NCBI GenBank assembly: GCA_024704765.1
Contig: JAKMXF010000318.1
Span: 1 to 64,000 of the forward strand
Source: Oopsacas minuta
Taxonomy: Eukaryota > Animalia > Porifera
DNA length: 64,000 nt
Direction of reading: 5' to 3'
In this document: positions 1 through 64,000 of the stretch, one piece after another
Layout: the number at the start of each line of letters is the position of its first letter
Numbering within the stretch: the stretch's first letter is position 1
Notes under the pieces: generated by a model
The model's database searches: none
What the model was told of the DNA's origin: nothing
The model's input: only the letters and a program-made list of their open reading frames with translations
Made by a program: the position numbers and the translations under genes

Positions 1-2745
1 GACAGTATTGTAACTACTAATACAGGGAATGAAGCCACTAGTGAATTGACAGTTTCAAACTCTAGGAATATTCAAGAAGATTACCAATGTAGATCTACAG
101 TAGGTGCTAGTCAACAAACAGATTCAGATACTTATACATTTAACTTAACTTCACCTCCAACTCTTATGATAAGTGTCAATCCTGTGGATCCACCAATTCT
201 ATACGTCACACAAACTATCAACATTACATGTCAGGTTACTACTCTAGCTAGATTTCAAAGCGGATTACGCATTGTTTGGTATTACAATGGGAGCATTCTT
301 AATTCAAATGGCAGCGTTTCCATTTCAACCATGAACTTGACTGATACTACCACAGAGAGTACATTAACATTTGGAGAGCTTGTTCTTTCTAATACAGGAG
401 CATATCACTGTGTAGCACAAGTGGTAAGTGTTTTGAATTCAGAAGAAGGAATGTCAAGTATAACCAATATTCAAGTTGTTCAAATTCCTGCTCCTCAATT
501 CATTCCTATTCAGTTGGTAACAACACCACCTATCTATGTTAATGATGTCTTCACTCTTCAATGTAACTTCAGTACTGTACCTAATATTAAACCACAGATC
601 GTCATCAATTGGTACAGAAATGGAACATTATTAACTAACAGTGGTGGAGACAGTATTGTAACTACTAATACAGGGAATGAAGCCACTAGTGAATTGACAG
701 TTTCAAACTCTATGAATATTCAAGAAGATTACCAATGTAGATCTACAGTAGGTGCTAGTCAACAAACAGATTCAGATACTTATACATTTAACTTTACTTC
801 ACCTCCAACTCCTATGATAAGCATCAATCCAGTGGATCCACCGGATCTTTATGTCACACAAACAATCAACATTACATGTCAGGTTACTACTCTAGCTAGA
901 TTTCAAAGCGGATTAAGCATTGCTTGGTATCAGAATGGAAGTATACTCAGTACAAATGGTAATGTCCAAATTTCAATAATTAACTTGGATGATACTACCA
1001 CAGAGAGTACATTAACATTTGGAGAGCTTGTCCTTGGTAATACAGGAGCATATCATTGTGTAGCACAAGTGGTAAGTGTTTTGAATTCAGAAGAAGGAAT
1101 GTCAAGTATAACCAATATTCAAGTTGTTCAAATTCCTGCTCCTCAATTCATTCCTATTCAGTTGGTAACAACACCACCTATCTATGTTAATGATGTCTTC
1201 ACTCTTCAATGTAACTTCAGTACTGTACCTAATATTAAACCACAGATCGTCATCAATTGGTACAGAGATGGAACATTATTAGCTAACAGTGGTGATGACA
1301 GTATTGTAACTACTAATACAGGGAATGAAGCCACTAGTGAATTGACAGTTTCAAATTCTATGAATATTCAAGAAGATTACCAATGTAGATCTACAGTAGG
1401 TGCTAGTCAACAAACAGTTTCAGATACTTATACATTTAACTTCACTCCAGATACTCCTGTACCAAGTGTTAATCCAGTGGATCCACCAATTCTATACGTC
1501 ACACAAATTATCAACATTACATGTCAGGTTACTACTCTAGCTGTATTTCATAGCGGATTACGCATTGCTTGGAATTACAATGGGAGCATTCTTAATCCAA
1601 ATGACAACGTTTCCATTTCAACCATGAACTTGACTGATACTACCACAGAGAGTACATTAACATTTGGAGAGCTTGTCCTTTCTAATACAGGAGCATATCA
1701 CTGTGTAGCACAAGTGGTAAGTGTTTTGAATTCAGAAGAAGGAATGTCAAGTATAACCAATATTCAAGTTGTTCAAATTCCTGCTCCTCAATTCATTTCT
1801 ATTCAGTTGGTAACATCGACTCCTATCTATGTCAATGATACATTTACCCTTCAATGTCTATTCAGTACTGTGCCTAATATTAAACCACAGATCGTCATCA
1901 ATTGGTACAGAGATGGAACATTATTAACTAACAGTGGTGGAGACAGTATTGTAACTACTAATACAGGGAATGAAGCCACTAGTGAATTGACAGTTTCAAA
2001 CTCTATGAATATTCAAGAAGATTACCAATGTAGATCTACAGTAGGTGCTAGTCAACAAACGGTTTCAGATACTTATACATTTCACTTCACTTCACCTCCA
2101 ACTCCTATGATAAGTGTCAATCCAGTGGATCCACCGGATCTATATGTCACACAAACTATAAATATTGCATGTCAGGTTACTACTCTAGCTAGATTTCAAA
2201 GCGGATTAAGCATTGTTTGGTATCAGGATGGAAGTATACTCAGTACAAATGGTAGTGTTCAAATTTCAATAGTTAACTTGGATGATACCACCACAGAGAG
2301 TACATTAACATTTTTAGACCTTGCCATGGCTAATACAGGAGCATATCGTTGTACAGCACAAGTTCCAGGTGTTTTGAATTCAGAAGCAGTGTCTATTACA
2401 ACAAATGTTCAAGTTAATCAAATTCCTGCTCCTCAATTCATTGCTATTCAGTTGGAAACATCGACCCCTATCTTTGTCAATGATACATTTACCCTTCAAT
2501 GTCTATTCAGTACTGTACCTAATATTAAACCACAGATCATCATTGATTGGTACAGAAATGGAACACTATTAACTAACAGTAGTTTTGATAGTATTGTAAC
2601 TACTAATGCAGGAAATGAAACTACTAGTGAATTGACAGTTTCAAACTCTATGAATATTCAAGGAGATTACCAATGTAGATCTACAGTAGGTGCTAGTCAA
2701 CAAACAGTTTCAGATAATTATACATTTAACTTCACTCCACCTCCA
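1..2745 (+). repeat. Intra-exonic tandem repeat, 645-648 bp unit encoding two Ig domains, more than 4 copies, continuing off the left edge
   Basis: The marker GA(C/T)AGTATTGTAACTACTAAT recurs at 1, 649, 1297, 1942 and 2587 (periods 648, 648, 645, 645). Confidence 0.95.
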
Positions 2746-5700
2746 ACTCTAATTCAAGTAGGCATCATTTACAGAGATTTCGAGTATGATTTATTCGAAG
2801 GCTATACCTTTCATTTGCATTGTGATTTTATGACCCTGGGAATTTTCCAGTCCATGTTGCAAATAGTTTGGTATCGTGATAACATACAGATACACAATTC
2901 ATCAGATGATGTAACAATCATGACTGTGAACGAAGGAATGGATACCAAACAGAGCAAGATTACAATAGCAGATGCCAAATTAAACGATTCTGGTGCATAT
3001 TCATGTGAAGGTAGCATCGAACCATATACTAGAACAAGATCAGAGATTTACAATGTTACAATAAATTCAACTGACGAGATACCAGCCATTGATGTATCGA
3101 CAACAGATCACAGTACAAATTCTATCACGTTTCAATTGTCTACAAATACTAATATAGACGAGACTTACCTCATATATTATAGGCCTGCTGGAACTAGTGA
3201 ACCCTACAAAGTTAGTCCCACCATCTTAACTTTATCCATCACAATAGAAGATCTTCTCCCTGGAACGGAATATGAGTATATAGTTGAGACAACCACTCAG
3301 TTTGGATCTACCAATTCTACTTTGTATATTGTGTCAACAGTTACTCAACTTCCACCCACTGGTTACAATATTGTCGGACCAATAGCAGGAGCTGTATTAG
3401 CATTGGTATTCTTAGGAATTCTTGTGTTGGTTGCAATTTTCTTGATAGCCTTCGTGTATAGGAAGAGGGATAATAATAAGTACGTATTTCGCAGTCAAGA
3501 GGAGTATGACCATGCTCTTAGGGCTAGTGATAGACACAGGAGAGGTGAACGCAACCTTATAACTAAAAGTACAGGTGTGGAGCTAAATGTCGGAAGCAGT
3601 GCTTTGTGTCAGAAAAATGTAGAAATATATGATGAGTCAGATGGCAAAAGAACGAGCACATTCAGGAAATCGATGGAGGTGCAGGAAACAGTTATGGTTA
3701 ATCAAGAACAAGGAGCTCGAGCTGAGCCGCTATATGAAGATTTCACATACGAAAGATACAATGTACCAATTGCAATGTTCTCGCAGAGAGTACTTGAGTA
3801 TCATCTTGCAAATAATGCAGAATTCGACAAACAATATTCAAGTTTCAAAAAAACTTTCATTCATGATGTTACAACAGGTTCAAACGTAGTGAATAAACCG
3901 AAAAATCGGTTTGCGAATATTATTCCTTATGAGCATTCGCGAGTGAAATTGTCCTTTACTGGTGAGAATTACTCTGACTACATAAACGCTTGTTACGTTG
4001 ATGGTTACTACAGTCCCCAATCTTATATTGCATCGCAAGGACCTATGCCTCATACAATTTATGACTTCTGGAGGATGATCTGGGAAAAGAATATCGAACA
4101 CATAGTAGCACTAACTCGTGTACTGGAAGCATTAAAGAAAAAATGCGAACAATATTGGCCTGAAAATGAACACGAGTCATGTTTATACGGTCCGATGGAG
4201 GTAACGTTGAAAAGGATTGAACGTTACACATCTTATGATATCAGAATTTTGGAAGTGAAGCATGAAGATTATGATAACGAAATTCGTGTTGTGATCCAGT
4301 TCCATTTCACCATGTGGCCTGATCATGGCGTGCCTATATTTTCAAGCTCTCTATTGACCTTCATAAACCATACGAAGGAATTTCACATACCTGGCAAATC
4401 GCAATCTCCGATTTTAGTTCACTGCAGTGCTGGGGTTGGGAGGACAGGTACTTTCATTGTACTGGACTATTTCTTAGAACATCTGAAGAAAAACGATAAA
4501 GTCAACGTTTACAAATTTGTAGCTCAACTTAGAGAAAGTAGGTGTCTTATGGTGCAAACCAAAGATCAATATATGTTCATACACGATGCTATACAAGATA
4601 TTATCACTTGTAAAGATACTTTTATTGAAGATCATGAATTTCCATTGTACGTGGAGAATGCCTTCATTCGCGACCTCAATACAATGGCCACACCATTTGA
4701 GGACAAATACGAACTAATTATGAAGACAAGTCGAATTATAGACCCTAGAGATGTCCAAGAATCTTCTAATCCAGCTAACGTAATGAAAAACAGATATCCT
4801 AATTTTGTACCGTTCGATTCGCATCGCGTTACAATAGTTCCTGATCAAGATTGTGATACGGATTACATAAATGCTAGTTTTGTGCATAGCTATCAAAAGC
4901 ATAAAGGATATATTGCAGCACAAAGTCCACTCGATTCCACTGTGTTTGACTTTTGGAAGATGATAACTAAGTATAGAATTCAGCTAATTGTGATGTTGTC
5001 AGAATTGGTTGAAGATGGACACGAAATGTGTGCGGAATATTGGCCAGAAGAAGGGAAAGAAATGCTTGTTAAGTACCTAGTGATTCGCTGCGAAAAGGAA
5101 GAAGTTTTCGATGATTTTGTTAGAAGAAAGCTTTCGATGTCTACGCAACAGGTTTGTACTTAGTTTATATTTTTGAAGTATTTTGTCTTACTTAACGATT
5201 TAGTAATTGCGGAACTTTATACTCCACGGTTAAAACTAATTCCGCAATCGAAAGCTAAAGTCAAAACCGACTTTATATTTTCTTGCTCATATTGTAATGA
5301 ATGTAGCATTTCAGACAATTTCAATCGGTTTTCTTATTACATTTCTTGCAAGGAAATATAGTTATAAAAACCGGTTTCGGCTCAACGGACTGTATACGAA
5401 TAATATTTCCTTCCGATAGGGCGGAATCAACCAAACTATTCATCAATTACAGTTTAAGAAATGGAAGCTTAACGAGCTACCAGAAATATCAGACCTACTC
5501 TCATTATATAATCAATTCACTCAAGTTGAGAGAGGTATCAAGTCGAAAGAATCACCCCCAATACTTGTACACTGCGACAACGGTGTTACACGTACCGGTA
5601 CGTTTATTGCCAGCATAAATAGTATACAACAACTCCAACTCGAAAGGAAAGTCGATATCTTTCAGATTGTCAGGAATTTGCGTAACTCAAGGCCTTGCAT

Positions 5701-5794
5701 GGTACCAAGTTTAGATTTGTATATTTTGCTCTTTAAACTTATTTCAAAGTATATTCAATCCTACGAAGAGAAGGCTTATGCGAATTTTGTATAA
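1..5794 (+). CDS. Receptor-type protein tyrosine phosphatase: at least 9 Ig domains, FN3, TM, PTP D1 and D2. 5'-truncated; join(<1..5151,5420..5794)
   Basis: The frame is open from base 1, so the track's TTG start at 46 is not the real start. Motifs: Ig C..W..YxC repeats; FN3 (LLPGTEYEYIV); TM (IAGAVLALVFLGILVLVAIFLIAFVY-RKR); D1 with WPDHGVP and HCSAGVGRTG. A phase-0 GT-AG intron at 5152..5419 restores D2 (TIHQLQFKKW...HCDNGVTRTG), ending AYANFV with the stop at 5792-5794. Confidence 0.93.
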
Positions 5795-6416
5795 GGGAAC
5801 ACGCTTTGAATCTTTGATAGGTTTTTCGGTTTTTTGTCTATATTTATTTGAATGATAATCCCCGATTAAGTTTGATTGTTTGTAAATATATGTACATTAC
5901 CTTTTTGTGTTATTTGAATTGTATAATCCATTGTTGAAGAAATATTTATAAAGATATGTATATTTATTTTCATGAACCAAGTTTTTTACAAGAATTATCT
6001 GTTAATAGATTTAGGTTGAAGGTAAGTGTATATTCACACATTTTTGGGACAATATATTTTCCTAGAATTGTTTCCAGTTGGTAGGCAGAGGTATTTGAAT
6101 GCGTAGAGGACAATTTCAACGAAGAAAGTTTCATTATTTTACCACAATCTCGGAAATTCTTAAAAAATAATTTACATGAAAATTGCTATATATCTGTGAG
6201 TGCAATTGGACGAAAAGTCTAATTATTCCACATCTCTCATTGTTATAATATCAACAATATATCTAATATTACAAATCACTCGTAAAAGAAGTACAAATGA
6301 ATAATAGTGTATATTATGTACTCATCAACATCAAAGTGATTACACATAAATACTCTATCAATCAATACAACTTGGCCAGCTCAAATTAAACAATCTAACA
6401 GATAGATAGTTATAGG

Positions 6417-9400
6417 TTAAACAGGGCAGCTTGACGTAGTTGTGTTGCTTCCAGAACTTGGGGAATATCTGGTTTGAAGCTCAACATATCTTGAAACAGG
6501 TTGTACACGTCGATCAAGTGAATTTATATTCAATTCGAGTGAATCTAAATGGCAATTTTTCTTCTGACAAGGGAAGGTATGATCTCGAAACATTTTAGAA
6601 AGTGTGTATGTTGATACAACAGTCATAATGATAATTATGACAACCAAAATCAGTGTAAACACACCTGTTATTGAGTATAGTATCAACATATTTGTGCTTA
6701 AATGTCCATCAGGATTAGAAATATGATTATTAACTTGTAATTGGAATTCTGAATAAGTCATTATTTGCTTGAGATGGAAGAGAGAAGGATGTTGTATTGA
6801 CAGTAATATTGCAATAGTTTCTTGTGGAGATTTGAATGTGTGGTATGGATTGTTGCTATCTGTTCCTGATGCGGTTATAACGAAATATGTCCTAGAAAAT
6901 AGTAAATATATAAAAATGGTTTGTATTTCGTACTGTAGAATTCGCTTTTTAGCAAGTTGTATTTGTACGAAATTCCCTTACTATGTACGCAATGTGCGAA
7001 TTTGCTATTAGAGGAACTGGAATTATTTCAATATAAAACATTATTAGCTAACCAGAAATAATACATGTAATTCAAAGTACTAAAAAACTTACAATCCATC
7101 AAGGTAGCGGTCATGTGTGTAGAATTGTAATGCTCTTTGGTCGTGTTTAACGGTAAGTTTGTATTCAAAATAGGAGCATATTGTTTGAGGATTTTGATTT
7201 AGAGAGTTGTTAATCATGAATACAACTGCGTAATCTTCTAGCCAGGATGGTAAGTTATTGATATCTTGTTTCTCTAGCGACCTGCAGGTGTCAATTTTCG
7301 CATCACAAGGCCCTAACGTACATTCTAATTCAGTTGATACACATTTGCATGACTGACATACTTCCGTTGTAGAAACAGTATCTACGTCATCATGGTATAT
7401 CGTGTGTATTACATTGCCTTCATGAGTCAATTTCCCATTTGTAAGTTCACAAGCATCTAATGTTACTTCTATAATAGCAAATAATTAGTATTAATTCATA
7501 GATAATACAATTATAAGTTTCAAATAATGCAATCGAAAATGACAATTTTATTTGATTTACACTCAACTCCGGTTATATTGAACCTCAAAGGATCGCGATA
7601 ATTACTTAGATATTAGCAAAATTCGACTGATGAGATTAATTTTTCTTTGAAGGTTTGGACAATATTTATGCAATTTTAGACTTCGAAATAAGTGTGTATT
7701 TCGATATATTCCTAGAGATTGACTATACTAAACTTACCATCACTGCACTTAGGACAACATTGTCCAGGTTGTATTGTAGATAATTTGCATCTGAGTTGTG
7801 GACAGCTCTCCTCTTCACACATAGTAATACCTTTCTGTAAGCATGTACAGCTCTGACATCCGTCATCCCAGATAGCTCCCACTGGTTGATGTGTATCATT
7901 ACTAGATATACAGTAATTCATTCCTAGTGTTTCTAATGGTGGATTTGTTGTATCTGAATTTGGGGTCTAAAACATATGTATATAATATGGAAATTATGTT
8001 TTTAGGAATTATTGGCATTTTTACAATTTATGCAAAACTGAGTTAGAAAGACTTACATTTACAATATCATTGGTATCGTTTGCAGTGCAAGAAGGACAGC
8101 ATTTACCTTCCATGACAACCTGATTGGCGGCTGGGCATGGGAGGGATGGACAGTTATTCCGTATGCATACAGTACGTCCTCGTGCACAAATACAGTTATG
8201 ACAAGAATCTGGATACCAAGTCTCATCTTTGAAATGTAATATCCCTCTGTGAATGCAGGTTTCGTTGTGGACTATAAAAAATGTATAAATGCTTTCACAA
8301 AAATTTGTATATAAATTCAATGTTTACCTGGTACACAAATATCCTCATTACAACAGGAGCCTGGTTTTCCATCTCCCAGACTCTCCCTTACCCTGGTGAA
8401 ACCGTCAGGACAATTAATGACGTCACAATGTAAACAAACGCAATCTTGAGTCTGCTCATCCCAAACTGAATCTTCCGGGCAGAGTGCATTAGTTAAATTA
8501 TCTAAGAAAATGACATTTATAAAGTCAACAATATTGAACTTTGACAGATGTTAGATTGACAGATAATTACACTGCACTGATTCAGGCCTTATCAGTTCAA
8601 GTCAATTTGTTTCTTATTTTTAAAGGAATTTGTGATTCATGTTTCCAAAGTTTCTAGTCATCTTGGTTGCAAAAATTAATCATCTTTGAATACAAAAGAT
8701 AAATAAAAGTAGCATTAGCTCGTTAATTAGGTTTCAGCAGTACGGGAAGTCCTTAAATAATGACGAATACCATCATAAGTACATTTAATTATACATGATA
8801 TTGTGCTAGTTCTCTTGGTAATCATTATAAGACAGGATGGCATTGAAAACCATGTATATTATATTGTGAAGCCAATCCAACATTCAAGATACAATAATAG
8901 AAGAATGTGTCACGTATTTTCTTGCATGAGTTAACTGGTTGAAACTCAAAAAGTTAAATAAAATTAATATTTACTCCGAAGAGCAACAAATTTTTTTGAT
9001 AAAAAACTATTTGTTAAAGAATCATCCCAAATATACTCAAGTTTTTTGAAAATATTGCAAATATAGGCAAGTTTCGAATTCTATATTTGGAAATTTTTCG
9101 TCCGAGAAAGGGAATGAATTATATCATTAGGTAACTAAGAAGAGTACAGCTGGGTAAGTTATGTTGAGTCAAGTGTCTATGTTAAATTATAATTAGATTT
9201 GTTTGGGATTCCTCTCGTATATTCAAGCTGACAATAAATTTCCATCATAAAGATAAACAATAATAGTTACATAATGTTGCAATATGGCAACTAAAAGTAA
9301 ATACATGAATTTGCAACCGTGTTTTACAGCCAAAAAGTACTATTTCCATTTTTACGTTTGATAATATTTAAAGATAGCTATGACCATGCGAATTACAAGA

Positions 9401-12400
9401 AGTAAGAAATTAGGCGCCAAACGAGAGCTCGAAAGTGATACTGATGGAAGCCAAGAAGAATTATCACAGAATAAGAAAGTGAAAGTTTCTCCAGAATCAC
9501 CAATGCAAATTACTACAATCAATCCAATAAAAATGTGTTTGTTTTCGACTCAATTACGAACCAAAATTACCCCAAAATTCGCAGAAAATAACACTATCGC
9601 TTCAATACTAAGCTTACCTCACCCGAAAACAGGCCACGCGACTACTTTTGCATTAACAACCGATACAAATGAGCTCTGCGAAATAAAAATTTTCTCGAAA
9701 ACATACAAAACAATACTAACTCCAAATAGAATAATTAGCAGACCTAATATCTACTTCATAACACCATTTGATCCGATTTTTATCCTCCTCGCCCTGTTAG
9801 AAACACAAAATTCAGATCATTACTGTTTGATAGAGCAATTGCTCTTCAATACAGAGTTTGAAGATCTTCGAAAAATTATTCCAACTTTCAGTCAATATGT
9901 CATTGAACTTATTTGTGATACGAAAATACATGACGGCCAAATTGCATGCAAGTATAGCAAAGAAAAAACTATGTCAACGTTAGAATCAAAAGTGCAAAGA
10001 GTCGCAGAAAGATTACAAAATCTTGATTCTTTTCAGTCATGTTACAAATCAATTGTTTCAACAAAAGATGGTGCATTAAAGTATGCGATCAGTTTGGTAA
10101 ATGAATACCTAACTAATAAACTATCGGGAGATCTCGCTATACATTTAGGTCTGACAGATTACAGTCATTTAATAGCAGAATGTGAACAAGAAGTTAGAAA
10201 AATGCAAGTCGCTTCTGTTACAGAAGTTGAAACGAAAAAAGGCACAAAGAAACAACCTCCAAAGAAGCAGTCCAGAGCAAAGAAGATGTTAGAGAATACG
10301 GATAAATCTGGAATGAAAAGTTTATCAACTTTCTTTACGAAACCCAAAGATTAGTAGCTATTTGATTGAGTTAATAATTTACCTTAGAATTGGCATATCT
10401 AATCACTTTATTATTAATAAATAATTAATGTAGAGCAGATATATTATTTCATCAAAATGTGTGGTAATATATTTAGAGGTTAATTTATAAATAATTAAGG
10501 CGATTAGGTGGATTGGATAAGATTTATCAAATCGTAGAAACGTAGTATATATTTTATGTATGTAATTACAAAGACTTTTTAATCAAGCACGAGTAATTTT
10601 AAAGTGAAAATATGACCATTTATGCGTTAGATATCAAAATTATTCGGCTGTTCGCACTCACAACTTGACCACATAAGTACACACTAGCATTTAATTATGG
10701 CATCTTCGGGTATATGAAATTGCAATACAAATATTATTCCTCAATACTACACAATACGTATATAGGTGGACTACTAGGCATATGTCATATTTTCAAATTT
10801 CAACATGTACAGTGAAACAAGCTTATAACTAACACGCAGTAGCGAATTCACGGATATAATGAAGTATTCCTACAGACTCGCGGTTATTGCTAATAAATTT
10901 CACCCTTCTGAATAAGTTCCACTACACAAGTGTGATTATTACGAATGAGTTCGCTATAAGCGTGTTCACTCTAAATGCATAGAGATTAATAGTTGGGAAA
11001 ATAATTGGTTCATTTTAGTACAAAACATCAACAAGTATTTTAGAAATTCTAGAGTGACTAAAATACAAATAATAAAAATATAGCTATGGTAATACTCACC
11101 TCTGTATGGCATACAAATGTATGTGTCACAACATTCACCAGATAATGCTGCTGGCATTATCATAACTGCTAACTCATTATCTCTACATGTAGGGATCTCA
11201 CAGGTTGATCTTCTGCACACACATTTTCCAGAAGTTGGACAACAATTTCTGATATTTCCAGGTTTGTAAATTTCTCCTTCTTTACAATCAATTGGATGAT
11301 CTTCGATACAAATTGCATTGTTGCACTCCAAATGGTCCCGATCAATATCTAGAATGAGTAATCGTAATAATATCGCTGATTATCTAATTTGTCAGTTCAG
11401 TTTTACTATGGCATATAATTACATAATAATGTAATTGCATAGAGAAGCTAGTCCAGCTAATTAGTACAAGCTTTTAAACAGGATTCAAATATTATTACAT
11501 ATCTTGGTTACCAAACGGACACTTTGGAATTTAACAACCATTGGATAAATAGAGTATTGATTTTCTCATAATTTCATAGTTGTAGAAAAATGCGTCAACT
11601 CTTAATTATTATTTATTACCTTGGCAAGTGCCTTGTTCTGAATATGGATCATCTCGCATGCAAACTAATGAGTATAAACATCTCCCAAGTCCAGGACCAC
11701 ACGCTTCTCCTACGAATTTGGGACAAACCTAGCGGATTAGAAGGTAAATAACAACAAATAAAATAAGTGTGAAATATGCCATAAATATTCTGAAACCATC
11801 AAATAAACCTAGTTTAAAATCCATCGATATGATAAGTGTGGAAATTAATTACAAATATTTCCGAACACCTTGGAGAAATTTAAACAAATTATAATGGCAA
11901 AAATTAGTTAGGAAGTAAAGTGTCATATCAGAGAGGCCACACTCGTTAAAACCAGATAAAATCAACTTAGTGTAGAATCAACACGCCGTTAGGAAACCTT
12001 AACACTACAAAATGACTTCTTACTTAGATTCTAATTCAAAGGTTTTGTTGCTAGCGTAGCCTGCTTCTCCGATAATTCTATACTAATTGAGGACTACTTA
12101 TATCTGATTTACTAAATGAGCAATGCATTAGAACAATTATAATGCTATTATCATTATTGACTGTTAGGGAATTCAATATATAGGAGGTTCATTTAAATGG
12201 AAATTTTCTATTGTTCTTCAATCAGACTTGAGTACTCTGTGTAGACATTTGTCTGAGGGTAGTTAGATTATTACTACTTAGCTTTAATAATCCCTAATTA
12301 CACATATTTGTATGGTAGTGCAGTAGTAGGATTAATTCGTCTTTATTTTATGCTCGAAAAAACTGAGTAATTTACTTGTAAAATACACTTTTTTTGAAAT

Positions 12401-12781
12401 AATTTTGTTATAATACTATCCTGCAAGAATTGTGAGGGATTTCAAATTTAACTTCGACTCAAAATCAAATGATCAATCCAGCAATATTTATTAGAAATAA
12501 TTATCAAAAACTAATAATACAGCAAAATAATACATTAAAATTGGTTTAGAATGAAACTTTTTGTTAAAATAATACAAACTAATTTTACTTAAAAATATCT
12601 ATCACAAATAATCTAATATGTAACTCACCAAACAACAATTACATTCATCTAATACTTTATTAGATTGCGTACAAGATGAGTCAACTGGAGGACAATTATC
12701 TTCAATACAAGTTGGACAATTCCCTTCAATACAAAATGTATTGTATGTAAGTAAAAACACTATTATTAGTGACAAATACAT
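6417..12781 (-). CDS. CRIM1: CRIM1-like type I membrane protein (signal peptide, IGFBP, Cys-rich and VWC repeats, TM), about 659 aa. Exons 12629-12781, 11620-11728, 11100-11348, 8328-8501, 8057-8271, 7738-7966, 7093-7468, 6417-6891
   Basis: Eight exons, all GT-AG with matching phases, total 1980 nt. Signal peptide MYLSLIIVFLLTYNTFC. IGFBP pattern DECNCCLVCPKFVGEACGPGLGRC. GECCDTYIC repeat. VWC motifs WYPDSCHNCIC..CCPSC and WDDGCQSCTC..CCPKC. TM ILYSITGVFTLILVVIIIIMTVV. The orthology call is from memory of the family. Confidence 0.78.
9380..10354 (+). CDS. RNASEH2B: Ribonuclease H2 subunit B, nested antisense in intron 3 of the CRIM1-like gene
   Basis: Motifs LPHPKTG, ITPFDPIFILL and LESKVQRV, plus a C-terminal PIP box GMKSLSTFF; intronless 324 aa. 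Confidence 0.9.
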   Translation: MTMRITRSKKLGAKRELESDTDGSQEELSQNKKVKVSPESPMQITTINPIKMCLFSTQLRTKITPKFAENNTIASILSLPHPKTGHATTFALTTDTNELCEIKIFSKTYKTILTPNRIISRPNIYFITPFDPIFILLALLETQNSDHYCLIEQLLFNTEFEDLRKIIPTFSQYVIELICDTKIHDGQIACKYSKEKTMSTLESKVQRVAERLQNLDSFQSCYKSIVSTKDGALKYAISLVNEYLTNKLSGDLAIHLGLTDYSHLIAECEQEVRKMQVASVTEVETKKGTKKQPPKKQSRAKKMLENTDKSGMKSLSTFFTKPKD

Positions 12782-13476
12782 TATTTTGCAATGTATATTG
12801 ATATATTGAGATAATGGGTCATAATATTAGCTGATTTATACTAGTGAAGTTGTGGATGTGGACTATGGACACAATTATGATGATCTACATAATTGTACGG
12901 TGATTTATATCTCTTATTGTTAATTACTAGTTAACTGATTACTAATCAAAACAATTACTCAAACTACTTAGATATATTTCTTAGTATATTAATAAATACG
13001 TAAGATTTCGCTTTCTGCTTATCGCCAATGACAGCTCGTATAGTATACCAACTTTGAACAATAGAATAATTAATCCTACTGAATGACAATCGAGTCTAAT
13101 GGACGATAAATAAACAGATTTTCCAATTAATTATACAAGGGGGTACAGTAAATAAACCGATTAAAAGTAGAAGAGAATCATTATAATTGAGTACAACGAT
13201 TTAAGCCAGCCAAACAACGAAGGAACAGTCGCTTAATCTGTATTATTGTACTTTCCATATGTCAAAGTATGGTATTCTTTCAAGCTATTATGGAGAAGTA
13301 ATTACAAATAAGGGAAAATCTGAATCTCACTACTATACACCCGTGATTTTGCATAATAAGTAAACAAATAAGACTTTAACTGTAATATTATTACAAAATC
13401 AATAGAGAGGACAGTACATAAAATAAATAAGAAATTCGGGAATAGATTAGCAAAAAAAGTATAAATATACGAATAT

Positions 13477-16400
13477 TCATTGTATTTGGCATGTTTTGCT
13501 ACCTGCTTCCTGTAGCTTAATAACTCCCTTCATTTGATTTACTTCGGTAGCTTCCATTAGGTCAATAAGGTCTTGGGAGAGTCTCTCATTCGCTTGAGCA
13601 TATTTCAATGAACTATTACCTGAATCATCTACAGCAAACACAGATGAATCACCACGTAGTAGCAATCTTATTGAATCTTCTACTCCCCTTTTACACGCGG
13701 CATGTAACACTGTTCTACCTTTACTGTCGCATTGATGGACATCAAAATGTTTCTTATAAGCTTTAGAGTTCAACAGCAATTGAAGATATTCGGAAGTAGT
13801 TTGTATTGCAGCTACGTGGAGTGGTGTTGAGAGATCTATATTAGGTTGTCCGAGTAAAACAGGATAACGTTTTAACATTGGAGTAATGCAATTCATTGAT
13901 TGATTGAAAATAGCAAATGATATATAACTCAATCCTTTAGAATCTAGTATAGTTATATCTATCTCGTATTTTAACAACATTTCTATGTGTACTGCGAATC
14001 CGTTTTGAATCGCGTAATGTATGGGTGAAAAACCGCATTTATCAAGTTTATTCAAAACCTGTTGATTTGCCTTTTTCATCAATTTCATTAAGCATCCTGT
14101 TGCCTCCAATTTGCAAGCTAAATGATACGCATTTGATCCAGCATTATCAAATAATGTGACGTCAGCACCATGGTTAAGCAACATACTCATGAAGGATACA
14201 TGACCAAGCTGTGCAGCAACTAGCAAGGGGGTAAGTCCAGATTTATCAATGTGATTCACGTTGGCATGTGAACGTATAAGTTCAATCCCTATGCGACCTT
14301 GATCACTAGCTGCAGCGTAGAATATTGCAGTACGCTTTTGTTCATCTTCAAAATTGACTCCAAAGGTTAACACTAAATTCTTTAACACGCCCATTCTACA
14401 ACCACTACGACAGTTCTCGAATAAAGGATGTAATTCATAAACTTGTATAATATTTTCTACGTATTTTTCGGTTAAATTTCCTATCAAAACTTTCTCTTTT
14501 CGCTCTACAATTTTAACAATTTCTTCAGTTTGGTTACTCTCAGACAGTTGAGGGTGAATCGGGAGATTTTTCACTGTTACATCATGTGTCTGGAACATTT
14601 CTGAAATTTGATTAACAGCCCCCCCACCCTCATTTAAACTCTTGTCCCATAAAAACCTCTTCCCGCTACCAATACTACTAGAGTTATCTATTACAGTAAA
14701 CGAACTATTCAGAGACTCATTAAGTTGATTTCTATTGATTCCATTTGTCTGGCTCTTATTTAATATGTTCTTCCCTGCATTCCTATTTACATTTTGAATC
14801 ACTATGTTCTGTTCAGCTATTAATTGGTGGTATATCATATCATCATTAGCGATGTCTTTATCATTTTCGTTTGGATTTTTGCTATTATTAGGCTCGTAGA
14901 ATTCAGTATTAGCAGGTTGTAGTACTTTTGTCGCTTCGGACATTAACCGTTTAATCTCATCAAAACTGAGATTACCAGTGCCAGGCTGAGAACGTCTAGC
15001 GTAATAGAATAAGCTCTCAGCGCCAGCGAACACATACGAACCCTCTGAATGAATTAATGCTCCTTGATCTAGTAACCATTGACCAAACTCTTCGGCAGCA
15101 TGCCATTCCTGAATACCTGTAACATTTTCCATTATCCAGGTTGTTATCACGTGTCCAGTGAACACGCTACCTAGGTCTCTACGTTGAAGTACTTCATTGC
15201 TGCCTCGTGCTTGATAACAGCGAGCAGCTCCTCGTAATGGGTCTTGCAGCATGAAGGTGACAACTTCCGCGATCTGAGCATCACCTATATGATATACAGT
15301 GTAAATTGCGTATATTATTATGGATTAGAGATTATATTATTGTACCTTCTGTCTCTACTGTCTGTTCGAAGAGTGGAGTATGTACATGTAGAGATCTTGG
15401 TAGACCTTCTATATTGACAGCAAGTGAAGGGAGATTTGCTGTATTCTTGTTTGTATCAGTTTTATCTGCATTAGGTGTTTCATAATCCATTTGGATTTGT
15501 TTGTTTGGACCTACGTTTTCAGAATATCTTTTATCTACTTGTACCACAGTTACATTAATATTGAATTGTACGTTTTCCTTTTTCGTGTTTTGTTCAGTTA
15601 CGATTACCATATTCTGTTCAGGAGAAGGCATTTCCTCATTTCTGCTTAGAGAATTAGAATTTGTACTTTTTGATGGAACTAGATCTAAAGATTTGGGTAT
15701 ATTTTCTGAAGAATTTTCTAGAACTTTGTTGTCTAACCCTTGTGGCCTATTCGGAAGCGGAGATGTATTTATAATAATTTCTTCCTGAACAGTGTCATTC
15801 GAGAATCTAACAACATCTGTACGAGTTCTAGCTTGGTAATCACTTCGTGATGCAATATTATCATCAGGAATACTACTCTCTAGCTTATTTTGTAGGCTAT
15901 TTTCAGTTACAAGAGTAATTTTGTGATTTGAAATTGAACTTTCTATCTTTTCAGGTTCAGACTTAGTTGTAGCTGAATTTAATGGTTGGGATTTTATAGC
16001 TGGAACATTTTCATTTGTTTCTGCCTGGCTCATTGTTATGACACCTTTTGGTTGTAACGGTAGGTTAGAATCGATAATATTATCTTTAGTTTTCTCATTT
16101 TGAATTTCTGATGTATTTTCAGTATCACTAATAGTTGTATTCTTACTTCTTTCTAGGTTAATTATTTCTTCGTAAATAAGTTCTTCTAACAAATCAGAAT
16201 CACTGTGATTCCTGGCTGGAAAAGGTAATATTTTACCAGAATATCCAGCTTCCATATCCGCGTCATTATCCCGATTAGAATCCTGGTTTGGTGATAGAGT
16301 AATTGCATCATTATGGGTTTCTATTTGTGTCGGTTTAATTGTGTTTTGTGTGTTTTCTCCATTTGATTCAGTGTTTTCAGAATTCTTAACAGTGATTCGG

Positions 16401-18048
16401 GTTACATTTACTAAAGGCGGGTTTGTATGTTCCAAATCTGGAATAGTGCTCGCGGTTTTTTGTAGTTCGGCAGGGTTATAAGTAATCACAGTTTCATTAT
16501 ACATTTTTTGTTGTTGAGGTAATTTAGTCGGTAAATGTGGCACCAAATCACCAACCAATTTCTCCTCTGAAGAAATATTGTTTGGGGTTGTACTCTCAGA
16601 AATTTCCTGCGAATCTATTGTGGGATTTTTTATAAATTTAATATTGTCAACACTTTCAGATTCATCACTCTCTCCTTTTGTTATCTTTAATCTAAAGGTG
16701 TATTCCAATACAGCTTTTTCTAAAGCAATTGCTGCTTGTGTTATATAATCTTCTCCTTGTTCATCTTCATTTTGGTTTGGTAATTCTGAGCCCTGTAGAA
16801 ATAGAGATCATAAGTTACGAAAGGAATTGGCATTTGAGTATAGAAAATTTGCAATTGTACAGCAAATAATAAATTAGTAAAACTCACATTAACATCATTT
16901 TGTGTCTGTGTACTTAACTCTTGCATGTAAATATTCATAAGTGCCTTCTCAGCGAATATCCTACGATTTGGATAATTCCTAACCAACGCAAACTGATGTG
17001 CAATGCTAAGAATTTGACAAAGCTCATTCGAAGATTCCTCCTCATTCTCATTTAACACGAACTTATCGGGTACTACAGTGATAACGCAAGTTTTACAAGG
17101 ACCTCCTACTCCATCTCTTAACAGAGTACATAGTGGATTTTGAATAGGAAATGTACTATCAGAAATATTCTTAGATTTCATATGATCTAATAGAGATTTT
17201 AGTGGGTCGATCGTATTGGCTGTTAAAAGAGATTGGTTACGTATATCTAATGTAGTAGTGCCTGTTTTTGTCTGTGAGTTTGTATTAGTGGAAAAATAGT
17301 CTGTCGATAATGTTACAAAAGTAAGCTCTCCTCCTATAGGAGCAAACGAAGCAGAAAATCCAGTGAAACCAACATTGACACACATAAACTCATGATAGCC
17401 TAATTTTGCGAGATTGCTAGATCCGTCTTGCGAAATTTCGGATAGAAATTGTGAATAATTCCTATTAATTAGTTGTTTAAGACTGTCTATACTTGTTATA
17501 GTTGTCTTAATAAGTTTCTGCTGTCTGCCTTGAACATCACGGAATAGATAGGCAGCTGTTTCCAACCCACGACACAAATCAAACACGTGGCAATCCTCTA
17601 TAGAAAGTGCATAATGTGAAAAAAGTACTTGAAAAAGTTGCGTGTGTTTACATTTGGAATTGTTGATACAATAAAATATCTGATCAATAGATTCGTATAG
17701 AAGTTCTAATGGTGTGATTTGTGTATTTTTTAGTTGAATATGTGAACTTTGCAGGAATATTATCATACCGTGATATCCAATGAGAGTAGCTTCAATAAAT
17801 GAACGAACATTGTGCCAGTAGAAAGGCTGTGTTTCAGGGTCATATACGATTTTACTTACGTCATAAGAGTTTATGGAAGCTTTGGTGGATTGTGACTGGA
17901 TTAATATTGTGTTAGCGTGGGAAGCATCGACTTTAAGCAGGTAATTTCCTGTGTTAGAGATTGGTAATATATGTGAGAGAGATTTGGTTGTTATTATAGG
18001 CTGGATAACTATTATTGAAGTGATAGAGCAAATTTGTTGTTCGTCCAT
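13477..18048 (-). CDS. About 1470 aa multidomain protein: degenerate kinesin motor domain, low-complexity linker, DEP domain, ankyrin repeats. Exons 16888-18048, 15346-16792, 13477-15284
   Basis: Three track ORFs join in frame through GT-AG introns 16793..16887 (phase 0) and 15285..15345 (phase 1). Kinesin-like segments: ATLIGYHGMI, FQVLFSHYALS..VFDLC, LCTLLRDGVGGPCKTCVITVVP. DEP-like: MLQDPLRG..FTGHVITTWIM..AEEFGQWLLDQGALIH..F...LFY. Ankyrin: GLTPLLVAAQLGH, GFSPIHYAIQNG, STPLHVAA, GRTVLHAAC. The exact start (ATG 18048) is uncertain. Confidence 0.8.
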
Positions 18049-19558
18049 GGAATTGTATTCGTGAGTCTCCAAGTGTTTCTAATGGGGAAATTCTACTACG
18101 AAAATATATCCAACAAAATACTTAAATCAATATATGCAGTCAACTGCCGTTGCATCGAAACTCAAATGACAGCGATAATTATTTCCATATATAGGAAGTT
18201 TGGTATAACCGATAAAAGTTATGTTCTTTGGGAAAATATTCGTACAATTTCAGACTTCGAAATAATCAGGTATTTCGGTATATCCGTGTTCGATATCACG
18301 GGGAGTTGTTTGTAATCTCAATTTGCTTCATCAACAAAATATATATTAGCTTATTACGTATTTAATTTCTCGAAAATATTTACAATTATCATCAAAAAAC
18401 TCCGCCTAGAATATCAATTAGCAAATCACAAAAATTCAAATTTTATAGCTATTGTGATAAAAGTATCCAATGCATTTTTCTGTCTAATGGGAATTTAGTT
18501 CTGAATATTTAATTTATATAGAATTAACTAACCAAAATTTTGATTAGAATGATACAGAGATCGACATCTCAAAATATTTAGTGTTGAATATAATTTGGTA
18601 AGTCAGAGAAGTTAATTAACATATTTGATTGAATGGATAATTCATTTTCGTTGAAAATTATATAATTGTAAGACTGATTGCGAAAATTGGTGTATAATAA
18701 TATTACATTCAGTGATAGCTGTTTTAAAATATGCAAGCAAGCAAAAATAAAGAAATAATCTGTTTCTAAAATTTTCATAATTCCTCGATATCGCAAACTA
18801 TGATTGCTCGTCATTAATATCATTAATAACGGATATATTAGAGAAATGATTCGAATCTCAGTAGAGCTAATACTGTATAAGAGACAGTTTAAAGTTGTAA
18901 TCTCATTTATTTTAATTAAAATGAGGAAAAATAAGTTCCATATAACAAATCATAACAAGAGAGAAGGTTATTAAAATAGTAATTAATTGAAAAGTTAACG
19001 AATTAATTCCCATGAAAGATAAAAGCTAATCAATAGAGAAATAAGTCTATGAAAACATACAGGCACGTACGAGATAGGATAAATTATGATAATTATTAGA
19101 GAAAAGAAATTCTCCAAAAATAACATAGGTTAACATAGGTACATGGCAATGACAATTAGTTAACATAAGTGGATACAAAAACATGACGAGACATCCCATC
19201 GATTTAATATCCCACTTTCACAAAAATATTTCGCATATTTTCACATATTAACAAAGAATAACTCTGGTAATTAAAGAAAGTTTCCTATTGCATTATTTAT
19301 TTACAGTTGCTAATCCGAAAAATTTTAGAACATTTTCCAAAGGTTGTAAAACCTTTAGGGCTTGTTCGGATTAGCGATGGTCTATTGTAAATGCAAAAAT
19401 ATAATCAGCTGACATAGAGTTGTATGCAATCGAGATAAATACGCCATTATAAAGTTCCCATAATATAATATTGCATTGTAATTAGCCATTGAAAGAAAGA
19501 CAACAATTACACACTACATTCAAGAACATTATTTATAGAAGTATTTCAATACAAATCA

Positions 19559-20383
19559 ATGGCAGAGGGAACTAACCAAGATCTAATTCCAGCAGATCAC
19601 CATGAGGAGGAAAAAGTTATTTCTAAGAAAAGAAAACGAGCTCTCGCAAAGAAGAAAGCAATTGAAGAGAAATACCATGCTCCTACAAAACAATTAAAAC
19701 TAGCAGGACGTGGCATAACTTCATTAGATCATTTTCCTACACTTCTACAACTTGACGAATTAGATTTATCTGATAATGCGTTAGAAAACAGTCTGGAAGC
19801 TCTTATTGAAAGTACACCTAAAATATCCATTCTTGATCTAACTGGAAATAAGTTTTCAGAAATAAAATCGTTGAAACCATTAGCGAATCTTGAGAATTTA
19901 AAAAATTTATCGGTGTTTGATTGCCCTTTTACAACCAATGAGAATTATCGTACCGAAATATACGAACTGTTACCGAATTTAATAATACTCGACGGATTTG
20001 ACAAGAATGAGAAAGAACTCAAAAACAACGAAAGTAACAAAACAGAAATACAACAACCGACAAACTCAAACTCCCAGGAGGAGAAAAAACCTGAAAGTTC
20101 ATCTGAAGACGAAGGAGGCGAAGGGAAAATATACAAAGAATTTTTAAGAGATCGTGCTGCTTCTGATGATGAATCAAAGGATGACGATTTTAACCCAAGC
20201 AACGAGGTTTCTAATAATACAGAAAATACATCTGAATCAACGAGTGAGAAAGATTATGATGAAGATACTTCCTCCCAACTATCAGATTCGGGACAGGAAA
20301 GTCAGAATTCTCGTTCTGAAGATGAACAGGAAACAGATGAACCTAGCGCGAAACGAAAGCGGACAGACTCAAATGGAGATTAG
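19559..20383 (+). CDS. ANP32: ANP32-family acidic leucine-rich nuclear phosphoprotein
   Basis: LRRs (LDELDLSDN, ISILDLTGN, LKNLSVFDC), LRR cap YRTEIYELLPNLIILDGFD, acidic tail and terminal KRKR NLS. Confidence 0.85.
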   Translation: MAEGTNQDLIPADHHEEEKVISKKRKRALAKKKAIEEKYHAPTKQLKLAGRGITSLDHFPTLLQLDELDLSDNALENSLEALIESTPKISILDLTGNKFSEIKSLKPLANLENLKNLSVFDCPFTTNENYRTEIYELLPNLIILDGFDKNEKELKNNESNKTEIQQPTNSNSQEEKKPESSSEDEGGEGKIYKEFLRDRAASDDESKDDDFNPSNEVSNNTENTSESTSEKDYDEDTSSQLSDSGQESQNSRSEDEQETDEPSAKRKRTDSNGD

Positions 20384-20517
20384 TTAACAATGTAAAAGAT
20401 TTCTGTAGTTGAGTCTAAATAGTTAGATAGCATACATCTACAATAGTAACTTGATCTATCATATAATATGTGTATAGGAATTATATTAGATTGATTGGCT
20501 TGTTTCATTAATTGAAA

Positions 20518-21792
20518 ATGTCAACATTTTATACAGCATTGGGGGCGGCTGGCAATTTTAACGAGAAGGTGAAAGACATAGAAGATGAGATAGAACAGAA
20601 GTATAGTGAAATATTCTCCGCAGTGGAGGTTAGTAAACAGAATCTATTACAAAAACTGAGAAAAATCGCAGAATTGGAGGATGCTAGCAAACAGCTGAAG
20701 CACCCAGGAGAAGCTTTGAAACTAGGATTCGATAAAAGTGTTTTAGAACACATACATGCTTGTGTTAATATACATCTTAGCAAAGAGTTTAGAAAATCTG
20801 CTTCATTTGACCCTGATGAGATACCAGAAGCTGTATTCCCTAGATCAGGAAAAGACAGCCTAGATATTTCTTTAGAAATGAAAAGCTCATGTTCCTCGTT
20901 ACCAACCGATTCCTTATCACCTTATTCAACACAATCATTGACACCAATACTACCAACTTCATACAAGAAGAATTCCTACCCGACAATAATCGCAGTATCT
21001 CAAGGCAAAGCAGATGAGAACTTAGAGAAAGCACTTGGTTTAGCTGTACATCCTACCACAATGGATATCTACATAGCTGATGGTGGCAATGGAGCAATCA
21101 AGGTATACAATAAAGATGGTGAATTCAAGTTCAAATTTGGTAGTGATGGTTGTAACCCGTATGGAATAACGTTATACGAAGATCTTGTATATATTACAAA
21201 CTGGGGGATAAGTAATTTTCAGGTTTATAATTGGGAGGGTGCTGTGGTGAAAATGGAGGAAATAAATATACTGAATAAACCTCGCGGTATAACTGTGGAT
21301 AGTGAAGGAAATGCTTACGTATGCTCAACTGGAAACAATATAATTGTGTTTATTACTAAAGATAAACATGAAAGTAAAGTATTCGCGGCAAAACACGTAT
21401 TTCGCGAACCTCGTGACGTCAAAATACACAATGGGAGGATTGTAGTGTTGGATGATGATAACCCTTCGTTGCATTTTTTCACACCTCAGGAGGTTCATCA
21501 ACAATCTATAGTTGCAACCTTTAAACAAATCGTAAACCCTTTTGCACATGCATACATATACGACCCAGCGTTTTTTGACATGAAAAGTGATGGCACAATA
21601 TTAGTGACAGATCGGCAGAGACATTATATAAAGGTCTATTCTCCAGAAGGGAAGTACGTTACGAGGATAGGAAAGGAGTGTGAAGTAACCGCAGGGTGTT
21701 TCAGAGACCCAGAGGGCATTGCAATTGGTGCAGATGGTAGGCTATATAGTGTGTGTAATAGGAGGTCTAAAATGTTACAGATATTCTGTTGA
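20518..21792 (+). CDS. NHL-repeat beta-propeller protein with N-terminal coiled coil (TRIM-NHL-like, no RING or B-box)
   Basis: NHL repeats LGLAVHP..DIYIAD, PYGITLYEDLVYIT, PRGITVDSEGNAYV, PEGIAIGADGRLY. First ATG is at 20518 (the track used TTG 20512). Confidence 0.8.
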   Translation: MSTFYTALGAAGNFNEKVKDIEDEIEQKYSEIFSAVEVSKQNLLQKLRKIAELEDASKQLKHPGEALKLGFDKSVLEHIHACVNIHLSKEFRKSASFDPDEIPEAVFPRSGKDSLDISLEMKSSCSSLPTDSLSPYSTQSLTPILPTSYKKNSYPTIIAVSQGKADENLEKALGLAVHPTTMDIYIADGGNGAIKVYNKDGEFKFKFGSDGCNPYGITLYEDLVYITNWGISNFQVYNWEGAVVKMEEINILNKPRGITVDSEGNAYVCSTGNNIIVFITKDKHESKVFAAKHVFREPRDVKIHNGRIVVLDDDNPSLHFFTPQEVHQQSIVATFKQIVNPFAHAYIYDPAFFDMKSDGTILVTDRQRHYIKVYSPEGKYVTRIGKECEVTAGCFRDPEGIAIGADGRLYSVCNRRSKMLQIFC

Positions 21793-22333
21793 ACTACATA
21801 CGTCACATAAAATTTCTCCAGTGTTTTCATAATTGATAATTCTCAGTATATACGTAGCTACTGTGTGCTTAAATACTTGAAATCTGTTAATTCTCTTTCT
21901 TCTATTAATATTTATAGAAAATTTTGTATAGGATTGGGAGAAAATGCATATTAATTAACCGAACAAGATCCCACAAATGTTGGTGAAATTTTCTCGTATA
22001 TGCGTTTAATTTTGTGATATCTGATGGGTATTTAAGCTGTATCACCATGGATATTACTTAAAATTCAGGGAAACTTTGCAAGATCTTGTTTAGTTTGTTT
22101 GTGCAAAATTCTAAAACACGCTGAGCTTCAATACAATAAGATGGCCTGATACTAATAGAGGATTTATTTATTGCAAATAATACATCCTAACACACACAGC
22201 ACTGGCAAGTAGTATATACAGTACTTGTTCATTACAGTATAAATACTTAATTGTAATAGTTGGATAGCAATCAGTTTAGAATACAATTACGGATTATAGA
22301 GGGTAAGAAAGCATAGAAAATTCAGTATTAAAT

Positions 22334-23779
22334 CTAGACATCTGTCACTGTAATACATTTATCGATAAATTCAATGAATCTCCTTGCGTATTGTTCAGAA
22401 TTGACTGTAGATATTTGAGTGCTTGTCTTATGTTTAACTGTTTTCGCTGCGTGGGCAGTCTTTTTCTTAGTCCCATAGTTAGTGAGGATATCAACTAGCC
22501 CCATAAAGTATAGCTCAGCTGTAGGTTGTTGTAGTGAGGCAGATTCTTTGGGGATGACGTCATAATCACCTGGAGTAGTTGCAATTGGATCATTAGAGGG
22601 TATAGATTTTGTAACAGGTTCAGGAGATGTTTCTATTAACTTTAGTGTTGATATATCAGGTACATAGGGAAGGCAGTATACGTCAATTGACTTGTCAACT
22701 ACAGGCCAGAATCCCTCATTTTCTGCTACTTCAGCGTCTTTAGAGTTGTCAGCAATGAACGGTTTTGGTTTCAGATTTGTAGCTGGTGTGACGTCAGGCT
22801 CTTCGGCGGTGGATGGAAGCTGTGAGGGTAAGAATGAGGCCTCTGTGCCAGGGACGGGTGGGTTCGCTTCAGGACCGAGTCCGTCATCTCCTGACGAGTT
22901 ATCCTCAACTACGTCGAGTGGCAATACCTCCTCATCTAGTTCTGGATCTTGTAAACAATCATGTACACCAATCAACATACTGTAATCCATGAGATTTTGT
23001 GAAGCCAAGAAATTGACATCTTCTTTCAATGTACTTAGCAGGTATACTTTTGCCTCTTTGGAAACATTAAGTTTATCGTAATCAGATAGGAAATCAAGAT
23101 CTTTTAAAGTTGGATTGGTTTTTAATCTTTCTTTAGGACTGGCAACTCGATCAACTGTCGAACCTTTTAGATCATATTTCCTGTGTGTAGCGAGTTGAAC
23201 TGAGAATATATTTCTCATAACTAACCAATAGCTTTCTCTATTATCCACTGTGATACGATACATACCCAGATAATGCGGTAGTAGAGTTTTACACTCACAT
23301 GCCACAATGTGGAGATGGTAGTTAGGGAGAATTTGATGTACTAAAGCGATTTCATCACTGGTGTGTGATTTTAAGATGAAACGGCCGTCGTGTGTGCGAT
23401 AGAAATTTGCACCTGATCTACCAGGTGACGTAAGAGGAACAGGGGGTAATGAAGTCAATGTATTCATATACTCAATCTCATCTACTCCAAATCTCTCGCG
23501 TATATTACGGAATACAAGAGGGCAGTATTCTTTAAACTTGAAGTGACCAGGAAGATTCTCTTTATTGTAATACTTATTCTCAATTTGGATTTTAGAAAAA
23601 GCTCTGAAATCTTGGTCCAACAACATAGGAGGTTGTTGTACAGTCATTAGTTGTGTACAGGAGTACGTGATGCCCCAGGTAAACACACTTATGAACGGGT
23701 CGTTAGTACGGTAGACGCGTTTCTTAGGGTAGTACACACGATGACCTTTGCCCTTTGAAAACCTACTTGAAGTTGCCAT
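22334..23779 (-). CDS. PIP4K2: Phosphatidylinositol 5-phosphate 4-kinase, type II
   Basis: Motifs FKFKEYCPLVF, PGRSGANF, YDLKGSTVDR, LKDLDF, MDYSMLIG, GLVDILTNYGTKKKTAHAAKTVKH; intronless. Confidence 0.93.
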   Translation of the reverse strand: MATSSRFSKGKGHRVYYPKKRVYRTNDPFISVFTWGITYSCTQLMTVQQPPMLLDQDFRAFSKIQIENKYYNKENLPGHFKFKEYCPLVFRNIRERFGVDEIEYMNTLTSLPPVPLTSPGRSGANFYRTHDGRFILKSHTSDEIALVHQILPNYHLHIVACECKTLLPHYLGMYRITVDNRESYWLVMRNIFSVQLATHRKYDLKGSTVDRVASPKERLKTNPTLKDLDFLSDYDKLNVSKEAKVYLLSTLKEDVNFLASQNLMDYSMLIGVHDCLQDPELDEEVLPLDVVEDNSSGDDGLGPEANPPVPGTEASFLPSQLPSTAEEPDVTPATNLKPKPFIADNSKDAEVAENEGFWPVVDKSIDVYCLPYVPDISTLKLIETSPEPVTKSIPSNDPIATTPGDYDVIPKESASLQQPTAELYFMGLVDILTNYGTKKKTAHAAKTVKHKTSTQISTVNSEQYARRFIEFIDKCITVTDV

Positions 23780-24073
23780 ACCTGTTCTAAATATTCGAAA
23801 TTAGTAGAAAGAATAATCTCGTTAATTTGTCCTAACTCGTTTATAGGTTTGATGACTAACGACTTTCTTTAAAATTGCAAAAATTTTGTGAATATTCGCG
23901 TGGGTAAAAGAAATCACATTCCATTAGCCATAGATAATCGCGAGGTTGTGGAGAAATTAATTATTATGTGAACACAATTTGATCGAATATTTAACTCTAA
24001 TTATTTATTGATATAACATTATTATTGGAAGTTAATCCATGGATACACTGAAATTACTATGTTTGTGAGGTTA

Positions 24074-24268
24074 TTAGAGACATTTAGTACCACGTCTTGT
24101 ACCAGTTATCCGCTTGTCCCTCGCCATTAGATAGTAATCCCAAGCGTCCATATTTCTTCTCCTTATCTTGCCTTCATTCATATAGATCTGACACCAGTGT
24201 ACTCCGTAGCCTGAAAATGTCAGCATCAACAACATGACTCCCATCGCTGGGAACATTTCCATCCACAT
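24074..24268 (-). CDS. NDUFA1: NADH dehydrogenase 1 alpha subcomplex subunit 1 (MWFE)
   Basis: MWMEMFP start, one TM helix, and a WDYYLMARDKRITG motif; 64 aa. Confidence 0.85.
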   Translation of the reverse strand: MWMEMFPAMGVMLLMLTFSGYGVHWCQIYMNEGKIRRRNMDAWDYYLMARDKRITGTRRGTKCL

Positions 24269-24304
24269 TGTAACTAATTAGCTAGCTGGAAATATTATAG
24301 AGTA

Positions 24305-24412
24305 GAATAAGAAGTACCTCTTCGAGAAACAAAATAGTACGTACAATTCAAGTGTACGTCATATGTGAATAGGGATTGTTTTATAATGAAAGATCATACG
24401 TCTTATCCGTGT
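24305..24412. mobile_element. Decayed copy of the MITE family at 31853
   Basis: AATAAGAAGTACCTCTTCGAGAAACAAAATAGTACGT and TACGTCTTATCCG resemble the left and right ends of the intact copy. Confidence 0.5.
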
Positions 24413-24802
24413 ATTACATATTGCAGAACTCGGAATTCAGTAGCTTATCCCCCTCTAACCGTCAATCTTAAATTTTCCTTTTGTAAATAAATTCTCTTAA
24501 GCTTAAGTACCTATAATTACCTGACATAGCAATGAATCCTGAAATTAATACACTAATTAAGTCAATTACGTACGTAATATTATGGAATACAAACTGGAGT
24601 GAGTTAGCCATGGTAAGCAAACATTAGATTGTAGATATTTAGATATTGTATGTGGAATCTAATAGCATTGACGGAGAGAGATATAGAGAGAATAGCCGTG
24701 ACTTATACAGAAGTTATTAAAATATATTTTACGAATATCTTATATTTATTAAAATTAGCTAACTTCAAATAATATCGTGTTTTATTGGGGTATATCGTCA
24801 AA

Positions 24803-25492
24803 ATGGGTGACGATCAGAAAATGTCTTACAATCAGAAAATGCGAAGGGAAGAGAGCATCTCTCATTTCCTAACTCAAGCGAGAGATTCAGGCTACGTAAT
24901 GGGGCCTGATAATGCTGATACATACACATACAAACTGATACAGACAATGACAGATCAAATAGAAAAGATGACTAATATCCCACCATTGAAAAACGGTTTA
25001 GGTTATATGCCTATAGGCTATACAGCCTATCAACATGGATTTCAACATCCAGGTATGAAGTATGAGAGGAGAATTGTTAGTTTATACGTGAAATTATACT
25101 CAGACCATAGAGGAGGTGAACAGAAAAGCAAATACATTGAGGAAGATGAGAAGAAAGTTGCTAGTTTAAGAGAGAAATTATACACATACCATAGAGGAGT
25201 TGAACAAAAAAGCCAATACATTAAGGATGATAAAGACATTGAGGAAGATGAATACCGTTTTGGGAAACTATATTTTATCATTGAAATTGAGAGAGATATA
25301 ATTGAATGGAAGCATAGGTTAACTGGTAAATGGTATATGGATAGATTGACTAAATCTTCTGATTATCATGTTGATATCTGGGGTTTGCCAGACAGTGGTA
25401 ATCCTAAGAAGAGGCAATGGGTTGATTTGGAACCTTTTAACGGAGACTTTCCGCGCCTACCAGTAAGAGAGGGTCAACGAAGGTTCGTATAG
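24803..25492 (+). CDS. Orphan protein of about 229 aa with an internal 28-aa duplication
   Basis: Intronless ORF from ATG 24803. CCATAGAGGA recurs at 25105 and 25189 (84 bp period). No family recognised. Confidence 0.5.
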   Translation: MGDDQKMSYNQKMRREESISHFLTQARDSGYVMGPDNADTYTYKLIQTMTDQIEKMTNIPPLKNGLGYMPIGYTAYQHGFQHPGMKYERRIVSLYVKLYSDHRGGEQKSKYIEEDEKKVASLREKLYTYHRGVEQKSQYIKDDKDIEEDEYRFGKLYFIIEIERDIIEWKHRLTGKWYMDRLTKSSDYHVDIWGLPDSGNPKKRQWVDLEPFNGDFPRLPVREGQRRFV

Positions 25493-25598
25493 TTTGGATT
25501 CAGATAAATTTGTATATTATTGGGCGTGTGTGTTTGTTAGCATGAGTATATAGCATGTAGTTTATAAAAGCATATTATTTTAAAATATTTATTAATAA

Positions 25599-25769
25599 TA
25601 CAGTAAACTCCGTTAAAACCAAGCTGGATATAACCAAACTCCAGTTATAACGAAGTAATTCTTTACCCCCTATACTCCTCATATTGCTTGAAAATAATTG
25701 ATTCTACTCCGGTTATACGAAATGAAACCGGGGACCTAAACACTTCGTTTCTAACTAAAGTTTACTATA
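25599..25769. mobile_element. TA-flanked Tc1/pogo-type MITE
   Basis: Left end TACAGTAAACTC and right end AAGTTTACTATA form imperfect TIRs; internal GGTTATA/TATAACC motifs. Confidence 0.55.
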
Positions 25770-25949
25770 CACAAATTTTGAAACTGTATTTAAACCGCGG
25801 AGGTATACAACTAAATATAACTAGGAATACTGAGCCCAACTCAAGGTTAAATAAATAATCACACTAGTTACTTTTCGCGTAGAAGATATGGAAATCGCAC
25901 ACAAATAATACAAAAGCAGATTCCAAATTCGTATTAAATACAATGTAAA

Positions 25950-26926
25950 TTAGAGTTTGGATTGAAATAATTTATCATGCTCGATATGCTGGATTGTTTT
26001 GTCATCAGCATTAACAATTGAGTCAAATATACCGCGTTTTATTTTCTGTAAGTTTTCCCTGTCAAGAGTGTTATTACCGATAATACGTTTAGCTGCATCT
26101 TGAGCTGTTATCAACATCATTTCCATGCTTGATAGCTATAAATACAGATGGTAAACGTTAAAATTTGAAAAATAAGAATCGCATAGTTTTTTCTCGAAAC
26201 CCCTTCATTTTCAACATTTACTAATTTATATGGAAATAATATGAATTTTCCATCTTTTATGAGAAAAAACACCAGAAAAATCCAATATTTACACTTTCCG
26301 TGGATGGTTAGCAAGATGTCCTTTCATATAGCTCAGTTTCTGACAACTGAACCCTCAAATAATCAAACTATTGTATATAATTCAATATTAAAACTCACTT
26401 CATGTACTAATCCATACTGACAAGCTTTAGGCCCTGTAAACTGCATACTCAGTATAGCAATAGATTGAGTAGTGAGTGGTACTCTATGCTTTAACATCTC
26501 AATCAAAACTTGCAGGCCAAAGTGAACCCCTAACTTTGCTTCAGGAAAACACAAATACCCTCTATCTTCTCGCATTATTCTGTAATCATGGCATACAGCT
26601 AAAAAGGCGCCAGCACCATAGCAATGACCATTTATAGCTGCTATGGTAGGTATTGGAAAAGTCAGAATACGAACTGATAATTGGAACGAAATTTGCAAAG
26701 CTTTTTGTAAATCTAAAGACTTCATTTTGTTTAGTGTTTCAAGATCTAAACCTTGACTATAATTCTTACCATAGCCAATACTAACCATACAGGTAATCAG
26801 CTGATTAGCTTCTATCTCGTCTAGACATCTATTCATTTCTCGCACAGTATCAGCGTTGAAAACGTTTTTGTTATCATCCAAATGCCAAACGGCAAGAGTG
26901 TTAATAAATTCAACATAGAAAGGCAT
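25950..26926 (-). CDS. Peroxisomal enoyl-CoA isomerase/hydratase (crotonase fold), 237 aa; join exons 26399-26926 and 25950-26135
   Basis: Crotonase motifs YSQGLDL, PTIAAINGHCYGAG and CFPEAKLG. A phase-0 intron at 26136..26398 adds LSSMEMMLITAQDAAKRIIGNNTLDRENLQKIKRGIF...LFQSKL* with a PTS1. Confidence 0.85.
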
Positions 26927-27127
26927 AACTAACTTTATCTCTAAAATATAATATCATTAAGAATTACTATAGTGGAATAAAGTTAATAATACATTAATAC
27001 GTATGTGCTATGTATTAATTAACTAGCTATTAGCTGTGTTAACTTCGAAATATTTCTCTTAGCTGCGCAATGCTAATTTGACGTGGAAAGTTTTCGATTG
27101 ACTATACACGTACATTGCCTCATTCTC

Positions 27128-27292
27128 TACAGTAGAACTCGGTTATGACGTACCCGGGTTGTGATTTGAGGAAATGTTTCTGTGTTTTGACATAAATTTC
27201 ACTACTATTATGATTCCATATCATGTATGTATATTTATCCTGGTGGATCCGCTACTGATCGCTGAGTACAGATTCTAACGAGTTCTATTGTA
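27128..27292. mobile_element. TA-flanked MITE (CAGTAGAACTCG TIR family)
   Basis: Left end TACAGTAGAACTCG and right end CGAGTTCTATTGTA, one mismatch. Confidence 0.7.
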
Positions 27293-27391
27293 TACTATTA
27301 ATTTTCCAGTACGTATAATCAACTATAGAAGTACAACAAAATGAGAAGAAAATCCTATAATATAACTATACTAAACTATACAAGAGAATAA

Positions 27392-28072
27392 CTAAGATTT
27401 GCTAGAAGAATACTTTACCTTTCCAGCATCGTTAATAACACAAATGTGAGGAAGATCACGGAAGTATTCATTGTAGTCCAAACCATAACCAACTATGAAC
27501 TTATCTGGTATATCAAATCCAACGAAATCAGGTTGGTATTCTATTGTTCTAGCTGGATTACGTTTCAGTAGTAGGGTAGCTACTTTCACTGAAGCTGGTT
27601 GAAACTTTGAAATATGTGAGTTGAGTTTCAGAATAGTCGCTCCTGTATCGACAATGTCTTCAACAATCAGAACGTGTTTTCCTTTCACACGAGTAAAATC
27701 TTCATGCCCAACTACTTTAACATCTCCAGTACTCGAATCATCAACATAACTTTTCATTCGAATAAAATCTATATCCAATTGCAAACTTTTGTGTTTGTAT
27801 ACACAATTAAGAGATTGTATCTTATCAATTAGATCCGAGTAGAATTGGTATGCACCCTTGAGTACACATAACATCACAAGAGGACCTGTAAGATCACGTA
27901 TAATCTCATAGGCTAGTTTCTCTGCTCTGTCTACTATTAGACCGTGTGGTATCATGACGTAGGATAAGTCATTTATGTAGTGTGCTGGTATTAGGAATGA
28001 TTCTAAGGGATAAGATTGAGTATCTGTTATCGGTATACTTCTCAGTTTATCTTTATCTGTAGTTTCTGCCAT
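27392..28072 (-). CDS. HPRT1: Hypoxanthine-guanine phosphoribosyltransferase
   Basis: Motifs MIPHGLIVDRAEKLA, LCVLKGAY, DFIRMKSY, PRPP loop VLIVEDIVDTGAT, FIVGYGLDYNEYFRDL. Confidence 0.96.
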   Translation of the reverse strand: MAETTDKDKLRSIPITDTQSYPLESFLIPAHYINDLSYVMIPHGLIVDRAEKLAYEIIRDLTGPLVMLCVLKGAYQFYSDLIDKIQSLNCVYKHKSLQLDIDFIRMKSYVDDSSTGDVKVVGHEDFTRVKGKHVLIVEDIVDTGATILKLNSHISKFQPASVKVATLLLKRNPARTIEYQPDFVGFDIPDKFIVGYGLDYNEYFRDLPHICVINDAGKVKYSSSKS

Positions 28073-28969
28073 CTGAGTATGTTACGTATTAGTAGTAATT
28101 TACAGATATTAATTACCGGTATTATTTACGGATATAACGATAAATTAGTCTTAAACTCAACTGCGATTGACAATGCTAAATCAAATTACAATAGCAACAT
28201 ATTCCCTGATTATATTCACCTCGATCTGAGACTCAATGATTATCCAGTTTCTTTGGGATTGGATATGGTTCCTCTAATAGCAAATCGGTATTAGCAAGGA
28301 AAGGTTTGCAAAATACGAATTGTTAATAGGCGAACTCTATCGTATTATGGATAGAAAATCTACTAAATAACCGAATGGCCGTAAGCAAAGCATGAGGTTA
28401 GGGATATGAGCATTTGATCTCACATAGCCTCAAATAAATTGTTTCAGAAAAATTTCTTTCAAAAATATCCATCTCTTTCTATCCTTAAGTATTGGGGTAC
28501 TCAACAAAAATGCTTTGAAAATTGAAATTCAAAATATATGCAAGATAATACATCTGTTAGATTGGTTACTTGTTCACGGGTAATATAGCAGTAATACGAT
28601 TCTATTCAATTTAATTATTCGCCAGTCAGATGGCCAGACGTACTAGTTACGAAGGGTTCAAGAATTCAAAAGTTTAGCCTTATTCGCTAAAATCAAATAT
28701 CAAATTAATGAATTAAAATTCTTCTTAGAAATGATACTCCACGTGGAAGTAATACAGACAAATATCAAATATCTTATCGATATCATATCTATAGTGTTAT
28801 ATCATTTGACCTAATTATGTTCTGAAGTCATCCAACGTAATTGTGTAAAATCTAAAAATAAGTTTGATAGAAAGTTGTATTGCATTAAAACAGATAAATA
28901 GGAGGAATATTTTATTAAATTTAATTATTCACTACTTCCTTTCTACAACTCAAACCAATAACTCCTGTC

Positions 28970-29001
28970 GAATCCCGCAGTAGCAGTGACTACTCAGATT
29001 T
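28970..29001 (+). promoter_or_regulatory. Iron-responsive element (IRE) in the ferritin 5' region
   Basis: GAATC-CC-G-[C]-AGTAG-CAGTGA-CTACT-C-A-GATTT: CAGUGN loop at 28984-28989, perfect 5-bp upper stem, bulged C at 28978, lower stem AATC/GATT; 57 nt upstream of the ATG. Confidence 0.85.
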
Positions 29002-29057
29002 AAAGGAAATTTTCAAATTTTTAACGTAAAACTAAATATCTAAAATAACCAGAGAAA

Positions 29058-29588
29058 ATGGCATCAAGCTCAGATCAATACCCAGTGAGGCAAAACTACC
29101 ATCCCGTTTCAGAGGGAGCTATCAATAAGCAGATCAACATGGAGCTACACGCGTTCTACACCTATCTGTCGATGGCATACCATTTCGACAGACACGATGT
29201 AGGGCTTCAGGGCTTCCATGAGTTCTTCAAGAAGCGATCTGGTGAGGAACTAGAGCATGCACAAAAGTTCATGAAGTACCAGAATACCCGTGGGGGTACA
29301 ATCGTCATTCAAGATATCAAGAAGCCTATTAAGGACAGCTGGGGCTCCTGTCTCGAGGCGATGGAAGGTGCACTCAACCTTGAGAGAACTGTCAACGATT
29401 CTCTTCTGAAACTACACGCGACTGCTTCAGGAAACAATGACGCGCATCTTTGCGACTTCCTAGAAAGCGAATACCTCGATGAGCAAGTGGAAGATATCAA
29501 GAAGCTGGGCGAACATATTACCAATTTGAAACGTGTTGGTACTGGACTGGGAGAGTACATGTTCGATAAGGAGACCCTTAAGGACTAG
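29058..29588 (+). CDS. FTH1: Ferritin, H-type with ferroxidase centre
   Basis: Motifs [59 protein letters not shown]. Confidence 0.96.
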
Positions 29589-29912
29589 TACTTCCTACCC
29601 CTGGTTGTACTATTCATGAACATTTGTATTATGTTATAGAGCCTTGTTAAGGTACTGGTAATAGACCAGTAGTAGTAGTTGTTGTTATTATGTGAGTTTA
29701 CAATAAAAAGTGAAAAAGTAAGTAAAGTGGGTTGGATATGGCAATTCATAAAAGCAGTACAATTATCATCAAGACATTAAAATGCAAATCTGATTGGTTA
29801 AAATTAACAACAAAATAATGTGAAAACTTCCCAAAAAGTACCGATTATTATCTGTAAATATACAATAGAATATTATGTTAATATTATAATTAATGAGAAA
29901 TTAAGTGACATA

Positions 29913-30452
29913 TCAGTTCGCATTATTATCTGTATTGAATTTTAATTGAAACTCTTTACATAATTCAAGATTTTTTCTAATTTCGTGTAATTCATCTTCT
30001 TTCCCTTCTAACAACTTTTTTGCCGTTACCAAACCTTCGAATTTAACCAAATTATCTTGTATATCTTTGTCAATATTCTTCAAAGCCTGTTTATATTCAA
30101 TATTGTCAGAACACAAATCATTTTTGGCAATCAAAAGTTTACATGAAATGTCTTCAATAATATTTTGAATTCTTGGCGATTCATAAGCTAACATCTCAAT
30201 AGAACCTTCTATACATTGTTTCTTACATTTCTCGACATACTCATCATCCGTTACAGTTGTTTGAATAAGATTAGTAACATCTGCCGTTGCATTTGCAATG
30301 AAATCATGAATTAACAATAAAAATTTGGGGAATAAATCGCGTATATCTTCTCCCAATATTATTTTAGTGCATAAAGCACCGGCAAGGTCTTCTCTTAAGG
30401 GAGAAGTATCTTCATCGAATTTCAACCTTTTTTTTGGAGTTTCTTCTGACAT
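29913..30452 (-). CDS. Hypothetical 179 aa coiled-coil protein with N-terminal NLS-like PKKRLK
   Basis: ATG-started intronless ORF with heptad-rich C-terminal half; no family recognised. Confidence 0.6.
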   Translation of the reverse strand: MSEETPKKRLKFDEDTSPLREDLAGALCTKIILGEDIRDLFPKFLLLIHDFIANATADVTNLIQTTVTDDEYVEKCKKQCIEGSIEMLAYESPRIQNIIEDISCKLLIAKNDLCSDNIEYKQALKNIDKDIQDNLVKFEGLVTAKKLLEGKEDELHEIRKNLELCKEFQLKFNTDNNAN

Positions 30453-30747
30453 AATGAGTAGCTGACGTAAGAAAATTTGTAATAAGGAGTAAGGTAGAAA
30501 TTTGTTTCATGTAACACCCCAAAAATTTCGGTCATTAATATAATGCATAACTTTATTTAAGTGCATAGACCATGGATAGTGCATACCTAAAGATAATGAA
30601 ATACTCACACTAAGTTTATTACAATAGTCGAACCAAGAATATACGTATGACTCGCAGGCCAATTGATAGCTAATATAACAATAAATATTCACTCAAACTA
30701 TAACTCTGAAATATTAATACACTACCCACTTCCTATATTGTAATTTC

Positions 30748-32896
30748 TTATTTTTCGTTAACTACCTTAGAGATACAGTTCACGACATATTCAATATTAT
30801 TATTGGATAAAGATACCATGGATATACGTCCGTCCTTGGTCATGAATATAGCGTGCTCTTCTCTCAAGAGTGTGACTTGATCAGTTTCAAGCCCTGAATA
30901 GCAGAACATTCCAATCTGCCGGGTTATATGCGGCCATTTTCGGTTTGTATTTGTTTCAAGTCCAAGTTGTAGAGCTTTTCGCATATCACTGATTCTGCCT
31001 GACATTATTTTCAATTCTGCGAGCCATTCCTTGTAGAGATCTTTGTTACGCCAAACTTCAACAGCTAGTCTAGCACCATGGATAGGAGGATTTGAGTAGG
31101 TCGGACGGATTAAGATTTTAATCTGGGACATTACACGGTCTTTTTCTTCCTAAATAAAGTACAATCTCGATAATACATTTACCATTTAATTTCTTACTAA
31201 TTGTGTATTATACAACCATGGATATATACTTACTTTAGAAGCAGTAACTACGTGTAATGCTCCAGTTCTCTCGCCATATAATCCTAGATTCTTAGCACAA
31301 GATTGTGTTACTACAGGTTGTAGACCTTCTCGCTCTAGCAGTCTGACAGCAAACGCATCTCTGTCTAAATCCCCAGTAGCGAATCCTTGGTAAGCCATGT
31401 CAATAAATGGAAGATGGCCTTTCTCCTTCAACACCTGAAAAAATCCATTTGGAAATATATATTTACAAACTTTAATTTAGCATTAAAGAACTTAAAAGTC
31501 TTTAAACTCCACATTGAATTAAATAGATTTCTTATAACAGAATTATCTGATCTCGAGAAGAACTAAGTTATAGTTAATTGCGTTTTTTCTCACCTTGCCT
31601 ATATCTCTCCACTGCTGTTGAGTAGGATCTACTCCTGTAGGATTGTGTGCAGATGCGTGTAGTAGTATTATAGAACCAGATGGTAATTCTCTCAAGTCCT
31701 TCAACATTCCATCTGCGTTTAATCCACAGGTACTTTTGTCGTAGTATGTGTAGGTATTTGCTTCTAATCCAGCGGATTTAAACACCTGTGCATGGTTACC
31801 CCAAGTCTGATTGGAATGATACACAACCTATAAGTTGAATAAAATTGTTAAATACAGTAGAACTCGGATAAGACGTACCCCTCGGGAAACAGAAATTAGT
31901 ACGTCTTAACCGAGTGTACGTCTCATCCGAATATGTTTGCATTACAAATAATGATGACTGATATTTTGGGATATAAGAAATAGTACGTCTTAACCGAGTG
32001 TACGTCTTATCCGAGTTCTACTGTAACAAATTGAATAATATAACTAAAATTTTCTTTTCAGCAAAAATTCCTTATCCGTAGTTGCTAAACATATTCAAGC
32101 GTAAAACACAAAAATGCGGTTTCTGAAGTGATACGATATTCTAAATTTTTCAGTTTTGTAACTCTATATGGATTGTTAAAAGTTTTATGGCATTTTAAAA
32201 CTTGTCAAAGGTAGACCTTATGGAAGACGACCACTATATCATATGGCCGTTAGATAAAGGAACTTGTAGACAGGTTCAGCGCCAGTAAGGAACCAAAAAT
32301 GGTGGGCGCTATAGAGAGGTCATTATAATGGGAAATCGGACGGGATTGTTATTAGGTGGCCGCTATGTGCAGGTGAACGTTAAGCAAGTTTGACTGTATT
32401 AAATATTAATCAAATTTTCACAAATAATTCCAAAATTCCATACCTTGTGAGGATAGAACTTAGCAAAGAATGTAGAAGCTAGATATAAAGATCCTGTACC
32501 AGATATACTCTGTACTGTAGCAATTCTCCCATCAGATAATCCAGGAGAATCCTCTCCAAACGTTAACTTAGCTGCATCCGCACAAAAATCAGCAAAACCA
32601 GACATACCAGCATACTCTTTATCAAGGTTACGGTCAAGTATTATTTTCTCTGCCTTTTTAATACAATTCAATACATACGGATTACCATATTCATCTCTAT
32701 AAGCTCCCATGGCTAGGTTGACCTTATTTGGGTGTGTAGAGTTCTTAAATGCTTCCACAAGGCCGAATATATTGTCAGGAGGTCCCATCTCTACTCCTGA
32801 CCAGAAATAACGTATTGGTGTTGTGTTTCTCTGTAGAGTGTATTGTGTAGGTCGAAGGAATGGCCGCAGTAATGACTTTGTTACCATTCTATACAT
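30748..32896 (-). CDS. GOT2: Mitochondrial aspartate aminotransferase, 429 aa. Exons 32444-32896, 31594-31827, 31234-31434, 30748-31149
   Basis: Presequence-like N-terminus, then MGPPDNIFG, VNLAMGAYRD, TVQSISGTGSL, LLHASAHNPTGVDPT, DMAYQGFATGD, PLP lysine QSCAKNLGLYGER and QIGMFCYSGL. Three phase-0 GT-AG introns; total 1290 nt. Confidence 0.95.
31853..32025. mobile_element. Intact 173-bp MITE in GOT2 intron 1
   Basis: Perfect 26-bp inverted ends including the TA (TACAGTAGAACTCGGATAAGACGTAC). Internal direct repeat TAGTACGTCTTAACCGAGTGTACGTCT occurs twice. Confidence 0.88.
32196..32398. mobile_element. Second, older Tc1/pogo-type MITE in GOT2 intron 1
   Basis: Right end GCAAGTTTGACTGTA, eroded left end TAAAACTTGTC, internal GGTGG(G/C)CGCTAT repeats. 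Confidence 0.5.
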
Positions 32897-33323
32897 CTTT
32901 AATGGAATAGGTCAGTGGGAATAATTTTATAGAATTGAAGCTACAAACTCAAGTAATAAGAAATCTGAGGGAAATATTGGTAGCGGAACATAGTATATTA
33001 CTGATATTAGTAGTCTGGGACGGATAATTACACGTATTGTCATGTTTCAGGATGACACAACAGTAAAAAATTCCGAAATTCGGGACAATTGGCAAACGTT
33101 GATTAGCACACATCGGCACAATCTATGACCAATTTGTGAATGGCTATTTTCTGCAAACATTCAAAAGATCACACAATGAACAACATTTCGCAGTTTTGAG
33201 TACATAAATGGACGAAAATCTTTTGAGATATAACCATGCAGATAGTGTTTGAAAATCGTGGATCAATGATTTTCGAATGAGAAAATAAAAATAAAATATG
33301 TAATTATTTCATTTCTATAATAT

Positions 33324-35255
33324 TTAGTGAATTTGTTGGTTCGTAATTAATTTCTCAATCTTCAGTGAACATCTTTCCACTATATCATTATATTGTTTAT
33401 CTTTTGCTAACAAGATGGTATCCTTAAATTCTTCCAAAGCTGGTACATCATTCTCTTTACAGCAACTAGAGAGAAACTTTTCAAAAATATCCAAATTTAA
33501 TCTACGTTTCTCTTTGAATGATTTCTTTAACAAAGAAATAGCTTGTATGTGTTCTCTACACATACATATACATTCTATAACTCCTTCTAAGATAGAACTA
33601 TGAATTTCTAAAGGCTGATTCGACTCTTGAATTTCTGGCCATAATTCCGTGAAAATAAACCGACAATCTTTTCCTAATCCTTGTTTAATAGCAGAATTGA
33701 TCAAAAGGTTGTAAGTATCCATATTAACAGAATTATTGTCATTACGCATTCTGTAATATAAAAGTTTCATTTCTGCAAACGCATTTACTCTTGAAAACGA
33801 AAGCAAAATTAAATTATTTATTTTTAATGGTGGTTGCTTTCCTTCATAAGATTGTAGGATATAGTAATCAAAATATGAAATAGCTTTCAAGTATTGTAGT
33901 CTATGCCCTTCTAAACATATTTGAACTGGTGAGATTCGTTCCAAGAGATCGCTAACTTGTTCAAAAGTTAGAGGAGTTTTTAGTTTATGAGAGAAATAAA
34001 CCATAATGTATAGCATGTTACAGTAAGTATTGACTGGAAATCTATCATTTTGAGTGTAATAATTAGTCCAGCTAGTTAATTGCTCGTATATTTCAGAACT
34101 TTTTCTGATAGCAGCCAAGGCGACATATTTCGAGAAAAGATTCCTATCGAATGGGTCGAGTGTGTTTGCAATTTGGTAGTGGATATTTGCTATGAATAAT
34201 TCTGGTGTTGGGAAGAAAAATAACGAATTTACTTGTTTAAAAAGCTCATGGTTTAGAAAATCTTCAATGTTTTCAGAATCCTGAGATTCAAGTGCTTGGT
34301 TATTTTCTGTGGATTTTTTGCGTATTCTTAAGAGTGATTGTAAATGGAGAAGATTAACAAAATATCTTCTCTGATGTCTGTAATGGCCAGATAATGGGTA
34401 TTTATGCGTTATGCTGAATGCATGCATTGCTAAATTAATGTTATTCTTCCGTAGACACACATAATATAGATCTGCAAGGACCATAGGATTTGACAGAATT
34501 GTTCGATGAACGCCTTCTTGAGTTTGATTTTTTTGTGAGCGAATTTTATTGGAGAAATCTATTTGATCAAGTGACTGCAGAATTTTCTTTTGAAAGCCCA
34601 ATTCTTCGTCGTTGCAATCATAAGCTGAGATTAATTGTTGAAGTAAGAACAACCTATATGGTTTGATACACTGTGGAGTTTGTACGAAATTAAAAGCAGC
34701 ATTATCATGTAACAAAGTATTTTTGAAGTCATTTGCGAAAGAATTGAAGGATCCGAGTTTTGTTAGAAGTTGAAGGACAGGTAAAATATTTGTTTGTCCA
34801 TAGAAACTTAGATAGAGGTGTTTAAACTCTAGATTCCCATTAATGTAATCTGAAATACTATCAAACAATGAATGATAACGCTCACCAAGTAATATCTGTA
34901 GAGCTTTTGGAAAAATGCAATCATATTTTTCCATAACAAAATTCAAAATATTCTCTAATTTTTTCGTGTTAAGCACATGCAAACGTGTAACAGAAAAAAC
35001 TAGCTTTGACTCTATCATTTCTGATAAAACAGAATTATATTCTTCTTTACTTTGACATAAATCGATTAATAAGTCATAATATAGAGGAGGTAATGGTTTG
35101 GTGTTTGTCTGTTTATATTCAATTATCGGTTTAAGTATTTGTTCTAGAGGTTCATTGTTCATTTTAGCTTCAATCCCTGACCAAATTGTAGAATTGTTTG
35201 TGAGACTTCTTGTCAACGGAAACATTCGAGGAAGTATATATCTTAAACGAATCAT
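33324..35255 (-). CDS. Probable mitochondrial PPR-like helical-repeat protein, 643 aa
   Basis: Arg-rich N-terminus without acidic residues (MIRLRYILPRMFPLTRSL). C-terminal PPR-like units: DTYNLLINSAIKQGLGKDCRFIF, ILEGVIECICMCREHIQAISLL, IFEKFLSSCCKENDVPALEEF. Confidence 0.6.
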   Translation of the reverse strand: MIRLRYILPRMFPLTRSLTNNSTIWSGIEAKMNNEPLEQILKPIIEYKQTNTKPLPPLYYDLLIDLCQSKEEYNSVLSEMIESKLVFSVTRLHVLNTKKLENILNFVMEKYDCIFPKALQILLGERYHSLFDSISDYINGNLEFKHLYLSFYGQTNILPVLQLLTKLGSFNSFANDFKNTLLHDNAAFNFVQTPQCIKPYRLFLLQQLISAYDCNDEELGFQKKILQSLDQIDFSNKIRSQKNQTQEGVHRTILSNPMVLADLYYVCLRKNNINLAMHAFSITHKYPLSGHYRHQRRYFVNLLHLQSLLRIRKKSTENNQALESQDSENIEDFLNHELFKQVNSLFFFPTPELFIANIHYQIANTLDPFDRNLFSKYVALAAIRKSSEIYEQLTSWTNYYTQNDRFPVNTYCNMLYIMVYFSHKLKTPLTFEQVSDLLERISPVQICLEGHRLQYLKAISYFDYYILQSYEGKQPPLKINNLILLSFSRVNAFAEMKLLYYRMRNDNNSVNMDTYNLLINSAIKQGLGKDCRFIFTELWPEIQESNQPLEIHSSILEGVIECICMCREHIQAISLLKKSFKEKRRLNLDIFEKFLSSCCKENDVPALEEFKDTILLAKDKQYNDIVERCSLKIEKLITNQQIH

Positions 35256-35283
35256 CTAATTGCAAAATTAAAACTTAGAATTT

Positions 35284-35400
35284 GGATAAGAACCCCTTGG
35301 GAAACAAATTAGTAAGTACTATCTGAAGTACGTCGTTCCGAAAATTCTTCCCATACAATTAGTACAAGAATTGATAAAAGCACGTCTTAAGCCGAGTATG
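35284..35400. mobile_element. Decayed copy of the MITE family at 31853
   Basis: GGATAAGAACCCCTTGGGAAACAAATTAGTA and CACGTCTTAAGCCGAGT match the intact element. Confidence 0.5.
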
Positions 35401-35577
35401 CACTAACCTGTACTTCTTCCATCCCAAAAAATTCAGCTCCCATTCATTTTAATACCATCCATTCCATTCTGGATGGATGGATAATCGTATAATACATAAA
35501 TCTATATTTGAAAGTTTCAGCTCTGAACAAAATCAAAATGTTCTCTACAAAGATATGTAAACAGTGAGATTAATTAG

Positions 35578-36027
35578 TTAAACAATCGCATGTTTACGAG
35601 TCATTTCTTTTGCATTCTTATTATACAGCTGTATATCTTGCTTGTATAGCCTAGCTATCTCTGGGACAAGTGGATCTTCAGGATTAGGATCAGATAGTAG
35701 TGAAGAAATAGTCATAAGCATTTTAGAAATTGTAAGAGCAGGTGACCAATCGTGGCCAAGAATGTCTAGAGACATCTGCCCTAAACTAGTAATGTTTGGG
35801 TGATAAATTCGTGTAATAAATTGCACTTTAGGGGGACGAAATGGGTACGAGTTACAGAATTTCATGTCCAAATAGAACACTCCTCCTTCATAAGGAGTGT
35901 CTTTAGGACCCTTTATAGTACCCACCCAATTGAACAGATCTTCATCTCCTCTAGGTTCTGCCGTAATCATCTCCTTTGGATTAGCCCATATATCTTTAAA
36001 CTCTTTCTTCAAACGTTTCGAAGACAT
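35578..36027 (-). CDS. UBE2D-like E2 variant, copy 1 (catalytic Cys replaced by Ser)
   Basis: UBC fold: KRLKKE, GPKDTPYEGGVF, YPFRPPKV, YHPNITSLGQM-S-LDIL, WSPAL. Ser codon TCT at 35770-35772. Start ATG 36027 chosen by homology to copy 2. Confidence 0.9.
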   Translation of the reverse strand: MSSKRLKKEFKDIWANPKEMITAEPRGDEDLFNWVGTIKGPKDTPYEGGVFYLDMKFCNSYPFRPPKVQFITRIYHPNITSLGQMSLDILGHDWSPALTISKMLMTISSLLSDPNPEDPLVPEIARLYKQDIQLYNKNAKEMTRKHAIV

Positions 36028-37108
36028 GCTATATTTACAAAACATATGTAAACTAATGCTCTAAAGATCTACGAAGCGAAATCGAAGCACTCAATTACCT
36101 CAATTATTAAAACATATTTGAAATATAGACATATCAAACAGCAGGTATTTTTGTCAATAGGCTGCAGATTGGAATAAAACATAAAGATTGTGAAGTTACC
36201 TAGCAAGAGAAGTACGTTAGTTAAATATATAAACTACGTATTAACTGGGGCAAAACCAATTGAAAAACCATTGTAGGACCTGATATTATGCAAATATTTG
36301 TTTGTATTATCAGTAAATTCGTATTAACCGTGTTCGTACTAATACTAACGAGGTTCTGCTGTGTAAACAATAATACATGCGCATAATAAGTAAGAATGAA
36401 GTTGTTAAGTGTATTTAATTAGAAATCTTCAATAAAACGCAGATCCAGCTATTTTATAATATTCAGATTTTGCGACAAAATATGATACAGTCCTGTTTGT
36501 TTATAAAAGTGAATTAAATATTGAAAATTCTCCGATGTTTGTATTTGAAAATATTTACATAGCATGTTTCTGAGTCATTTCTTTCGCGTTCTTATTATAC
36601 AGCTGTATATCTTCTTTGTAGAGGTGAGCTATCTCTGGGACAAGCGGATCATCAGGATTAGGATTAGGTAATAGAGACCAAATATGGATGAGAACTTTTA
36701 TAATTGTATAAGCAGGTGACCAATCACTTTCTAGAAATTGTATAGACAGCTGTCCTGAACTATTAATGTGAGGATGATAAATTGGTGTAATAAATCGCAC
36801 TTTAGGGGGACGAAATGGGTAGAAGAGACAGAATTTTATGTCCAAATAGAACACTCCTCCTTCATAAGGAGTGTCTTTAGGACCCTTTATAGTACCCACC
36901 CAATTGTACAGATCTTCATCTCCTCTAGGTTCTGCTGTTACAGGCTCAACTGGGTTTTCCTTTATCTCTTTAAGCTCTTTCTTCAAACGGCTCAAAGACA
37001 TACTCTATATTACAAAACATTTGTAAATTAATGTTCTAGAGATATACGAAGCGGAATCGAAGCACTCAATTACCCCCAATAATTAAAACAAATTTGAAAT
37101 ATAGACAT
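36028..37108. repeat. Duplicated upstream block of about 105 bp: 36028-36133 versus 37002-37108
   Basis: Both blocks read ...ACAAAACAT.TGTAAA.TAATG.TCTA.AGAT.TACGAAGCG.AATCGAAGCACTCAATTACC...TTAAAACA.ATTTGAAATATAGACAT. Confidence 0.8.
36555..37001 (-). CDS. UBE2D-like E2 variant, copy 2 (Cys replaced by Ser; HPN changed to HPH)
   Basis: YHPHINSSGQL-S-IQFLESDWSPAY; TCT at 36744-36746. Confidence 0.9.
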   Translation of the reverse strand: MSLSRLKKELKEIKENPVEPVTAEPRGDEDLYNWVGTIKGPKDTPYEGGVFYLDIKFCLFYPFRPPKVRFITPIYHPHINSSGQLSIQFLESDWSPAYTIIKVLIHIWSLLPNPNPDDPLVPEIAHLYKEDIQLYNKNAKEMTQKHAM

Positions 37109-37514
37109 ACTAGCCGACAGACGGTCAAAATTTGTTATATCAGGAGTTCGTGTTAACAAGAGTAATACCTAATGAATAACAACTGTAGAGACCTGATTTT
37201 GTGTTAATTTTTGTCCGTCTAATCTGTGGAAATTCGTATTAACCGTGTTCGTAATACAAAGTTCTACTGTCTGTATATTCCATATCAATCTAAATATGTA
37301 CGTAACAGATAATTCACTAAAATGTTTAGTATAATCAAGGTGTACGACAGAAAAGCACTGGGAAACTTCAGTAACTATAAAAGACATCTTTGAAAAGCAA
37401 ATTATACAATTACAATTTACAAATAGTATAAAACAGCAACCTTATTGCTGTGGTAAAATAAGTATCAAAATTCACATAACATGTTTGTAAAATTCCGCAT
37501 TCAATACACCATAT

Positions 37515-37997
37515 TCAAACTGCATGTTTAAGAGTCATTTCCCTCGCAGTTTCGTCATACAATTGTCTATCTTCTCTATAAAGTCTACCCATATCAGCTA
37601 AAATGGGATCATCAGGATTAGGATTAGCGAGTAGAGATGAAATAGCTGTAAGAAGAACAGGGATAGTAACTGTAGATCCCCAACCAGATGGTAAAATATT
37701 ATTAACAGATACTTCTCCTTCTTTGGCAATGTTTGGATGATAGATTGGGGTAATAAATTCTATTTTTGGAGGAAGCACGGGATATGAAGCAGGAAAGTTC
37801 AAATTCACATAAAACATTCCCCCTTCGTAAGGAGAGTCCTTTGGACCTTTTATGGTGGCAACCCATGTGTACATTTCATTGTTTTCATCTCCTCTTGGTT
37901 CTGCAGTCTCCATTTCCATTGGGTTAGCCATCATATATGTTAACTCCTTTTTTAATCTGTTTAATGATACTTTTGATGTATCGAGACTACACCCCAT
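37515..37997 (-). CDS. UBE2D-like E2 variant, copy 3 (Cys replaced by Ser; most divergent)
   Basis: YHPNIAKEGEV-S-VNNILPSGW; TCT at 37707-37709; N-terminal MGC extension. Confidence 0.88.
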   Translation of the reverse strand: MGCSLDTSKVSLNRLKKELTYMMANPMEMETAEPRGDENNEMYTWVATIKGPKDSPYEGGMFYVNLNFPASYPVLPPKIEFITPIYHPNIAKEGEVSVNNILPSGWGSTVTIPVLLTAISSLLANPNPDDPILADMGRLYREDRQLYDETAREMTLKHAV

Positions 37998-38528
37998 CTG
38001 TATAATATACTACTAATATATGTAATATGATTTCAGTATTTACTACGAGCAGCTAGTGACGATAGGAATTAAATTTATCATATTTAGCCTATACAAGAGG
38101 AAATCCGTTTTGGCTCTAAATGCATATGAGTATTGTTGAAAACATTTTGCTCTAATTTTACAGAGACCATATGAAAGAAATTGCAACTGTTCTCTGGTAG
38201 TAGCATAAAATCCGAGTTTATTTAACTTCATGAAACTACTTAACATACACAAAAATCCATTTCATTATCCATGGTATATAATAAATGAGAAGTGCAGTAT
38301 TTGATCAGTCCATAGATTGAATACAACATGACCAAATATAGCTATACGTATTCTATAGAATCTATAGTATAGATAAATAATATAATTCTCATTAAAATAA
38401 GAATCAAATATTGAAAATATAATAAATAAGAGATGAAAAGTAATTTTTCTGTAGACTAGGGTCTATAATAGTAGAATAGTGAGTACTATAAAGGTTAAGT
38501 GAAATTTCGAGATTATTAAATAGTCCAC

Positions 38529-41500
38529 TTAAGAAGTATGGTAATGTAAACACATCCATTTTCCATCAAAGTTCTTCCATACCCTAGTTTCTGGGATATT
38601 TACACTTACATATTTCCCATCAACATCAACATACATAATCTGTTTGGTATAAGAAATACAAGCACCATTCATTCCTATCATATGTACAATTGGATTATTA
38701 ACAGACACACGTTGACCTTTGAACATAGGTAATTCGGCTGGTATTATATTAGTACAATCTGGAGCAGATAATTGACTGTAGAGTTCTGTGTTGTTATAAA
38801 TCTTTGCTTCTGTGATGCTCTGTGTAACAGCTATGACGTCAACAATGAAATCTGCCTCATAATGCCGGAGATCTTCGTCTGGGACATTTGTAGGCATTTT
38901 CTTGGATAATTTTTTAATATTCGTAGATAATTCAAACACAGTAGTTTCAGGATTCTCAGTAATACTGCTTGGTATCTTGAGTAGACAATTTCCATCGTCT
39001 TTAGTGCCTTCTGTTATCAATCTTTTGAATTTGTTTGTCATCATCACAGTACGACCTAGAGTTTTCCATTTACGTCTAGCCTTATTGAACTCTTTCAACC
39101 CATCAATCGTTCTGGATCGGTGCAATCTTGCTGGTACAGTATCGCGTTTAAATACCCAGGGGTGTTTAAGAACTTGTCTAGCAGTAATACGCTGTACTGG
39201 ATCAAAAACAAGCATTTTAGAGATTAAATCTTTTGCTTGTGGAGTGACGTCATTCCATTCTTCGTACCCAAAGAAATCGAACTTCCCTTTGGAGAGGATA
39301 TTCTTAACAGCCCTAGTGTCTGTTTGTGGATAAGGCATATAACCTACCAATAAAATGTATAGGAGAATCCCACATGCCCAGATATCTCCATTTTTGGTGT
39401 AGTACCTATTTTCAAACACTTCAGGAGAAATGTAGCAAGGAGTTCCGGCCATCTCATGATGAATTAGTTTATCAGATTCCAATTCGATTGCTAATCCAAA
39501 GTCTGTGAGTTTTACATCTTTAGGTTCTTCAAAGCTTGTTAAGAGCAAATTCTCCGGCTTGATATCCCTAAGAGATGCAAATCAATCTGCGGAGACATCG
39601 CTGTATCGATTGTTTAATTATTCTAATTTAGTATTTTAGCATTCAAAAGTATCAAGTTAGATTGTACTATAATCAAAGGCGTATCATTTTAATGAAGACA
39701 GGTACAAAATTAAGTAGATATGAAACTGGCATGGCTCCCTACGTATAAAGTGTAGAGAGATGTCACAGAGAGAGGGAATTACCTTGCTGAAAGGATGTCC
39801 ACAAACTACTGGTTATTGTACATAACTTTTACAAAGAAAATTACAAGACTTATATTCTACAATATTGACTGATTAATTAGAAATCAAAACGTGATATTGG
39901 AGGAGGGATTCGTTTATGATATATAATTCATTTGTCAATAATCCAGGAATCTGAGGAGTTCATTTGCAATACTGGGATTCTGAGATTTGGAATTGAATTC
40001 GGGAAAATATTCGTTAGTTATCTATAGAAGTTCAATATACCTAGAATATATATTTCAGATATGCTAAACTCCATCATACTTCTTCTATGAATAATTCTGA
40101 ATACTTTTAGGAATATCCAAATGGAAGATGGAATATTAATATTAATTAAATCTAGGGAAATAGTTGCATGAATTTCCCCAGAGATGATGATGATGAAATA
40201 TACGTATAAATTCAGAATTATTTTTTAATATTTTAAAGAAACTTACAATTTCTATTTTTGTTTTATGGGAAAACTAATAGTAATTTTATGTACAAAAGAA
40301 AGGTAATACATAAAAATAAACAAAAATAAGTGAATGGGAAAAATGTTTGTTTTACAGAAGTGTAACTAGGGTAAATCATGAAGAATGTAAGTGAACACAT
40401 TTCCAAACATCACCATTATTCTCCCAAAGGCAAGTTTCAAGTGTTTGATGCGTCATATGTGTATTTTCTTCATTAACATATTGAATTAACTTTGAATAGG
40501 AAATGCAAGCACCGGTTGAACCTATTTTCTTAACTCTCGGATTAATAATAGTTACTTGAACTGTATCACCGAAATTAATATTCAAATCAAGCTCAAATTT
40601 CGTAAAATTCCCAGTACAAATTGAACCACAAGTTTTTGAATCATTCATGGCCATAACTTTACAAAAGTTAGCTGTTAGCGAGATAATTTCATTCAAAAAG
40701 TCTTCATCAAGACTGCCAACTTTTGTTAGCATCGGCAAGCTAACATTCCCAGAGACTTTCCTTTGGCTATCTTGTGGTTTTCCAATTGTATTATCTGATT
40801 TGTGTTTGTCATTAAGAAGCATACCGAATCGTTGTGAAACCATTGTACTAATAATAGCACCCTTTAGCTTACGTCGAGCGTTAAACTTTTTCAAACCTTG
40901 AATGGTGTTCTGATGGTGCAATTTCGAAGCAAACTCTTCTCTATAATTAATCCATGGATGGTTTAAAGCTTCTCTAGCAGAAATACGCTTGCTTTGATCA
41001 GTTTTGAGCAGTTGATTAATCAGAGATTTGGCTTCGTCAGTTATTGAATCCCATTCTGGTGAATAAAATTCATATTTTCCTTCAGAGATTATTTTTGAGA
41101 GAACTTTCTCATTATCATCCCAAAAAGGTGGATAACCAACTAACAAGATGTATAAGATTACCCCGCATGCCCATACATCAACAGGTTTTCCATAAATTTC
41201 CTTATTCACTATTTCAGGAGCAAAGTAGCCTAATGTACCAGCAATTTTGTGGTAACCAAGAACGTCTTCTGGAATCCATAATGCTAATGCGAAATTCCCA
41301 AGTTTGATATCCGAGTTTGCTTCTTGGGTTTTGAGTAGTAGATTCTCAGGTTTGATATCCCTATTGGAAGATTGATCAAAAACAAAACTCAATATTTTTG
41401 GAATTTTCTTACAGTGAGAAACTATTAAGCTACTAATTCATTAAATTGAAATTTGATAAGATATTTTTCCAAAAAATTCTATCTATTTCTAACTCAGTTA

Positions 41501-44500
41501 TTCACACACCAAATTTGAGGAAAGCAACATTAAACAAAATTAGAACTAAACTATTGCCTGATTCCCACTGAGTCGAAAGGAACTTAAGCTCATAAATAGC
41601 TTGTAAAATAATTAAATGTAAATTAATACGACAAGGAATAACAGCATAATAAGAAACAATTACTTTAAAAGCATTGAAAGTTAAAAACAATTAAGCAATA
41701 GATACTAGACTGTAAGCATAATATATTGTTACTTGAAGTAACGAAAAGTTATTAGTTCATTATAAGATTATATTAACTAGGATACGCGTGTAGCTCATTT
41801 TGTGTTTATTATCCTTACATATGCTAGCTAATTACAAATCACTAGACAGGGAAAATCAGTATAATCTAACCTTTACAGTAAGGCAAGAATTGTACACAAA
41901 TTTCAGTTATAGTTACTTTGAAAATATTTGAATGAAATATTACTGTCGAAAGCGAATATTTTGCCAAGCAAAATGCACTAGAAAAGTGTCAATAAACCCA
42001 ACGAGTTTTGTATATATTATGGAGAAAGAAGGACAATCGAGGAGGCAAAACGTGGAGGTAATTGAACCCGTCCGATTTCGACCGAATAATCATTTAAGAA
42101 CTGTTAGAATAAAATAAGAAACAAATCAAATAACCAACAATGATAGTGAACTACTAAAACGCCAAGATAATATATATTATACGTAAATGAATAATTATAC
42201 AAATCTTCTCATACAATAATCCTATCGATAACATGTGTACTGCCACTTTAGATTGATGAGTTCATTCTTACATCAACAAGTGTTGAAAATTAAAACGCAG
42301 AGACAAGAATACCAGTTGATACTTGAATTATGTTAATTCTAGTATCAGTGTGCAGGTGAATATTCTAGTAGGCATCATGATAATTTCAATACTAATGATA
42401 AACTGTACTAGAGTTGAGTTCTCAAGTTGTGTTGATTTTCAGTATCATTACGTAATGAATATAATAAACAGCAGATAGCTGCAGTAGGGGTATCACCGCC
42501 TATAACCACGAGGTATGCTAGGTGATCTCAATTCCATTATCTTTATTTTCAAGAAATTCATTTTAGCCTGCTTTACTTAATCCTTGGACTTACAAATTGA
42601 AATCATCGTTAAAATCAACCACGTGGGTTACTGGATAGTTAATTCTTTTGCAATATTTCATTGACATGGTATAACTGTTTATAGCTATTGTGAGTTCAGA
42701 ATATTCAGGCTTATGTAGCGCGGATTTAGGCTCATTTTTTGAACTAATATTTACCTAAGAGTACGAAAGACTCCTATGTCGTAATGTAAAATGTATAGTC
42801 TAGGAATCTAAGCGTATGAAAAATATTAGAATACACTCTTAGGCTGTCAGTACATGAATGAAACACTGTCAGATAATTATAAGTGAATCAGAATGAAATT
42901 CACAGGCAGTATATCTCCTTAGATCCTCTTAAAATTCGCCATTCTCAATCCTCTCGTATCCTCACTTTTTGCCAATTTATTCGAATATTTATATAACAAA
43001 TCGGCTAACCTGATGATAAAGATTATTATTACTATTCCTCATAAAATAGAGTTCTCATAGAGTTTATACACAATTTTAAGTATGCAATGAATATTAATGA
43101 TTACTAACCTCACTTTATTTATGAAATTATACTAATTCAATTAGTGAATTCATCTAATGAATAAATAGCAATTTTAAGCAAATCAACAGGTTGTCTGTAA
43201 AGATAATTCATTAAATCTACGTCTATAGATGTATACTATTCTTCAGCTGTCTCAATCACCCAATATGGTTACTGTAATTAATCTGTCTCGCACTCCATTT
43301 AATGGATCATTTCCATCAATTCAACTCATTAGATAGAATAATGCACTGTATAATATCAAAATCATATTACCATATGGTATCATCTGACGTAATTAAAGGA
43401 ATGTATCATGTATGTGATTGTAATTGCCTCAAATGATACTATGGTTAAATTGCACAATATGAAGGTGTGGTTAGAAAAATACGATTCAGTACTTTCCATA
43501 CATTAAATGTAAATAGCTACGGACATTATAAATCCTGAAAGTTAATCAAATCCCTTGTTACTCAATATGTCATTGCCACGTATATTACGCAATATACTAT
43601 TAATTTCAATTGTACTATTTTAGTTCCTATATGAGGATGCAGGCGGTAATATCATTATTATGTATTATAGAAGGATTAACATTAGAATTGGAGTTACCTA
43701 CCATTATTTGTGGGTATCACAGGTGGTGGTGTATAAATAAAATCTGCTGATGTGAAAAATAAGAAAAATGCATGTTTTAGGTTTTAATTTCTTGTATAAA
43801 TATGTAAAGTTCATAGAAAAGTAATCACAAAGCAATGCTTGTAGGATGTAAAAAATATCCAATTGTAATCAACCCTCGGGGAAAGTATACGAGAGAGATC
43901 TTTGAGAGGAAAATTAGTACCCAAAATTAAGGATATTAATAAGATAAATTAACAGAGATTCCATTAATAGTAGTGGACAAATTCTTTGGAAATATATGAT
44001 GGCATTAAAATGTATAATCCACTTAATATGCACAGCTAAATATAGATATTATTGAAATTATCATCAGAGCAATTAATATTGCAATTTTTTGTTATCAAAA
44101 TACGCTTACTTTTTGTCAAGTTTGTAATAATTATATAACGTGTATAAATGGCATAATAAGGTAGTTTTCTGACTATTGACTGATATCGAATAATCGATAT
44201 TTTCGGAAATTCGATGATTTGCAAACACATTAAGTCTTCTAAATTATCGATTAAGCCTCATAAACAGACATCTTACTCCAGCATAAACTATCTAAGGATA
44301 CGAGAAATTCCAACATGAATTCCATGTTTAATATCTCAGTGAATCGAGGAAATGCCTTTTTGAAGGTTTCAAAATAAGGTTAATTTTCGCGAGAATTGCC
44401 GATTAACTTTACGTAGAAGAACTAAAGAATCTAATCTAAATGTATTGTAATTATACACGAATTATACACTAGTTGATAGCTGATATAACTTAAGAATTGT

Positions 44501-47500
44501 GTTAGCAAGAAAAATGCATACTGCTCCAACTTCTATTAATCATGTTTTGCGTGGTTGGTGGTGAGAGAAAAGTGCCTTGATCCGCATCTGTTATAGGAGA
44601 GTTTAAAACAGATCGAAGATAAAAGTAGAAAACTTTTAAATCAACAAAATTTTCAACTTTCAGCTGATGCCAATAATCTAAACATTTTCTCAAGAATGTT
44701 ACATATAATACTTTTGGTAATTGATAATTAGATTTGAGGTTAATATGAAGGAAAATCGGTGAAATATCTAATGAATCATATTTGTGAGTTTAAGAACATT
44801 CATAAGTTCGAAAATAATAGATACGGGATATGTGTATTTTTGTTGAAAATAGCAATGCCCACCCATTAGAACAAAGCCATGTTTGAATTTTCTTTGGACA
44901 ATAAAAGTCAAGGGAACTTTTTGAAGCGAACGAAATCTAAAAATCATATGATTTTTCGGCCAAAATAACCACAATGAACGAACTCTCATAGAAAAATTAA
45001 AATCATATAAATTCAATTCACAAAGGTATAAAAGGTGCATAGGAACAGATAACTAACTTCCAGAACAAAAGAAACGGAATATACTGAGAATATAAATCAC
45101 TGAATGTGAATAATCAGTTATAAGAATCCTAATGATAAACTATAAGGAATCATATCCGAGCAGTAAGGCACTGAGGTAAAGACATTGGCTTCTAACATCT
45201 GACAGGTTGATACAGATCACACAGAGAAGACGTTATACATGTGCAAACGGGCGTTTGAATCATGTTAATCATGTTAATGTCAATGAAAAGCGTATAGATA
45301 TTGTGTATGCTAATTTAGAATAATAATAATAATAACAATCTTTAACGCTTGGATTATATTACTAAACATTGGTTTGAAATCAGAGGAATGCTATTATTAT
45401 TATTATTGAAATAATGCTAATCAAAGAATTGAATTATCTATTCGGATAGTACAGCCACAAAAATCACAGTAAAATAGGTTAGAAATACGTATTTTAAACA
45501 AAGAAAACAAAATAAAACAAAGTATTATAATTCTACAATTGATCTGAAATAATAATCAAATTACTGGTGTGTTATCTGTGAAATATTGTGTGTCTATGAA
45601 TACCATAAAATTCGCTTAATAAGGGTATGCAGGTTGTACTAAAAATATCTTGCAGTCAGTATTAACAACATATTTTGACAATCTGAATAAGTATATTCCA
45701 GTGCATTTCCTTGAGGTCTGTGGTCCATTTTCAAGGTGTTTGCAGTAATATTTTATACAAAAATATTGTACTTTAAGATGGTATGTCATGCCGCTTGTAC
45801 TTTTTGTAGAAAGTGTCGAATATAATACGTATCATGATATTATACATAATCTGAATATTTTACAGTCTTCAAAAATTACGTTCTAATATACGCCCAAAAG
45901 GCAGTTTAAAATTTGTTATTTCAGAAAGAAAGAGTCAAACCAGATCTATCATAAATGAAATATTATACTTTACAACAGCAAGTTAGTCAACACCTAAAAC
46001 AAATTCAAATATGTGTACTTCCTACATTTCTTACAAACCAAAGTTCATGTGTTGCCGAAGCTAATCTCACAAGAGACGTCCCCTGGTTCAAGTAAAAGTT
46101 CAAATTGTGAATTAATTGTATTCTAATAGAAGCGAACATGTTGAAATGCATGATGATAATAAAAAATTAGCCAGATTCGGTGGAATTATACAGAATAATA
46201 TTAGTATGCTTTAAGATAAAAATCTTCTGAGAATACATAACTTGTTCTGTCTACAGCTGTAACGAAACATTGACACGATTCATACATTTCTTCTGTTTGT
46301 GATCTCATGTTGTAAATTTCTTCCTTTATTTTGGAAATATTCGTTAGTGTTTCGTTTGATTTTTTCTCGATTCCTTTCCTCATTGCGACTGTTTGTTTCC
46401 AGAATAATTGTGTGTCTTCATCTTCTTCTCCTCCTGGGACACGAACAACATCGTCATAGAAATAAAACTGATCGACATTTGCTGTACTGGGTTCTTCTAC
46501 TGTTTCTTTATACTTTTTTTCGTTCAATTTTTGTGTTAAGAATGGAATAAATGTGAGTGAAGCAGTATTTCTTATAACTCTGCCAACGCGAGACATATTG
46601 AATAATATTGGTGATGATTTTTGTGAAAGATATATTTTAATATTCAACAGAAAACTGCTTGCTTATATAGTAAACCAATTCTATGTGTTTGTGCACTGAA
46701 CCAACTCTATGAAGTGCTTATAAGTCAGTTATGATGAAAGTTGGAATTGAATTGAGAAGTATTGAAACATAAAGTTTACTATAGTTATACTGAAGTTCGT
46801 CATTAACTAATTAGGATATAACAATATGTTTTCGATGTTGAAATAGACAAAGTAATAACTGCCTAGTAAGATATAAAATGGGGGGTGGGGGTGGGGGTGG
46901 GGAGTGATAATAGTATGGGTTCCACATTGTTAATTATTTGTATTAGAAAAGTACTCACTTTATAAATATACAAGCATGGACATTTATAATGTACTAATAC
47001 GTACAATCTCTTGTGTTCTTAGTTGGTCGATCTTCAAAGTCAATTACATAAGTATACCAACAGCTTAAATATTATTCAGATTCTTACAATTTACTGTATA
47101 AACTATTCCGCGTTGTCTACAGCTAGTATTTAATTTTTTCGGCCTAGCATATGAGCCTTGCGTAACGAGTATTCTACAAATATTTCCAGATCTACGATAT
47201 CAATATTAGACAAGCACTACATAGATACGTAGTTGGATTTTCATAGCTTGGGCATTATCCTTGATGATTAATTAAATATAATTTACTAATTTGGGTATAG
47301 GTCATTGTAAATATTACGTTTATGATTAGTAGTACAGGTTTAAAGACGATTTATTTCTTAAATATTCGAGTTGCATGCCAGTCTATATTGTCACGTTTTT
47401 CTGCAGCTAGAAGTTGTCAGAATATTTTCTGAACATTGTAAACTAGCAAGCCAAAATAAAAATGAATACTAATATCACGCTGAGTTCAGTAAACTCTCGA

Positions 47501-50500
47501 CCCGCGAAATTACCGCCATTAATTCGTACACACAAAAATTCATGATTAATTGGAAATTCTGAAAATATTAATTGCTGCAAATATTTGAATTCTTCTTGTG
47601 CTAATTAACTCCATTAGAACTACTAACATCAACGGAGAACTATAGTATAATGTTATGAACCACAAATAAACACACAACACATAAATACATAATTTTTTGT
47701 TATTAGATTTATGGATAATCATGCACAGTTGTAAAGTACATATAAATGTTATGTGTTGCCTTATCGGATAGAATTGGGGCAGAAAACAAATTTACATTCA
47801 TATTATAGATTGTTATAGCGTGCTATCTACTGGTAGATGAGTTGCAGGTTGCTATGGTGGGTTAAGAGGAATGTAGAGTGTAATGATTTCGTGGTGCAAT
47901 TGAAAGTTCATTTCACAGTTGAAGGCACAATAAATACATTAGTTCTACCCGAAAGAGGATATTACGATGTAATAGTCAATATATTCAGGCAAATATAACT
48001 TTATCAAAGCTCAATAATATGACGTAAAACAGTCAAGCATTACTTTAATGTTTCTATATATATTCAGTAGCAGTTTATATCCGCTATATCAGATACTTGG
48101 GAAATCAGAATTTTTGAGATAGCGGATGTCAAAATTTGAAAGCACAAATTTATGAATCAAAACTCGAAAATACTATTGATACTATAGAAAATCTATAAGG
48201 AAAGCTTTTGATTTTTCCTAACTTTGGCTCATAAACCAAGAAATAATGTCAAAAACTGTCACTAACAAAATGCTATCGTGCCACATACAATAGCCCTTAT
48301 GCATGACACACAATATAGAATTCCTTTCCAATGAACTAGTATGGTATTAATGACTCTGAGCATAACTAATTCAAAGAAAACACATACAATATATCTTGTT
48401 AATAAGAATCCAACTGACATGTGTCAAGTAAATGCTCTGCACTTGTGTTATGCAAATCTTCAAGAGACAAATACTTGTAATCAATAAATAATACACTAAG
48501 TATTCAGAAACTGGTCCTAAGAGCTTCAATTAATGCAATAATGAAGTGATTAAAATCATACAAAATACTCACATAAAAGTACTAATAGAGCATGGAGATA
48601 CAAATACATTACTAACACAAACATTTGTATTAGGGAAGCATGTAAAATACTTAGTATGAAGGTACAGCAATAGAATGTAACCTTTTAGATGTAAATATCC
48701 TTGTTAAAACATGCTCTATAGAAGTGTATCAACAGTGTTAATAAATTATTCTTTTAATAAAGTATTCAACCTTGAGTACCACATGATACATCATAATAGG
48801 AAGGTGATAATATAATAATTGGTTTATGTTTCATATAATAATAAAATTTGTTATTCATATATGAAAAGCATATAATTACAAGGAAGTTTATGGATTCAGT
48901 TATTTGTAGAATTATCAGTGCTTTTTGGTAAAGAATTTTAGAATTTGACAATAGTTGAAAAGGTCGTTTAAAGAAATCACCTGTTTTCGTAAATCAGCCT
49001 TAAATGGATATAAGATATGTAAAATAGCTTAGAAATCTGTGCTAAACAGCTGGGGATAACATATGTTAGTAGACATAAGTATATAACATATTTGTGTAAA
49101 GACCAAACAGGTGATGATTTGTAGCAAAGTTCCACATAAAAAAAAAAGTGAAATATATCAGTAATGGAGCATATCCGTAGAACTTTTACAAGCAGATTAT
49201 CTATAATATAATATATATTATCAATTCATTATTGCAATTACGTGCATACGGTATCGTATAGAACTGTTCTTAACCTTTACATAATTAATATTATATTATC
49301 TGCACAATCTATGATAAGATTTTAGTTAAGTTTCACAAGTTACAACCATAATTATTTGAAATGCAAAGATATGGAAAGTTTTAAACTATAAAGAGTAGCT
49401 TCAGGAAGGAGTTTCTGCTATTGTAAGCACCAAGATATCTGTCGCATAAACCAAATATTTTGAATATGCTGTCATTTAGCAAAATACAACCGTTGTAGAA
49501 ACCATAAAAATGCATTTAATATTCTAATTCATAATATGGCGTATTATTAAATAACAATTAAACACATCAAATACTATATCCATATGTCAAGGTGAGGAAC
49601 TTTAGAGTATGCAAATATTTCTATGTTCTCATTATTACTATTATGATAATTCCATTATCTTGTATGTAGTACATCTGCAGGATCCACACACACAGTCTCA
49701 CCTAAATATATTGGGTATATGCAAATACAGATTGTAACTTGTTTAGTTTTTATTAGTTACAAATTAATTCCATAATTACTTGTTGATGAAGTAATTATAT
49801 CTTTTAACACAATTACTTAGAAACATCCACCACTCTCATAATATGTAAACAGAGATCGAACTGACTTGATAAACAAAATTTTTAAAGGAAAGACGTAAAC
49901 AGAGATTAAATGATGGATTAAATGTAATATCAGATTATTAAATGAAGCACAGACAGAAAGTCACTCATTAAAATTAATTTTTGGGAAATAAACTTTGAAT
50001 TTTGGTTGTGATGTCGGATTCAAAAATTTGATGGTAAGTTACTTAATGATTTATGGCATTGTTACTACGATCGTAAACAAGTAAGGGAAGGAGAATGAGA
50101 GGACATCAACAAGAAATTACTGTATTACATGGCGATAGGAACAGCCAGGACCCGTCAAGTTGGCCAGGCGTCCACCGGTCCAACATTTGGACTGCTAATA
50201 GAAACAGTATTAGTCACCCAGATCAACTTTGGTGTCTGTATATATTTTATATAGGTAAATATGATCAATTGTAATATGCTTGCTACTACCTTGTATCATA
50301 CTCAGTGTGACTATTTACCTAAAATTTCACCGACTAAACTCAGTTAATAAGTTTTCATTGAAAACGATACGAATAATAAAGACATAATATACGTATTTGC
50401 CAACTCATTTCAGATAGCGAAATTTTACGATTTTCTAATGGTTTCGCCCGGATAGGTTATGTGGCATTCTAACATGTAATTCATTTAATTATTCTAAAGA

Positions 50501-52413
50501 TATTCAAACATCAAGTGGTAATGCTTAACACTATGTTCTCATAAGCATATATATAGTATACGTATATCTAGTCATTATGTTCGTTAGCTTAATAACCAGA
50601 TATAAATTGTAAGAAAAGATAAATGTACCTCAACACACATACACCTGTTTATCAACTGATAGAAAGAACAAAGCAATAAATTAGCTTACTTGATAACTTC
50701 GTATCCAATACTTATGAGATTAAGAAATGTATACATGCTACTGAAATACTGTAAGGTAGTAATCAGATAAGACATACACACTAGGATTGTGCGTATTATT
50801 TGCTTCCCGAAGGGATACGTCTTATCTGAGCCTAATGTATGGTTAAACGCGAATATTTTGAATACAAATGTTAGAAAATTATCATAGTATATTAGCTCAG
50901 TCCTGTCTAGCAATTTTTCACGAATGATATTAATCATGTGATAGTGTTGGTTAGTTGCATCACCCTCTGAATAGGGCAATTCACTGGTGGGCGTATCTAT
51001 CATATTACACAATTAGTGTATAGCTATCTATCTCGTAAGACAGACAGATTTAACCATGAGACATTACAAATATCCTCATATGAGACATTATTCAAGTAGG
51101 ATTTCTAAAGTAACAAATGGGAATATTAATGGGAAATATACGCTGTAGAATATCCTCTAAGCAATTGATATTACAAAGATATTATTGATTGCTAAATAAT
51201 ATTATTAATGATATATCCCTTGTAGATTCACATATTGGAACTGAAATAAGGAAATGGAGCATGTATGAAGCATTCATAAAGCTAACGTTTTAGAAATAAG
51301 ATCACTGTATCAGGGAAACATTGCTGTACAAAATGTGGCCTACATTGTAATATGCTTGAAATAAGGAATTCTACATACGAATAAACCACAATTTCAATAA
51401 TACGTTGTTTGAATGTAAATGGATAAATCACCTGTGAATAATGTTCTTATCATGACAATATGCAACTGCATCAAGTATCTGCTGTATACATTTACTAGCT
51501 TCAGATTCTGAGTAATATTCTCTCTTTACAATATCTTCAAATAACTCACCCCCAGTGACCAAATCAAATATCATATAGTACTGAATGTCATCTTGAAATA
51601 CGTTATGAAGACGTACAATATGAGGATGCTATGGAAAGAAATTGATTCAAATTATTTGTTACACCAATGGTATTAGCATAAATTAGTATATTACGTCATT
51701 TGCTTTCGCAATGGTTATTGATTAAATGTAAATTTATACCATTCAGATCCTCTCAAATAAAATCCTATACCCCATGGAACATTCTATAATTCAAACATTC
51801 ACCTTTTCCCAAGTTCTATAATTACAGATATAGCATATATCCTGCTGACAATATCGGCAGTAGAAATATACATAATACTTGTCTATATAACTGCGGTATT
51901 GAAATTTTCATAAAAATCTTCAAAAAGTGTCTACTTATCAAAATTAATCACGATTAAATTCTGCTTCATTTCAATACGCAAAATAATTCAATTAATAATG
52001 AATTGTATATTACAACCCAGCACAGCTTGATAAGAGGAGGTTATACTAGAACACAAGATTTGAATTAACTATTATATTACTTATGTCAGCAGAATACGTA
52101 CGTTTAATTAAGCACTTTAGAAGGATAATTAATTGAAAAGAACGGAATAATAGTTAGTGTATTATCCAATGAATATACATAGAAATTGTATTACCTTAAG
52201 CTGTGAACAGATTTGAGTCTCGTTTTCAATTCTTGAACTCAATACTCTACTTCTAATTATCTTAACCGCGAATTCATCTTTTGTCTGCTTATCTCGACAC
52301 TTTTTGACAATTCCGAACGTTCCTTGTCCCAGCGTCTCTAGAGTATCGAACTTTTCTAAGAATCCAGTTTGGATTGGGACTGATAGCTTGAGACCAGACT
52401 TTGATGACGTCAT
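38529..52413 (-). CDS. CAMK2: CaMKII-like kinase, isoform B (484 aa): join 52195-52413, 51432-51628, 38529-39567
   Basis: Exon 1: [16 protein letters not shown]. Exon 2: [36 protein letters not shown]|gt (phase 2). Distal terminal exon begins ag|G-GAT-ATC-AAG (RDIKPEN), with DFG, HRSRT and a hub domain ([20 protein letters not shown]). Confidence 0.82.
40376..52413 (-). CDS. CAMK2: CaMKII-like isoform A (466 aa, DFG changed to NFA): join 52195-52413, 51432-51628, 40376-41360
   Basis: Proximal terminal exon begins ag|G-GAT-ATC-AAA (RDIKPEN), with [23 protein letters not shown] and a hub domain ([20 protein letters not shown]). Same phase-2 junction as isoform B. Confidence 0.8.
46201..51012 (-). 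pseudogene. Possible decayed TRP(A)-like channel gene inside the long CaMKII intron
   Basis: Ordered minus-strand fragments resembling TRP segments: S1/S2-like at 50686-51012; S4-S5-linker-like [21 protein letters not shown] at 49621-49701; S6-like [17 protein letters not shown] at about 47282-47350, preceded by an in-frame TAA; TRP-helix-like [14 protein letters not shown] at about 47208-47268; coiled-coil tail at 46201-46647. By-eye similarity only. Confidence 0.3.
46880..46902 (+). other. Predicted G-quadruplex, G6-T-G5-T-G5-T-G4
   Basis: GGGGGGTGGGGGTGGGGGTGGGG seen directly in AT-rich surroundings. Confidence 0.6.
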
Positions 52414-52832
52414 TAAGCTATTCTAATAAATGGACGGAATTTCGGGGTGGTTGAATTCAGGGATTTTAGATTTAACCTCTAGCTAACCGATTCCTAACCC
52501 TTTTAACCCTTGGACTCCTTATTACAGTTTTAACACTTTATGGACATGTAATACAAATTTTGAAGTACTGTGGAGTGTGGACCCCCTTCTGTGGCCCGTG
52601 ACCACCAAGGCTACATGGACCCCAGGATGGCAACCGCAGCTCTTACTTTATAAGAATTTCAAAAAGTGTAAAATTTGTTCTGCTGGCCACTATTTAAGCT
52701 TCAACTTCATATGAACACAAATCGTTTCAACATATTTCGCGAATCCCATTTAAATTTCATTCAAATACAAGTGTGTGATAAAAACATAGAAAACTTCACA
52801 TTAAACGAATCTGTATATAACAAGTATAATAC

Positions 52833-53693
52833 TCAACTAATGTATTGTTCTCGTCTCATATCAATGCGTATAACGCTAGCATCAATTAACACGAATACAT
52901 AGCCATAATAATCTATAGCCAATCCCTGTTGGAAACGACCTTTTTCACCAAACAAATATTCCGAATACACATTCTCTATTAATCTACCTTCCCAGTTATA
53001 AACCATTAAAATTCCTTCTCTATAGTTTACTATATTCAATTCTTCGCGTGCTGGATGAATACCTATGAACTGAATCTTCTTAATTAATGGATTGAAATGA
53101 TTTCTCGGTCTTATATCGCTTCCTAATCCGGGGTAAATTGTTGTTAAACTCGTAGAAATGTCAAATTTATCGAGCATTACTATAGAATTGGGGTCTCTTA
53201 AAAGTATGAAAATTTCAAAACTCCCAGACTTGATGTCTTGAGGTTCAGAACACAAATCGATTATATAATTTTTGCATGGTGTATAACAGTATACAAGTTT
53301 ATTCCATCTTGCACAAAGAAATAAAGCTAATTCTGTGCTTGCTTCATCTACTAAAACACCCATTATATCTTTAAATGTATAGATTTTATCTTGTATTCTA
53401 ATTTCTTGAAATGCAGTTATGAAAAATCCATCTAGTGTGAATATTTTGACCGATCCTATTCCAGATTTACTAATACAACCAACAAACAAGAAATTATCAT
53501 ATATAGATATACCAGAACATGTACAGTTATCTTCTAATCCCTGTTCTATCGTTTGGATGTGTTCAGATTTCTGTGAAAATACATGTATACCTCGGTCACT
53601 TGTAATGTACATTTGTGCATTTACTCTTGATACATCTAGAGTGCAACAGTCTTTGTAATCGATTACAGCCAGTAGTTCAACTTTTCGATTCAT
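52833..53693 (-). CDS. NHL/6-bladed beta-propeller-like protein, 286 aa
   Basis: Repeats CSGISIYDNFLFVG, IMGVLVDE, QQGLAIDYYGYVFVL; no catalytic motif recognised. Confidence 0.65.
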   Translation of the reverse strand: MNRKVELLAVIDYKDCCTLDVSRVNAQMYITSDRGIHVFSQKSEHIQTIEQGLEDNCTCSGISIYDNFLFVGCISKSGIGSVKIFTLDGFFITAFQEIRIQDKIYTFKDIMGVLVDEASTELALFLCARWNKLVYCYTPCKNYIIDLCSEPQDIKSGSFEIFILLRDPNSIVMLDKFDISTSLTTIYPGLGSDIRPRNHFNPLIKKIQFIGIHPAREELNIVNYREGILMVYNWEGRLIENVYSEYLFGEKGRFQQGLAIDYYGYVFVLIDASVIRIDMRREQYIS

Positions 53694-54252
53694 TATTTTA
53701 GGCTAAAATACCATGGATATATCTGAATTTAATTTCAACTGGGTTTACACTATGCTGCAGGTATTTTCTTGCTTAAAATGTTAATACAAGGATTATCGAT
53801 ATGAAATATTTGCCCCCATCAAATACCACAATACTTCTAGCTAATAAAATAACCTTCCATCACGTTTCTGATATTCGATGGGTATTACTGATGATAATAA
53901 TAGCTGAATATATATCTATATACGGTAAATACAGTGCAACCTCCACAAAAGAAAAATGCTACCATGTTTTCAAGTTTCTCCCAAATTCCCCGTTAGTGGA
54001 GGGTCATTTGTATGGGACTAGGAATTCGCAATATTTATTTTCACTTCGTTTCTAGAAGTTCCCCGTAGTCTAGGTTTCACTATGTTCCCAAGAAATTTAA
54101 TAATTGTGAATTCATTCAAGAAATTTACAACAACACATAAAACAACCTATCAAATCAGAAAATACATGGCTAGTAATCAAAACAGTCCAATTTACATACA
54201 AAATACACAAAGTAACTAATGTATACAATTCTCTTTGTTTTCCAGAATTACA

Positions 54253-57200
54253 TCACTTTTTACCTAACTTGCCATATAGTTTTTTGTTAATTAAGAAAAT
54301 TAGAAGATTCACATTGACTTTGACTTGACTACCGATTTTGCATACAGTTACGCCATCAAATTGTAGTTGGAGAAGATCTTGAATAATTAATTCGGTTTTC
54401 TCCACTAAATTACCGAGAAATTTCGCGTGTACTTCAAACTTTGATGCATCAATCTGTCGAATTTCAATACTAATACTACGATATTGAAATCGTTGTATCC
54501 CTTCAATTTCGAGTATAACTCCTTTCTCATACAATCTCTGTGCAGAGTATTTGACCGATTTTGATTTAAAATCGGTATTCGTTGCCTTTGCGCCGCCAGA
54601 TGCTCCGCTCCCTCTTAAATTCCTTGCTTTAGCCATATTCTCCAATGCTGAGTTAATATATTGTTGATAGAATGTGTACTGTTCTTCATGGAAACTTTCC
54701 TTCTCGTTGAGTTGTGTCAGAGTTTTGTTCAAACGTTTCTTCTCAACTCGACGTTGTTTTCGATGTCTAGCTTGATTTGTGATATCTTTCGCAATCGCGT
54801 TAATTATCTCCTGATAATTAGTTTGCCTTGAAACTAGTCCATCTTCTTCCAAGATATCTAGATTTCGTTTGATTTTACTCTTAACAGTGTCAATTGTAGG
54901 ATTAGACGTATGCAGAGCTGTTGTGTATCTGCGTATTAGCAAATGATCACCATGACCCTTCTCAATTTGTCTCTGTATCATGTCACTGAATTTTTTTCGT
55001 ATTTCCTCACTGGGTGGAGTATCGAGTACATCAGATAAAGTCTCACCAGGTTGTATACGTAACAGATCAACACACATACCTTTAGTTTGCACGAATATTG
55101 CCTTGGAATCGGTTGGCTCGTTAATATCGAATTGATCATGTTTACTGGATAGAGTCAGTGCTATTTCTGTTTCACCTGCTTCTTGAAACATTTCTCTCGT
55201 TTCTTCACTTGAGCTAGTCGTTAGGTCAGGGAGATCACCTACTAAATTCCTGAGGTTTAGGTCTGTGCCGAGGTCAGCTAAGATCTCGTGGATTACGTCA
55301 TCTTTTTCCGGAGCGATAACAGTCGCGTGTTCTACGAATAATTTGTGAGTTGATATGATATCCTTCGCAGTGAGACGAACAACTGGTTTAGAAATCATAA
55401 TCAAATCAGTGTACTCATCAAACCCGAATTTTACTTCTGGAGTTTCCACCATTGAGAGTTTGAAAATGTAAGCTTTGAAAATTTCATATTTTTCGAGGAT
55501 GAAATCGTTGAAACTAGCTAATGGATTATCCTCATGTACGATTTTCCTGTTACTAATATTCTGAATCACCCTGGAGATGCTGGACAAGTTCTTACGTTGC
55601 TCAACTGTCAATTGGTTAGTTGCTCCTTTGCTTGCGTCCATTTCTATTAGCCCGTAGCTCTCTGGATTGACTATAATCGGGTTAATATAACGATAGTATA
55701 TAAGGTTTGATAGGACTTTTACTAGCTCGTCTTCGTTAATCATAGGGAACTGTTTTATAAGAGATTCACGCATCAGCATTGTAATATAACGTAATCCATA
55801 TGGTATTTTATTCACGTTATCTGTTATGACAGAGATGAAGTTCGAGACAATTGGTTTAACAGATTCTAAAGTTTGAACCATTTTCTGCTGTACTTCAGGA
55901 TGTTCCATTGCTTTAGCACTGTCTACGTCATATGGGAGTTGTGCAGCTGTCCCAGTCGTTGATTCTAAAAGGTTTATCATTTGTTTGTATATGTCTACTG
56001 GGCTAAGGTAAAATTTATTGGTTGTTTCGACGATTTCGCGTATAAGAGGACGTAGTAACTCTCTGAAGTTATTGTGCGCACCGCCTCGACTTTCGCGTGT
56101 GAATTTTATAAGGATTTTAACAGCTACACTGTTCATAGTACTGATGTCAATAATCTGTGTGACTTTTACATCAATTTCAGAGAGCAAGGCTACTTGTATC
56201 ATTTTCATGAAGAGATACATTTCGCGAGGATTCGTTCCGTAATTATATAAAGCTAATACGACGTTGTCAAGGAATTCAGTTTTTTTCGTGACAGCTAGAA
56301 GATAGAGAACTCGTGCGATATAGTTCGGGTTGGTTTGAAGTAGATAGAAAAGGTGTTGATAACCGTCGAGTATTTTTCGGGAGTTAGCTGTGAATTTCCT
56401 TATACCCTGACGTGAAGTACTTTTCGCTTGTATTTCATCTCTACGTTTCTGTACTTTGGTTTTAATATGGATAACATCTTTCAATGTTATTTGGTTTCGA
56501 ATCAATAAACCAATTTTTATGTCCAAATTTGTAAGATCTATATCGTGTTGTTTCAGAGATCGCATTCTAGTTGTAAGATCACCACGTAGCGCATTAACTT
56601 CTAATTCTTCAGCTATATCAGCATCACTCTGATCTAATAGTTTTAAGAACTTGTTCAGAGAGGCTACAGGGGGATTTTTATCAGCTAGCAACGTTTGATA
56701 GTTCTCTTTTGCTTTAATTCCTCGCCACCAAGCTTGTATCTGTATTATACAGGCTATATTATCAAGGTAATGTCGTCGAGCAAGCCCGCCTCTGTGTCTA
56801 GCAAACCAGCCCCTAGCAACCCGTTGAATAACGAGAACTTTATCTAGATTGCTTTGAAACCATTCCTGTCTTTCTTGTAGATATTTTCTCATTAGATACC
56901 CCTTGATATAAGCCTGTACACGTATAATACTCTGCTCATTGTCTTTGTAGTATTTCCATTTAGCACTAACATCCTTTCTAACGAAATAACCTCTAACCAG
57001 TGACTGGATGTTAATAATTAATGACTCATTAGCTTCGAATAACGCCCATCTGGAGTGATCAGCTGTCACACGAGTGACGACATCTTGTATATAATCTCTA
57101 TTAAGGTAGGGACTGGGTGTGTCAAGAGGAGGGGAAGGTTTTGTCCAAGAAATATTTTCTGTGTTAGTGTTAAACCAGAATGAAATAGATTGTTTGTTCT

Positions 57201-59319
57201 TCAAAGATAAACATTCTCCGTGTAAATCAGCTGTAGCTTCGTTCTCCTTATAAGTATGTATAAGATTAGTTTGATAACTGACAGCACATTCTTGTAAGAC
57301 AGACGAGAGATGACAATTTGGGTTTAAGAGTAGGATTATGAGGTTAGCAGGTTTATGTTCACTCACTAATGATTTGTTTATCGTACAAATAGCTTGTCCG
57401 TGTGATTTAGCATCTTTCTGTTCCTGATTAGCTCTGCGGACACAGTCTTGTATTTGCTCCAGATTAAGAGTGACCCCTGGGCATGCCTTAGCTTGTGCTG
57501 TAAGGATTCTAAGGTACAAAGGTGCGACACTCTCACTATTATCAACTTCAGTAATAAATTTAGCTTCATTGCCCTGGTTTAGTAAGCGTTGGAGATTCTC
57601 TTCATTTTGTTTAGATATATTATTTGAAACTGACGTCACTAGTTCTTGTATCTGAAGCTCACGTTCAATTTCAGTATTCGTTAAGTCTATACATTGCTGT
57701 ATATCTGAGTGAGTTAGCTCCTCTTCACCCTTTAGTATCTTCATCTGCTCAAGAGCTGAGGAGTACAGATCTGCATTTGTCGGGTTAATATAGGTTAATC
57801 CGGTGTCTGGATCGAGGAGATTAACGAGTACCTGTGAGGGGGTTTGAGTACCGATCGCCTGGTTGATACGTGCGATAGATTGCTGTTTTCTCTCATCATT
57901 CCCAGCCTCTTCATTCATTTCAACTAAGTCAGCATGTATTTCCTCCTCAGTGAGTAGCTCACCATCTCTTTTCGCAGATAAATCTGCCTGTAATCCTCTC
58001 ATATAATATTCAATGTATCCTGGTATGACTTCATTGAATTCAAATAATTCCCATTGCAGTGCCTGTAGTAATGCCTCGTAATCTCCATCGACTATTGCTT
58101 GATTCACAGCTGCGATTGCTGTGTCATGATCTCTACTCTGTTCCGCGATACTATTCGCGATTTGGATTAATTTCTCTATCTCTTCAAATGTGAGATTTTG
58201 ATTGGCTTCCTGTTCGTATTTTTCGCGTCTAGACCTCGCTAACACATCCATATACCACACCATGTTATCAGCTGATACATTCGCGAACAATCCACAGTTT
58301 AATATTGTTTCAATGAGAGCTATATCACGTGAGTGTTGGACTGATTGGTTAATAGATTCAGCTACTTGCTTCTCCTTTTCTTCACGTTCAAACCTTTCAT
58401 TTGATGTATTGGTAATCTCGATAACGTCTTGTATCTCCTCACGTGTTAAGTTATAATCGTAAGCGTCTAGAGTGGTCGGATCCACCCCCGAATCAAGTCC
58501 GCATGCATGCTTTTTCTTAGTCTTCTGCTCGTAGAGATCATCTTGATAAGTTTGACCTAGTTCGTCTCGTAACCAGTCTGTAACTTGTATTGCAGGATTC
58601 TTGAGAGTTGACAAAGTCTCTACTGGATCATTTTTATCAATAGCTTCATTCACTGCCATGATAGCTGCGTGTATTGCTGCTTCATTTTGTGTTAATTGCT
58701 CGGTTAATATCCCATTGATCTTACCAAATGCTGGCATTTTAATGTTATACTTATCTAGCTCTTTAGTCATAATGGATATCTCTTCTTCAGTGAATTCAGC
58801 CTTATCAACTAAATTCTCCATTACAGGGCCTTTCCCTAGTTTGTTCAGGTATAATGAGAGTGCATGGAGACAGTATATGACACGTGGCATGTTCTTACGA
58901 TCGTACAAATCAGTGGTTGTTGGATAGAATATTTTTGGTAGACCTATTTTTTTCATTGAGTTTACCCAATAGTTAATATTATCAGTGTGTCGAAATTCAA
59001 GTCCTCGTTCAATGTAACGTTCTTGATAGAGATCGTATATGCGTGTGAGAGGTACGAGTTCTGGGGTCATGAAGTTGGCAAGTTTCGCGAGAAATACACC
59101 GTTTCTTAGCGTTTCTTCTAGCTCAGTACTGACTGGGAGTTCCTCTTTAATACAAGCTTCAATCCATTGCTTAATCTCTTCCAAATGACAAAGATATTCA
59201 TATGCAATTTTCCGTTTCCTTATTTCATCCATCATTGTACTGCTTCTCTTACGCGCGATCTGAGGGCGCGGGGCCTTTGATGGCGGCAGATTACCGCCAA
59301 GATGGTTCGTGTTAGCCAT
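54253..59319 (-). CDS. IQGAP: IQGAP family Ras GTPase-activating-like protein, single exon, 1688 aa
   Basis: AYEYLCHLEE CH domain (FRHTDNINYW, DLYDRKNMPRVIYCLHALS), IQGAP repeats, WW-like FWFNTNTENISWTKP, four IQ motifs, GRD (YYRYINPIIVNPE), RGCT (VKYSAQRLYEKGV, KVNVNLLIFLINKK). Confidence 0.96.
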   Translation of the reverse strand: MANTNHLGGNLPPSKAPRPQIARKRSSTMMDEIRKRKIAYEYLCHLEEIKQWIEACIKEELPVSTELEETLRNGVFLAKLANFMTPELVPLTRIYDLYQERYIERGLEFRHTDNINYWVNSMKKIGLPKIFYPTTTDLYDRKNMPRVIYCLHALSLYLNKLGKGPVMENLVDKAEFTEEEISIMTKELDKYNIKMPAFGKINGILTEQLTQNEAAIHAAIMAVNEAIDKNDPVETLSTLKNPAIQVTDWLRDELGQTYQDDLYEQKTKKKHACGLDSGVDPTTLDAYDYNLTREEIQDVIEITNTSNERFEREEKEKQVAESINQSVQHSRDIALIETILNCGLFANVSADNMVWYMDVLARSRREKYEQEANQNLTFEEIEKLIQIANSIAEQSRDHDTAIAAVNQAIVDGDYEALLQALQWELFEFNEVIPGYIEYYMRGLQADLSAKRDGELLTEEEIHADLVEMNEEAGNDERKQQSIARINQAIGTQTPSQVLVNLLDPDTGLTYINPTNADLYSSALEQMKILKGEEELTHSDIQQCIDLTNTEIERELQIQELVTSVSNNISKQNEENLQRLLNQGNEAKFITEVDNSESVAPLYLRILTAQAKACPGVTLNLEQIQDCVRRANQEQKDAKSHGQAICTINKSLVSEHKPANLIILLLNPNCHLSSVLQECAVSYQTNLIHTYKENEATADLHGECLSLKNKQSISFWFNTNTENISWTKPSPPLDTPSPYLNRDYIQDVVTRVTADHSRWALFEANESLIINIQSLVRGYFVRKDVSAKWKYYKDNEQSIIRVQAYIKGYLMRKYLQERQEWFQSNLDKVLVIQRVARGWFARHRGGLARRHYLDNIACIIQIQAWWRGIKAKENYQTLLADKNPPVASLNKFLKLLDQSDADIAEELEVNALRGDLTTRMRSLKQHDIDLTNLDIKIGLLIRNQITLKDVIHIKTKVQKRRDEIQAKSTSRQGIRKFTANSRKILDGYQHLFYLLQTNPNYIARVLYLLAVTKKTEFLDNVVLALYNYGTNPREMYLFMKMIQVALLSEIDVKVTQIIDISTMNSVAVKILIKFTRESRGGAHNNFRELLRPLIREIVETTNKFYLSPVDIYKQMINLLESTTGTAAQLPYDVDSAKAMEHPEVQQKMVQTLESVKPIVSNFISVITDNVNKIPYGLRYITMLMRESLIKQFPMINEDELVKVLSNLIYYRYINPIIVNPESYGLIEMDASKGATNQLTVEQRKNLSSISRVIQNISNRKIVHEDNPLASFNDFILEKYEIFKAYIFKLSMVETPEVKFGFDEYTDLIMISKPVVRLTAKDIISTHKLFVEHATVIAPEKDDVIHEILADLGTDLNLRNLVGDLPDLTTSSSEETREMFQEAGETEIALTLSSKHDQFDINEPTDSKAIFVQTKGMCVDLLRIQPGETLSDVLDTPPSEEIRKKFSDMIQRQIEKGHGDHLLIRRYTTALHTSNPTIDTVKSKIKRNLDILEEDGLVSRQTNYQEIINAIAKDITNQARHRKQRRVEKKRLNKTLTQLNEKESFHEEQYTFYQQYINSALENMAKARNLRGSGASGGAKATNTDFKSKSVKYSAQRLYEKGVILEIEGIQRFQYRSISIEIRQIDASKFEVHAKFLGNLVEKTELIIQDLLQLQFDGVTVCKIGSQVKVNVNLLIFLINKKLYGKLGKK

Positions 59320-59797
59320 GTATCAAACTGTATGTAAAATCGCTAGTTAAGTATCTGTTTAAATATGGTAGTGGTAAGAGACTACTGGTGCATATAGGTT
59401 ATCGTGTTTCAGAACTAACTAACCACCTAATTAACTATTTATTAATTCTGAATTCAGACTAATAATAGAGTCGTATTGGTGTATGTTATAACACATCATA
59501 CAGATAAGAAATATTCTTACTTCACTGATTATATTATGCAATGGTGTAGATTAGGATTGATAATATTATTAAGGCAAATAGGTGAGTGATAGTATTGCAT
59601 TTTCGGGTTTTTATTGAAGAAGTTTTATTGCGCAAGGAAGATATGCTCAAAAATCAAAATCCATTTGGAATTTCCTGTTTTGAACTAACTCCATGTTTTC
59701 ATTGCCATATACATATTGGGTAGTAAAATTAGCTAAGTTTTGACTATATTGAATAGGAAATACTGTATACACAATAATTAATGTGATTTATTAAAAT

Positions 59798-61625
59798 CTA
59801 TGTGGAGTTAATAGTTGTATTAGGAGAGAAATATTTCGTACGAAATGTATTCATTTTTTCGGCTTTCTCAAGAGAAACTTTGTCTATTTTACTAACTAGC
59901 TTACCTGCAGGTTCCTGTCCTAGTTCGTTATCTGAAAGAACTTTTTCCATACAAACTATAAAGCGTATCGCATTTCCTCCAAATATTTGACTACATTGTG
60001 TAATGTATCTTAGCGAGGGAGGGGCACAAGAAAGTAAAGCTTGTAAGTTAGCTTCATCTCCTATCATACATGGAAAACAGAATACTAGTCTACCACCTGG
60101 TACTAAATGCTGAGCTGAAAAACGAAATAAATCAAGGTATAAATCTGCTAGTGAATATTGATGGAATTTGTAAAAATCTTTAGAATATTTCTTCACCTCA
60201 TCAGTATCAATAGAGGGAGCTTCCTTCTCCTTCTTCCTCAATTTCTTAGCACCCTCACGGATTCCATAAGGAGGATCAGTTAATATAGCATCACACTTGA
60301 ACTCATCTCTCCAAACACTTTTACCTTAAAATATATAAATAATATTGGTGGAAATAATTACAAGAAATATGAAAATATCTTTTATTATTATTATTATTAT
60401 TATGTAAAAGTTTAATTGCCTGCTTTCAATTTATAAACTGTTGCAACACAATGACGAACATGCTGAAAATTTTCTGAATTTTTGATGAATTTAACATTTA
60501 GATATTGAGTTTAGTTTATAATAACACGAAATGTGTCTAATAGTGTTAAAGGTGTATCGTAAATAAGATCTTACTTATACCTGCATCAGCTGCTAACAGA
60601 TCCAAGTAATAACCTTCCAATCCATACTTCTCTAAATTCTTCCTCAAGCACTCGTCAGGGAATCTCTTAACCTGACCACTCCGTGTACATTTACTCCATC
60701 CATGTAATATCTTCCTGTCTATATCACTCCCCATTACGTAAGCACCTAAATGTGCACACGATACCAGGGCTGACCCTGTACCTACAAACGGATCAAATAC
60801 AACATCACCTCTCTTCACTTTAGCTAGGTTTCCCATTAAAAAGCATATCTCTGGGTCGAGTGACGTATTACCTATGAAATAACGTTTTTCTAATGAGTAA
60901 TGAGCTAATAGCTTGCGTTGCCCTTCTGATATAAGACAGCCAATATAAATGCGATACGGTTTTGCTGGTGCTAATTTTGGGTTATTACCGTAATCTTCTA
61001 TAACTTGTATAAGTAATTCTGGTTCAGTCAAATTTACCTTACCGCCACATTGTAATACTTCTAGTTTGTTTATTATACTTAATGAATAGTCTTGAGGAAG
61101 CTTTTTCGCGAAAGCTGACACTCTGATGGCGTATGAATATTTGTTTCCAGATAAATATGATCTAAGTTCAGGGTTTAAATGTGAATTAATATCCGCGATT
61201 AAATCTTCATATGAATCTGCTATATACCAAACTTCTATGATGTGTCGTATTGAAATACTTCTGCGCGATAATTTCAAGGCTGTTTCCCTGGATACCATTT
61301 CGGTGAGAAGATATGCACCTTTTTTAGAAAATGTATCATTTTGAAATTGTATTTTCAAATCTAAAAGATTTGTTAAAGCTTGAAGTTCTTGTAGCTTACA
61401 GTCTATATCAGTATGTGCAAAGACTAATAAGACTTTACCGCTAAATGGTAGTTCTGTGGTAATATTATTCGAAATGTTAACTTCCGCAGAAACCTCTCTT
61501 TTGGCTAACGGAGATGTTTGGGTTAATTGGATTCGTTGAGCCATGAAAGTTCTAAATAAAAAGGATATCGCAGGTAGCTCACGTGTAGGTCTATACACAG
61601 AAAGTGCAGCTCTTATGAAATTCAT
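59798..61625 (-). CDS. TRMT11: tRNA (guanine-10-N2)-methyltransferase; join 60581-61625 and 59798-60324
   Basis: THUMP-like N-terminal half, RYFIGNTSLDPE, VFDPFVGTGS, GSDID. A phase-1 intron at 60325..60580 restores DAILTDPPYGIREG. Confidence 0.92.
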
Positions 61626-61986
61626 TGCATTTGCTATTAGAAATTTAGAAATAATTACAGATGCAAAATGGTTGTTTTGGGCATGGAAATGGCCTCAAAA
61701 ATTTCAAATGTAAATTTCCAGTGGAGGCTTGTAATATGCAATCACTACAAAAATTGGTAGTTTCGTAAATATATAATGTATTCTAAAAATAAATACACTA
61801 GAAACAGAATATTTGTAACACATTCTTCGCTAAAACTTTATGCTGTATTGCGAATAATATCAACAGTTCTCTTTTCAACCAATCAATTTTCGTACCACTG
61901 CGAATGATTATGCGTGGGTACAGAATTTCGGGAGATGATTATACCATATATTTAAATTAGAAGTTTAATGCGAAAAATGCGAAAAT

Positions 61987-63903
61987 ATGATGAACATTGA
62001 TTTTTCTAGATTACTCCCTACCTTGCTTATCGGCTTATTTACTTTGAACTGTGCATTTAGCTCGGAAATAAATAGTAATATTTCAAATACAAGTAACATT
62101 TCAGATACAAACAACACGCTCCATGGCAACAAACCATTCTGGGAGGAATGTGAACTAGAATCTGGAATGCTAGGACCACTTTTCGCTATTATATACTTCA
62201 TTCTTGTCGTGATAGTATTCGTGGGATTGGCATTAGTTTGTGATGATTATTTTGTACCATCACTAGAAGCACTGTCTAACATGCTAAATCTATCGGAGGA
62301 CGTAGCAGGAGCTACTCTTATGGCCGCGGGCTCGTCCGCACCGGAATTATTCACTTCATTAGCCGCGACTGGTGTTACAAGCGATGTTGGGATAGGTACG
62401 ATTGTTGGAAGTGCAGTTTTCAACATTTTGATTATTATCTCACTAAGTGCATTGTTTTCTGGACAAAAGTTTGCGATGCAACTTGATTGGAGGCCGTTTG
62501 CCAGAGATTGTATTTTCTATGGATTCTCAATCATAATATTCATAAGTTTCAGTTGGGATGGCCTGTTCACAATATACGAGGCAATCCTCATGCTCTCACT
62601 GTACATGAGTTACATTGCATTGATGTTTGTGAATAAATGGCTAATGCTTGGCTTGGCATGGTTAGCAAATTTTGTGAGAGAAATACCAACATTTTGCAAA
62701 CGAATGAAAAAACCTAAAAATACTGTAGCCCCGGAGGGGCCCTTTGCTAATGAGGAGAATGATACTCAAATGCAGGCAGTACTAAACAATGTGTCAAAAG
62801 TCGCGGAACATGTAGCTATACAAGTGAAAATGAGCAGTAGTTCTATAAGCGAGTCACTGAAAGACTATCAATCAAAACGAAATACTAAACGGAAATTCAC
62901 TCACCATTCAACCAACTTTTTCCATGCACCAAGTGAAACTAGAGGTTCTCTTATAAGAAGACATGGTTCTCATATAAGCATTATACAAGTAAGCAAAGAT
63001 CACCATAAGTCGGAGAGCAGGACAAATCTAAAGCATTTAGCAGTACATGAATCTCATACAGCTGGTTATAAAGAAGATCAGGCGATTCAAATGGATGTGA
63101 TTGGTGTGAAGACAGCAATAGAACATAGTATATGTGAAACAATGAATGATGACGTCAATAGTATTACAACAAATAACATGCCTAACGACACAGAGGACGA
63201 ATTGGAATCTCTCCCACCCATTATAGAGGGACCGCCAAGTTTTAGTGATGCACGCAAAAATGGTATAAAAGGCTGGATCATGTACGTGATAAGATGGATA
63301 ATCTATGTACCGTCTCTACCGTTCTCAGTAGTGTTCGCATACACAATACCCAATTCACATTATCATCGTGAATGGTATATGGTGATTGGAGGATTCATAA
63401 TGTCAATTATCTGGATTGGAATTCTAAGTTTCATAACAGTTATTCTTGTAGGTAGATCTGGTTGTATTCTAGGTATAAACCATTTCACTATGGGACTGGT
63501 GATAGTCGCGAGTGGAACAAGCATTCCTGATGCACTCAGCTCGCTTTTGGTTGCTAGGGACGGATATGGAGATATGGCAATTTCGAATGCAATAGGATCT
63601 AACATATTCGATTTGGACCTAGGCCTAGGATTACCGTTTTTAGTTGGTATCATCCTAAACGGCTTTCAACCTATACAATTATACACATGGCCTGAGGGCA
63701 TAGCAAGATCGAGCATACCATTATTACCACACCCAAAATTCGGTTTTATTCTTCTACTTATTCTATTCGTCATTATAATCGGTTTTGCTGCGACAAAATT
63801 CAAACTTCGCAAAATCTTAGGTATTGTATTTGTGGGTATGTATCTGTTGTTCGTGACATATGCGATGATACAGGAGTTTGTCTGCAATGGATATATGTGT
63901 TGA
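61987..63903 (+). CDS. SLC24: K+-dependent Na+/Ca2+ exchanger (NCKX), intronless
   Basis: Signal peptide; alpha-1 repeat GATLMAAGSSAPELFTS; alpha-2 repeat ASGTSIPDALSS..AISNAIGSNIFD. The Asp of SIPD linked to K+ dependence in NCKX2 is retained. Confidence 0.93.
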   Translation: MMNIDFSRLLPTLLIGLFTLNCAFSSEINSNISNTSNISDTNNTLHGNKPFWEECELESGMLGPLFAIIYFILVVIVFVGLALVCDDYFVPSLEALSNMLNLSEDVAGATLMAAGSSAPELFTSLAATGVTSDVGIGTIVGSAVFNILIIISLSALFSGQKFAMQLDWRPFARDCIFYGFSIIIFISFSWDGLFTIYEAILMLSLYMSYIALMFVNKWLMLGLAWLANFVREIPTFCKRMKKPKNTVAPEGPFANEENDTQMQAVLNNVSKVAEHVAIQVKMSSSSISESLKDYQSKRNTKRKFTHHSTNFFHAPSETRGSLIRRHGSHISIIQVSKDHHKSESRTNLKHLAVHESHTAGYKEDQAIQMDVIGVKTAIEHSICETMNDDVNSITTNNMPNDTEDELESLPPIIEGPPSFSDARKNGIKGWIMYVIRWIIYVPSLPFSVVFAYTIPNSHYHREWYMVIGGFIMSIIWIGILSFITVILVGRSGCILGINHFTMGLVIVASGTSIPDALSSLLVARDGYGDMAISNAIGSNIFDLDLGLGLPFLVGIILNGFQPIQLYTWPEGIARSSIPLLPHPKFGFILLLILFVIIIGFAATKFKLRKILGIVFVGMYLLFVTYAMIQEFVCNGYMC

Positions 63904-64000
63904 AAGGACAAAAATTCAGCGAGGGAAATAGAGATCTTTATTGTTGATTACAACTCGATGTTATTATTATTACTTATTGTATCTTGTACTTGTATTGCTT

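Follow-up and report, generated by a model that had tools for sequence, protein, structure and literature searches.

The locus described herein raises the question of whether three neighbouring minus-strand ORFs of the sponge Oopsacas minuta encode a single protein, in which a kinesin-like domain devoid of its nucleotide-binding motifs is joined to a DEP domain and ankyrin repeats, and, if so, what role such a domain might serve. The ORF listing of the window (the whole 64,000 nt stretch of DNA that was analysed) places them at 16741..18072, 15332..16708 and 13477..15252, and all three, along with the peptide strings quoted in the original prediction, are present. Their proposed union into one transcript and protein via two phase-compatible introns is borne out by contigs of sequencing run X4, in which exactly 95 and 61 bases are skipped, with GT..AG borders on the minus strand, and by the joined model of 1471 aa, which equals the length of P0015 (KAI6649683.1, O. 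minuta). The region 18048..13477 (minus strand) is thus a single gene with three exons, arranged as follows.

18049..18097, minus strand: 5′ UTR, from the end of the X4 contig and sequence reading
16888..18048, minus strand: exon 1, residues 1–387; degenerate kinesin motor domain (pseudo-motor), then a conserved helix (..FAEKALMNIYMQE..)
16793..16887, minus strand: intron 1, 95 nt, phase 0, GT..AG; spliced contig in X4
15346..16792, minus strand: exon 2, residues 388–870; acidic polar linker
15285..15345, minus strand: intron 2, 61 nt, phase 1, GT..AG; spliced contig in X4
13477..15284, minus strand: exon 3, residues 870–1471 and the stop codon; DEP domain, second linker, ankyrin repeats and CaaX-like end

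The exon 1 donor reads GTGAGT, in phase 0, and across the intron 2 junction the ORF is uninterrupted in three orthologues (P0009, P0011 and P0013). Both introns are retained in runs X1–X3, which derive from the same sample as X4; the library type of X4 is not on record, and RNA is its likely source because its contigs are spliced. The gene already resides in GenBank as KAI6649683.1, automatically named "Transcription factor inhibitor ECI-6", the C-terminal 601 residues of which are 100 % identical to exon 3. The full-length sequence was taken from the database as P0015, with the exons used separately as search queries. The architecture is not a product of chance, for related genomes retain the layout in a syntenic position.

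With regard to the 5′ end, an in-frame TAG is found at about 18081–18079, upstream of the ATG, and the X4 contig stops at 18097 carrying 11 foreign letters, which match a dispersed, leader-like element with nine copies in the genome. A search of the window for an upstream exon to account for this loose end found none on the right strand, and a spliced-leader reading was therefore considered. The AG at 18097–18096 is a probable trans-splice acceptor, and the mRNA of this gene probably begins with a trans-spliced leader; folding of the putative leader RNA is no better than that of shuffled sequences (z 0.46).

The N-terminal region does not betray its origin to simple searches. Exon 1 and eight close homologues, submitted singly to Pfam, yield no kinesin match, phmmer with exon 1 finds nothing in the PDB, and a word-based protein search with the same exon returns only the close clade. 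A profile of the family, in turn, retrieves 56 PDB matches, of which 55 are kinesin chains, and hhalign against the kinesins of this genome gives E 4.5e-5 across 241 collinear columns. Searches with the family profile also recover intermediates, around 50 in number (E 1e-30 to 1e-9); nine were compared with PF00225, and each aligns to the greater part of that model (E 1e-21 to 1e-52). An AF2 model built on a 64-sequence alignment has a pLDDT of 86.7 and a pTM of 0.89, and its best 50 Foldseek matches are all kinesins (best E 4e-18; TM 0.6–0.75), although this alignment contained seven true kinesins, which may have pulled the model toward the kinesin fold; with a nine-sequence alignment the pLDDT is only 40. 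The sequence evidence for homology is independent of AF2. P0016, as found in the ESM Atlas, is again 'kinesin'. The best-retained kinesin signature is the following motif.

17089..17133, minus strand: alpha5/L13/beta8 motif LCTLLRDGVGGPCKT, at which the family profile anchors in 55 PDB kinesin chains

Directly after the domain, the AF2 model places a helix at residues 362–386, in which PNKRDLAEKALM.AYM.EL is conserved family-wide in the 64-sequence alignment. Amongst glass-sponge-type orthologues the kinesin-like domain displays 54–70 % identity, with many invariant columns, compared with 25–35 % for the linker, suggesting that the dead domain is under strong purifying selection. Residues 1–387 are a true, if highly diverged, homologue of the kinesin motor, as originally proposed: profile, hhalign, intermediates and AF2/Foldseek all agree.

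Alignment of the domain to seven of the genome's own kinesins confirms the substitutions first reported for the P-loop and both switches.

17731..17754, minus strand: P-loop position, residues 99–106, where LQSSHIQL replaces GQTxxGKT
17392..17406, minus strand: switch I position, residues 215–219, where KLGYH replaces SSRSH and only the His is retained
17296..17313, minus strand: switch II position, residues 246–251, where TLSTDY replaces DLAGSE

A pattern scan for GxxxxGK[ST] found no instance in the whole of P0015. At switch I, the full NxxSSRSH motif aligns with NLAKLGYH, the His of which (H219) is nearly invariant in the 64-sequence alignment, and both NLAKLGYH and TLSTDY are kept as such within the clade. 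The adenine-binding RxRP motif (N4) is also absent, reading V.QP here, with the Pro alone retained in all nine clade members. With all four nucleotide-binding motifs lost, the domain would be expected to function neither as an ATPase nor as a motor.

The remainder of the protein harbours four further elements.

16700..16756, minus strand: short conserved motif opening the linker, GED.I.QAA.ALE.AV.EY, from invariant columns of a three-species alignment
14983..15282, minus strand: DEP domain, residues about 871–970; Pfam PF00610
13528..14436, minus strand: ankyrin array, residues about 1153–1455; 8–9 repeats; Pfam Ank_2
13480..13491, minus strand: C-terminal CQIQ, a predicted CaaX-like prenylation motif

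The exon 2 linker itself is poorly conserved (25–35 % identity to orthologues) and carries a net charge of −36. The DEP domain scores 30.8 bits (E 2.8e-7) against PF00610, just under the curated Pfam cut-off of 32.7, with values of 34.1, 36.7 and 32.7 bits in the orthologues P0009, L017 and L021, respectively. A profile search of the PDB with this region returns DEP domains for five of six matches, all of them weak (E 0.14–0.56), and a word-based protein search finds only the close clade. The ankyrin array is matched by Ank_2 (PF12796, E 1.9e-34) and Ank (PF00023, E 1.5e-23); its repeat starts are spaced 32–35 residues apart, with one longer interval, it includes a conserved capping unit (HPLFENC..G.L.NLVL.FG), and it shares 28 % identity with the Sycon protein over 286 residues (E 2e-30). 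The polar linker, DEP domain and ankyrin repeats predicted at the outset are all supported, and only the repeat count, given as about seven, requires revision to the 8–9 visible by eye. CQIQ is invariant in seven of seven glass-sponge-type sequences, and the Sycon orthologue terminates in CALM; the L017 relative terminates in ..SVCY, its true last exon being uncertain. A CaaX motif comprises just four residues, and on this pattern of retention a lipid anchor at the C-terminus is likely.

The same layout is found in Sycon ciliatum, the protein of which displays a kinesin-like domain, a weak DEP domain and ankyrin repeats, and in several further eukaryotic assemblies, including one with kinesin, DEP and ankyrin ORFs in a row (L017) and another with a kinesin ORF followed by DEP (L021). 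When used to search the PDB, the Sycon motor finds its best matches in kinesin-5, -2, -12, -9 and -4, indicating no clear family, and a word-based protein search with it returns only two Sycon-like proteins and ordinary kinesins. The family tree was rooted solely on the seven single-exon kinesins of this genome as outgroup. A literature search, including work on Porifera, found no named family or description combining kinesin, DEP and ankyrin modules, in keeping with the initial impression that the architecture was unfamiliar. These proteins form an undescribed family, known from at least the glass and calcareous sponges. Its spread over at least two sponge classes marks it as old.

What, then, might such a protein do? 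The account we favour, and hold to be somewhat more probable than all others together, is that this single expressed gene of an old sponge family encodes a scaffold anchored at a membrane, its dead motor put to a new use. The motor domain would have decayed early in the family and been retained under selection for another role. Membrane attachment would fall to the C-terminal half, by way of a farnesylated Cys and a DEP domain that binds acidic lipids or the tail of a receptor; the ankyrin array would recruit a client protein, and the dead motor domain, borne on a flexible, disordered, acidic linker, may serve as a protein-binding or regulatory module.

The most serious competitor, which we consider unlikely yet worth weighing, is that the dead motor still binds microtubules statically, in a rigor-like manner, and serves as a signalling scaffold that ties them to a site on the membrane or at a receptor. 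Non-motile kinesin-like domains that remain microtubule-binding include Vik1/Cik1, KIF26 and Costal2/KIF7, and Vik1 binds microtubules without a nucleotide site; these precedents, the retained kinesin fold (AF2, Foldseek), the strong conservation of the alpha5/L13 motif and the basic alpha6 residues (ASRAR) kept by intermediate family members are all consistent with a tether. Against it, the L12 Arg, which is universal among the seven kinesins of this genome, occurs in none of the 57 family members aligned (0/9 glass-sponge-type, 0/3 Sycon-type and 0/45 others), the adjoining L12 Lys is lost everywhere in the family (both residues sit just before LCTLLRDGVGGPCKT), and the alpha6 Arg/Lys residues are for the most part missing from the glass-sponge clade. 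The net charge of the alpha4–alpha6 face is −4 here and has a median of −3 in the clade, compared with a median of +6 for the kinesins of this genome, and the whole-domain pI is about 6.0 rather than the roughly 8.5 of canonical kinesins; charge and a handful of marker residues are no more than a rough sequence proxy for microtubule binding. Judged by this proxy, the canonical microtubule-binding face is probably no longer used by the dead motor domain, and microtubule binding is predicted to be weak or absent. Of the microtubule-to-membrane scaffold first envisaged, the membrane half gains from the CQIQ and CALM termini, and the microtubule half is disfavoured by the lost L12 Arg and a face of net −4.

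A second possibility, which we regard as improbable, is that the dead motor pairs with an active kinesin as its silent half, the two joined via the post-domain helix into a heterodimer of the Vik1/Kar3 kind, with the DEP–ankyrin–CaaX tail as membrane cargo or anchor. The conserved helix directly after the domain (PNKRDLAEKALM.AYM.EL), a second conserved helical motif at the opening of the linker and the many active kinesins encoded in the genome all fit such an arrangement; however, no partner was identified, and the helix is followed not by a long coiled coil, but by a polar and poorly conserved linker.

The preferred scaffold can also be extended into a more ambitious form, to which we attach little weight. 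Here, in an ancient and possibly sponge-restricted family, the kinesin domain would have given up both ATP and microtubule binding and become a new kind of protein-interaction module, carried by an ankyrin scaffold that is farnesylated and targeted by its DEP domain; glass sponges might use the DEP domain to link the syncytial cytoskeleton to a receptor of the Frizzled type. Glass sponges are without Wnt and Dishevelled, and have kept Frizzled B (PMC10280926).

Considerably less credible is the notion that the name 'ECI-6' is correct, and that this is an IkB-like protein with ankyrin repeats that retain a transcription factor in the cytoplasm. IkB proteins are short, and combine roughly six ankyrin repeats with a DSGxxS degron at the N-terminal end and a PEST tail. 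Beyond the repeats and the name attached to KAI6649683.1, nothing favours this identity, which is contradicted by the overall architecture: the protein spans 1471 aa, with kinesin-like and DEP domains and a CaaX-like end, and its sole DSGxxS (residue 1423) falls within the final ankyrin repeat rather than in an N-terminal degron. The Sycon orthologue, moreover, was automatically named 'Inversin' from the same ankyrin repeats, and both database names are misleading in that they track these repeats only. Least tenable of all is a reading of the ORFs as three independent genes, or as a pseudogene in decay. Although an ORF-based caller gave each its own entry in related assemblies, the contigs spanning both junctions rule this out (subject to X4 being RNA), the phases are compatible, exon order and synteny are kept in relatives, the ORF is continuous over junction 2 in three orthologues, and the three ORFs are undisrupted and contain many invariant columns.

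Few dead motors reused as scaffolds are available (KIF26, Costal2/KIF7 and Vik1), and each has been instructive about the ways in which a kinesin fold may be rewired. The membrane-anchored scaffold proposed herein would add a case in which all four nucleotide motifs and the basic microtubule face are lost, seemingly under strong purifying selection nonetheless. The literature search uncovered no earlier description of the combination of kinesin-like domain, DEP, ankyrin repeats and CaaX-like end. Two misleading database names, the IkB-like "ECI-6" and "Inversin", are corrected, and the family offers a tractable test of what role may be served by a kinesin fold that binds neither ATP nor, probably, microtubules.

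Comparison with known systems helps to delimit the family. Vik1/Cik1 possess a non-catalytic kinesin-fold domain without a nucleotide-binding site, recognised mainly by structure or profile methods, and resemble the Oopsacas protein in having a kinesin fold, no nucleotide site and motifs that are not diagnostic. They are, however, short and fungal, with a C-terminal motor-homology domain following a coiled coil that pairs with Kar3; the Oopsacas domain is N-terminal, fused to DEP, ankyrin repeats and a CaaX-like end, without a long coiled coil, and has lost the charge of its microtubule face. The kinesin-11 pseudo-motors KIF26A/B, VAB-8 and Smy1 carry a non-motor N-terminal kinesin-like domain on long, largely disordered scaffolds for signalling or receptor trafficking, and share with the Oopsacas protein this placement of a motor-inactive domain on a long chain. 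They keep microtubule binding and have no DEP, ankyrin or CaaX elements. The kinesin-4 Hedgehog scaffolds Costal2/KIF7/KIF27 offer a likeness in the reuse of a kinesin-derived domain as a membrane-proximal signalling scaffold; unlike the Oopsacas protein, KIF7 retains its nucleotide motifs and microtubule binding, and its tail differs. In the PDB, KIF7 is a weak match to the family profile (E 2–2.7) and is found at E 6e-10 with the Sycon motor. DEP domains target membranes and receptors, and that of the Oopsacas protein is matched, by Pfam and PDB profile searches, to those of Dishevelled, the RGS7/9 family, P-Rex1 and DEPDC5, all of which have neither a kinesin-like domain nor ankyrin repeats. 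As Oopsacas has no dishevelled gene (PMC10280926), the protein does not descend from Dishevelled in that genome. Finally, IkB (ECI-6) and Inversin have only ankyrin repeats in common with it, and differ in length, kinesin-like domain, DEP domain and CaaX-like end.

The gene resides on the minus strand, where three long open reading frames stand end to end (16741..18072, 15332..16708 and 13477..15252). An exon–intron model was read from the junction sequences, with the exons searched singly.

Exon–intron structure of the gene (window coordinates)
18048..16888, minus strand, exon 1 (387 codons; donor GTGAGT, phase 0)
16887..16793, minus strand, intron 1 (95 nt)
16792..15346, minus strand, exon 2 (482 codons plus one base)
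15345..15285, minus strand, intron 2 (61 nt, phase 1)
15284..13477, minus strand, exon 3

Transcription was assessed by aligning four sequencing runs of one sample (X1–X4) to the window stretch. Introns are retained in the contigs of X1–X3, which look like DNA libraries. Those of X4 extend over the gene between about 13551 and 18097 and skip exactly 61 and 95 bases at the predicted positions, with CT..AC on the plus strand corresponding to GT..AG on the gene strand. Because its contigs are spliced, X4 is taken to be RNA, and the two phase-compatible introns first proposed to join the reading frames are borne out, in phases 0 and 1. The Oopsacas minuta protein KAI6649683.1, recovered in our profile search, has exactly the length of the model (1471 aa) and is 100 % identical to exon 3. 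The gene is present as a single copy in the Oopsacas genome. X2 and X3, which come from that one sample, show single-base differences at 14052 and 14223 (T>C and G>A), within the ankyrin-coding exon; these are probably allelic.

At the 5′ end, the X4 contig reaching 18097 bears 11 foreign letters, AAAAAACTTAC on the mRNA strand, with no upstream copy on the gene's strand within the window. A 15-mer of these letters plus AG and the GT of a donor occurs nine times in the genome vs two for a control. Six copies (L023–L028, around locus position 1501–1515) display 87 % identity on average across some 240 nt when aligned around ...AAAAAACTTACAG followed directly by GTAAGT... (also given as ...CTTACAG/GTAAGT...). 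This element looks like, and is probably, a family of spliced-leader RNA genes; folding of the putative leader RNA was no better than that of shuffles. For another glass sponge, Aphrocallistes vastus, trans-splicing of leaders is on record (PMC10282587). The acceptor AG lies at 18097–18096 and an in-frame TAG occurs between it and the ATG, placing the start at the ATG at 18048, such that no upstream coding exon is needed.

With regard to the N-terminal domain, single-sequence methods returned no kinesin match. However, a profile of its eight close homologues (41–70 % identity) matched 56 PDB sequences at E-values up to 10, 55 of which are kinesins, all anchored on the α5/L13 motif and some spanning 90–150 residues. 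Against seven kinesin motors that the Oopsacas genome encodes in single exons, hhalign gave 68.7 % probability (E-value 4.5e-5) over 241 collinear columns. An exhaustive profile search yielded 54 proteins, about 50 of them outside the close clade at E-values of 1e-30 to 1e-9; the lowest-ranked match (P0066, E-value 4.9e-4) is a saposin-repeat protein and so not a family member. Each of the nine intermediates tested aligns with almost the full length of the Pfam Kinesin profile (77–179 bits), and this transitive chain, from profile through intermediates to Pfam Kinesin, establishes homology to kinesin. An AlphaFold model from a 64-row alignment (pLDDT 86.7, pTM 0.89) retrieved only kinesins amongst its top 50 Foldseek matches in the PDB (best E-value 4.3e-18; TM 0.56–0.75), a result not fully independent, as seven true kinesins sat in that alignment; the chain of sequence matches is itself independent of the fold. 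The kinesin fold originally predicted for residues 1–380 is therefore upheld.

Alignment with kinesins of the same genome also confirms the loss first noted for all three nucleotide motifs: the P-loop reads LQSSHIQL, switch I KLGYH and switch II TLSTDY, with V.QP at the RxRP site. These replacements are themselves conserved across the glass-sponge clade, which occupies a very long branch (2.5 changes per site) in a quick, unrooted tree whose more careful search stopped short of completion. The P-loop and both switches are absent from nearly all family members, with a partial GxxxxGK remaining in the Sycon group. Amongst the relatives found, only P0041 and P0058 (loci L019 and L020; 674–767 aa) harbour an intact P-loop (GPSGxGKT), with switches I and II altered (SLRSAAAH, DMAASES) and neither DEP nor ankyrin detected; they may represent the last ATP-binding stage of the lineage, or a sister family.

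The L12 arginine is found in 7/7 canonical kinesins of this genome vs 0/57 aligned family members, and the L12 lysine is lost in the family, whilst the α6 Arg/Lys is retained in most intermediates but gone in most of the glass-sponge clade. The window protein carries a net charge of −4 across α4–α6, where the clade has a median of −3 and the canonical set one of +6, and the domain has a pI of about 6.0 vs about 8.5. Judged by these residues, the microtubule face is eroded in the family. With this basic face lost, a static microtubule tether seems rather unlikely. Less probable still is that the domain pairs silently with an active kinesin in the manner of Vik1.

The polar linker is acidic (net −36); exon 2 has no Pfam match and is 25–35 % identical to orthologues, save for a short conserved motif at each end. 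The DEP domain scores 30.8 bits vs a cut-off of 32.7 (orthologues up to 36.7), with weak PDB profile matches to DEP domains of DEPDC5, P-Rex1 and Dishevelled. Ankyrin repeats match strongly, with 8–9 counted rather than about seven. All seven clade sequences end in ..SK[TS]CQIQ and the Sycon protein in ..CALM, both fitting the CaaX pattern, as does the farnesylated CCIQ of PRL-1. The relative at L017 ends in ..SVCY, its true last exon being uncertain.

The three reading frames recur in the same order and neighbourhood at two loci of related sponges (L001 and L002), the gene lying between RNase H2 subunit B and LRR_9, NHL, PIP5K and an enoyl-CoA hydratase, indicating that the block is syntenic across these sponges.

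Neighbouring genes in the window
9380–10354, plus strand, RNase H2 subunit B
19559–20383, plus strand, LRR_9 protein
20512–21792, plus strand, NHL-repeat protein
22334–23779, minus strand, PIP5K
26363–26926, minus strand, enoyl-CoA hydratase

Intron 2 is absent from three orthologues (P0009, P0011 and P0013), in which one reading frame of about 802 aa runs from linker into DEP across the equivalent of 15285–15345. In Sycon ciliatum, a collinear protein (XP_065176935.1/P0059, 1484–1493 aa) possesses a motor-like domain (E-value 3e-12), a weak DEP (0.002), an ankyrin array (2e-30) and the CaaX end. Elsewhere, Kinesin, DEP and Ank reading frames lie in a row (L017), or Kinesin precedes DEP (L021). 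The names 'Transcription factor inhibitor ECI-6' (KAI6649683.1) and 'Inversin' (assigned automatically to Sycon P0059/P0083) are misleading, with ankyrin repeats their sole source.

The original prediction was thus right as to gene and architecture, which is real, expressed and conserved in relatives, and of which the literature searched holds no description. Its proposed microtubule-to-membrane scaffold is strengthened in its membrane half by the CaaX-like end and weakened in its microtubule half. We lean towards a membrane-anchored scaffold, in which the ankyrin array would be held at the membrane and the dead kinesin domain would have been turned to a different binding or regulatory role. 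As Oopsacas is without Wnt and Dishevelled (PMC10280926), any DEP protein there is of some interest; the presence of the family in Sycon, however, rules out a glass-sponge replacement for Dishevelled. Pseudo-kinesin scaffolds are already known, and the present family is a variant of these.

Follow-up and report, generated by a model that had tools for sequence, protein, structure and literature searches.

Tandem UBE2D-like E2 variants with serine in place of the catalytic cysteine in the glass sponge Oopsacas minuta

Several proteins have the UBC fold of E2 enzymes without its catalytic Cys. The UEV proteins are ancient, separate subfamilies that work by binding and not by thioester chemistry, and Mms2/UEV1, TSG101, and COP10, all Cys-less E2 variants, have important regulatory roles in ubiquitin signalling; to our knowledge, each of the known Cys-less E2 families arose long ago. 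In the laboratory, the same loss has been engineered in UbcH5 as C85S, which gives an oxyester, and C85K, which gives an isopeptide, both serving as in vitro tools. Arabidopsis COP10, a member of the COP10-DET1-DDB1 complex, has Ser for Cys and is reported to be catalytically dead and unchargeable and to act as a scaffold, and in humans UBE2E2 carrying C139S still sustains the DET1-COP1 complex, a recruitment role that does without the Cys (PMC11864197).

Here we describe three genes of the hexactinellid sponge Oopsacas minuta, found in a window of 64,000 nucleotides (positions 1 to 64,000 of contig JAKMXF010000318.1). The initial annotation had called them three tandem UBE2D-like E2s with Ser for the catalytic Cys, and the open reading frames, motifs, and TCT codons are all as it gave them. 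Its proposal that this kind of E2 was undescribed does not hold, COP10 being a UBE2D-like, catalytically dead protein with Ser for Cys. The accompanying view that the known Cys-less E2s all belong to separate families is right for UBE2V1/UBE2V2-Mms2, TSG101, and AKTIP, but it omitted COP10 and is therefore incomplete. In the literature searched, no natural Ser-E2 family was described in animals. We suggest that the sponge proteins probably belong to a glass-sponge-restricted family that descends from a UBE2D (UBC4/5)-type E2 and works as an E2 variant, without thioester formation.

Three UBE2D-like genes and their transcripts

The genes, here called E2a, E2b, and E2c, are intact, intronless open reading frames arranged in tandem on the minus strand (Table 1). 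Each matches the Pfam family UQ_con (PF00179) end to end (E = 3e-47, 1e-44, and 2e-38, respectively; profile positions 1–139 of 140), and the nearest solved structures are those of UBE2D2/D3 (E about 1e-56). UQ_con was their sole Pfam match in the profile search, the UEV model being unmatched by all three; with this match and with UBE2D2/D3 as best relatives, descent from the UBE2V/Mms2 or TSG101 UEV families is unsupported. An AlphaFold2 model of E2c (pLDDT 90.4) aligns to UBE2D2 with a TM of 0.88/0.95 and an RMSD of 1.5 Å, and the UBC fold is intact in the copies.

Table 1. Features of the E2-variant locus, with positions numbered along the window.
Feature	Position	Strand	Remarks
E2a, UBE2D-like E2 variant	35578..36027	(-)	149 aa, GenBank gene model P0001; mechanical ORF to 36045
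E2b, UBE2D-like E2 variant	36555..37001	(-)	148 aa; 75% identity to E2a
E2c, UBE2D-like E2 variant	37515..37997	(-)	160 aa; 55–57% identity to E2a/E2b
E2a 5' flank	36035..36133	(-)	86–92% identity to E2b 5' flank
E2b 5' flank	37010..37109	(-)	counterpart of 36035–36133
643-aa protein ("650-aa gene"), without Pfam family, downstream neighbour	33324..35255	(-)	synteny anchor, four glass-sponge assemblies
CaMKII-like kinase large exon (kinase C-lobe and CaMKII association domain), upstream neighbour	38529..39548	(-)	synteny anchor

Of the three copies, E2c is the most divergent and the oldest. It begins with a 9-residue extension, starting MGC, which is obligatory, since Val has replaced the canonical Met. 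The likely start of E2a is the second ATG, at 36027, and an in-frame upstream extension would give a 155-aa form; in E2b the upstream ATG that matches the first ATG of E2a is out of frame. The flank common to E2a and E2b is the putative promoter/5'UTR part of a tandem unit of ~974 bp. A retrogene origin was considered from the lack of introns and set aside, since many other genes of the genome, which is compact and has 1.59 introns per gene according to the genome paper, are intronless as well.

In the RNA-like run X4, word depth is about 1,000–10,000 over each gene and 0–210 over the spacers, and the DNA-like runs (n = 3) have a flat depth of about 100 over the locus. Like the other three runs, X4 is listed as of unknown kind; we took it as RNA on the strength of the depth profile and of adaptor ends of TruSeq type (X2 and X3 have Nextera ends), in agreement with the libraries in the genome paper. 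E2a, E2b, and E2c appear to be transcribed, and abundantly so. The initial annotation had asked for the TCT codons to be confirmed, and the contigs derived from the reads of these four runs, all from the same sample, bear them out, with no other letter at the three Ser sites; a minor allele could still exist, because contigs drop rare variants. A sequencing or assembly artefact hiding a true TGT is so improbable as to be hardly credible: TCT does differ from TGT by one base, which is no positive support, but the same codon stands in three diverged copies, the four runs agree, and independent assemblies of other species have TCC, ACT, and AAG.

Descent and selection in glass sponges

Two related glass-sponge assemblies have orthologues at the syntenic site, inside a shared block of CaMKII, 650-aa, aminotransferase, and ferritin genes. 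ERZ25072730 has Ser there (TCC, in both haplotypes), and ERZ25766962 has two tandem copies, one with Thr (ACT) and the other with Lys (AAG). The initial annotation had suggested looking for Ser-E2 orthologues in related genomes; the first assembly has them, and the second has orthologues without the Ser. A fourth glass sponge lacks an E2 at the syntenic site and carries a Cys-bearing (TGC) E2 pair between RabGAP-TBC and SelO, an interval in which no E2 was found in Oopsacas or ERZ25072730. A SelO search gave at least seven hexactinellid-like assemblies, with orthologues of the E2 variants in three among the matches listed. A functional link to the CaMKII neighbours was rejected: the whole block, including the aminotransferase, ferritin, and PRTase genes, is syntenic, so the adjacency is inherited and uninformative on function. 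N-myristoylation was also considered, since MG and a short extension stand at the start of three proteins, E2c, the syntenic ERZ25072730 copy, and one of the ERZ25766962 copies. It is not claimed here, as all three have Asp/Pro where the classical pattern needs a small uncharged residue.

In the tree, the Cys-less proteins, seven in all, group in a single clade (97/88) whose sister is the Cys-bearing glass-sponge pair (99/95). Clade and sister together split from 49 UBE2D-like sequences at 99/95 and do not group with canonical UBE2D; identity to UBE2D3 is ~54%. Synteny and codons show that the ancestor of Oopsacas and the two other hexactinellids had a single, divergent UBE2D-like gene between the CaMKII-like and 650-aa genes, already with Ser (TCY). 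Duplication was then independent in each lineage, leaving three tandem copies in Oopsacas, two tandem copies in ERZ25766962, and a dispersed copy in ERZ25072730. The idea that the Ser is older than the triplication is well supported by TCT in all three copies and TCC in the syntenic ERZ25072730 orthologue.

Purifying selection has acted on the family over long times. Between species, omega is 0.25–0.30 at unsaturated dS of 0.5–0.8 (p<1e-6 versus neutrality), similar to the 0.22–0.29 of the 650-aa neighbour, and E2c compared with E2a/E2b gives 0.14–0.24 (p<1e-7). Young pairs, in contrast to these older ones, cannot be told from neutral: their omega is 0.5–2, with p=0.06 for E2a/E2b, p=0.07 for the tandem pair of ERZ25766962, and p=0.83 for the pair of ERZ25072730. 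Single copies, above all E2b, may therefore be in decay. We consider it very unlikely that the genes as a whole are decaying duplicates, non-functional UBE2D relics whose frames are still open by chance. Such decay would fit the young-pair values, the degraded active site and longer branch of E2b, and the dispersed copy (P0123), which is set in transposon-rich surroundings, next to a truncated form of the neighbour gene, and has 17 non-synonymous versus 3 synonymous differences. Against it, frames are open in 8/8 sequences from three species at dS up to about 2, every older comparison shows significant purifying selection, the position is conserved, as is the 5' flank shared by E2a and E2b, and RNA-like depth is high. 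The earlier claim of retention stands for the genes, which are maintained (omega 0.14–0.30, p<1e-6) and transcribed; the idea of a family defined by its Ser is not supported, the residue being Thr or Lys in ERZ25766962. As in the UEV/E2-variant class, a UBC fold without the catalytic Cys occurs here in retained genes (selection, synteny in three species, transcription), and the catalytic thioester Cys of active E2s is absent from all three copies.

The catalytic position and a proposed role in binding

The position of Cys85 of UBE2D is Ser (TCT) in E2a (35770–35772), E2b (36744–36746), and E2c (37707–37709), within the motifs HPNITSLGQM-S-LDIL, HPHINSSGQL-S-IQFL, and HPNIAKEGEV-S-VNNIL, respectively. 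In a survey of 187 UBE2D-like cluster representatives, 174 motif matches have Cys and six sequences fall outside the motif pattern; the non-Cys matches, apart from the sponge proteins described here, are three plant entries and a single metagenomic protein. From the sequences compared, the Ser of E2a, E2b, and E2c is evidently not a matter of chance. Across the seven Cys-less proteins the codons are TCT (three), TCC (two), ACT, and AAG, with TGC in the sister pair; Ala, Gly, and bulky hydrophobic residues are all absent. The remaining Cys residues, C57 in E2a/E2b, C3 in E2c, and C3 of the E2a upstream extension, are all away from the active-site position in sequence.

The surroundings of this position have changed to different degrees. 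E2a retains HPN, F62, S-P-A, and D117. The active site of E2b is more degraded, with HPH for HPN (N77H), D87Q, and SIQFL in place of CLDIL, and E2c, which keeps HPN, has D87N and one residue inserted after the Ser. N77, D87, N114, and D117 are each missing from at least one copy, N77 and D117 both being kept in six of the seven clade members; R5 is kept in all seven and K8 in five. H75 is also kept, as is most of L4/L7, and relative to UBE2D there is a one-residue insertion following G27-D28. The ligase-binding residues F62 and S94-P95-A96 are intact in E2a and E2b and replaced by V62 and G-S-T in E2c, and the second or third copy of each species has them altered (F62V/H, A96T/P/V), suggesting that partners diversified after duplication. 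L104, a donor-ubiquitin contact that the closed E2~Ub state requires, is unconserved (M/I/T/Y/S/T/T across the seven proteins). At position 22 the proteins have T, R, or K, with Thr in all three Oopsacas copies and S22R in related sponges; S22R is the classic laboratory mutation for blocking backside ubiquitin binding.

Conceivably, E1 could load the Ser, or the Thr or Lys of the relatives, to give an E2-ubiquitin conjugate that is long-lived and linked by an oxyester or isopeptide bond, and the proteins would then be slow enzymes, stable E2~Ub mimics, or ubiquitin sinks. We regard this as unlikely. Five Ser, a Thr, and a Lys can all take ubiquitin, E1 loads the engineered UBE2D forms C85S and C85K in laboratory practice, and R5, K8, and HPN are largely kept. 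Yet the residue is unconserved, S to T to K is a simple mutational path, and neither Thr nor Lys accepts ubiquitin well at physiological pH; L104 is replaced, position 22 varies, with backside binding predicted to be blocked where it is Arg, and E2b (N77H, D87Q) and E2c (D87N) have lost active-site residues. A natural Ser-for-Cys E2, COP10, is moreover reported to be unchargeable (PMC11864197).

The proteins are most likely new lineage-specific, non-catalytic E2 variants akin to plant COP10, and not serine enzymes of a new kind. As pseudo-E2s, they would form no thioester, and their kept E2 surfaces would bind a partner so as to scaffold, recruit, or compete, much as COP10 does and, in the DET1 complex, UBE2E2. 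The surfaces would comprise helix 1 (R5/K8) together with the HPN and DPNPDDP loops and, in one copy or more of each species, the F62 and S-P-A loops. Candidate partners are RING/U-box/HECT ligases, E1, and other ligase subunits. Neither the immune or defence role nor the link to OTUB1 proposed earlier found any supporting feature.

Two observations on the catalytic region count against the pseudo-E2 reading. Ser, Thr, and Lys at the catalytic position are all possible ubiquitin acceptors, and the retention of HPN and D117 in 6/7 exceeds what would be needed if the chemistry had simply been lost, although both are also structural.

Canonical UBE2D/UBC4-5 is the best match in both sequence and structure, with the HPN, F62, S-P-A, and DPNPDDP loops largely retained in E2a, but the sponge family is without Cys85, evolves fast (omega 0.14–0.30) where UBE2D is near-invariant, and has S22 replaced. 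Oopsacas presumably has a canonical, Cys-bearing UBE2D as well. COP10 shares with it a UBE2D-like UBC fold, Ser for Cys, and, in E2c, an N-terminal extension, although that of COP10 is about 36 aa and that of E2c 9 aa. E2c is 41% identical to COP10 (TM 0.87 in the fold search) versus 45% to UBE2D2, and the nearest relatives are the Cys-bearing glass-sponge pair, so the loss of Cys is independent of that in COP10; the sponge genes, unlike COP10, are expanded in tandem and also include Thr and Lys forms. The UEV proteins are alike in having a UBC fold without the catalytic Cys, whereas the sponge proteins still keep HPN and have UBE2D as closest kin. UbcH5 C85S and C85K carry the same replacements at the same position, but they are laboratory tools loaded in vitro, and the sponge proteins have lost the closed-state residue L104. 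UBE2E2 in human CRL4-DET1-COP1 is a UBE2D/E-type protein with a Cys-independent role; it is a normal, active E2, whereas in the sponge proteins the Cys is permanently lost.

Implications

Should the Ser, Thr, and Lys prove to accept ubiquitin, the sponge proteins would be a natural counterpart of the C85S/C85K traps, with the oxyester or isopeptide E2-ubiquitin as a stable signalling or regulatory species. The family does not constitute a new category of system. It is young, lineage-restricted, repeatedly duplicated, and still UBE2D-like, and because the Cys-bearing sister pair of another glass sponge brackets the point at which Cys was lost, it offers a natural experiment in the passage from enzyme to pseudo-enzyme, one that parallels plant COP10 in an early-branching animal.

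The tandem genes and their transcription

The window lies on contig JAKMXF010000318.1 of assembly GCA_024704765.1, from Oopsacas minuta, a glass sponge with a compact genome. E2a, E2b and E2c, three UBE2D-like genes arranged head to tail in the window, carry Ser in the alignment column of UBE2D Cys85, and the initial annotation, which described three UBE2D-like E2s with Ser (TCT) for the catalytic Cys, was right in every detail. Among solved structures, E2a is closest to UBE2D2 and UBE2D3 (E about 1e-56, residues 6-153). E2a and E2b are 75% identical, and E2c is 55-57% identical to them. E2a probably starts at the ATG at 36027, matching the public gene model; the E2b equivalent of E2a's upstream ATG is out of frame. 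The tandem unit is ~974 bp; within it, E2a and E2b share ~100 nt of 5' flank at 86-92% identity. Each spacer between the genes holds one 27-nt element (AAATTCGTATTAACCGTGTTCGTA..., at 36315-36341 and 37230-37256; 96% identical) that is more conserved than the spacer sequence around it. The Oopsacas proteins have no substitute Cys close in sequence to the active-site position (C57 in E2a/E2b, C3 in E2c).

Positions of the three tandem genes and their Ser codons in the window
Feature	Position	Strand	Basis
E2a ORF	35578-36045	minus	Pfam ubiquitin-conjugating enzyme model, whole length, E = 3e-47
E2b ORF	36555-37001	minus	Pfam ubiquitin-conjugating enzyme model, whole length, E = 1e-44
E2c ORF	37515-37997	minus	Pfam ubiquitin-conjugating enzyme model, whole length, E = 2e-38
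Ser codon TCT, E2a	35770-35772	minus	alignment to UBE2D
Ser codon TCT, E2b	36744-36746	minus	alignment to UBE2D
Ser codon TCT, E2c	37707-37709	minus	alignment to UBE2D

Four public sequencing runs from one sample (X1-X4) cover the region, and a check of TCT in the reads, as had been proposed, found no other letter at the three Ser codons in any run; a sequencing or assembly artefact is excluded. Three runs have a flat, DNA-like word depth of about 100x. In X4 each of the three genes reaches a depth of about 1,000-10,000, against 0-210 in the spacers; adaptor ends are TruSeq-type in X4 and Nextera in X2 and X3. The type of the runs is not declared in their records, and we read X4 as RNA because its depth profile and TruSeq-type ends match the RNA-seq library of the genome paper. 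The three genes are thus real, intact and, with X4 taken as RNA, transcribed; X4 depth over them is apparently above that of their neighbours, such word depths being a poor measure of expression.

At 35980 and 35988 (E2a codons 16 and 14 in the 149-aa form), contigs from X2, X3 and X4 have G and T, and the assembly and X1 have A and A (X1 with no other letter). The change at 35980 is synonymous (Asn) and that at 35988 replaces Trp with Arg in helix 1 (DIWANP to DIRANP); these are either polymorphisms or discrepancies between assembly and short reads. At 38054, which is 57 nt ahead of the start codon of E2c, a single contig from the RNA-like run departs from the genome just past a possible AG acceptor and runs on into 11 unmatched letters (AAAAAACTTAC on the mRNA strand). 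These may represent a 5' exon or a spliced leader; the glass sponge Aphrocallistes vastus is reported to use trans-splicing (PMC10282587).

Relatives, gene order and loss of the cysteine

A search of 5.8 billion proteins returned no close relatives of E2a other than its own paralogues, the next-best matches, about 60% identical, being ordinary UBE2D-like proteins. One of these, P0006, has Ser at the catalytic position. In ENA assembly ERZ25072730 its gene lies on a contig of 595 kb, where the window's gene order recurs (CaMKII-like genes, E2, a 652-aa protein, aminotransferase, ferritin, phosphoribosyltransferase), the neighbours being 43% and 57% identical to their counterparts in the window. 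Ser is also found there in P0308 (second haplotype) and P0123 (a recent dispersed copy). A third assembly, ERZ25766962, reached by profile search, has two tandem E2s at the matching syntenic position, with Thr (P0125) and Lys (P0128) at the catalytic position. The corresponding codons are TCT in all three Oopsacas genes, TCC in two of ERZ25072730, and ACT and AAG in ERZ25766962.

The duplication that gave P0123 (L005 10001-11317) also took in its flanks, which are about 95% identical at the DNA level, and codons 1-174 of the neighbouring 650-aa gene; the copy landed in a region that holds MULE transposase and reverse-transcriptase fragments. Compared with its parent, P0123 lacks Gly2 and differs by 17 non-synonymous and 3 synonymous changes. 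The window's representative of that neighbour (643 aa, 33324-35255) has no Pfam family and keeps its position in relatives (orthologues at L002 10798-12756, L006 11458-13407 and L010 10001-11953). Among 1.84 billion representatives searched, seven proteins matched it at E <=0.001, five of these at <=1e-10, and it appears specific to glass sponges.

A maximum-likelihood tree that placed these E2 proteins among about 50 UBE2D-like sequences unites the seven Cys-less ones in a single clade (support 97/88) with lineage-specific duplications (Oopsacas trio 93/47; pairs of the other two species 100/91 and 100/93). The sister of this clade (99/95) is P0045 plus P0070, a Cys-bearing (TGC) pair from a fourth assembly, ERZ20067936. 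The neighbour gene SelO identifies this assembly as hexactinellid as well: its SelO is 67% identical to that of Oopsacas and about 54% to those of other animals, and among the seven glass-sponge sequences of the SelO tree it is the longest, an unresolved early branch. The CaMKII/650-aa interval of ERZ20067936 has no E2 inside; the Cys-bearing pair lies there alongside a transposase fragment between RabGAP-TBC and SelO, two genes that directly adjoin each other in Oopsacas and ERZ25072730. The simplest history starts from a divergent UBE2D-like gene in early hexactinellids; one inserted residue and several motifs are common to all nine proteins. In the ancestor of Oopsacas, ERZ25072730 and ERZ25766962 a copy would then have become established between CaMKII and the 650-aa gene, Cys would have changed to Ser in that copy via a single base change, and independent duplications would have followed in each lineage, with Ser passing to Thr and then Lys in one.

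A metagenome scaffold from an unrelated, GC-rich microbial eukaryote (L004, ENA ERZ23486799, 1590 bp) also carries three tandem UBE2D-like genes (2-217, 523-969 and 1169-1590), with Cys in the first, Ser in the second (P0049) and apparently Ser in the third at the catalytic position. This array shows that Cys-to-Ser paralogues of UBE2D arise repeatedly in nature.

Constraint on the Cys-less family

Between the two Cys-less species other than Oopsacas, dS is unsaturated (0.5-0.8), omega is 0.25-0.30, and non-synonymous changes are significantly below neutral expectation (p about 1e-7). E2c against E2a/E2b gives omega 0.14-0.24 (p<1e-7). Set beside the moderate omega of the 650-aa neighbour (0.22-0.29), ferritin (0.07-0.10) and phosphoribosyltransferase (about 0.05), the family thus evolves fast for an E2, yet is clearly constrained. 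Decay of the whole family is very unlikely. That of single young copies (E2b, P0123) is possible, and the young pairs are inseparable from neutral drift: E2a/E2b (omega 0.5-0.6, p=0.06), the ERZ25766962 tandem pair (0.6-0.7, p=0.07) and the ERZ25072730 pair (about 1.5-2, p=0.83). The low pS of E2a/E2b over codons 21-75 (0.07 vs 0.24-0.40 elsewhere) suggests a gene-conversion tract, and their amino-acid differences cluster in helix 1 and near the active site.

A putative E2 variant working by binding

When the seven Cys-less proteins were mapped onto UBE2D numbering, R5 and H75 were invariant, P76 was kept in all seven (Thr in one Cys-bearing sister), N77 (His in E2b) and D117 in six, D87, N114 and F62 (Val in E2c, His in P0128) in five each, and the S-P-A loop in four. 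S22, the backside ubiquitin site, is Thr in Oopsacas and Arg or Lys in the others, and L104, a donor-ubiquitin contact of the closed, reactive state, reads M/I/T/Y/S/T/T. Every species has at least one copy with canonical ligase-binding residues and another with them altered. The modelled E2c structure is a UBC fold of high confidence (pLDDT 90.4; against UBE2D2, RMSD 1.5 A and TM 0.88/0.95).

In UBE2D, residue 117 is the Asp next to the active site. This position is occupied by Cys (TGT) in P0006 and P0308, the two haplotypes of ERZ25072730's syntenic copy with Ser (L002 and L009 10001-10471), and also in both Cys-bearing ERZ20067936 proteins (L003 3391-3846 and 6001-6450); all remaining family proteins have Asp (GAT). 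Codon 117 of P0123 differs by an adjacent two-base change (TG/GA), and one ERZ25072730 haplotype has Cys at position 90 too.

Ser, initially regarded as the defining residue, does not hold across the family, given Thr and Lys in ERZ25766962. With several catalytic helper residues dispensable, the L104 closed-state contact lost, and the fold and E1/E3-facing loops kept under selection, the combination fits an E2 variant (pseudo-E2) acting by binding. The most likely mechanism, and on this pattern a probable one, is non-catalytic: the glass-sponge proteins would bind a partner without catalysis, as scaffold, recruiter or competitor. The initial annotation had instead proposed that E1 loads ubiquitin onto the Ser to give a stable E2-ubiquitin. 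Ser, Thr and Lys could each in principle take ubiquitin from E1, and Ser and Lys are the residues that structural biologists have engineered into UBE2D to trap stable conjugates. Only two or three substitution events, along a simple path (TCT to ACT to AAG), underlie the S/T/K restriction, which therefore has no statistical meaning, and we consider such loading unlikely. The analysis turned up nothing in favour of an immune or OTUB1-related role.

Binding without catalysis has a precedent in Arabidopsis COP10, a UBE2D-like protein with active-site Cys replaced by Ser. COP10 reportedly has no catalytic activity and cannot be charged; its role is that of a scaffold within the DET1-DDB1 complex, and in the human counterpart of that complex UBE2E2 recruits independently of its Cys (PMC11864197). 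COP10 is among the structural matches of E2c (41% identity). The sponge family nests by the Cys-bearing sponge pair and is no nearer COP10 than UBE2D; its origin is independent. Given the E2-variant pattern, the COP10 precedent and this independent origin, we file the sponge family as a new lineage-specific member of an already known class, the Cys-less E2 variants.

Follow-up and report, generated by a model that had tools for sequence, protein, structure and literature searches.

Among oligomeric kinases with memory-like behaviour, CaMKII, which assembles into holoenzymes of 12–14 subunits, is the textbook case; its known isoforms differ almost only in the linker, mostly through small linker exons. 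In human CAMK2A-D, Drosophila CaMKII, and C. elegans unc-43, the kinase is followed by an autoinhibitory/calmodulin (CaM)-binding segment, a linker, and a hub, and the same order is found at the locus described here from the glass sponge Oopsacas minuta, an animal without neurons. The sponge gene would, however, exchange C-lobe, regulatory segment, and hub in their entirety; its hub is also around 20 residues shorter than in other animals, and one of its two forms, form A, lacks the DFG aspartate. A hub-only product, alpha-KAP, is made from an internal promoter of CAMK2A and can join or anchor holoenzymes. Form A would similarly be a hub-bearing product of a CaMKII gene and is predicted to be non-catalytic; however, alpha-KAP depends on an alternative promoter and has no kinase domain, whereas form A would keep a complete kinase fold, altered at one catalytic residue, and arise by choice of a 3′ exon. 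CASK possesses a CaMK-type domain with GFG in place of DFG, and thus shares with form A the absence of the Mg-binding DFG aspartate. CASK structures (3c0g, 3mfr, and others) are among the best matches to exon A after CaMKII, with E about 1e-48 to 1e-50; CASK is, however, a MAGUK scaffold lacking both a hub and the catalytic-loop asparagine, whereas form A has a hub and keeps this asparagine.

Parallels in gene architecture are provided by Drosophila lola and mod(mdg4), in which shared 5′ exons precede many alternative 3′ exons, and by JNK, which has mutually exclusive exons in its kinase domain. As proposed here for the sponge, common 5′ coding exons are joined in these genes to one of several homologous tandem exons of the same phase. 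The exons of JNK are internal and exchange a short C-lobe stretch, and the exchanged parts of lola and mod(mdg4) are zinc-finger or FLYWCH tails rather than half a catalytic domain; in the sponge gene, by contrast, the exchange would cut through the catalytic loop and include the oligomerisation domain. No exchange of such size through a kinase catalytic loop was found in the literature searched. New here are the conservation of the layout in related sponges, the duplication history, the selection on each part, and the catalytic contrast between A and B.

The features of the locus are collected in Table 1, with positions counted along the window—the whole 64-kb stretch of DNA that was analysed. 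A 100% match to an O. minuta protein identifies the organism (Hexactinellida). A first-pass annotation had described N-lobe exons ending in phase 2 within the catalytic-loop arginine codon, and two terminal exons ~10 and ~12 kb downstream, each beginning ag/G-GAT-ATC-AAR; re-reading of the sequence matched every N-lobe coordinate and the phase, and the terminal exon coordinates proved exact.

Table 1. Features of the CaMKII-family locus of O. minuta (a slash marks an exon boundary).
Feature	Position	Strand	Description
Exon 1	52195..52413	-	ATG start, Gly-rich loop (GQGTFG), VAIK-type Lys (AVKII), alpha-C helix Glu
Exon 2	51432..51628	-	Remaining N-lobe and hinge, to His-Arg of HRD
Long intron before exon A	41361..51431	-	10,071 nt
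Nested single-exon gene	46201..46596	-	131 aa; conserved TATA box ~75 nt upstream, conserved 3′UTR block
Mini-exon	41664..41674	-	11 nt, ATGCTTTTAAA/gt; first exon of the deposited GenBank model
Exon A	40376..41360	-	aatag/G GAT ATC AAA...TGA; C-lobe, regulatory segment, linker, shortened hub
Conserved 35-nt element	39568..39602	-	gcgatgtctccgcagattgatttgcatctcttag; abuts exon B acceptor, includes yTGAT branch-point-like motif
Exon B	38529..39567	-	cttag/G GAT ATC AAG...stop; C-lobe, CaM segment, longer linker, shortened hub

Exon 1 terminates in AAG/gtaa (phase 0), and exon 2 extends from the acceptor tag/CAT CCT to the donor ATT CAC AG/gt, in phase 2 within the HRD arginine codon. Profile positions 2–55 and 57–121 of Pfam Pkinase are matched in exons 1 and 2, respectively, and the C-terminal half (positions 123–263) scores above the Pfam cut-off in both exon A and exon B. 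The two terminal exons, 36% identical to one another, are homologous and arranged in tandem; their same-phase acceptors fit one upstream donor, and each carries a stop codon. Exon B lies 11,863 nt from exon 2. A second N-lobe between the terminal exons had been reported as absent, and tblastn with the N-lobe over the entire window agreed, exons 1 and 2 being the sole matches at E≤10. The further description of a full C-lobe, regulatory segment, linker, and hub in each exon stood in that the Pfam cut-offs were passed, with the nuance that the hub is ~20 residues shorter than in other animals. When joined in silico, exons 1, 2, and A form an open frame of 466 aa, and exons 1, 2, and B one of 484 aa. 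At ~31% G+C, open frames of 985 and 1,039 nt that are kept in seven other contigs far exceed what chance would produce. There were no Rfam matches in 38000–53000 at E≤1, and no tRNAs were found.

It is likely that these exons constitute one CaMKII-family gene with a single N-lobe, in which exon 2 is spliced to one of two alternative last exons, A or B. The two 5′ exons would supply the sole N-lobe, and the exon 2 donor (CAC AG/gt, phase 2) would be joined either to the proximal acceptor, that of exon A, or, with A skipped, to the distal acceptor of exon B. The two products would have residues 1–138 in common and differ in the other ~70%. Both lobes of a CaMK-type kinase domain would thus be present, joined only via this putative splice. 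We infer both splice junctions (51432>41360 and 51432>39567), and would regard the alternative-last-exon reading as the only coherent one, because A and B start in a split codon and in the phase of the sole available donor, because both are under purifying selection, because a conserved ATG and a coding exon further upstream are lacking for either in the species compared, and because a single N-lobe was present at each locus for which the retrieved DNA extended that far. Between L001 and L003, which are close relatives, the reading frame preceding A shifts, and exon B has a TGA five codons upstream, which argues that both exons begin at the acceptor; moreover, the first in-frame methionine of B is missing at the equivalent position in L006. 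The 35-nt element preceding the exon B acceptor is identical at 27–33 of its 35 positions to five other contigs, despite saturation of synonymous sites, exceeding the conservation of the coding sequence.

Related species, proposed in the first-pass annotation as a check on its reading, display the same arrangement: it recurs on seven contigs, drawn from six further sponge assemblies. The recurring order is IQGAP, an NHL-like gene, exon 1, exon 2, the nested gene, A, B, and E2 genes, and neither the five splice sites nor their phases differ between species. Exon 1 orthologues with the same donor are present in contigs L001, L003, L006, L007, and L016, and exon 2 is 85%–89% identical across species, with an identical donor in 6/6 species compared. 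The long intron of the relatives measures 7.5–10.2 kb.

Within the locus, constraint is strongest on the shared N-lobe (dN/dS 0.01–0.07, with exon 2 at 0.01–0.02 in the closest pairs). Orthologues of exon A are 54%–67% identical, with dN/dS of 0.13–0.20 (0.20 in the L001–L003 pair and 0.13 in the L004–L007 pair), and those of exon B are 46%–60% identical, with dN/dS of 0.10–0.23 (0.23 in the L001–L003 pair); these ratios indicate that both exons are under purifying selection. Exon A is open in O. minuta and in 7/7 other contigs and exon B in O. minuta and 6/7, and these frames have stayed open even though divergence has saturated synonymous sites. Residues 1–40 are conserved in both exons, which indicates that they are translated. 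In the ERZ25766962 species, exon B is a pseudogene with many stops and frameshifts; exon 1, exon 2, and A are nevertheless intact and constrained, and this persistence alongside a dead B ties the N-lobe to A.

In the tree, A and B are sister clades (support 97/94), each with the same species topology, and L009, a single-exon relative sharing this exon start, branches outside both. The matching species trees of the sister clades point to an old tandem duplication as the origin of the pair, and it is well supported by these sequences that duplication of a fused giant last exon predates the divergence of the sampled species. The 3′ end of the intron, with the yTGAT branch-point-like motif and AG, was duplicated together with the exon. 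The first-pass annotation had proposed just such a terminal-exon duplication, giving rise to mutually exclusive 3′ ends; the tree and the copied acceptor region support the former part well, and exclusive ends are proposed as the only reading in keeping with phase, absence of a conserved ATG, and selection.

The two forms differ in their catalytic residues. Exon A has asparagine in place of the DFG aspartate in 8/8 loci, reading NFA, NFG, or NFE (KLGNFALA in O. minuta), although D, K, and N of its catalytic loop are invariant. DFG is kept in every intact copy of exon B (KLTDFGLA). With the lysine and His-Arg of the catalytic motifs supplied by shared exons 1 and 2, the set of VAIK lysine, HRD aspartate, and DFG aspartate is complete in form B but incomplete in form A. 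Lacking the Mg-binding DFG aspartate, form A is predicted to have no catalytic activity, or to be atypical in the manner of CASK.

None of the 28 aligned sequences departs from threonine at the equivalent of Thr286; at position −3 relative to it, B has arginine, as in an RxxT autophosphorylation-type site (LHRSRT), and most A copies have histidine. The CaM-binding segment of exon A is canonical by sequence, and that of exon B (FNKARRKWK) carries a one-residue insertion. CaMKII_AD (PF08332) scores 51.1 and 54.4 bits in the A/B pair against a cut-off of 22.1, with matches spanning only positions 60–125 of 128; in the alignment, all sponge copies lack ~20 hub residues of other animals (GNLVEGxxFHxFYF). 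AlphaFold2 nonetheless yields a confident hub in both A and B, with pLDDT about 80–94 over the last ~110 residues, and exon A is matched along its whole length by human CaMKII alpha (5u6y; E 1e-74). Form B, as judged from its residues, is a form with catalytic residues retained, an altered calmodulin site, and a hub more divergent than that of A.

The only conserved coding block inside the long intron is the nested gene, which is 69%–78% identical across species and is provided with an ATTAAA-like signal. The encoded 131-aa protein gave no significant Pfam match and no informative Atlas match. It was considered as a third alternative 3′ exon and rejected, as the frame upstream is unconserved, with stop codons in other species, and both the TATA box and the ATG of the nested gene are conserved. 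Likewise rejected was a conserved micro-exon at 44.3 kb, whose putative donor is not conserved. A conserved non-coding block is located 2.9 kb upstream of exon A, and no conserved promoter-like elements stood out upstream of exon 1 or exon A.

The deposited O. minuta model (P0001) is a protein of 331 aa, consisting of MLLK and exon A, with a start 300 nt upstream of A. Its 11-nt mini-exon is conserved in no other species compared and is probably an ab initio artefact. For the published annotation, RNA-seq reads were mapped by TopHat with -I 5000 (PMC10280926); introns longer than 5 kb were therefore excluded and junctions of 10–12 kb were undetectable, which would explain the truncated model. 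The mean intron of the O. minuta genome is 341 bp (PMC10280926). Counting against the alternative-last-exon reading are an intron of 10–12 kb, ~30 times this mean, and the need for the polymerase to read through a nested gene on the same strand.

Exons A and B might instead be separate genes with their own promoters, encoding proteins of half a kinase, a regulatory segment, and a hub without an N-lobe, as the 331-aa model of A would imply, with the N-lobe exons forming a separate short gene or a relic. The start of the deposited model just before A would fit this arrangement, as would the exceptional intron length, the independent gene and promoter between the N-lobe and A, and the non-coding block upstream of A. 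Such an arrangement is unlikely, however, as the mini first exon is unconserved elsewhere, no ATG and no coding block further upstream is conserved for A or for B, and the split-codon starts of both match the exon 2 donor phase in all species. It would also leave the most constrained exons of the locus without a partner, and the first ~40 residues of A and B (catalytic loop, DFG/NFG, and activation segment) are of low confidence in AlphaFold2 models built without the N-lobe.

Splicing to two last exons must also be weighed against the case in which the N-lobe of O. minuta is only ever spliced to one of A and B, the other being silent or in the course of being lost. The pair is not indispensable, since B was pseudogenised in one species, and A is without its DFG aspartate; yet O. 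minuta and six other contigs have both frames open at dN/dS 0.1–0.23, the acceptor region of B is strongly constrained, and the decay of B in that species has left the N-lobe and A in place. The aspartate-to-asparagine change of A is itself conserved in every locus, with D, K, and N of the catalytic loop invariant, and a silent duplicate is thus quite improbable. Least credible, and very improbable indeed, is that A or B obtains its N-lobe by trans-splicing or from a second CaMKII-like locus of the genome. Drosophila mod(mdg4) has alternative 3′ exons joined by trans-splicing, and the same sponge assemblies carry intronless CaMKII-like genes with N-lobes of their own (P0144 and P0247); each of these paralogues, however, is complete within one open frame and lacks a donor at its HRD codon, whereas the local exon 2 donor is phase-matched and linked to A and B in every locus reached.

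No full-length product of either form is present in a collection of 5.8 billion proteins. Searches with the exon A protein returned nothing beyond the truncated model and single-exon ORFs, those with exon B no O. minuta entry of 190–604 aa, and those with exon 2 only two genomic ORF fragments; a 50%-cluster protein library added no further full-length or junction-spanning match. Junction-spanning proteins were also sought in JGI metagenome contigs with a degenerate exon 2/A-B pattern, and the four matches were dismissed as unrelated kinases of ~30% identity. An exact-complement scan of the acceptor regions against the long intron for docking/selector RNA pairing gave nothing of at least 12 nt or at a conserved position. 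The spacer between A and B contains AATAAA/ATTAAA in O. minuta and L006 but not in 4/6 species, although these hexamers may not be the signals used by sponges; an independent 3′ end for form A is not evident, and the two forms may differ in poly(A) site or solely in the 3′ splice site chosen.

With slightly less than even confidence, the alternative last exons could be viewed as an ancient glass-sponge splice switch, in which one ATP-binding N-lobe would be combined with either a competent or a DFG-less, pseudokinase-type back-half, each bearing its own calmodulin site and hub. If so, a single promoter would give rise to an active CaMKII together with a built-in non-catalytic partner or competitor, and separate or mixed holoenzymes would be possible. 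The locus would then represent a natural experiment on the co-adaptation of the kinase lobes, autoinhibitory segment, and hub, and would reveal the role of a DFG-less subunit in or beside the holoenzyme. Further genes with long introns in the O. minuta annotation may have been split by the 5-kb intron limit applied when RNA-seq reads were mapped.

On the minus strand of the window, all four exons of the CaMKII-like gene agree exactly in coordinates and boundary sequence with the first-pass annotation (Table), within DNA of around 30%–35% G+C. Conceptual joining of exons 1 and 2 to the proximal terminal exon A gives an open 466-aa protein (form A), and joining to the distal terminal exon B one of 484 aa (form B); the A and B portions share 36% protein identity. 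Pfam Pkinase covers positions 2–121 in exons 1 and 2 and positions 123–263 in either A or B, and CaMKII_AD follows in both, above the Pfam cut-off. The full length of exon A aligns with human CaMKII alpha (5u6y; E 1e-74); for exon B, the alignment takes in the kinase part, the regulatory segment, and the final 57 residues of the hub. By domain content, the putative products are CaMKII-family members. Of the earlier proposal that each terminal exon encodes a full C-lobe, regulatory segment, linker, and hub, the domain assignment stands on the Pfam and CaMKII alpha matches, with the nuance that every sponge copy examined has a hub shortened by around 20 residues relative to other animals; AlphaFold2 nevertheless models both hubs (pLDDT around 80–94). 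The absence of a second N-lobe is borne out by tblastn of the entire 64-kb window with the N-lobe (E ≤ 10), which matches only exons 1 and 2.

Table. Features of the kinase locus and related loci; positions are those of the window unless a contig handle (L) is given, and a slash marks a splice junction.
Feature	Position	Strand	Remarks
Exon 1	52413-52195	minus	ATG to AAG/gtaa
Exon 2	51628-51432	minus	tag/CAT to ATT CAC AG/gt
Exon A	41360-40376	minus	start aatag/G GAT ATC AAA
Exon B	39567-38529	minus	start cttag/G GAT ATC AAG
11-nt 'exon' of deposited model P0001	41674-41664	minus	source of MLLK
Nested gene	46201-46596	minus	conserved ORF inside long kinase intron
Nested gene, relatives	L001 6046-6450; L003 5303-5698; L004 4731-5126; L006 10001-10462; L007 10001-10396; L015 1882-2286; L016 4621-5016		
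Non-coding block (~140 nt)	44231-44370	minus	conserved in O. minuta/L001/L003 clade
Non-coding block, relatives	L001 8394-8516; L003 8390-8528		
Exon B pseudogene (ERZ25766962)	L007 ~18040-19200 (= L005 11361-12420)		
Single terminal exon	L009 814-1788		Logan contig, SRR2064712
Single-ORF CaMKII-like genes	L008 1496-2845; L010 6001-7425		ERZ25766962; ERZ25072740
E2 genes (UQ_con)	~35578-37997; L001 12609-13832; L003 12604-13920; others		
286-aa ORF	52836-53693	minus	
286-aa ORF, tandem copies	L001 1-694 and 831-1688; L007 2963-3847 and 4188-5039		

Single-exon ORFs in ENA assemblies are 51%–66% identical to A and 50%–57% to B, and the arrangement recurs in seven contigs from six samples (ERZ25071281, ERZ25069837 [two contigs], ERZ25072740, ERZ25072730, ERZ20067936, and ERZ25766962), which are taken to be other glass sponges on similarity and synteny alone. 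The common gene order is IQGAP, NHL-like ORF(s), exon 1, exon 2, a 131-aa ORF, A, B, UBE2-type E2 genes, and an aminotransferase. Each locus has a single N-lobe wherever the fetched flanking DNA extended that far; exon 2 lies 7.5–10.2 kb from A, and the A-to-B spacer measures 0.37–0.81 kb. All splice sites are kept: AG/gtaa 3′ of exon 1, tag/CAY 5′ of exon 2, CAC AG/gt 3′ of exon 2, and tag/G GAY ATC at the acceptors of A and B alike. The E2 genes adjoining exon B downstream are syntenic in relatives, mostly in two copies. Directly upstream of the kinase gene lies a 286-aa ORF (44%–59% identity across relatives; no Pfam match found), which some relatives carry as a tandem pair.

Neither terminal exon appears able to begin a protein of its own. 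In all species, an in-frame TGA lies five codons before the B acceptor, and the frame upstream of A shifts even from L001 to L003, which are closely related (ORF calls ...ELDAFSNRD and MNLMHSNRD). Species comparison found no conserved ATG for A or B, and the first in-frame methionine of B (HHEMAGT) is tryptophan in contig L006. Residues 1–40 of each exon, comprising the catalytic loop and DFG or NFG, are among the best-conserved parts and are therefore translated. Judged from sequence, each of the two exons must therefore have an upstream splicing partner. Comparison of O. minuta with its relatives by tblastx and blastn detects, between exon 2 and B, no conserved blocks other than the nested gene and a few short stretches of non-coding DNA, and the exon 2 donor is the only one seen in the right phase for A and B. 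Searches of protein and metagenome collections for spliced full-length products of either form were blank. We consider it probable, with fair confidence, that both the exon 2-to-A and exon 2-to-B junctions are used.

Selection links both terminal exons to the N-lobe. Most species pairs have reached saturation at synonymous sites. In the closest pairs, dN/dS is 0.07 (exon 1), 0.01 (exon 2), 0.20 (A), and 0.23 (B) for L001–L003, and 0.016 (exon 2) and 0.13 (A) for L004–L007, where exon 1 lies beyond the L004 flank and L007 has only a dead B. This dead exon B, in ERZ25766962, has a stop eight codons in, no remaining DFG region, several frameshifts, and further stops, with its acceptor and conserved upstream element still recognisable. 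Exons 1, 2, and A are intact there despite the loss of B, which ties the N-lobe functionally to A; constraint on B elsewhere, combined with the fact that B requires an N-lobe, ties B to the same exons.

The implied junctions in O. minuta measure 10.1 kb (exon 2 to A) and 11.9 kb (exon 2 to B). The genome paper (PMC10280926), which gives 341 bp as the mean intron length, mapped its RNA-seq using TopHat -I 5000, and such junctions were thus unusable as annotation hints; other long-intron genes of the annotation may be split or truncated likewise. The best match to exon A is a 331-aa O. minuta GenBank protein (100% identity), a model composed of MLLK plus exon A, whose 11-nt first exon is conserved in no other species compared; this match assigns the window to that glass sponge (Hexactinellida). 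No O. minuta protein containing B (190–604 aa) is present in the protein collection searched.

The proposal that the terminal exon was duplicated gains support from a maximum-likelihood tree of C-terminal regions, in which six A copies (100/99) and five B copies (100/100) form sister clades (97/94), each repeating the topology (L006,(L004[+L007],(O. minuta,(L001,L003)))). On this phylogeny, the tandem duplication predates the sampled radiation. Just outside A+B (94/89) branches contig L009, whose one terminal exon has the same split-arginine start (R/DLKPEN), with DFG intact and the calmodulin site canonical. This is probably the arrangement that preceded the duplication, although a second copy may lie beyond the contig end, 315 nt past the stop. 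The position and shared exon start of L009 indicate that the fused giant terminal exon is older than its duplication. The same assemblies hold other CaMKII-like genes as single uninterrupted ORFs (L008, 449 aa; L010, 474 aa), with their own N-lobe, DFG, and the same shortened hub, and the split locus is hence one of several paralogues.

At each of the eight loci, form A carries asparagine at the DFG aspartate position (NFA, NFG, or NFE), with the catalytic-loop D, K, and N invariant, a canonical calmodulin segment, and mostly histidine at −3 of the Thr286 equivalent. Form B keeps DFG and RxxT, but its calmodulin segment (FNKARRKWK) contains one inserted residue, and both its linker and its stem branch are longer. 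Substitution of the DFG aspartate by asparagine is a standard kinase-dead change; CASK shows that a CaMK domain without this aspartate can still be active without Mg2+. The prediction is therefore that form A is an inactive or atypical kinase. Alternative last exons arising by tandem exon duplication are a known class to which this arrangement belongs. The exchanged part is unusual both in how large it is and in what it contains: half the catalytic domain, DFG included, together with the calmodulin switch and the hub for oligomerisation. Also unusual is that one alternative is a conserved DFG-less version; no description of such an exchange was found in the literature searched.

The 131-aa nested gene is a single exon on the same strand as the kinase, with 69%–78% identity across species, a conserved ATG, a conserved TATA box (CTATATAAA) around 75 nt upstream of it, and a conserved 3′UTR block (TTCAACATGTTCGCTTCT). 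Pfam gave no significant match for it, and the Atlas none that was informative. As a point against the long junctions, kinase transcription would have to run through this gene. The 35 nt before the B acceptor are identical at 27–33 positions across five contigs and comprise a yTGAT branch-point-like motif, likewise found before A, plus an extra block, for which no conserved complementary partner was found. In four of six species, the A–B spacer lacks canonical poly(A) hexamers, so the two forms may share the 3′ end of B, with the choice of 3′ splice site as their only difference. The non-coding block (core ATTTCCTCGATTC...GGAATTCATGTTGGAATTTCTCG), for which no Rfam match was found and a conserved micro-exon was ruled out, lies 2.9 kb upstream of exon A and could have a regulatory role.

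Follow-up and report, generated by a model that had tools for sequence, protein, structure and literature searches.

A CaMKII locus of the glass sponge Oopsacas minuta with two putative alternative last exons, one encoding a conserved form that lacks the DFG aspartate

Results

Gene structure of the locus

The minus strand of the window, the 64-kb stretch of Oopsacas minuta DNA that was analysed (64,000 nucleotides), carries two ~1-kb ORFs, termed exon A and exon B, each of which encodes the CaMKII stretch that begins with HRD and finishes with the hub. Both ORFs match the Pfam profiles Pkinase and CaMKII_AD. Among solved structures, chains of the CaMKII holoenzyme (CaMKII alpha, beta and delta) match best, with 258 bits for A and 217 for B; the kinase domain of each belongs to the CAMK group and lies closest to CaMKII. 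A protein of O. minuta encoded on JAKMXF010000318.1 matches exon A at 100% identity, and exons A and B are 34-36% identical to each other. A search directly 5' of each ORF and in the interval separating A from B found no exons encoding the kinase N-lobe. tblastn detected only one N-lobe in the window, at 52413..51432 on the same strand as A and B. It consists of two exons, lies 10-12 kb upstream of exons A and B and has 43-58% identity to Nematostella CaMKII. The components of the locus are as follows (a slash marks the splice boundary).

52195..52413, minus strand: CaMKII exon 1, ATG at 52413, 73 codons (tblastn with Nematostella CaMKII, sequence reading and translation)
51432..51628, minus strand: CaMKII exon 2, 65 codons plus 2 nt, ending in NIIH + AG, donor AG/GTGATT, phase 2
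46201..46596, minus strand: nested 131-aa ORF inside the 10-kb intron, on the same strand and not part of CaMKII
40376..41360, minus strand: terminal exon A, acceptor CCAATAG/G, encoding C-lobe, regulatory segment, linker, hub and stop
38529..39567, minus strand: terminal exon B, acceptor CTCTTAG/G in the same phase as A, encoding C-lobe, regulatory segment, linker, hub and stop

Exon 1 encodes the Gly-rich loop (GQGTFG), the VAIK-type Lys (FAVKII) and the alpha-C Glu; the ATG is preceded, 4 nt away, by an AG acceptor, the donor is AAG/GTAATA, and its orthologues are intact in assemblies L002, L003 and L021. The exon 2 donor (CAC AG/GT) is kept in L002, L003, L004 and L021. The acceptors TAG/G of exon A (41361/41360) and exon B (39568/39567) are conserved, share the same phase and fit this donor, and the donor, like the sequence around both acceptors, is preserved in four further assemblies. 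Both terminal exons begin with G GAT ATC, and splicing exon 2 to either gives an identical 13-residue junction peptide. The apparent 'NRD' and 'LRD' that precede the two ORFs are intron sequence; because His-Arg is supplied by the N-lobe exon, HRD is intact in both spliced forms, which are predicted to be isoforms of 466 aa (exons 1 and 2 with A) and 484 aa (exons 1 and 2 with B). Each terminal exon has its own stop (40376 in A, 38529 in B), with ATTAAA or AATAAA downstream. The locus has the organisation of alternative last exons, namely a common donor, two phase-compatible acceptors, and a separate stop and poly(A) signal for each exon.

A usable start codon is missing from both terminal exons. 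The exon B frame is closed four codons upstream in all four intact copies, and exon A has no in-frame upstream ATG in four of five species; in L002, exon A has no ATG whatever, upstream or internal. We therefore rejected A and B as stand-alone ORFs. The layout is kept in four other glass-sponge-like assemblies, and the gene order (N-lobe, nested ORF, A, B, E2 genes) is the same in L002-L005 and L021. The nested ORF has no Pfam match, and its position is conserved in five of five assemblies. The first-pass annotation had proposed two splice forms of one gene. This is largely supported: the acceptor phases match the N-lobe donor, the terminal exons lack start codons, and synteny extends across five assemblies, which together argue that A and B are two alternative last exons of a single CaMKII gene.

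Exon A lacks the DFG aspartate and keeps a canonical calmodulin helix

The first-pass annotation had described exon A as a dead kinase with a near-canonical calmodulin site and exon B as a live kinase with an altered one. The motifs behind this description were all recovered.

41288..41296, minus strand: NFA replacing DFG, exon A
40904..40918, minus strand: HHQNT, T286-equivalent site of exon A, Thr kept and His for Arg at -3
40841..40885, minus strand: canonical 15-residue calmodulin helix of exon A (alignment to human CaMKII alpha and orthologues)
39495..39503, minus strand: DFG, exon B, conserved in four of four intact B copies
39108..39122, minus strand: HRSRT, T286-equivalent site of exon B, Arg at -3 kept, HR(S/T)xT in orthologues
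39027..39089, minus strand: B-type 21-residue regulatory helix, hydrophobic W1, V/I8 and F14, net charge +9

Exon A is intact in five assemblies. Its DFG site reads NFA in one copy, NFG in three and NFE in one (L005), with Asn fixed in 5/5, and all 114 non-sponge CaMKII matches carry DFG. At the T286-equivalent site, exon A has HHQNT where the canonical sequence is HRQET, and the HHQxT pattern is found in every one of the five A copies. The remaining catalytic residues (Lys, Glu, the HRD Asp and the catalytic-loop Asn) are invariant, even in the one species that has A alone, a pattern that residual or unconventional activity would also explain. The DFG Asp binds Mg2+, and autophosphorylation of T286 needs Arg at -3. 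If a pseudokinase is taken as a kinase fold without at least one of the VAIK Lys, the HRD Asp and the DFG Asp, isoform A qualifies, its DFG Asp being absent in all five assemblies. Since an Asp-to-Asn change in DFG kills other kinases when engineered, phosphate transfer by isoform A would be expected to be poor or absent.

Exon B keeps its catalytic residues and has a different regulatory helix

The altered helix of exon B had been interpreted as one half of a complementary degeneration, a reading that its conservation does not support. The W..V/I..F pattern is conserved among B orthologues and fits the Trp-anchored 1-8-14 spacing that is typical of the calmodulin segments of CaMKI and MLCK. 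The B helix thus looks like a calmodulin-binding pattern whose class has changed rather than one that has degraded. Both helices are predicted to bind calmodulin, and isoform B is probably the one that is enzymatically active and remains under calmodulin control. The same A and B substitutions recur in the orthologues of four other assemblies, which indicates that these motif changes are not chance features.

Exon B is intact in L001-L004 and is a pseudogene in L005, from the assembly ERZ25766962: its reading frame is broken by several frameshifts and stops, 24 nt are deleted, and the hub contains an insertion. On the same contig, the N-lobe and exon A are intact. Because L005 keeps a constrained N-lobe and A while B is a pseudogene, A does not appear to depend on B. 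An obligate division of labour between the two forms is not supported, given this species. Directly 5' of exon B lies a nearly invariant intronic element:

39568..39600, minus strand: intronic element GCGATGTCTCCGCAGATTGATTTGCATCTCTTAG, nearly invariant in five assemblies

The element holds an out-of-frame ATG and a TTGAT motif, a possible branch point, which also precedes exon A.

Both isoforms carry a shortened CaMKII hub

The hub drives assembly of the CaMKII holoenzyme, which has 12-14 subunits, and each terminal exon ends in a hub.

40379..40714, minus strand: hub of isoform A, 112 aa (PF08332, alignment, AlphaFold, Foldseek)
38532..38873, minus strand: hub of isoform B, 114 aa, with the same ~19-residue deletion as A

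The claim that both forms keep the hub stood at the level of fold (AlphaFold and Foldseek) but not of full length. PF08332 identified the CaMKII hub domain in A (E-value 2e-13) and B (1.8e-14), with only profile positions 60-125 matched in either. In the alignment, both hubs are ~19 residues shorter than canonical ones and miss the GNLVEGxDFHxFYFxN segment. AlphaFold modelled the hubs with pLDDT values of 90.8 (A) and 92 (B) from alignments that included canonical hubs, and the top Foldseek matches were CaMKII hubs with TMq of 0.82-0.89 (0.82-0.87 for A). Isoform A is predicted to bind Ca2+/calmodulin and to oligomerise via its hub. The A and B hubs are ~29% identical to each other.

Both exons are under purifying selection

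dN/dS is quoted for unsaturated pairs. For exon 2 it was 0.01-0.03. The C-lobe gave 0.11-0.13 in A and 0.15 in B, with dN of 0.037-0.055 in A compared to 0.074 in B. Hub values were 0.09-0.18 overall (A 0.09-0.18, B 0.15), and those of the linker were 0.5-0.7. Both exons are therefore under purifying selection, and on these values we rejected the idea that either is a pseudogene in O. minuta. Neutral evolution of exon A, named in the first-pass annotation as an outcome that would count against it, was not observed. These results support exon A as a conserved form without the DFG Asp rather than a decaying copy. In the phylogeny, the A clade and the B clade each received 100% support and the species order was congruent. 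The best explanation is a tandem duplication of the terminal exon that predates the divergence of the five glass-sponge lineages sampled.

RNA-like contigs cover both exons and carry a foreign leader

Four sequencing runs of one sample were available, none labelled as RNA; only one of them, X4, looks RNA-like, as judged by TruSeq adaptors and leader joints. Contigs from X4 cover exons A and B at a depth of 900-1350 compared to 85-315 on the flanks. Upstream of both exons these contigs carry the same foreign leader.

41433..41434, minus strand: AG leader joint upstream of A, RNA-like contig with foreign leader ending in TCTTCATAAAAAACTTAC, 72 nt 5' of the coding start
39623..39624, minus strand: AG leader joint upstream of B, same leader, 55 nt 5' of the coding start

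The leader sequence was absent from the window and from the fetched orthologous loci. The B joint lies ~50 nt downstream of the ATTAAA at 39693, the poly(A) signal that follows A. In the X4 contigs across 38300-41700, the 5' joints among the 13 of 27 loose ends listed were to the leader only, with none at the cis acceptors. It follows from these joints, 72 nt and 55 nt 5' of the two coding starts, that the N-lobe is absent from at least some A and B RNAs. RNA depth declines gradually upstream of B, and to the extent that one depth figure per contig can indicate, a leader-joined or unspliced form may make up a large share there. The common leader is joined upstream of both exons, yet no in-frame start follows it as would be expected of trans-spliced cistrons.

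From the splice-site sequences we infer that the N-lobe is cis-spliced to A and to B. A protein word search with exon 2 returned no O. minuta fragment spanning the junction. The predicted 27-nt junction of exon 2 with A or B gave 15 matches in metagenomes, with the matched stretch shown for 12 of the 15. The three matches whose flanks were read, L006, L015 and L016, belong to unrelated kinases that share IIHRDIKPE; L012, L014 and L020 come from contigs labelled human-gut metagenome.

Discussion

We favour, at a probability of roughly 0.58, a model in which one CaMKII gene has two alternative last exons, a DFG-Asn structural form (A) and a probably active form (B). Two short 5' exons encode the N-lobe, and one giant exon, covering the catalytic-loop Asp to the stop, would have been tandemly duplicated to give A and B. 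Each acceptor would complete His-Arg-Asp with the N-lobe donor, and each exon would use its own stop and poly(A) signal. Isoform A would be a calmodulin-responsive structural or scaffolding CaMKII, canonical except for the DFG Asp-to-Asn and -3 Arg-to-His changes. Isoform B has kept all catalytic residues and R-x-x-T and has swapped its calmodulin helix for a Trp-anchored 1-8-14-type motif. The two need not share one particle, and the N-lobe and A persist in the species in which B died.

Isoform A might instead retain weak or unconventional activity, for example with an altered metal requirement as in CASK, so that the gene would encode two differently regulated active kinases. In favour of this reading, every species with A, the B-less one among them, has an unchanged 10-residue stretch, APE region and shared Lys, Glu and Gly-loop, and the C-lobe of A has evolved more slowly than that of B; CASK, whose CaMK-group domain also lacks DFG, is among the structural relatives found. 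However, the residue after Asn-Phe varies (A, G or E, with a bulky Glu in L005), which points to relaxed constraint on the loop, and replacing this Asp by Asn is how kinases are usually inactivated by design. The lost -3 Arg further fits a form that no longer autophosphorylates. We consider an active isoform A improbable, although marginally the likeliest of the alternatives.

Slightly less probable still is the arrangement proposed in the first-pass annotation, in which A and B co-assemble via their hubs after complementary degeneration, the dead A sensing calmodulin or scaffolding and B catalysing. An identical N-lobe and a CaMKII-fold hub in both forms, coverage of both exons by RNA-like contigs of the same sample and long retention of both exons in four lineages would all suit such mixed holoenzymes. 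Mammalian CaMKII paralogues are known to co-assemble, but their hub identity is far above the ~29% between the A and B hubs. Without the -3 Arg at its site, A would not readily be phosphorylated by B, and the B helix is conserved and motif-like rather than degraded. In L005, B is a pseudogene while the N-lobe and A stay strongly constrained, which argues that A is independent of B.

The weakest alternative is that A and B are independent spliced-leader trans-spliced units without the N-lobe, their RNAs being non-coding or encoding truncated hub-containing products. It draws on the leader shared by both exons in X4 and absent from the window, the B leader acceptor placed ~50 nt past the poly(A) signal of A, the separate NCBI genes for the N-lobe and A, and published spliced-leader trans-splicing in glass sponges (PMC10282587, PMC7986045). 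We regard it as very unlikely: no start is conserved, exon A of L002 lacks any ATG, and in the O. minuta leader-A RNA 10 out-of-frame ATGs precede any in-frame one; purifying selection is in force from the very first post-acceptor codon, including a 10-residue stretch and DFG/NFx, and frame-breaking indels lie directly 5' of the acceptors between close species; and a 139-aa N-lobe by itself would have no function, yet its dN/dS is 0.01-0.03.

Under the preferred model of alternative last exons, the locus can be set beside several known systems. Canonical metazoan CaMKII (human CAMK2A-D, C. elegans UNC-43) has the same order of kinase, autoinhibitory/calmodulin segment, variable linker and C-terminal hub, and it provides the best sequence and fold matches, with a calmodulin helix almost identical to that of isoform A. 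Known CaMKIIs generate isoforms through paralogous genes and short linker exons, whereas in Oopsacas the whole C-lobe-to-hub block is duplicated as alternative last exons. Unlike canonical CaMKII, Oopsacas has a form, A, without the DFG Asp, and both of its hubs are ~19 residues short. The CaMK domain of CASK, a CAMK-group domain near CaMKII that scores 170-177 bits to exon A, resembles isoform A in having lost the metal-binding DFG Asp and kept a calmodulin-binding segment, and it has a scaffolding role of the kind proposed for A. CASK has GFG and has lost the catalytic-loop Asn, and its Mg-independent activity is established. However, CASK is encoded by its own MAGUK gene and has no hub, whereas isoform A has a hub, the catalytic-loop Asn and an N-lobe in common with a canonical sister.

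AlphaKAP, like isoform A, is a CaMKII gene product with a hub that is thought to be structural or targeting rather than catalytic, the role proposed here for A. It has no kinase domain and arises from an internal promoter, in contrast to isoform A, whose kinase fold is complete and constrained, with one key catalytic residue replaced. Engineered kinase-dead CaMKII retains calmodulin and partner binding and assembly with a point change in the active site, and isoform A is likened to it on sequence grounds; the engineered proteins are laboratory mutants, whereas isoform A is natural and long conserved, with its inactivity predicted. The B helix, (R/Q)KWK..G..(V/I)....FK(K/R)L, resembles CaMKI- and MLCK-type segments in motif pattern only, with a Trp anchor and hydrophobics at +7 and +13; unlike in those kinases, the rest of B is CaMKII-like, including the hub. 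Our literature searches found no paper linking CaMKII with Oopsacas, nor one linking CaMKII with both a pseudokinase and a hub domain.

A current question in neuroscience is whether CaMKII works chiefly as an enzyme or as a scaffold triggered by calmodulin; to our knowledge, it has so far been addressed only with engineered kinase-dead mutants. A conserved DFG-Asn isoform would amount to an evolutionary experiment on this question and a natural test of non-enzymatic roles. Isoform A shares its N-lobe with a canonical sister and outlives that sister in one lineage, which provides two ready-made proteins to compare. Glass sponges are syncytial animals that conduct calcium action potentials. Tentatively, they may long have encoded a structural-only CaMKII, calmodulin-sensing, hub-forming and catalytically silent, from the same gene as the enzymatic one, with the silent form the more indispensable of the two because in one lineage the catalytic exon was lost and the silent one retained. 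If true, this would be natural evidence that a non-enzymatic role of CaMKII is ancient and can stand alone, and the 12-kb choice between last exons, competing with spliced-leader addition, would constitute a regulatory switch. Duplication of a giant intron-free last exon that encodes half a kinase domain, the regulatory segment and the hub would also be an unusual route to isoform diversity.

The locus as read here amends the public annotation, in which the gene falls into three parts and exon B is missing: NCBI lists the N-lobe and exon A as separate genes and leaves exon B unannotated. Reading through the exon 2 donor gives Arg and then TGA, which accounts for the separate 139-aa 'gene'. The RNA-seq mapping of the published annotation limited introns to 5 kb (PMC10280926), and for this reason the N-lobe, A and B were never joined.

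A candidate CaMKII gene with two alternative last exons

A tblastn search of the window with a Nematostella CaMKII query detected only one N-lobe, located on the same strand as two ORFs whose closest solved relatives are CaMKII holoenzyme chains, with alignments spanning the HRD motif to the final hub residue. Sequence identity between the two ORFs is only 34%. In a database comparison exon A matched, at 100% identity, a protein that NCBI lists for the glass sponge Oopsacas minuta (contig JAKMXF010000318.1), the species from which the window comes. The gene parts are as follows.

52413..52195, - strand: CaMKII exon 1, beginning at ATG, with an AG acceptor 4 nt 5' of the ATG
51628..51432, - strand: CaMKII exon 2, ending ...AAC ATT ATT CAC AG/GTGATT
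41360, - strand: start of exon A, acceptor ...CCAATAG/G GAT ATC AAA
40376..41392, - strand: ORF around exon A, second half of a protein kinase domain plus a CaMKII association domain
39567, - strand: start of exon B, acceptor ...CTCTTAG/G GAT ATC AAG
38529..39548, - strand: ORF around exon B, second half of a protein kinase domain plus a CaMKII association domain

Joining exon 2 to either exon A or exon B completes an arginine codon (AG+G), so that the HRD motif is intact in both forms, and translation predicts products of 466 aa with A (isoform A) and 484 aa with B (isoform B). The locus was compared with four ENA metagenome-style assemblies (ERZ25071281, ERZ25069837, ERZ25072740 and ERZ25766962), in all of which the order of the N-lobe, a nested 131-aa ORF, A, B, E2 genes and further common neighbours is the same. 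Because of this synteny the four were taken to be related glass sponges. Across assemblies the donor of exon 2 is conserved, as are the sequence around both acceptors and a TTGAT motif ~17 nt 5' of each acceptor. A 33-nt intronic element directly before exon B (39568-39600, - strand) is almost invariant in five assemblies with saturated synonymous sites. An out-of-frame ATG within it would start a uORF of 17-19 codons in a leader-joined RNA; candidate roles for the element are those of branch point, splicing regulator and uORF.

The frame of exon B is shut four codons 5' of the acceptor, without an ATG, in all four intact copies. In four of the five species no ATG lies in frame upstream of exon A, and in one assembly (L002) this exon has no ATG at all, upstream or internal. 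The two most closely related species differ by 2-nt indels 10-40 nt 5' of the acceptors, and the exons themselves stay in frame. As judged from these reading frames, neither exon is able to stand alone. In a maximum-likelihood tree the A clade, the B clade and the eumetazoan CaMKIIs formed three well-supported groups, with matching species order within A and B; the A/B duplication is therefore older than the split of these five lineages. The best-supported reading of the locus is a single predicted CaMKII gene whose two alternative last exons are ancient.

The public annotation of JAKMXF010000318.1 splits this gene and omits exon B. A stand-alone NCBI N-lobe "gene" of 139 aa (51428-51674) ends where exon 2 is read past its donor, through an Arg and into an intronic TGA, and one of 331 aa (40376-41674) is exon A with an invented MLLK first exon. 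The 10- and 12-kb CaMKII introns were never bridged because RNA-seq mapping in the genome paper capped introns at 5 kb (PMC10280926).

Predicted catalytic states of the two isoforms

The motifs reported by the first-pass annotation are present at the positions it gave. Exon A carries NFA in place of DFG (41296..41288), HHQNT at the autophosphorylation site (40918..40904) and a calmodulin helix (40885..40841); exon B carries DFG (39503..39495), HRSRT (39122..39108) and a calmodulin-type helix from 39089. Across five species the Asn of the exon A triad is fixed and the Gly position drifts (NFA, NFG, NFG, NFG and NFE). HHQxT is also fixed, the calmodulin helix is canonical throughout, and the APE region and another 10-residue stretch are invariant. 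DFG is present in all 114 non-sponge CaMKIIs among the best 120 database matches to exon A. Replacing the DFG Asp with Asn is the usual way to engineer a kinase-dead mutant of many kinases, and a drifting Gly in this triad is unusual in active kinases. Together with the lost -3 Arg, these two features suggest that isoform A, in which the DFG-Asn is conserved, carries out little or no phosphotransfer. Its canonical calmodulin helix, docking-surface residues and hub suggest a structural, calmodulin-responsive role. All other catalytic residues of A are invariant, including in the species lacking B, a pattern compatible with some unconventional catalytic activity in A; we regard this alternative as less likely but credible.

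In intact copies of exon B, DFG and HR(S/T)xT are fixed. The helix follows the consensus (R/Q)KWK.(L/F)G..(V/I)(M/I)(M/L)(T/S)..FK(K/R)L across species, where position 1 is Trp, position 8 V/I and position 14 F; its net charge in O. minuta is +9. The 1-8-14 spacing is that of classical calmodulin targets, and the KWK recalls that of CaMKI. The exon B helix appears to have switched motif class rather than decayed. With all catalytic residues, the R-x-x-T site and a different yet conserved calmodulin-type helix, isoform B is probably an active enzyme.

A literature search (CaMKII with Oopsacas; CaMKII with pseudokinase and hub domain) found no paper on such a form. CaMKII and pseudokinases are already known; what appears to be new is a conserved CaMKII form, predicted to be alternatively spliced and kinase-dead, derived from duplication of a giant last exon.

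Selection on exon A and loss of exon B in one lineage

The dS between O. minuta and the other assemblies exceeds 1 and is saturated or nearly so, and dN/dS was estimated by the Nei-Gojobori method in two unsaturated species pairs.

Table. dN/dS by region.
C-lobe: A, 0.11-0.13; B, 0.15
Regulatory segment: A, 0.04-0.17; B, 0.46
Hub: A, 0.09-0.18; B, 0.15
Linker: A, 0.58-0.68; B, 0.54
N-lobe exon 2 (shared): 0.01-0.03

The C-lobe changes more slowly in A than in B. The values for exon A (C-lobe, 0.11-0.13; hub, 0.09-0.18) therefore exclude neutral evolution of this exon, and the first-pass proposal is not contradicted on that count.

In ERZ25766962, region B (11300-12700) contains several 1-nt deletions, in-frame stops and one 24-nt deletion; a T/C-rich, microsatellite-like run replaces the DFG region, and an insertion, possibly a repeat, lies within the hub (CAGGGGTTCTCAAAGTGGGCC...GGGGGGCCAC...). 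On the same contig the two N-lobe exons are intact with correct splice sites, exon A is intact with the triad NFE, and N-lobe exon 2 has a dN/dS of 0.016 against the sister species. The N-lobe is therefore tied functionally to A, and this lineage shows, at the level of gene sequence, that A can do without B.

Hub domains

The claim that both isoforms keep the hub stands for the fold and not for the full length. AlphaFold hub models, built on an alignment including canonical hubs, gave pLDDT values of 90.8 and 92.2, and their best PDB matches were CaMKII hubs (TMq 0.82-0.89), so the modelled fold is kept in A and B. Both hubs lack ~19 residues of canonical hubs (GNLVEGxDFHxFYFxN..., alignment hub columns about 54-74). 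Annotated tick CaMKII isoforms include some (P0012, P0015, P0026 and P0069 of the alignment) that lack the same segment, which suggests that a separable exon encodes it; a processed transcript without this segment might be the origin of the giant sponge exon. Complementary degeneration of a duplicated exon, with mixed A/B holoenzymes, is improbable given that the B helix is conserved, B was lost in one lineage and the two hubs are only about 29% identical.

Representation in RNA and a foreign leader

Four sequencing runs were found, all from one sample. Depth was flat in three, and Nextera adaptors were present in two of these. TruSeq adaptors mark the fourth, X4, whose contigs have a depth of 900-1350 on exons A and B; for the intron, the spacer between A and B and the region downstream of B the depth is 85-315. 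The genome project libraries comprise RNA-seq, DNA-seq, Nextera mate-pair and PacBio (PMC10280926). X4 was taken as RNA or RNA-rich, and both exons are therefore represented in RNA.

Among the loose ends listed, X4 contigs share a foreign leader, ...TCTTCATAAAAAACTTAC (then AG), at AG 41434/41433 and AG 39624/39623, and these are the only 5' joints of A and B seen there. They lie 72 nt (A) and 55 nt (B) upstream of the coding starts, with no start codon after either. The leader was absent from the window when searched for; spliced-leader trans-splicing is reported from glass sponges (PMC10282587, PMC7986045). As read, RNAs of this leader-joined kind could not code for the conserved C-lobe; in the leader-A RNA, ten out-of-frame ATGs precede the first in-frame ATG. 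The exon B leader site lies ~50 nt beyond a poly(A) signal downstream of A. These RNAs are read here as by-products that arise when the leader is trans-spliced to acceptors left unpaired; they might instead contribute to the selection of A or B. X4 depth falls abruptly 5' of exon A (2976 to 234 per bin) and gradually 5' of exon B (1402, 927, 493, 315), a hint that joining at the cis acceptor predominates for A and is less frequent for B; this is given little weight because contig depth is a poor measure.

Neighbouring ORFs

The nested 131-aa ORF (46201-46596, - strand) lies inside the 10-kb CaMKII intron. All five assemblies have it in the corresponding position, with lengths of 131-134 aa; a Pfam search gave no match. 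A 286-aa ORF (52833-53693, - strand) directly upstream of the CaMKII start likewise had no Pfam match and has syntenic ORFs of 283-294 aa in the other assemblies. Three tandem intronless UBE2D-like E2 genes (35578-37997, - strand) have Ser in place of the catalytic Cys (MSLDIL, LSIQFL and VSVNNIL), and two or three such E2 ORFs also lie downstream of exon B in the other assemblies.
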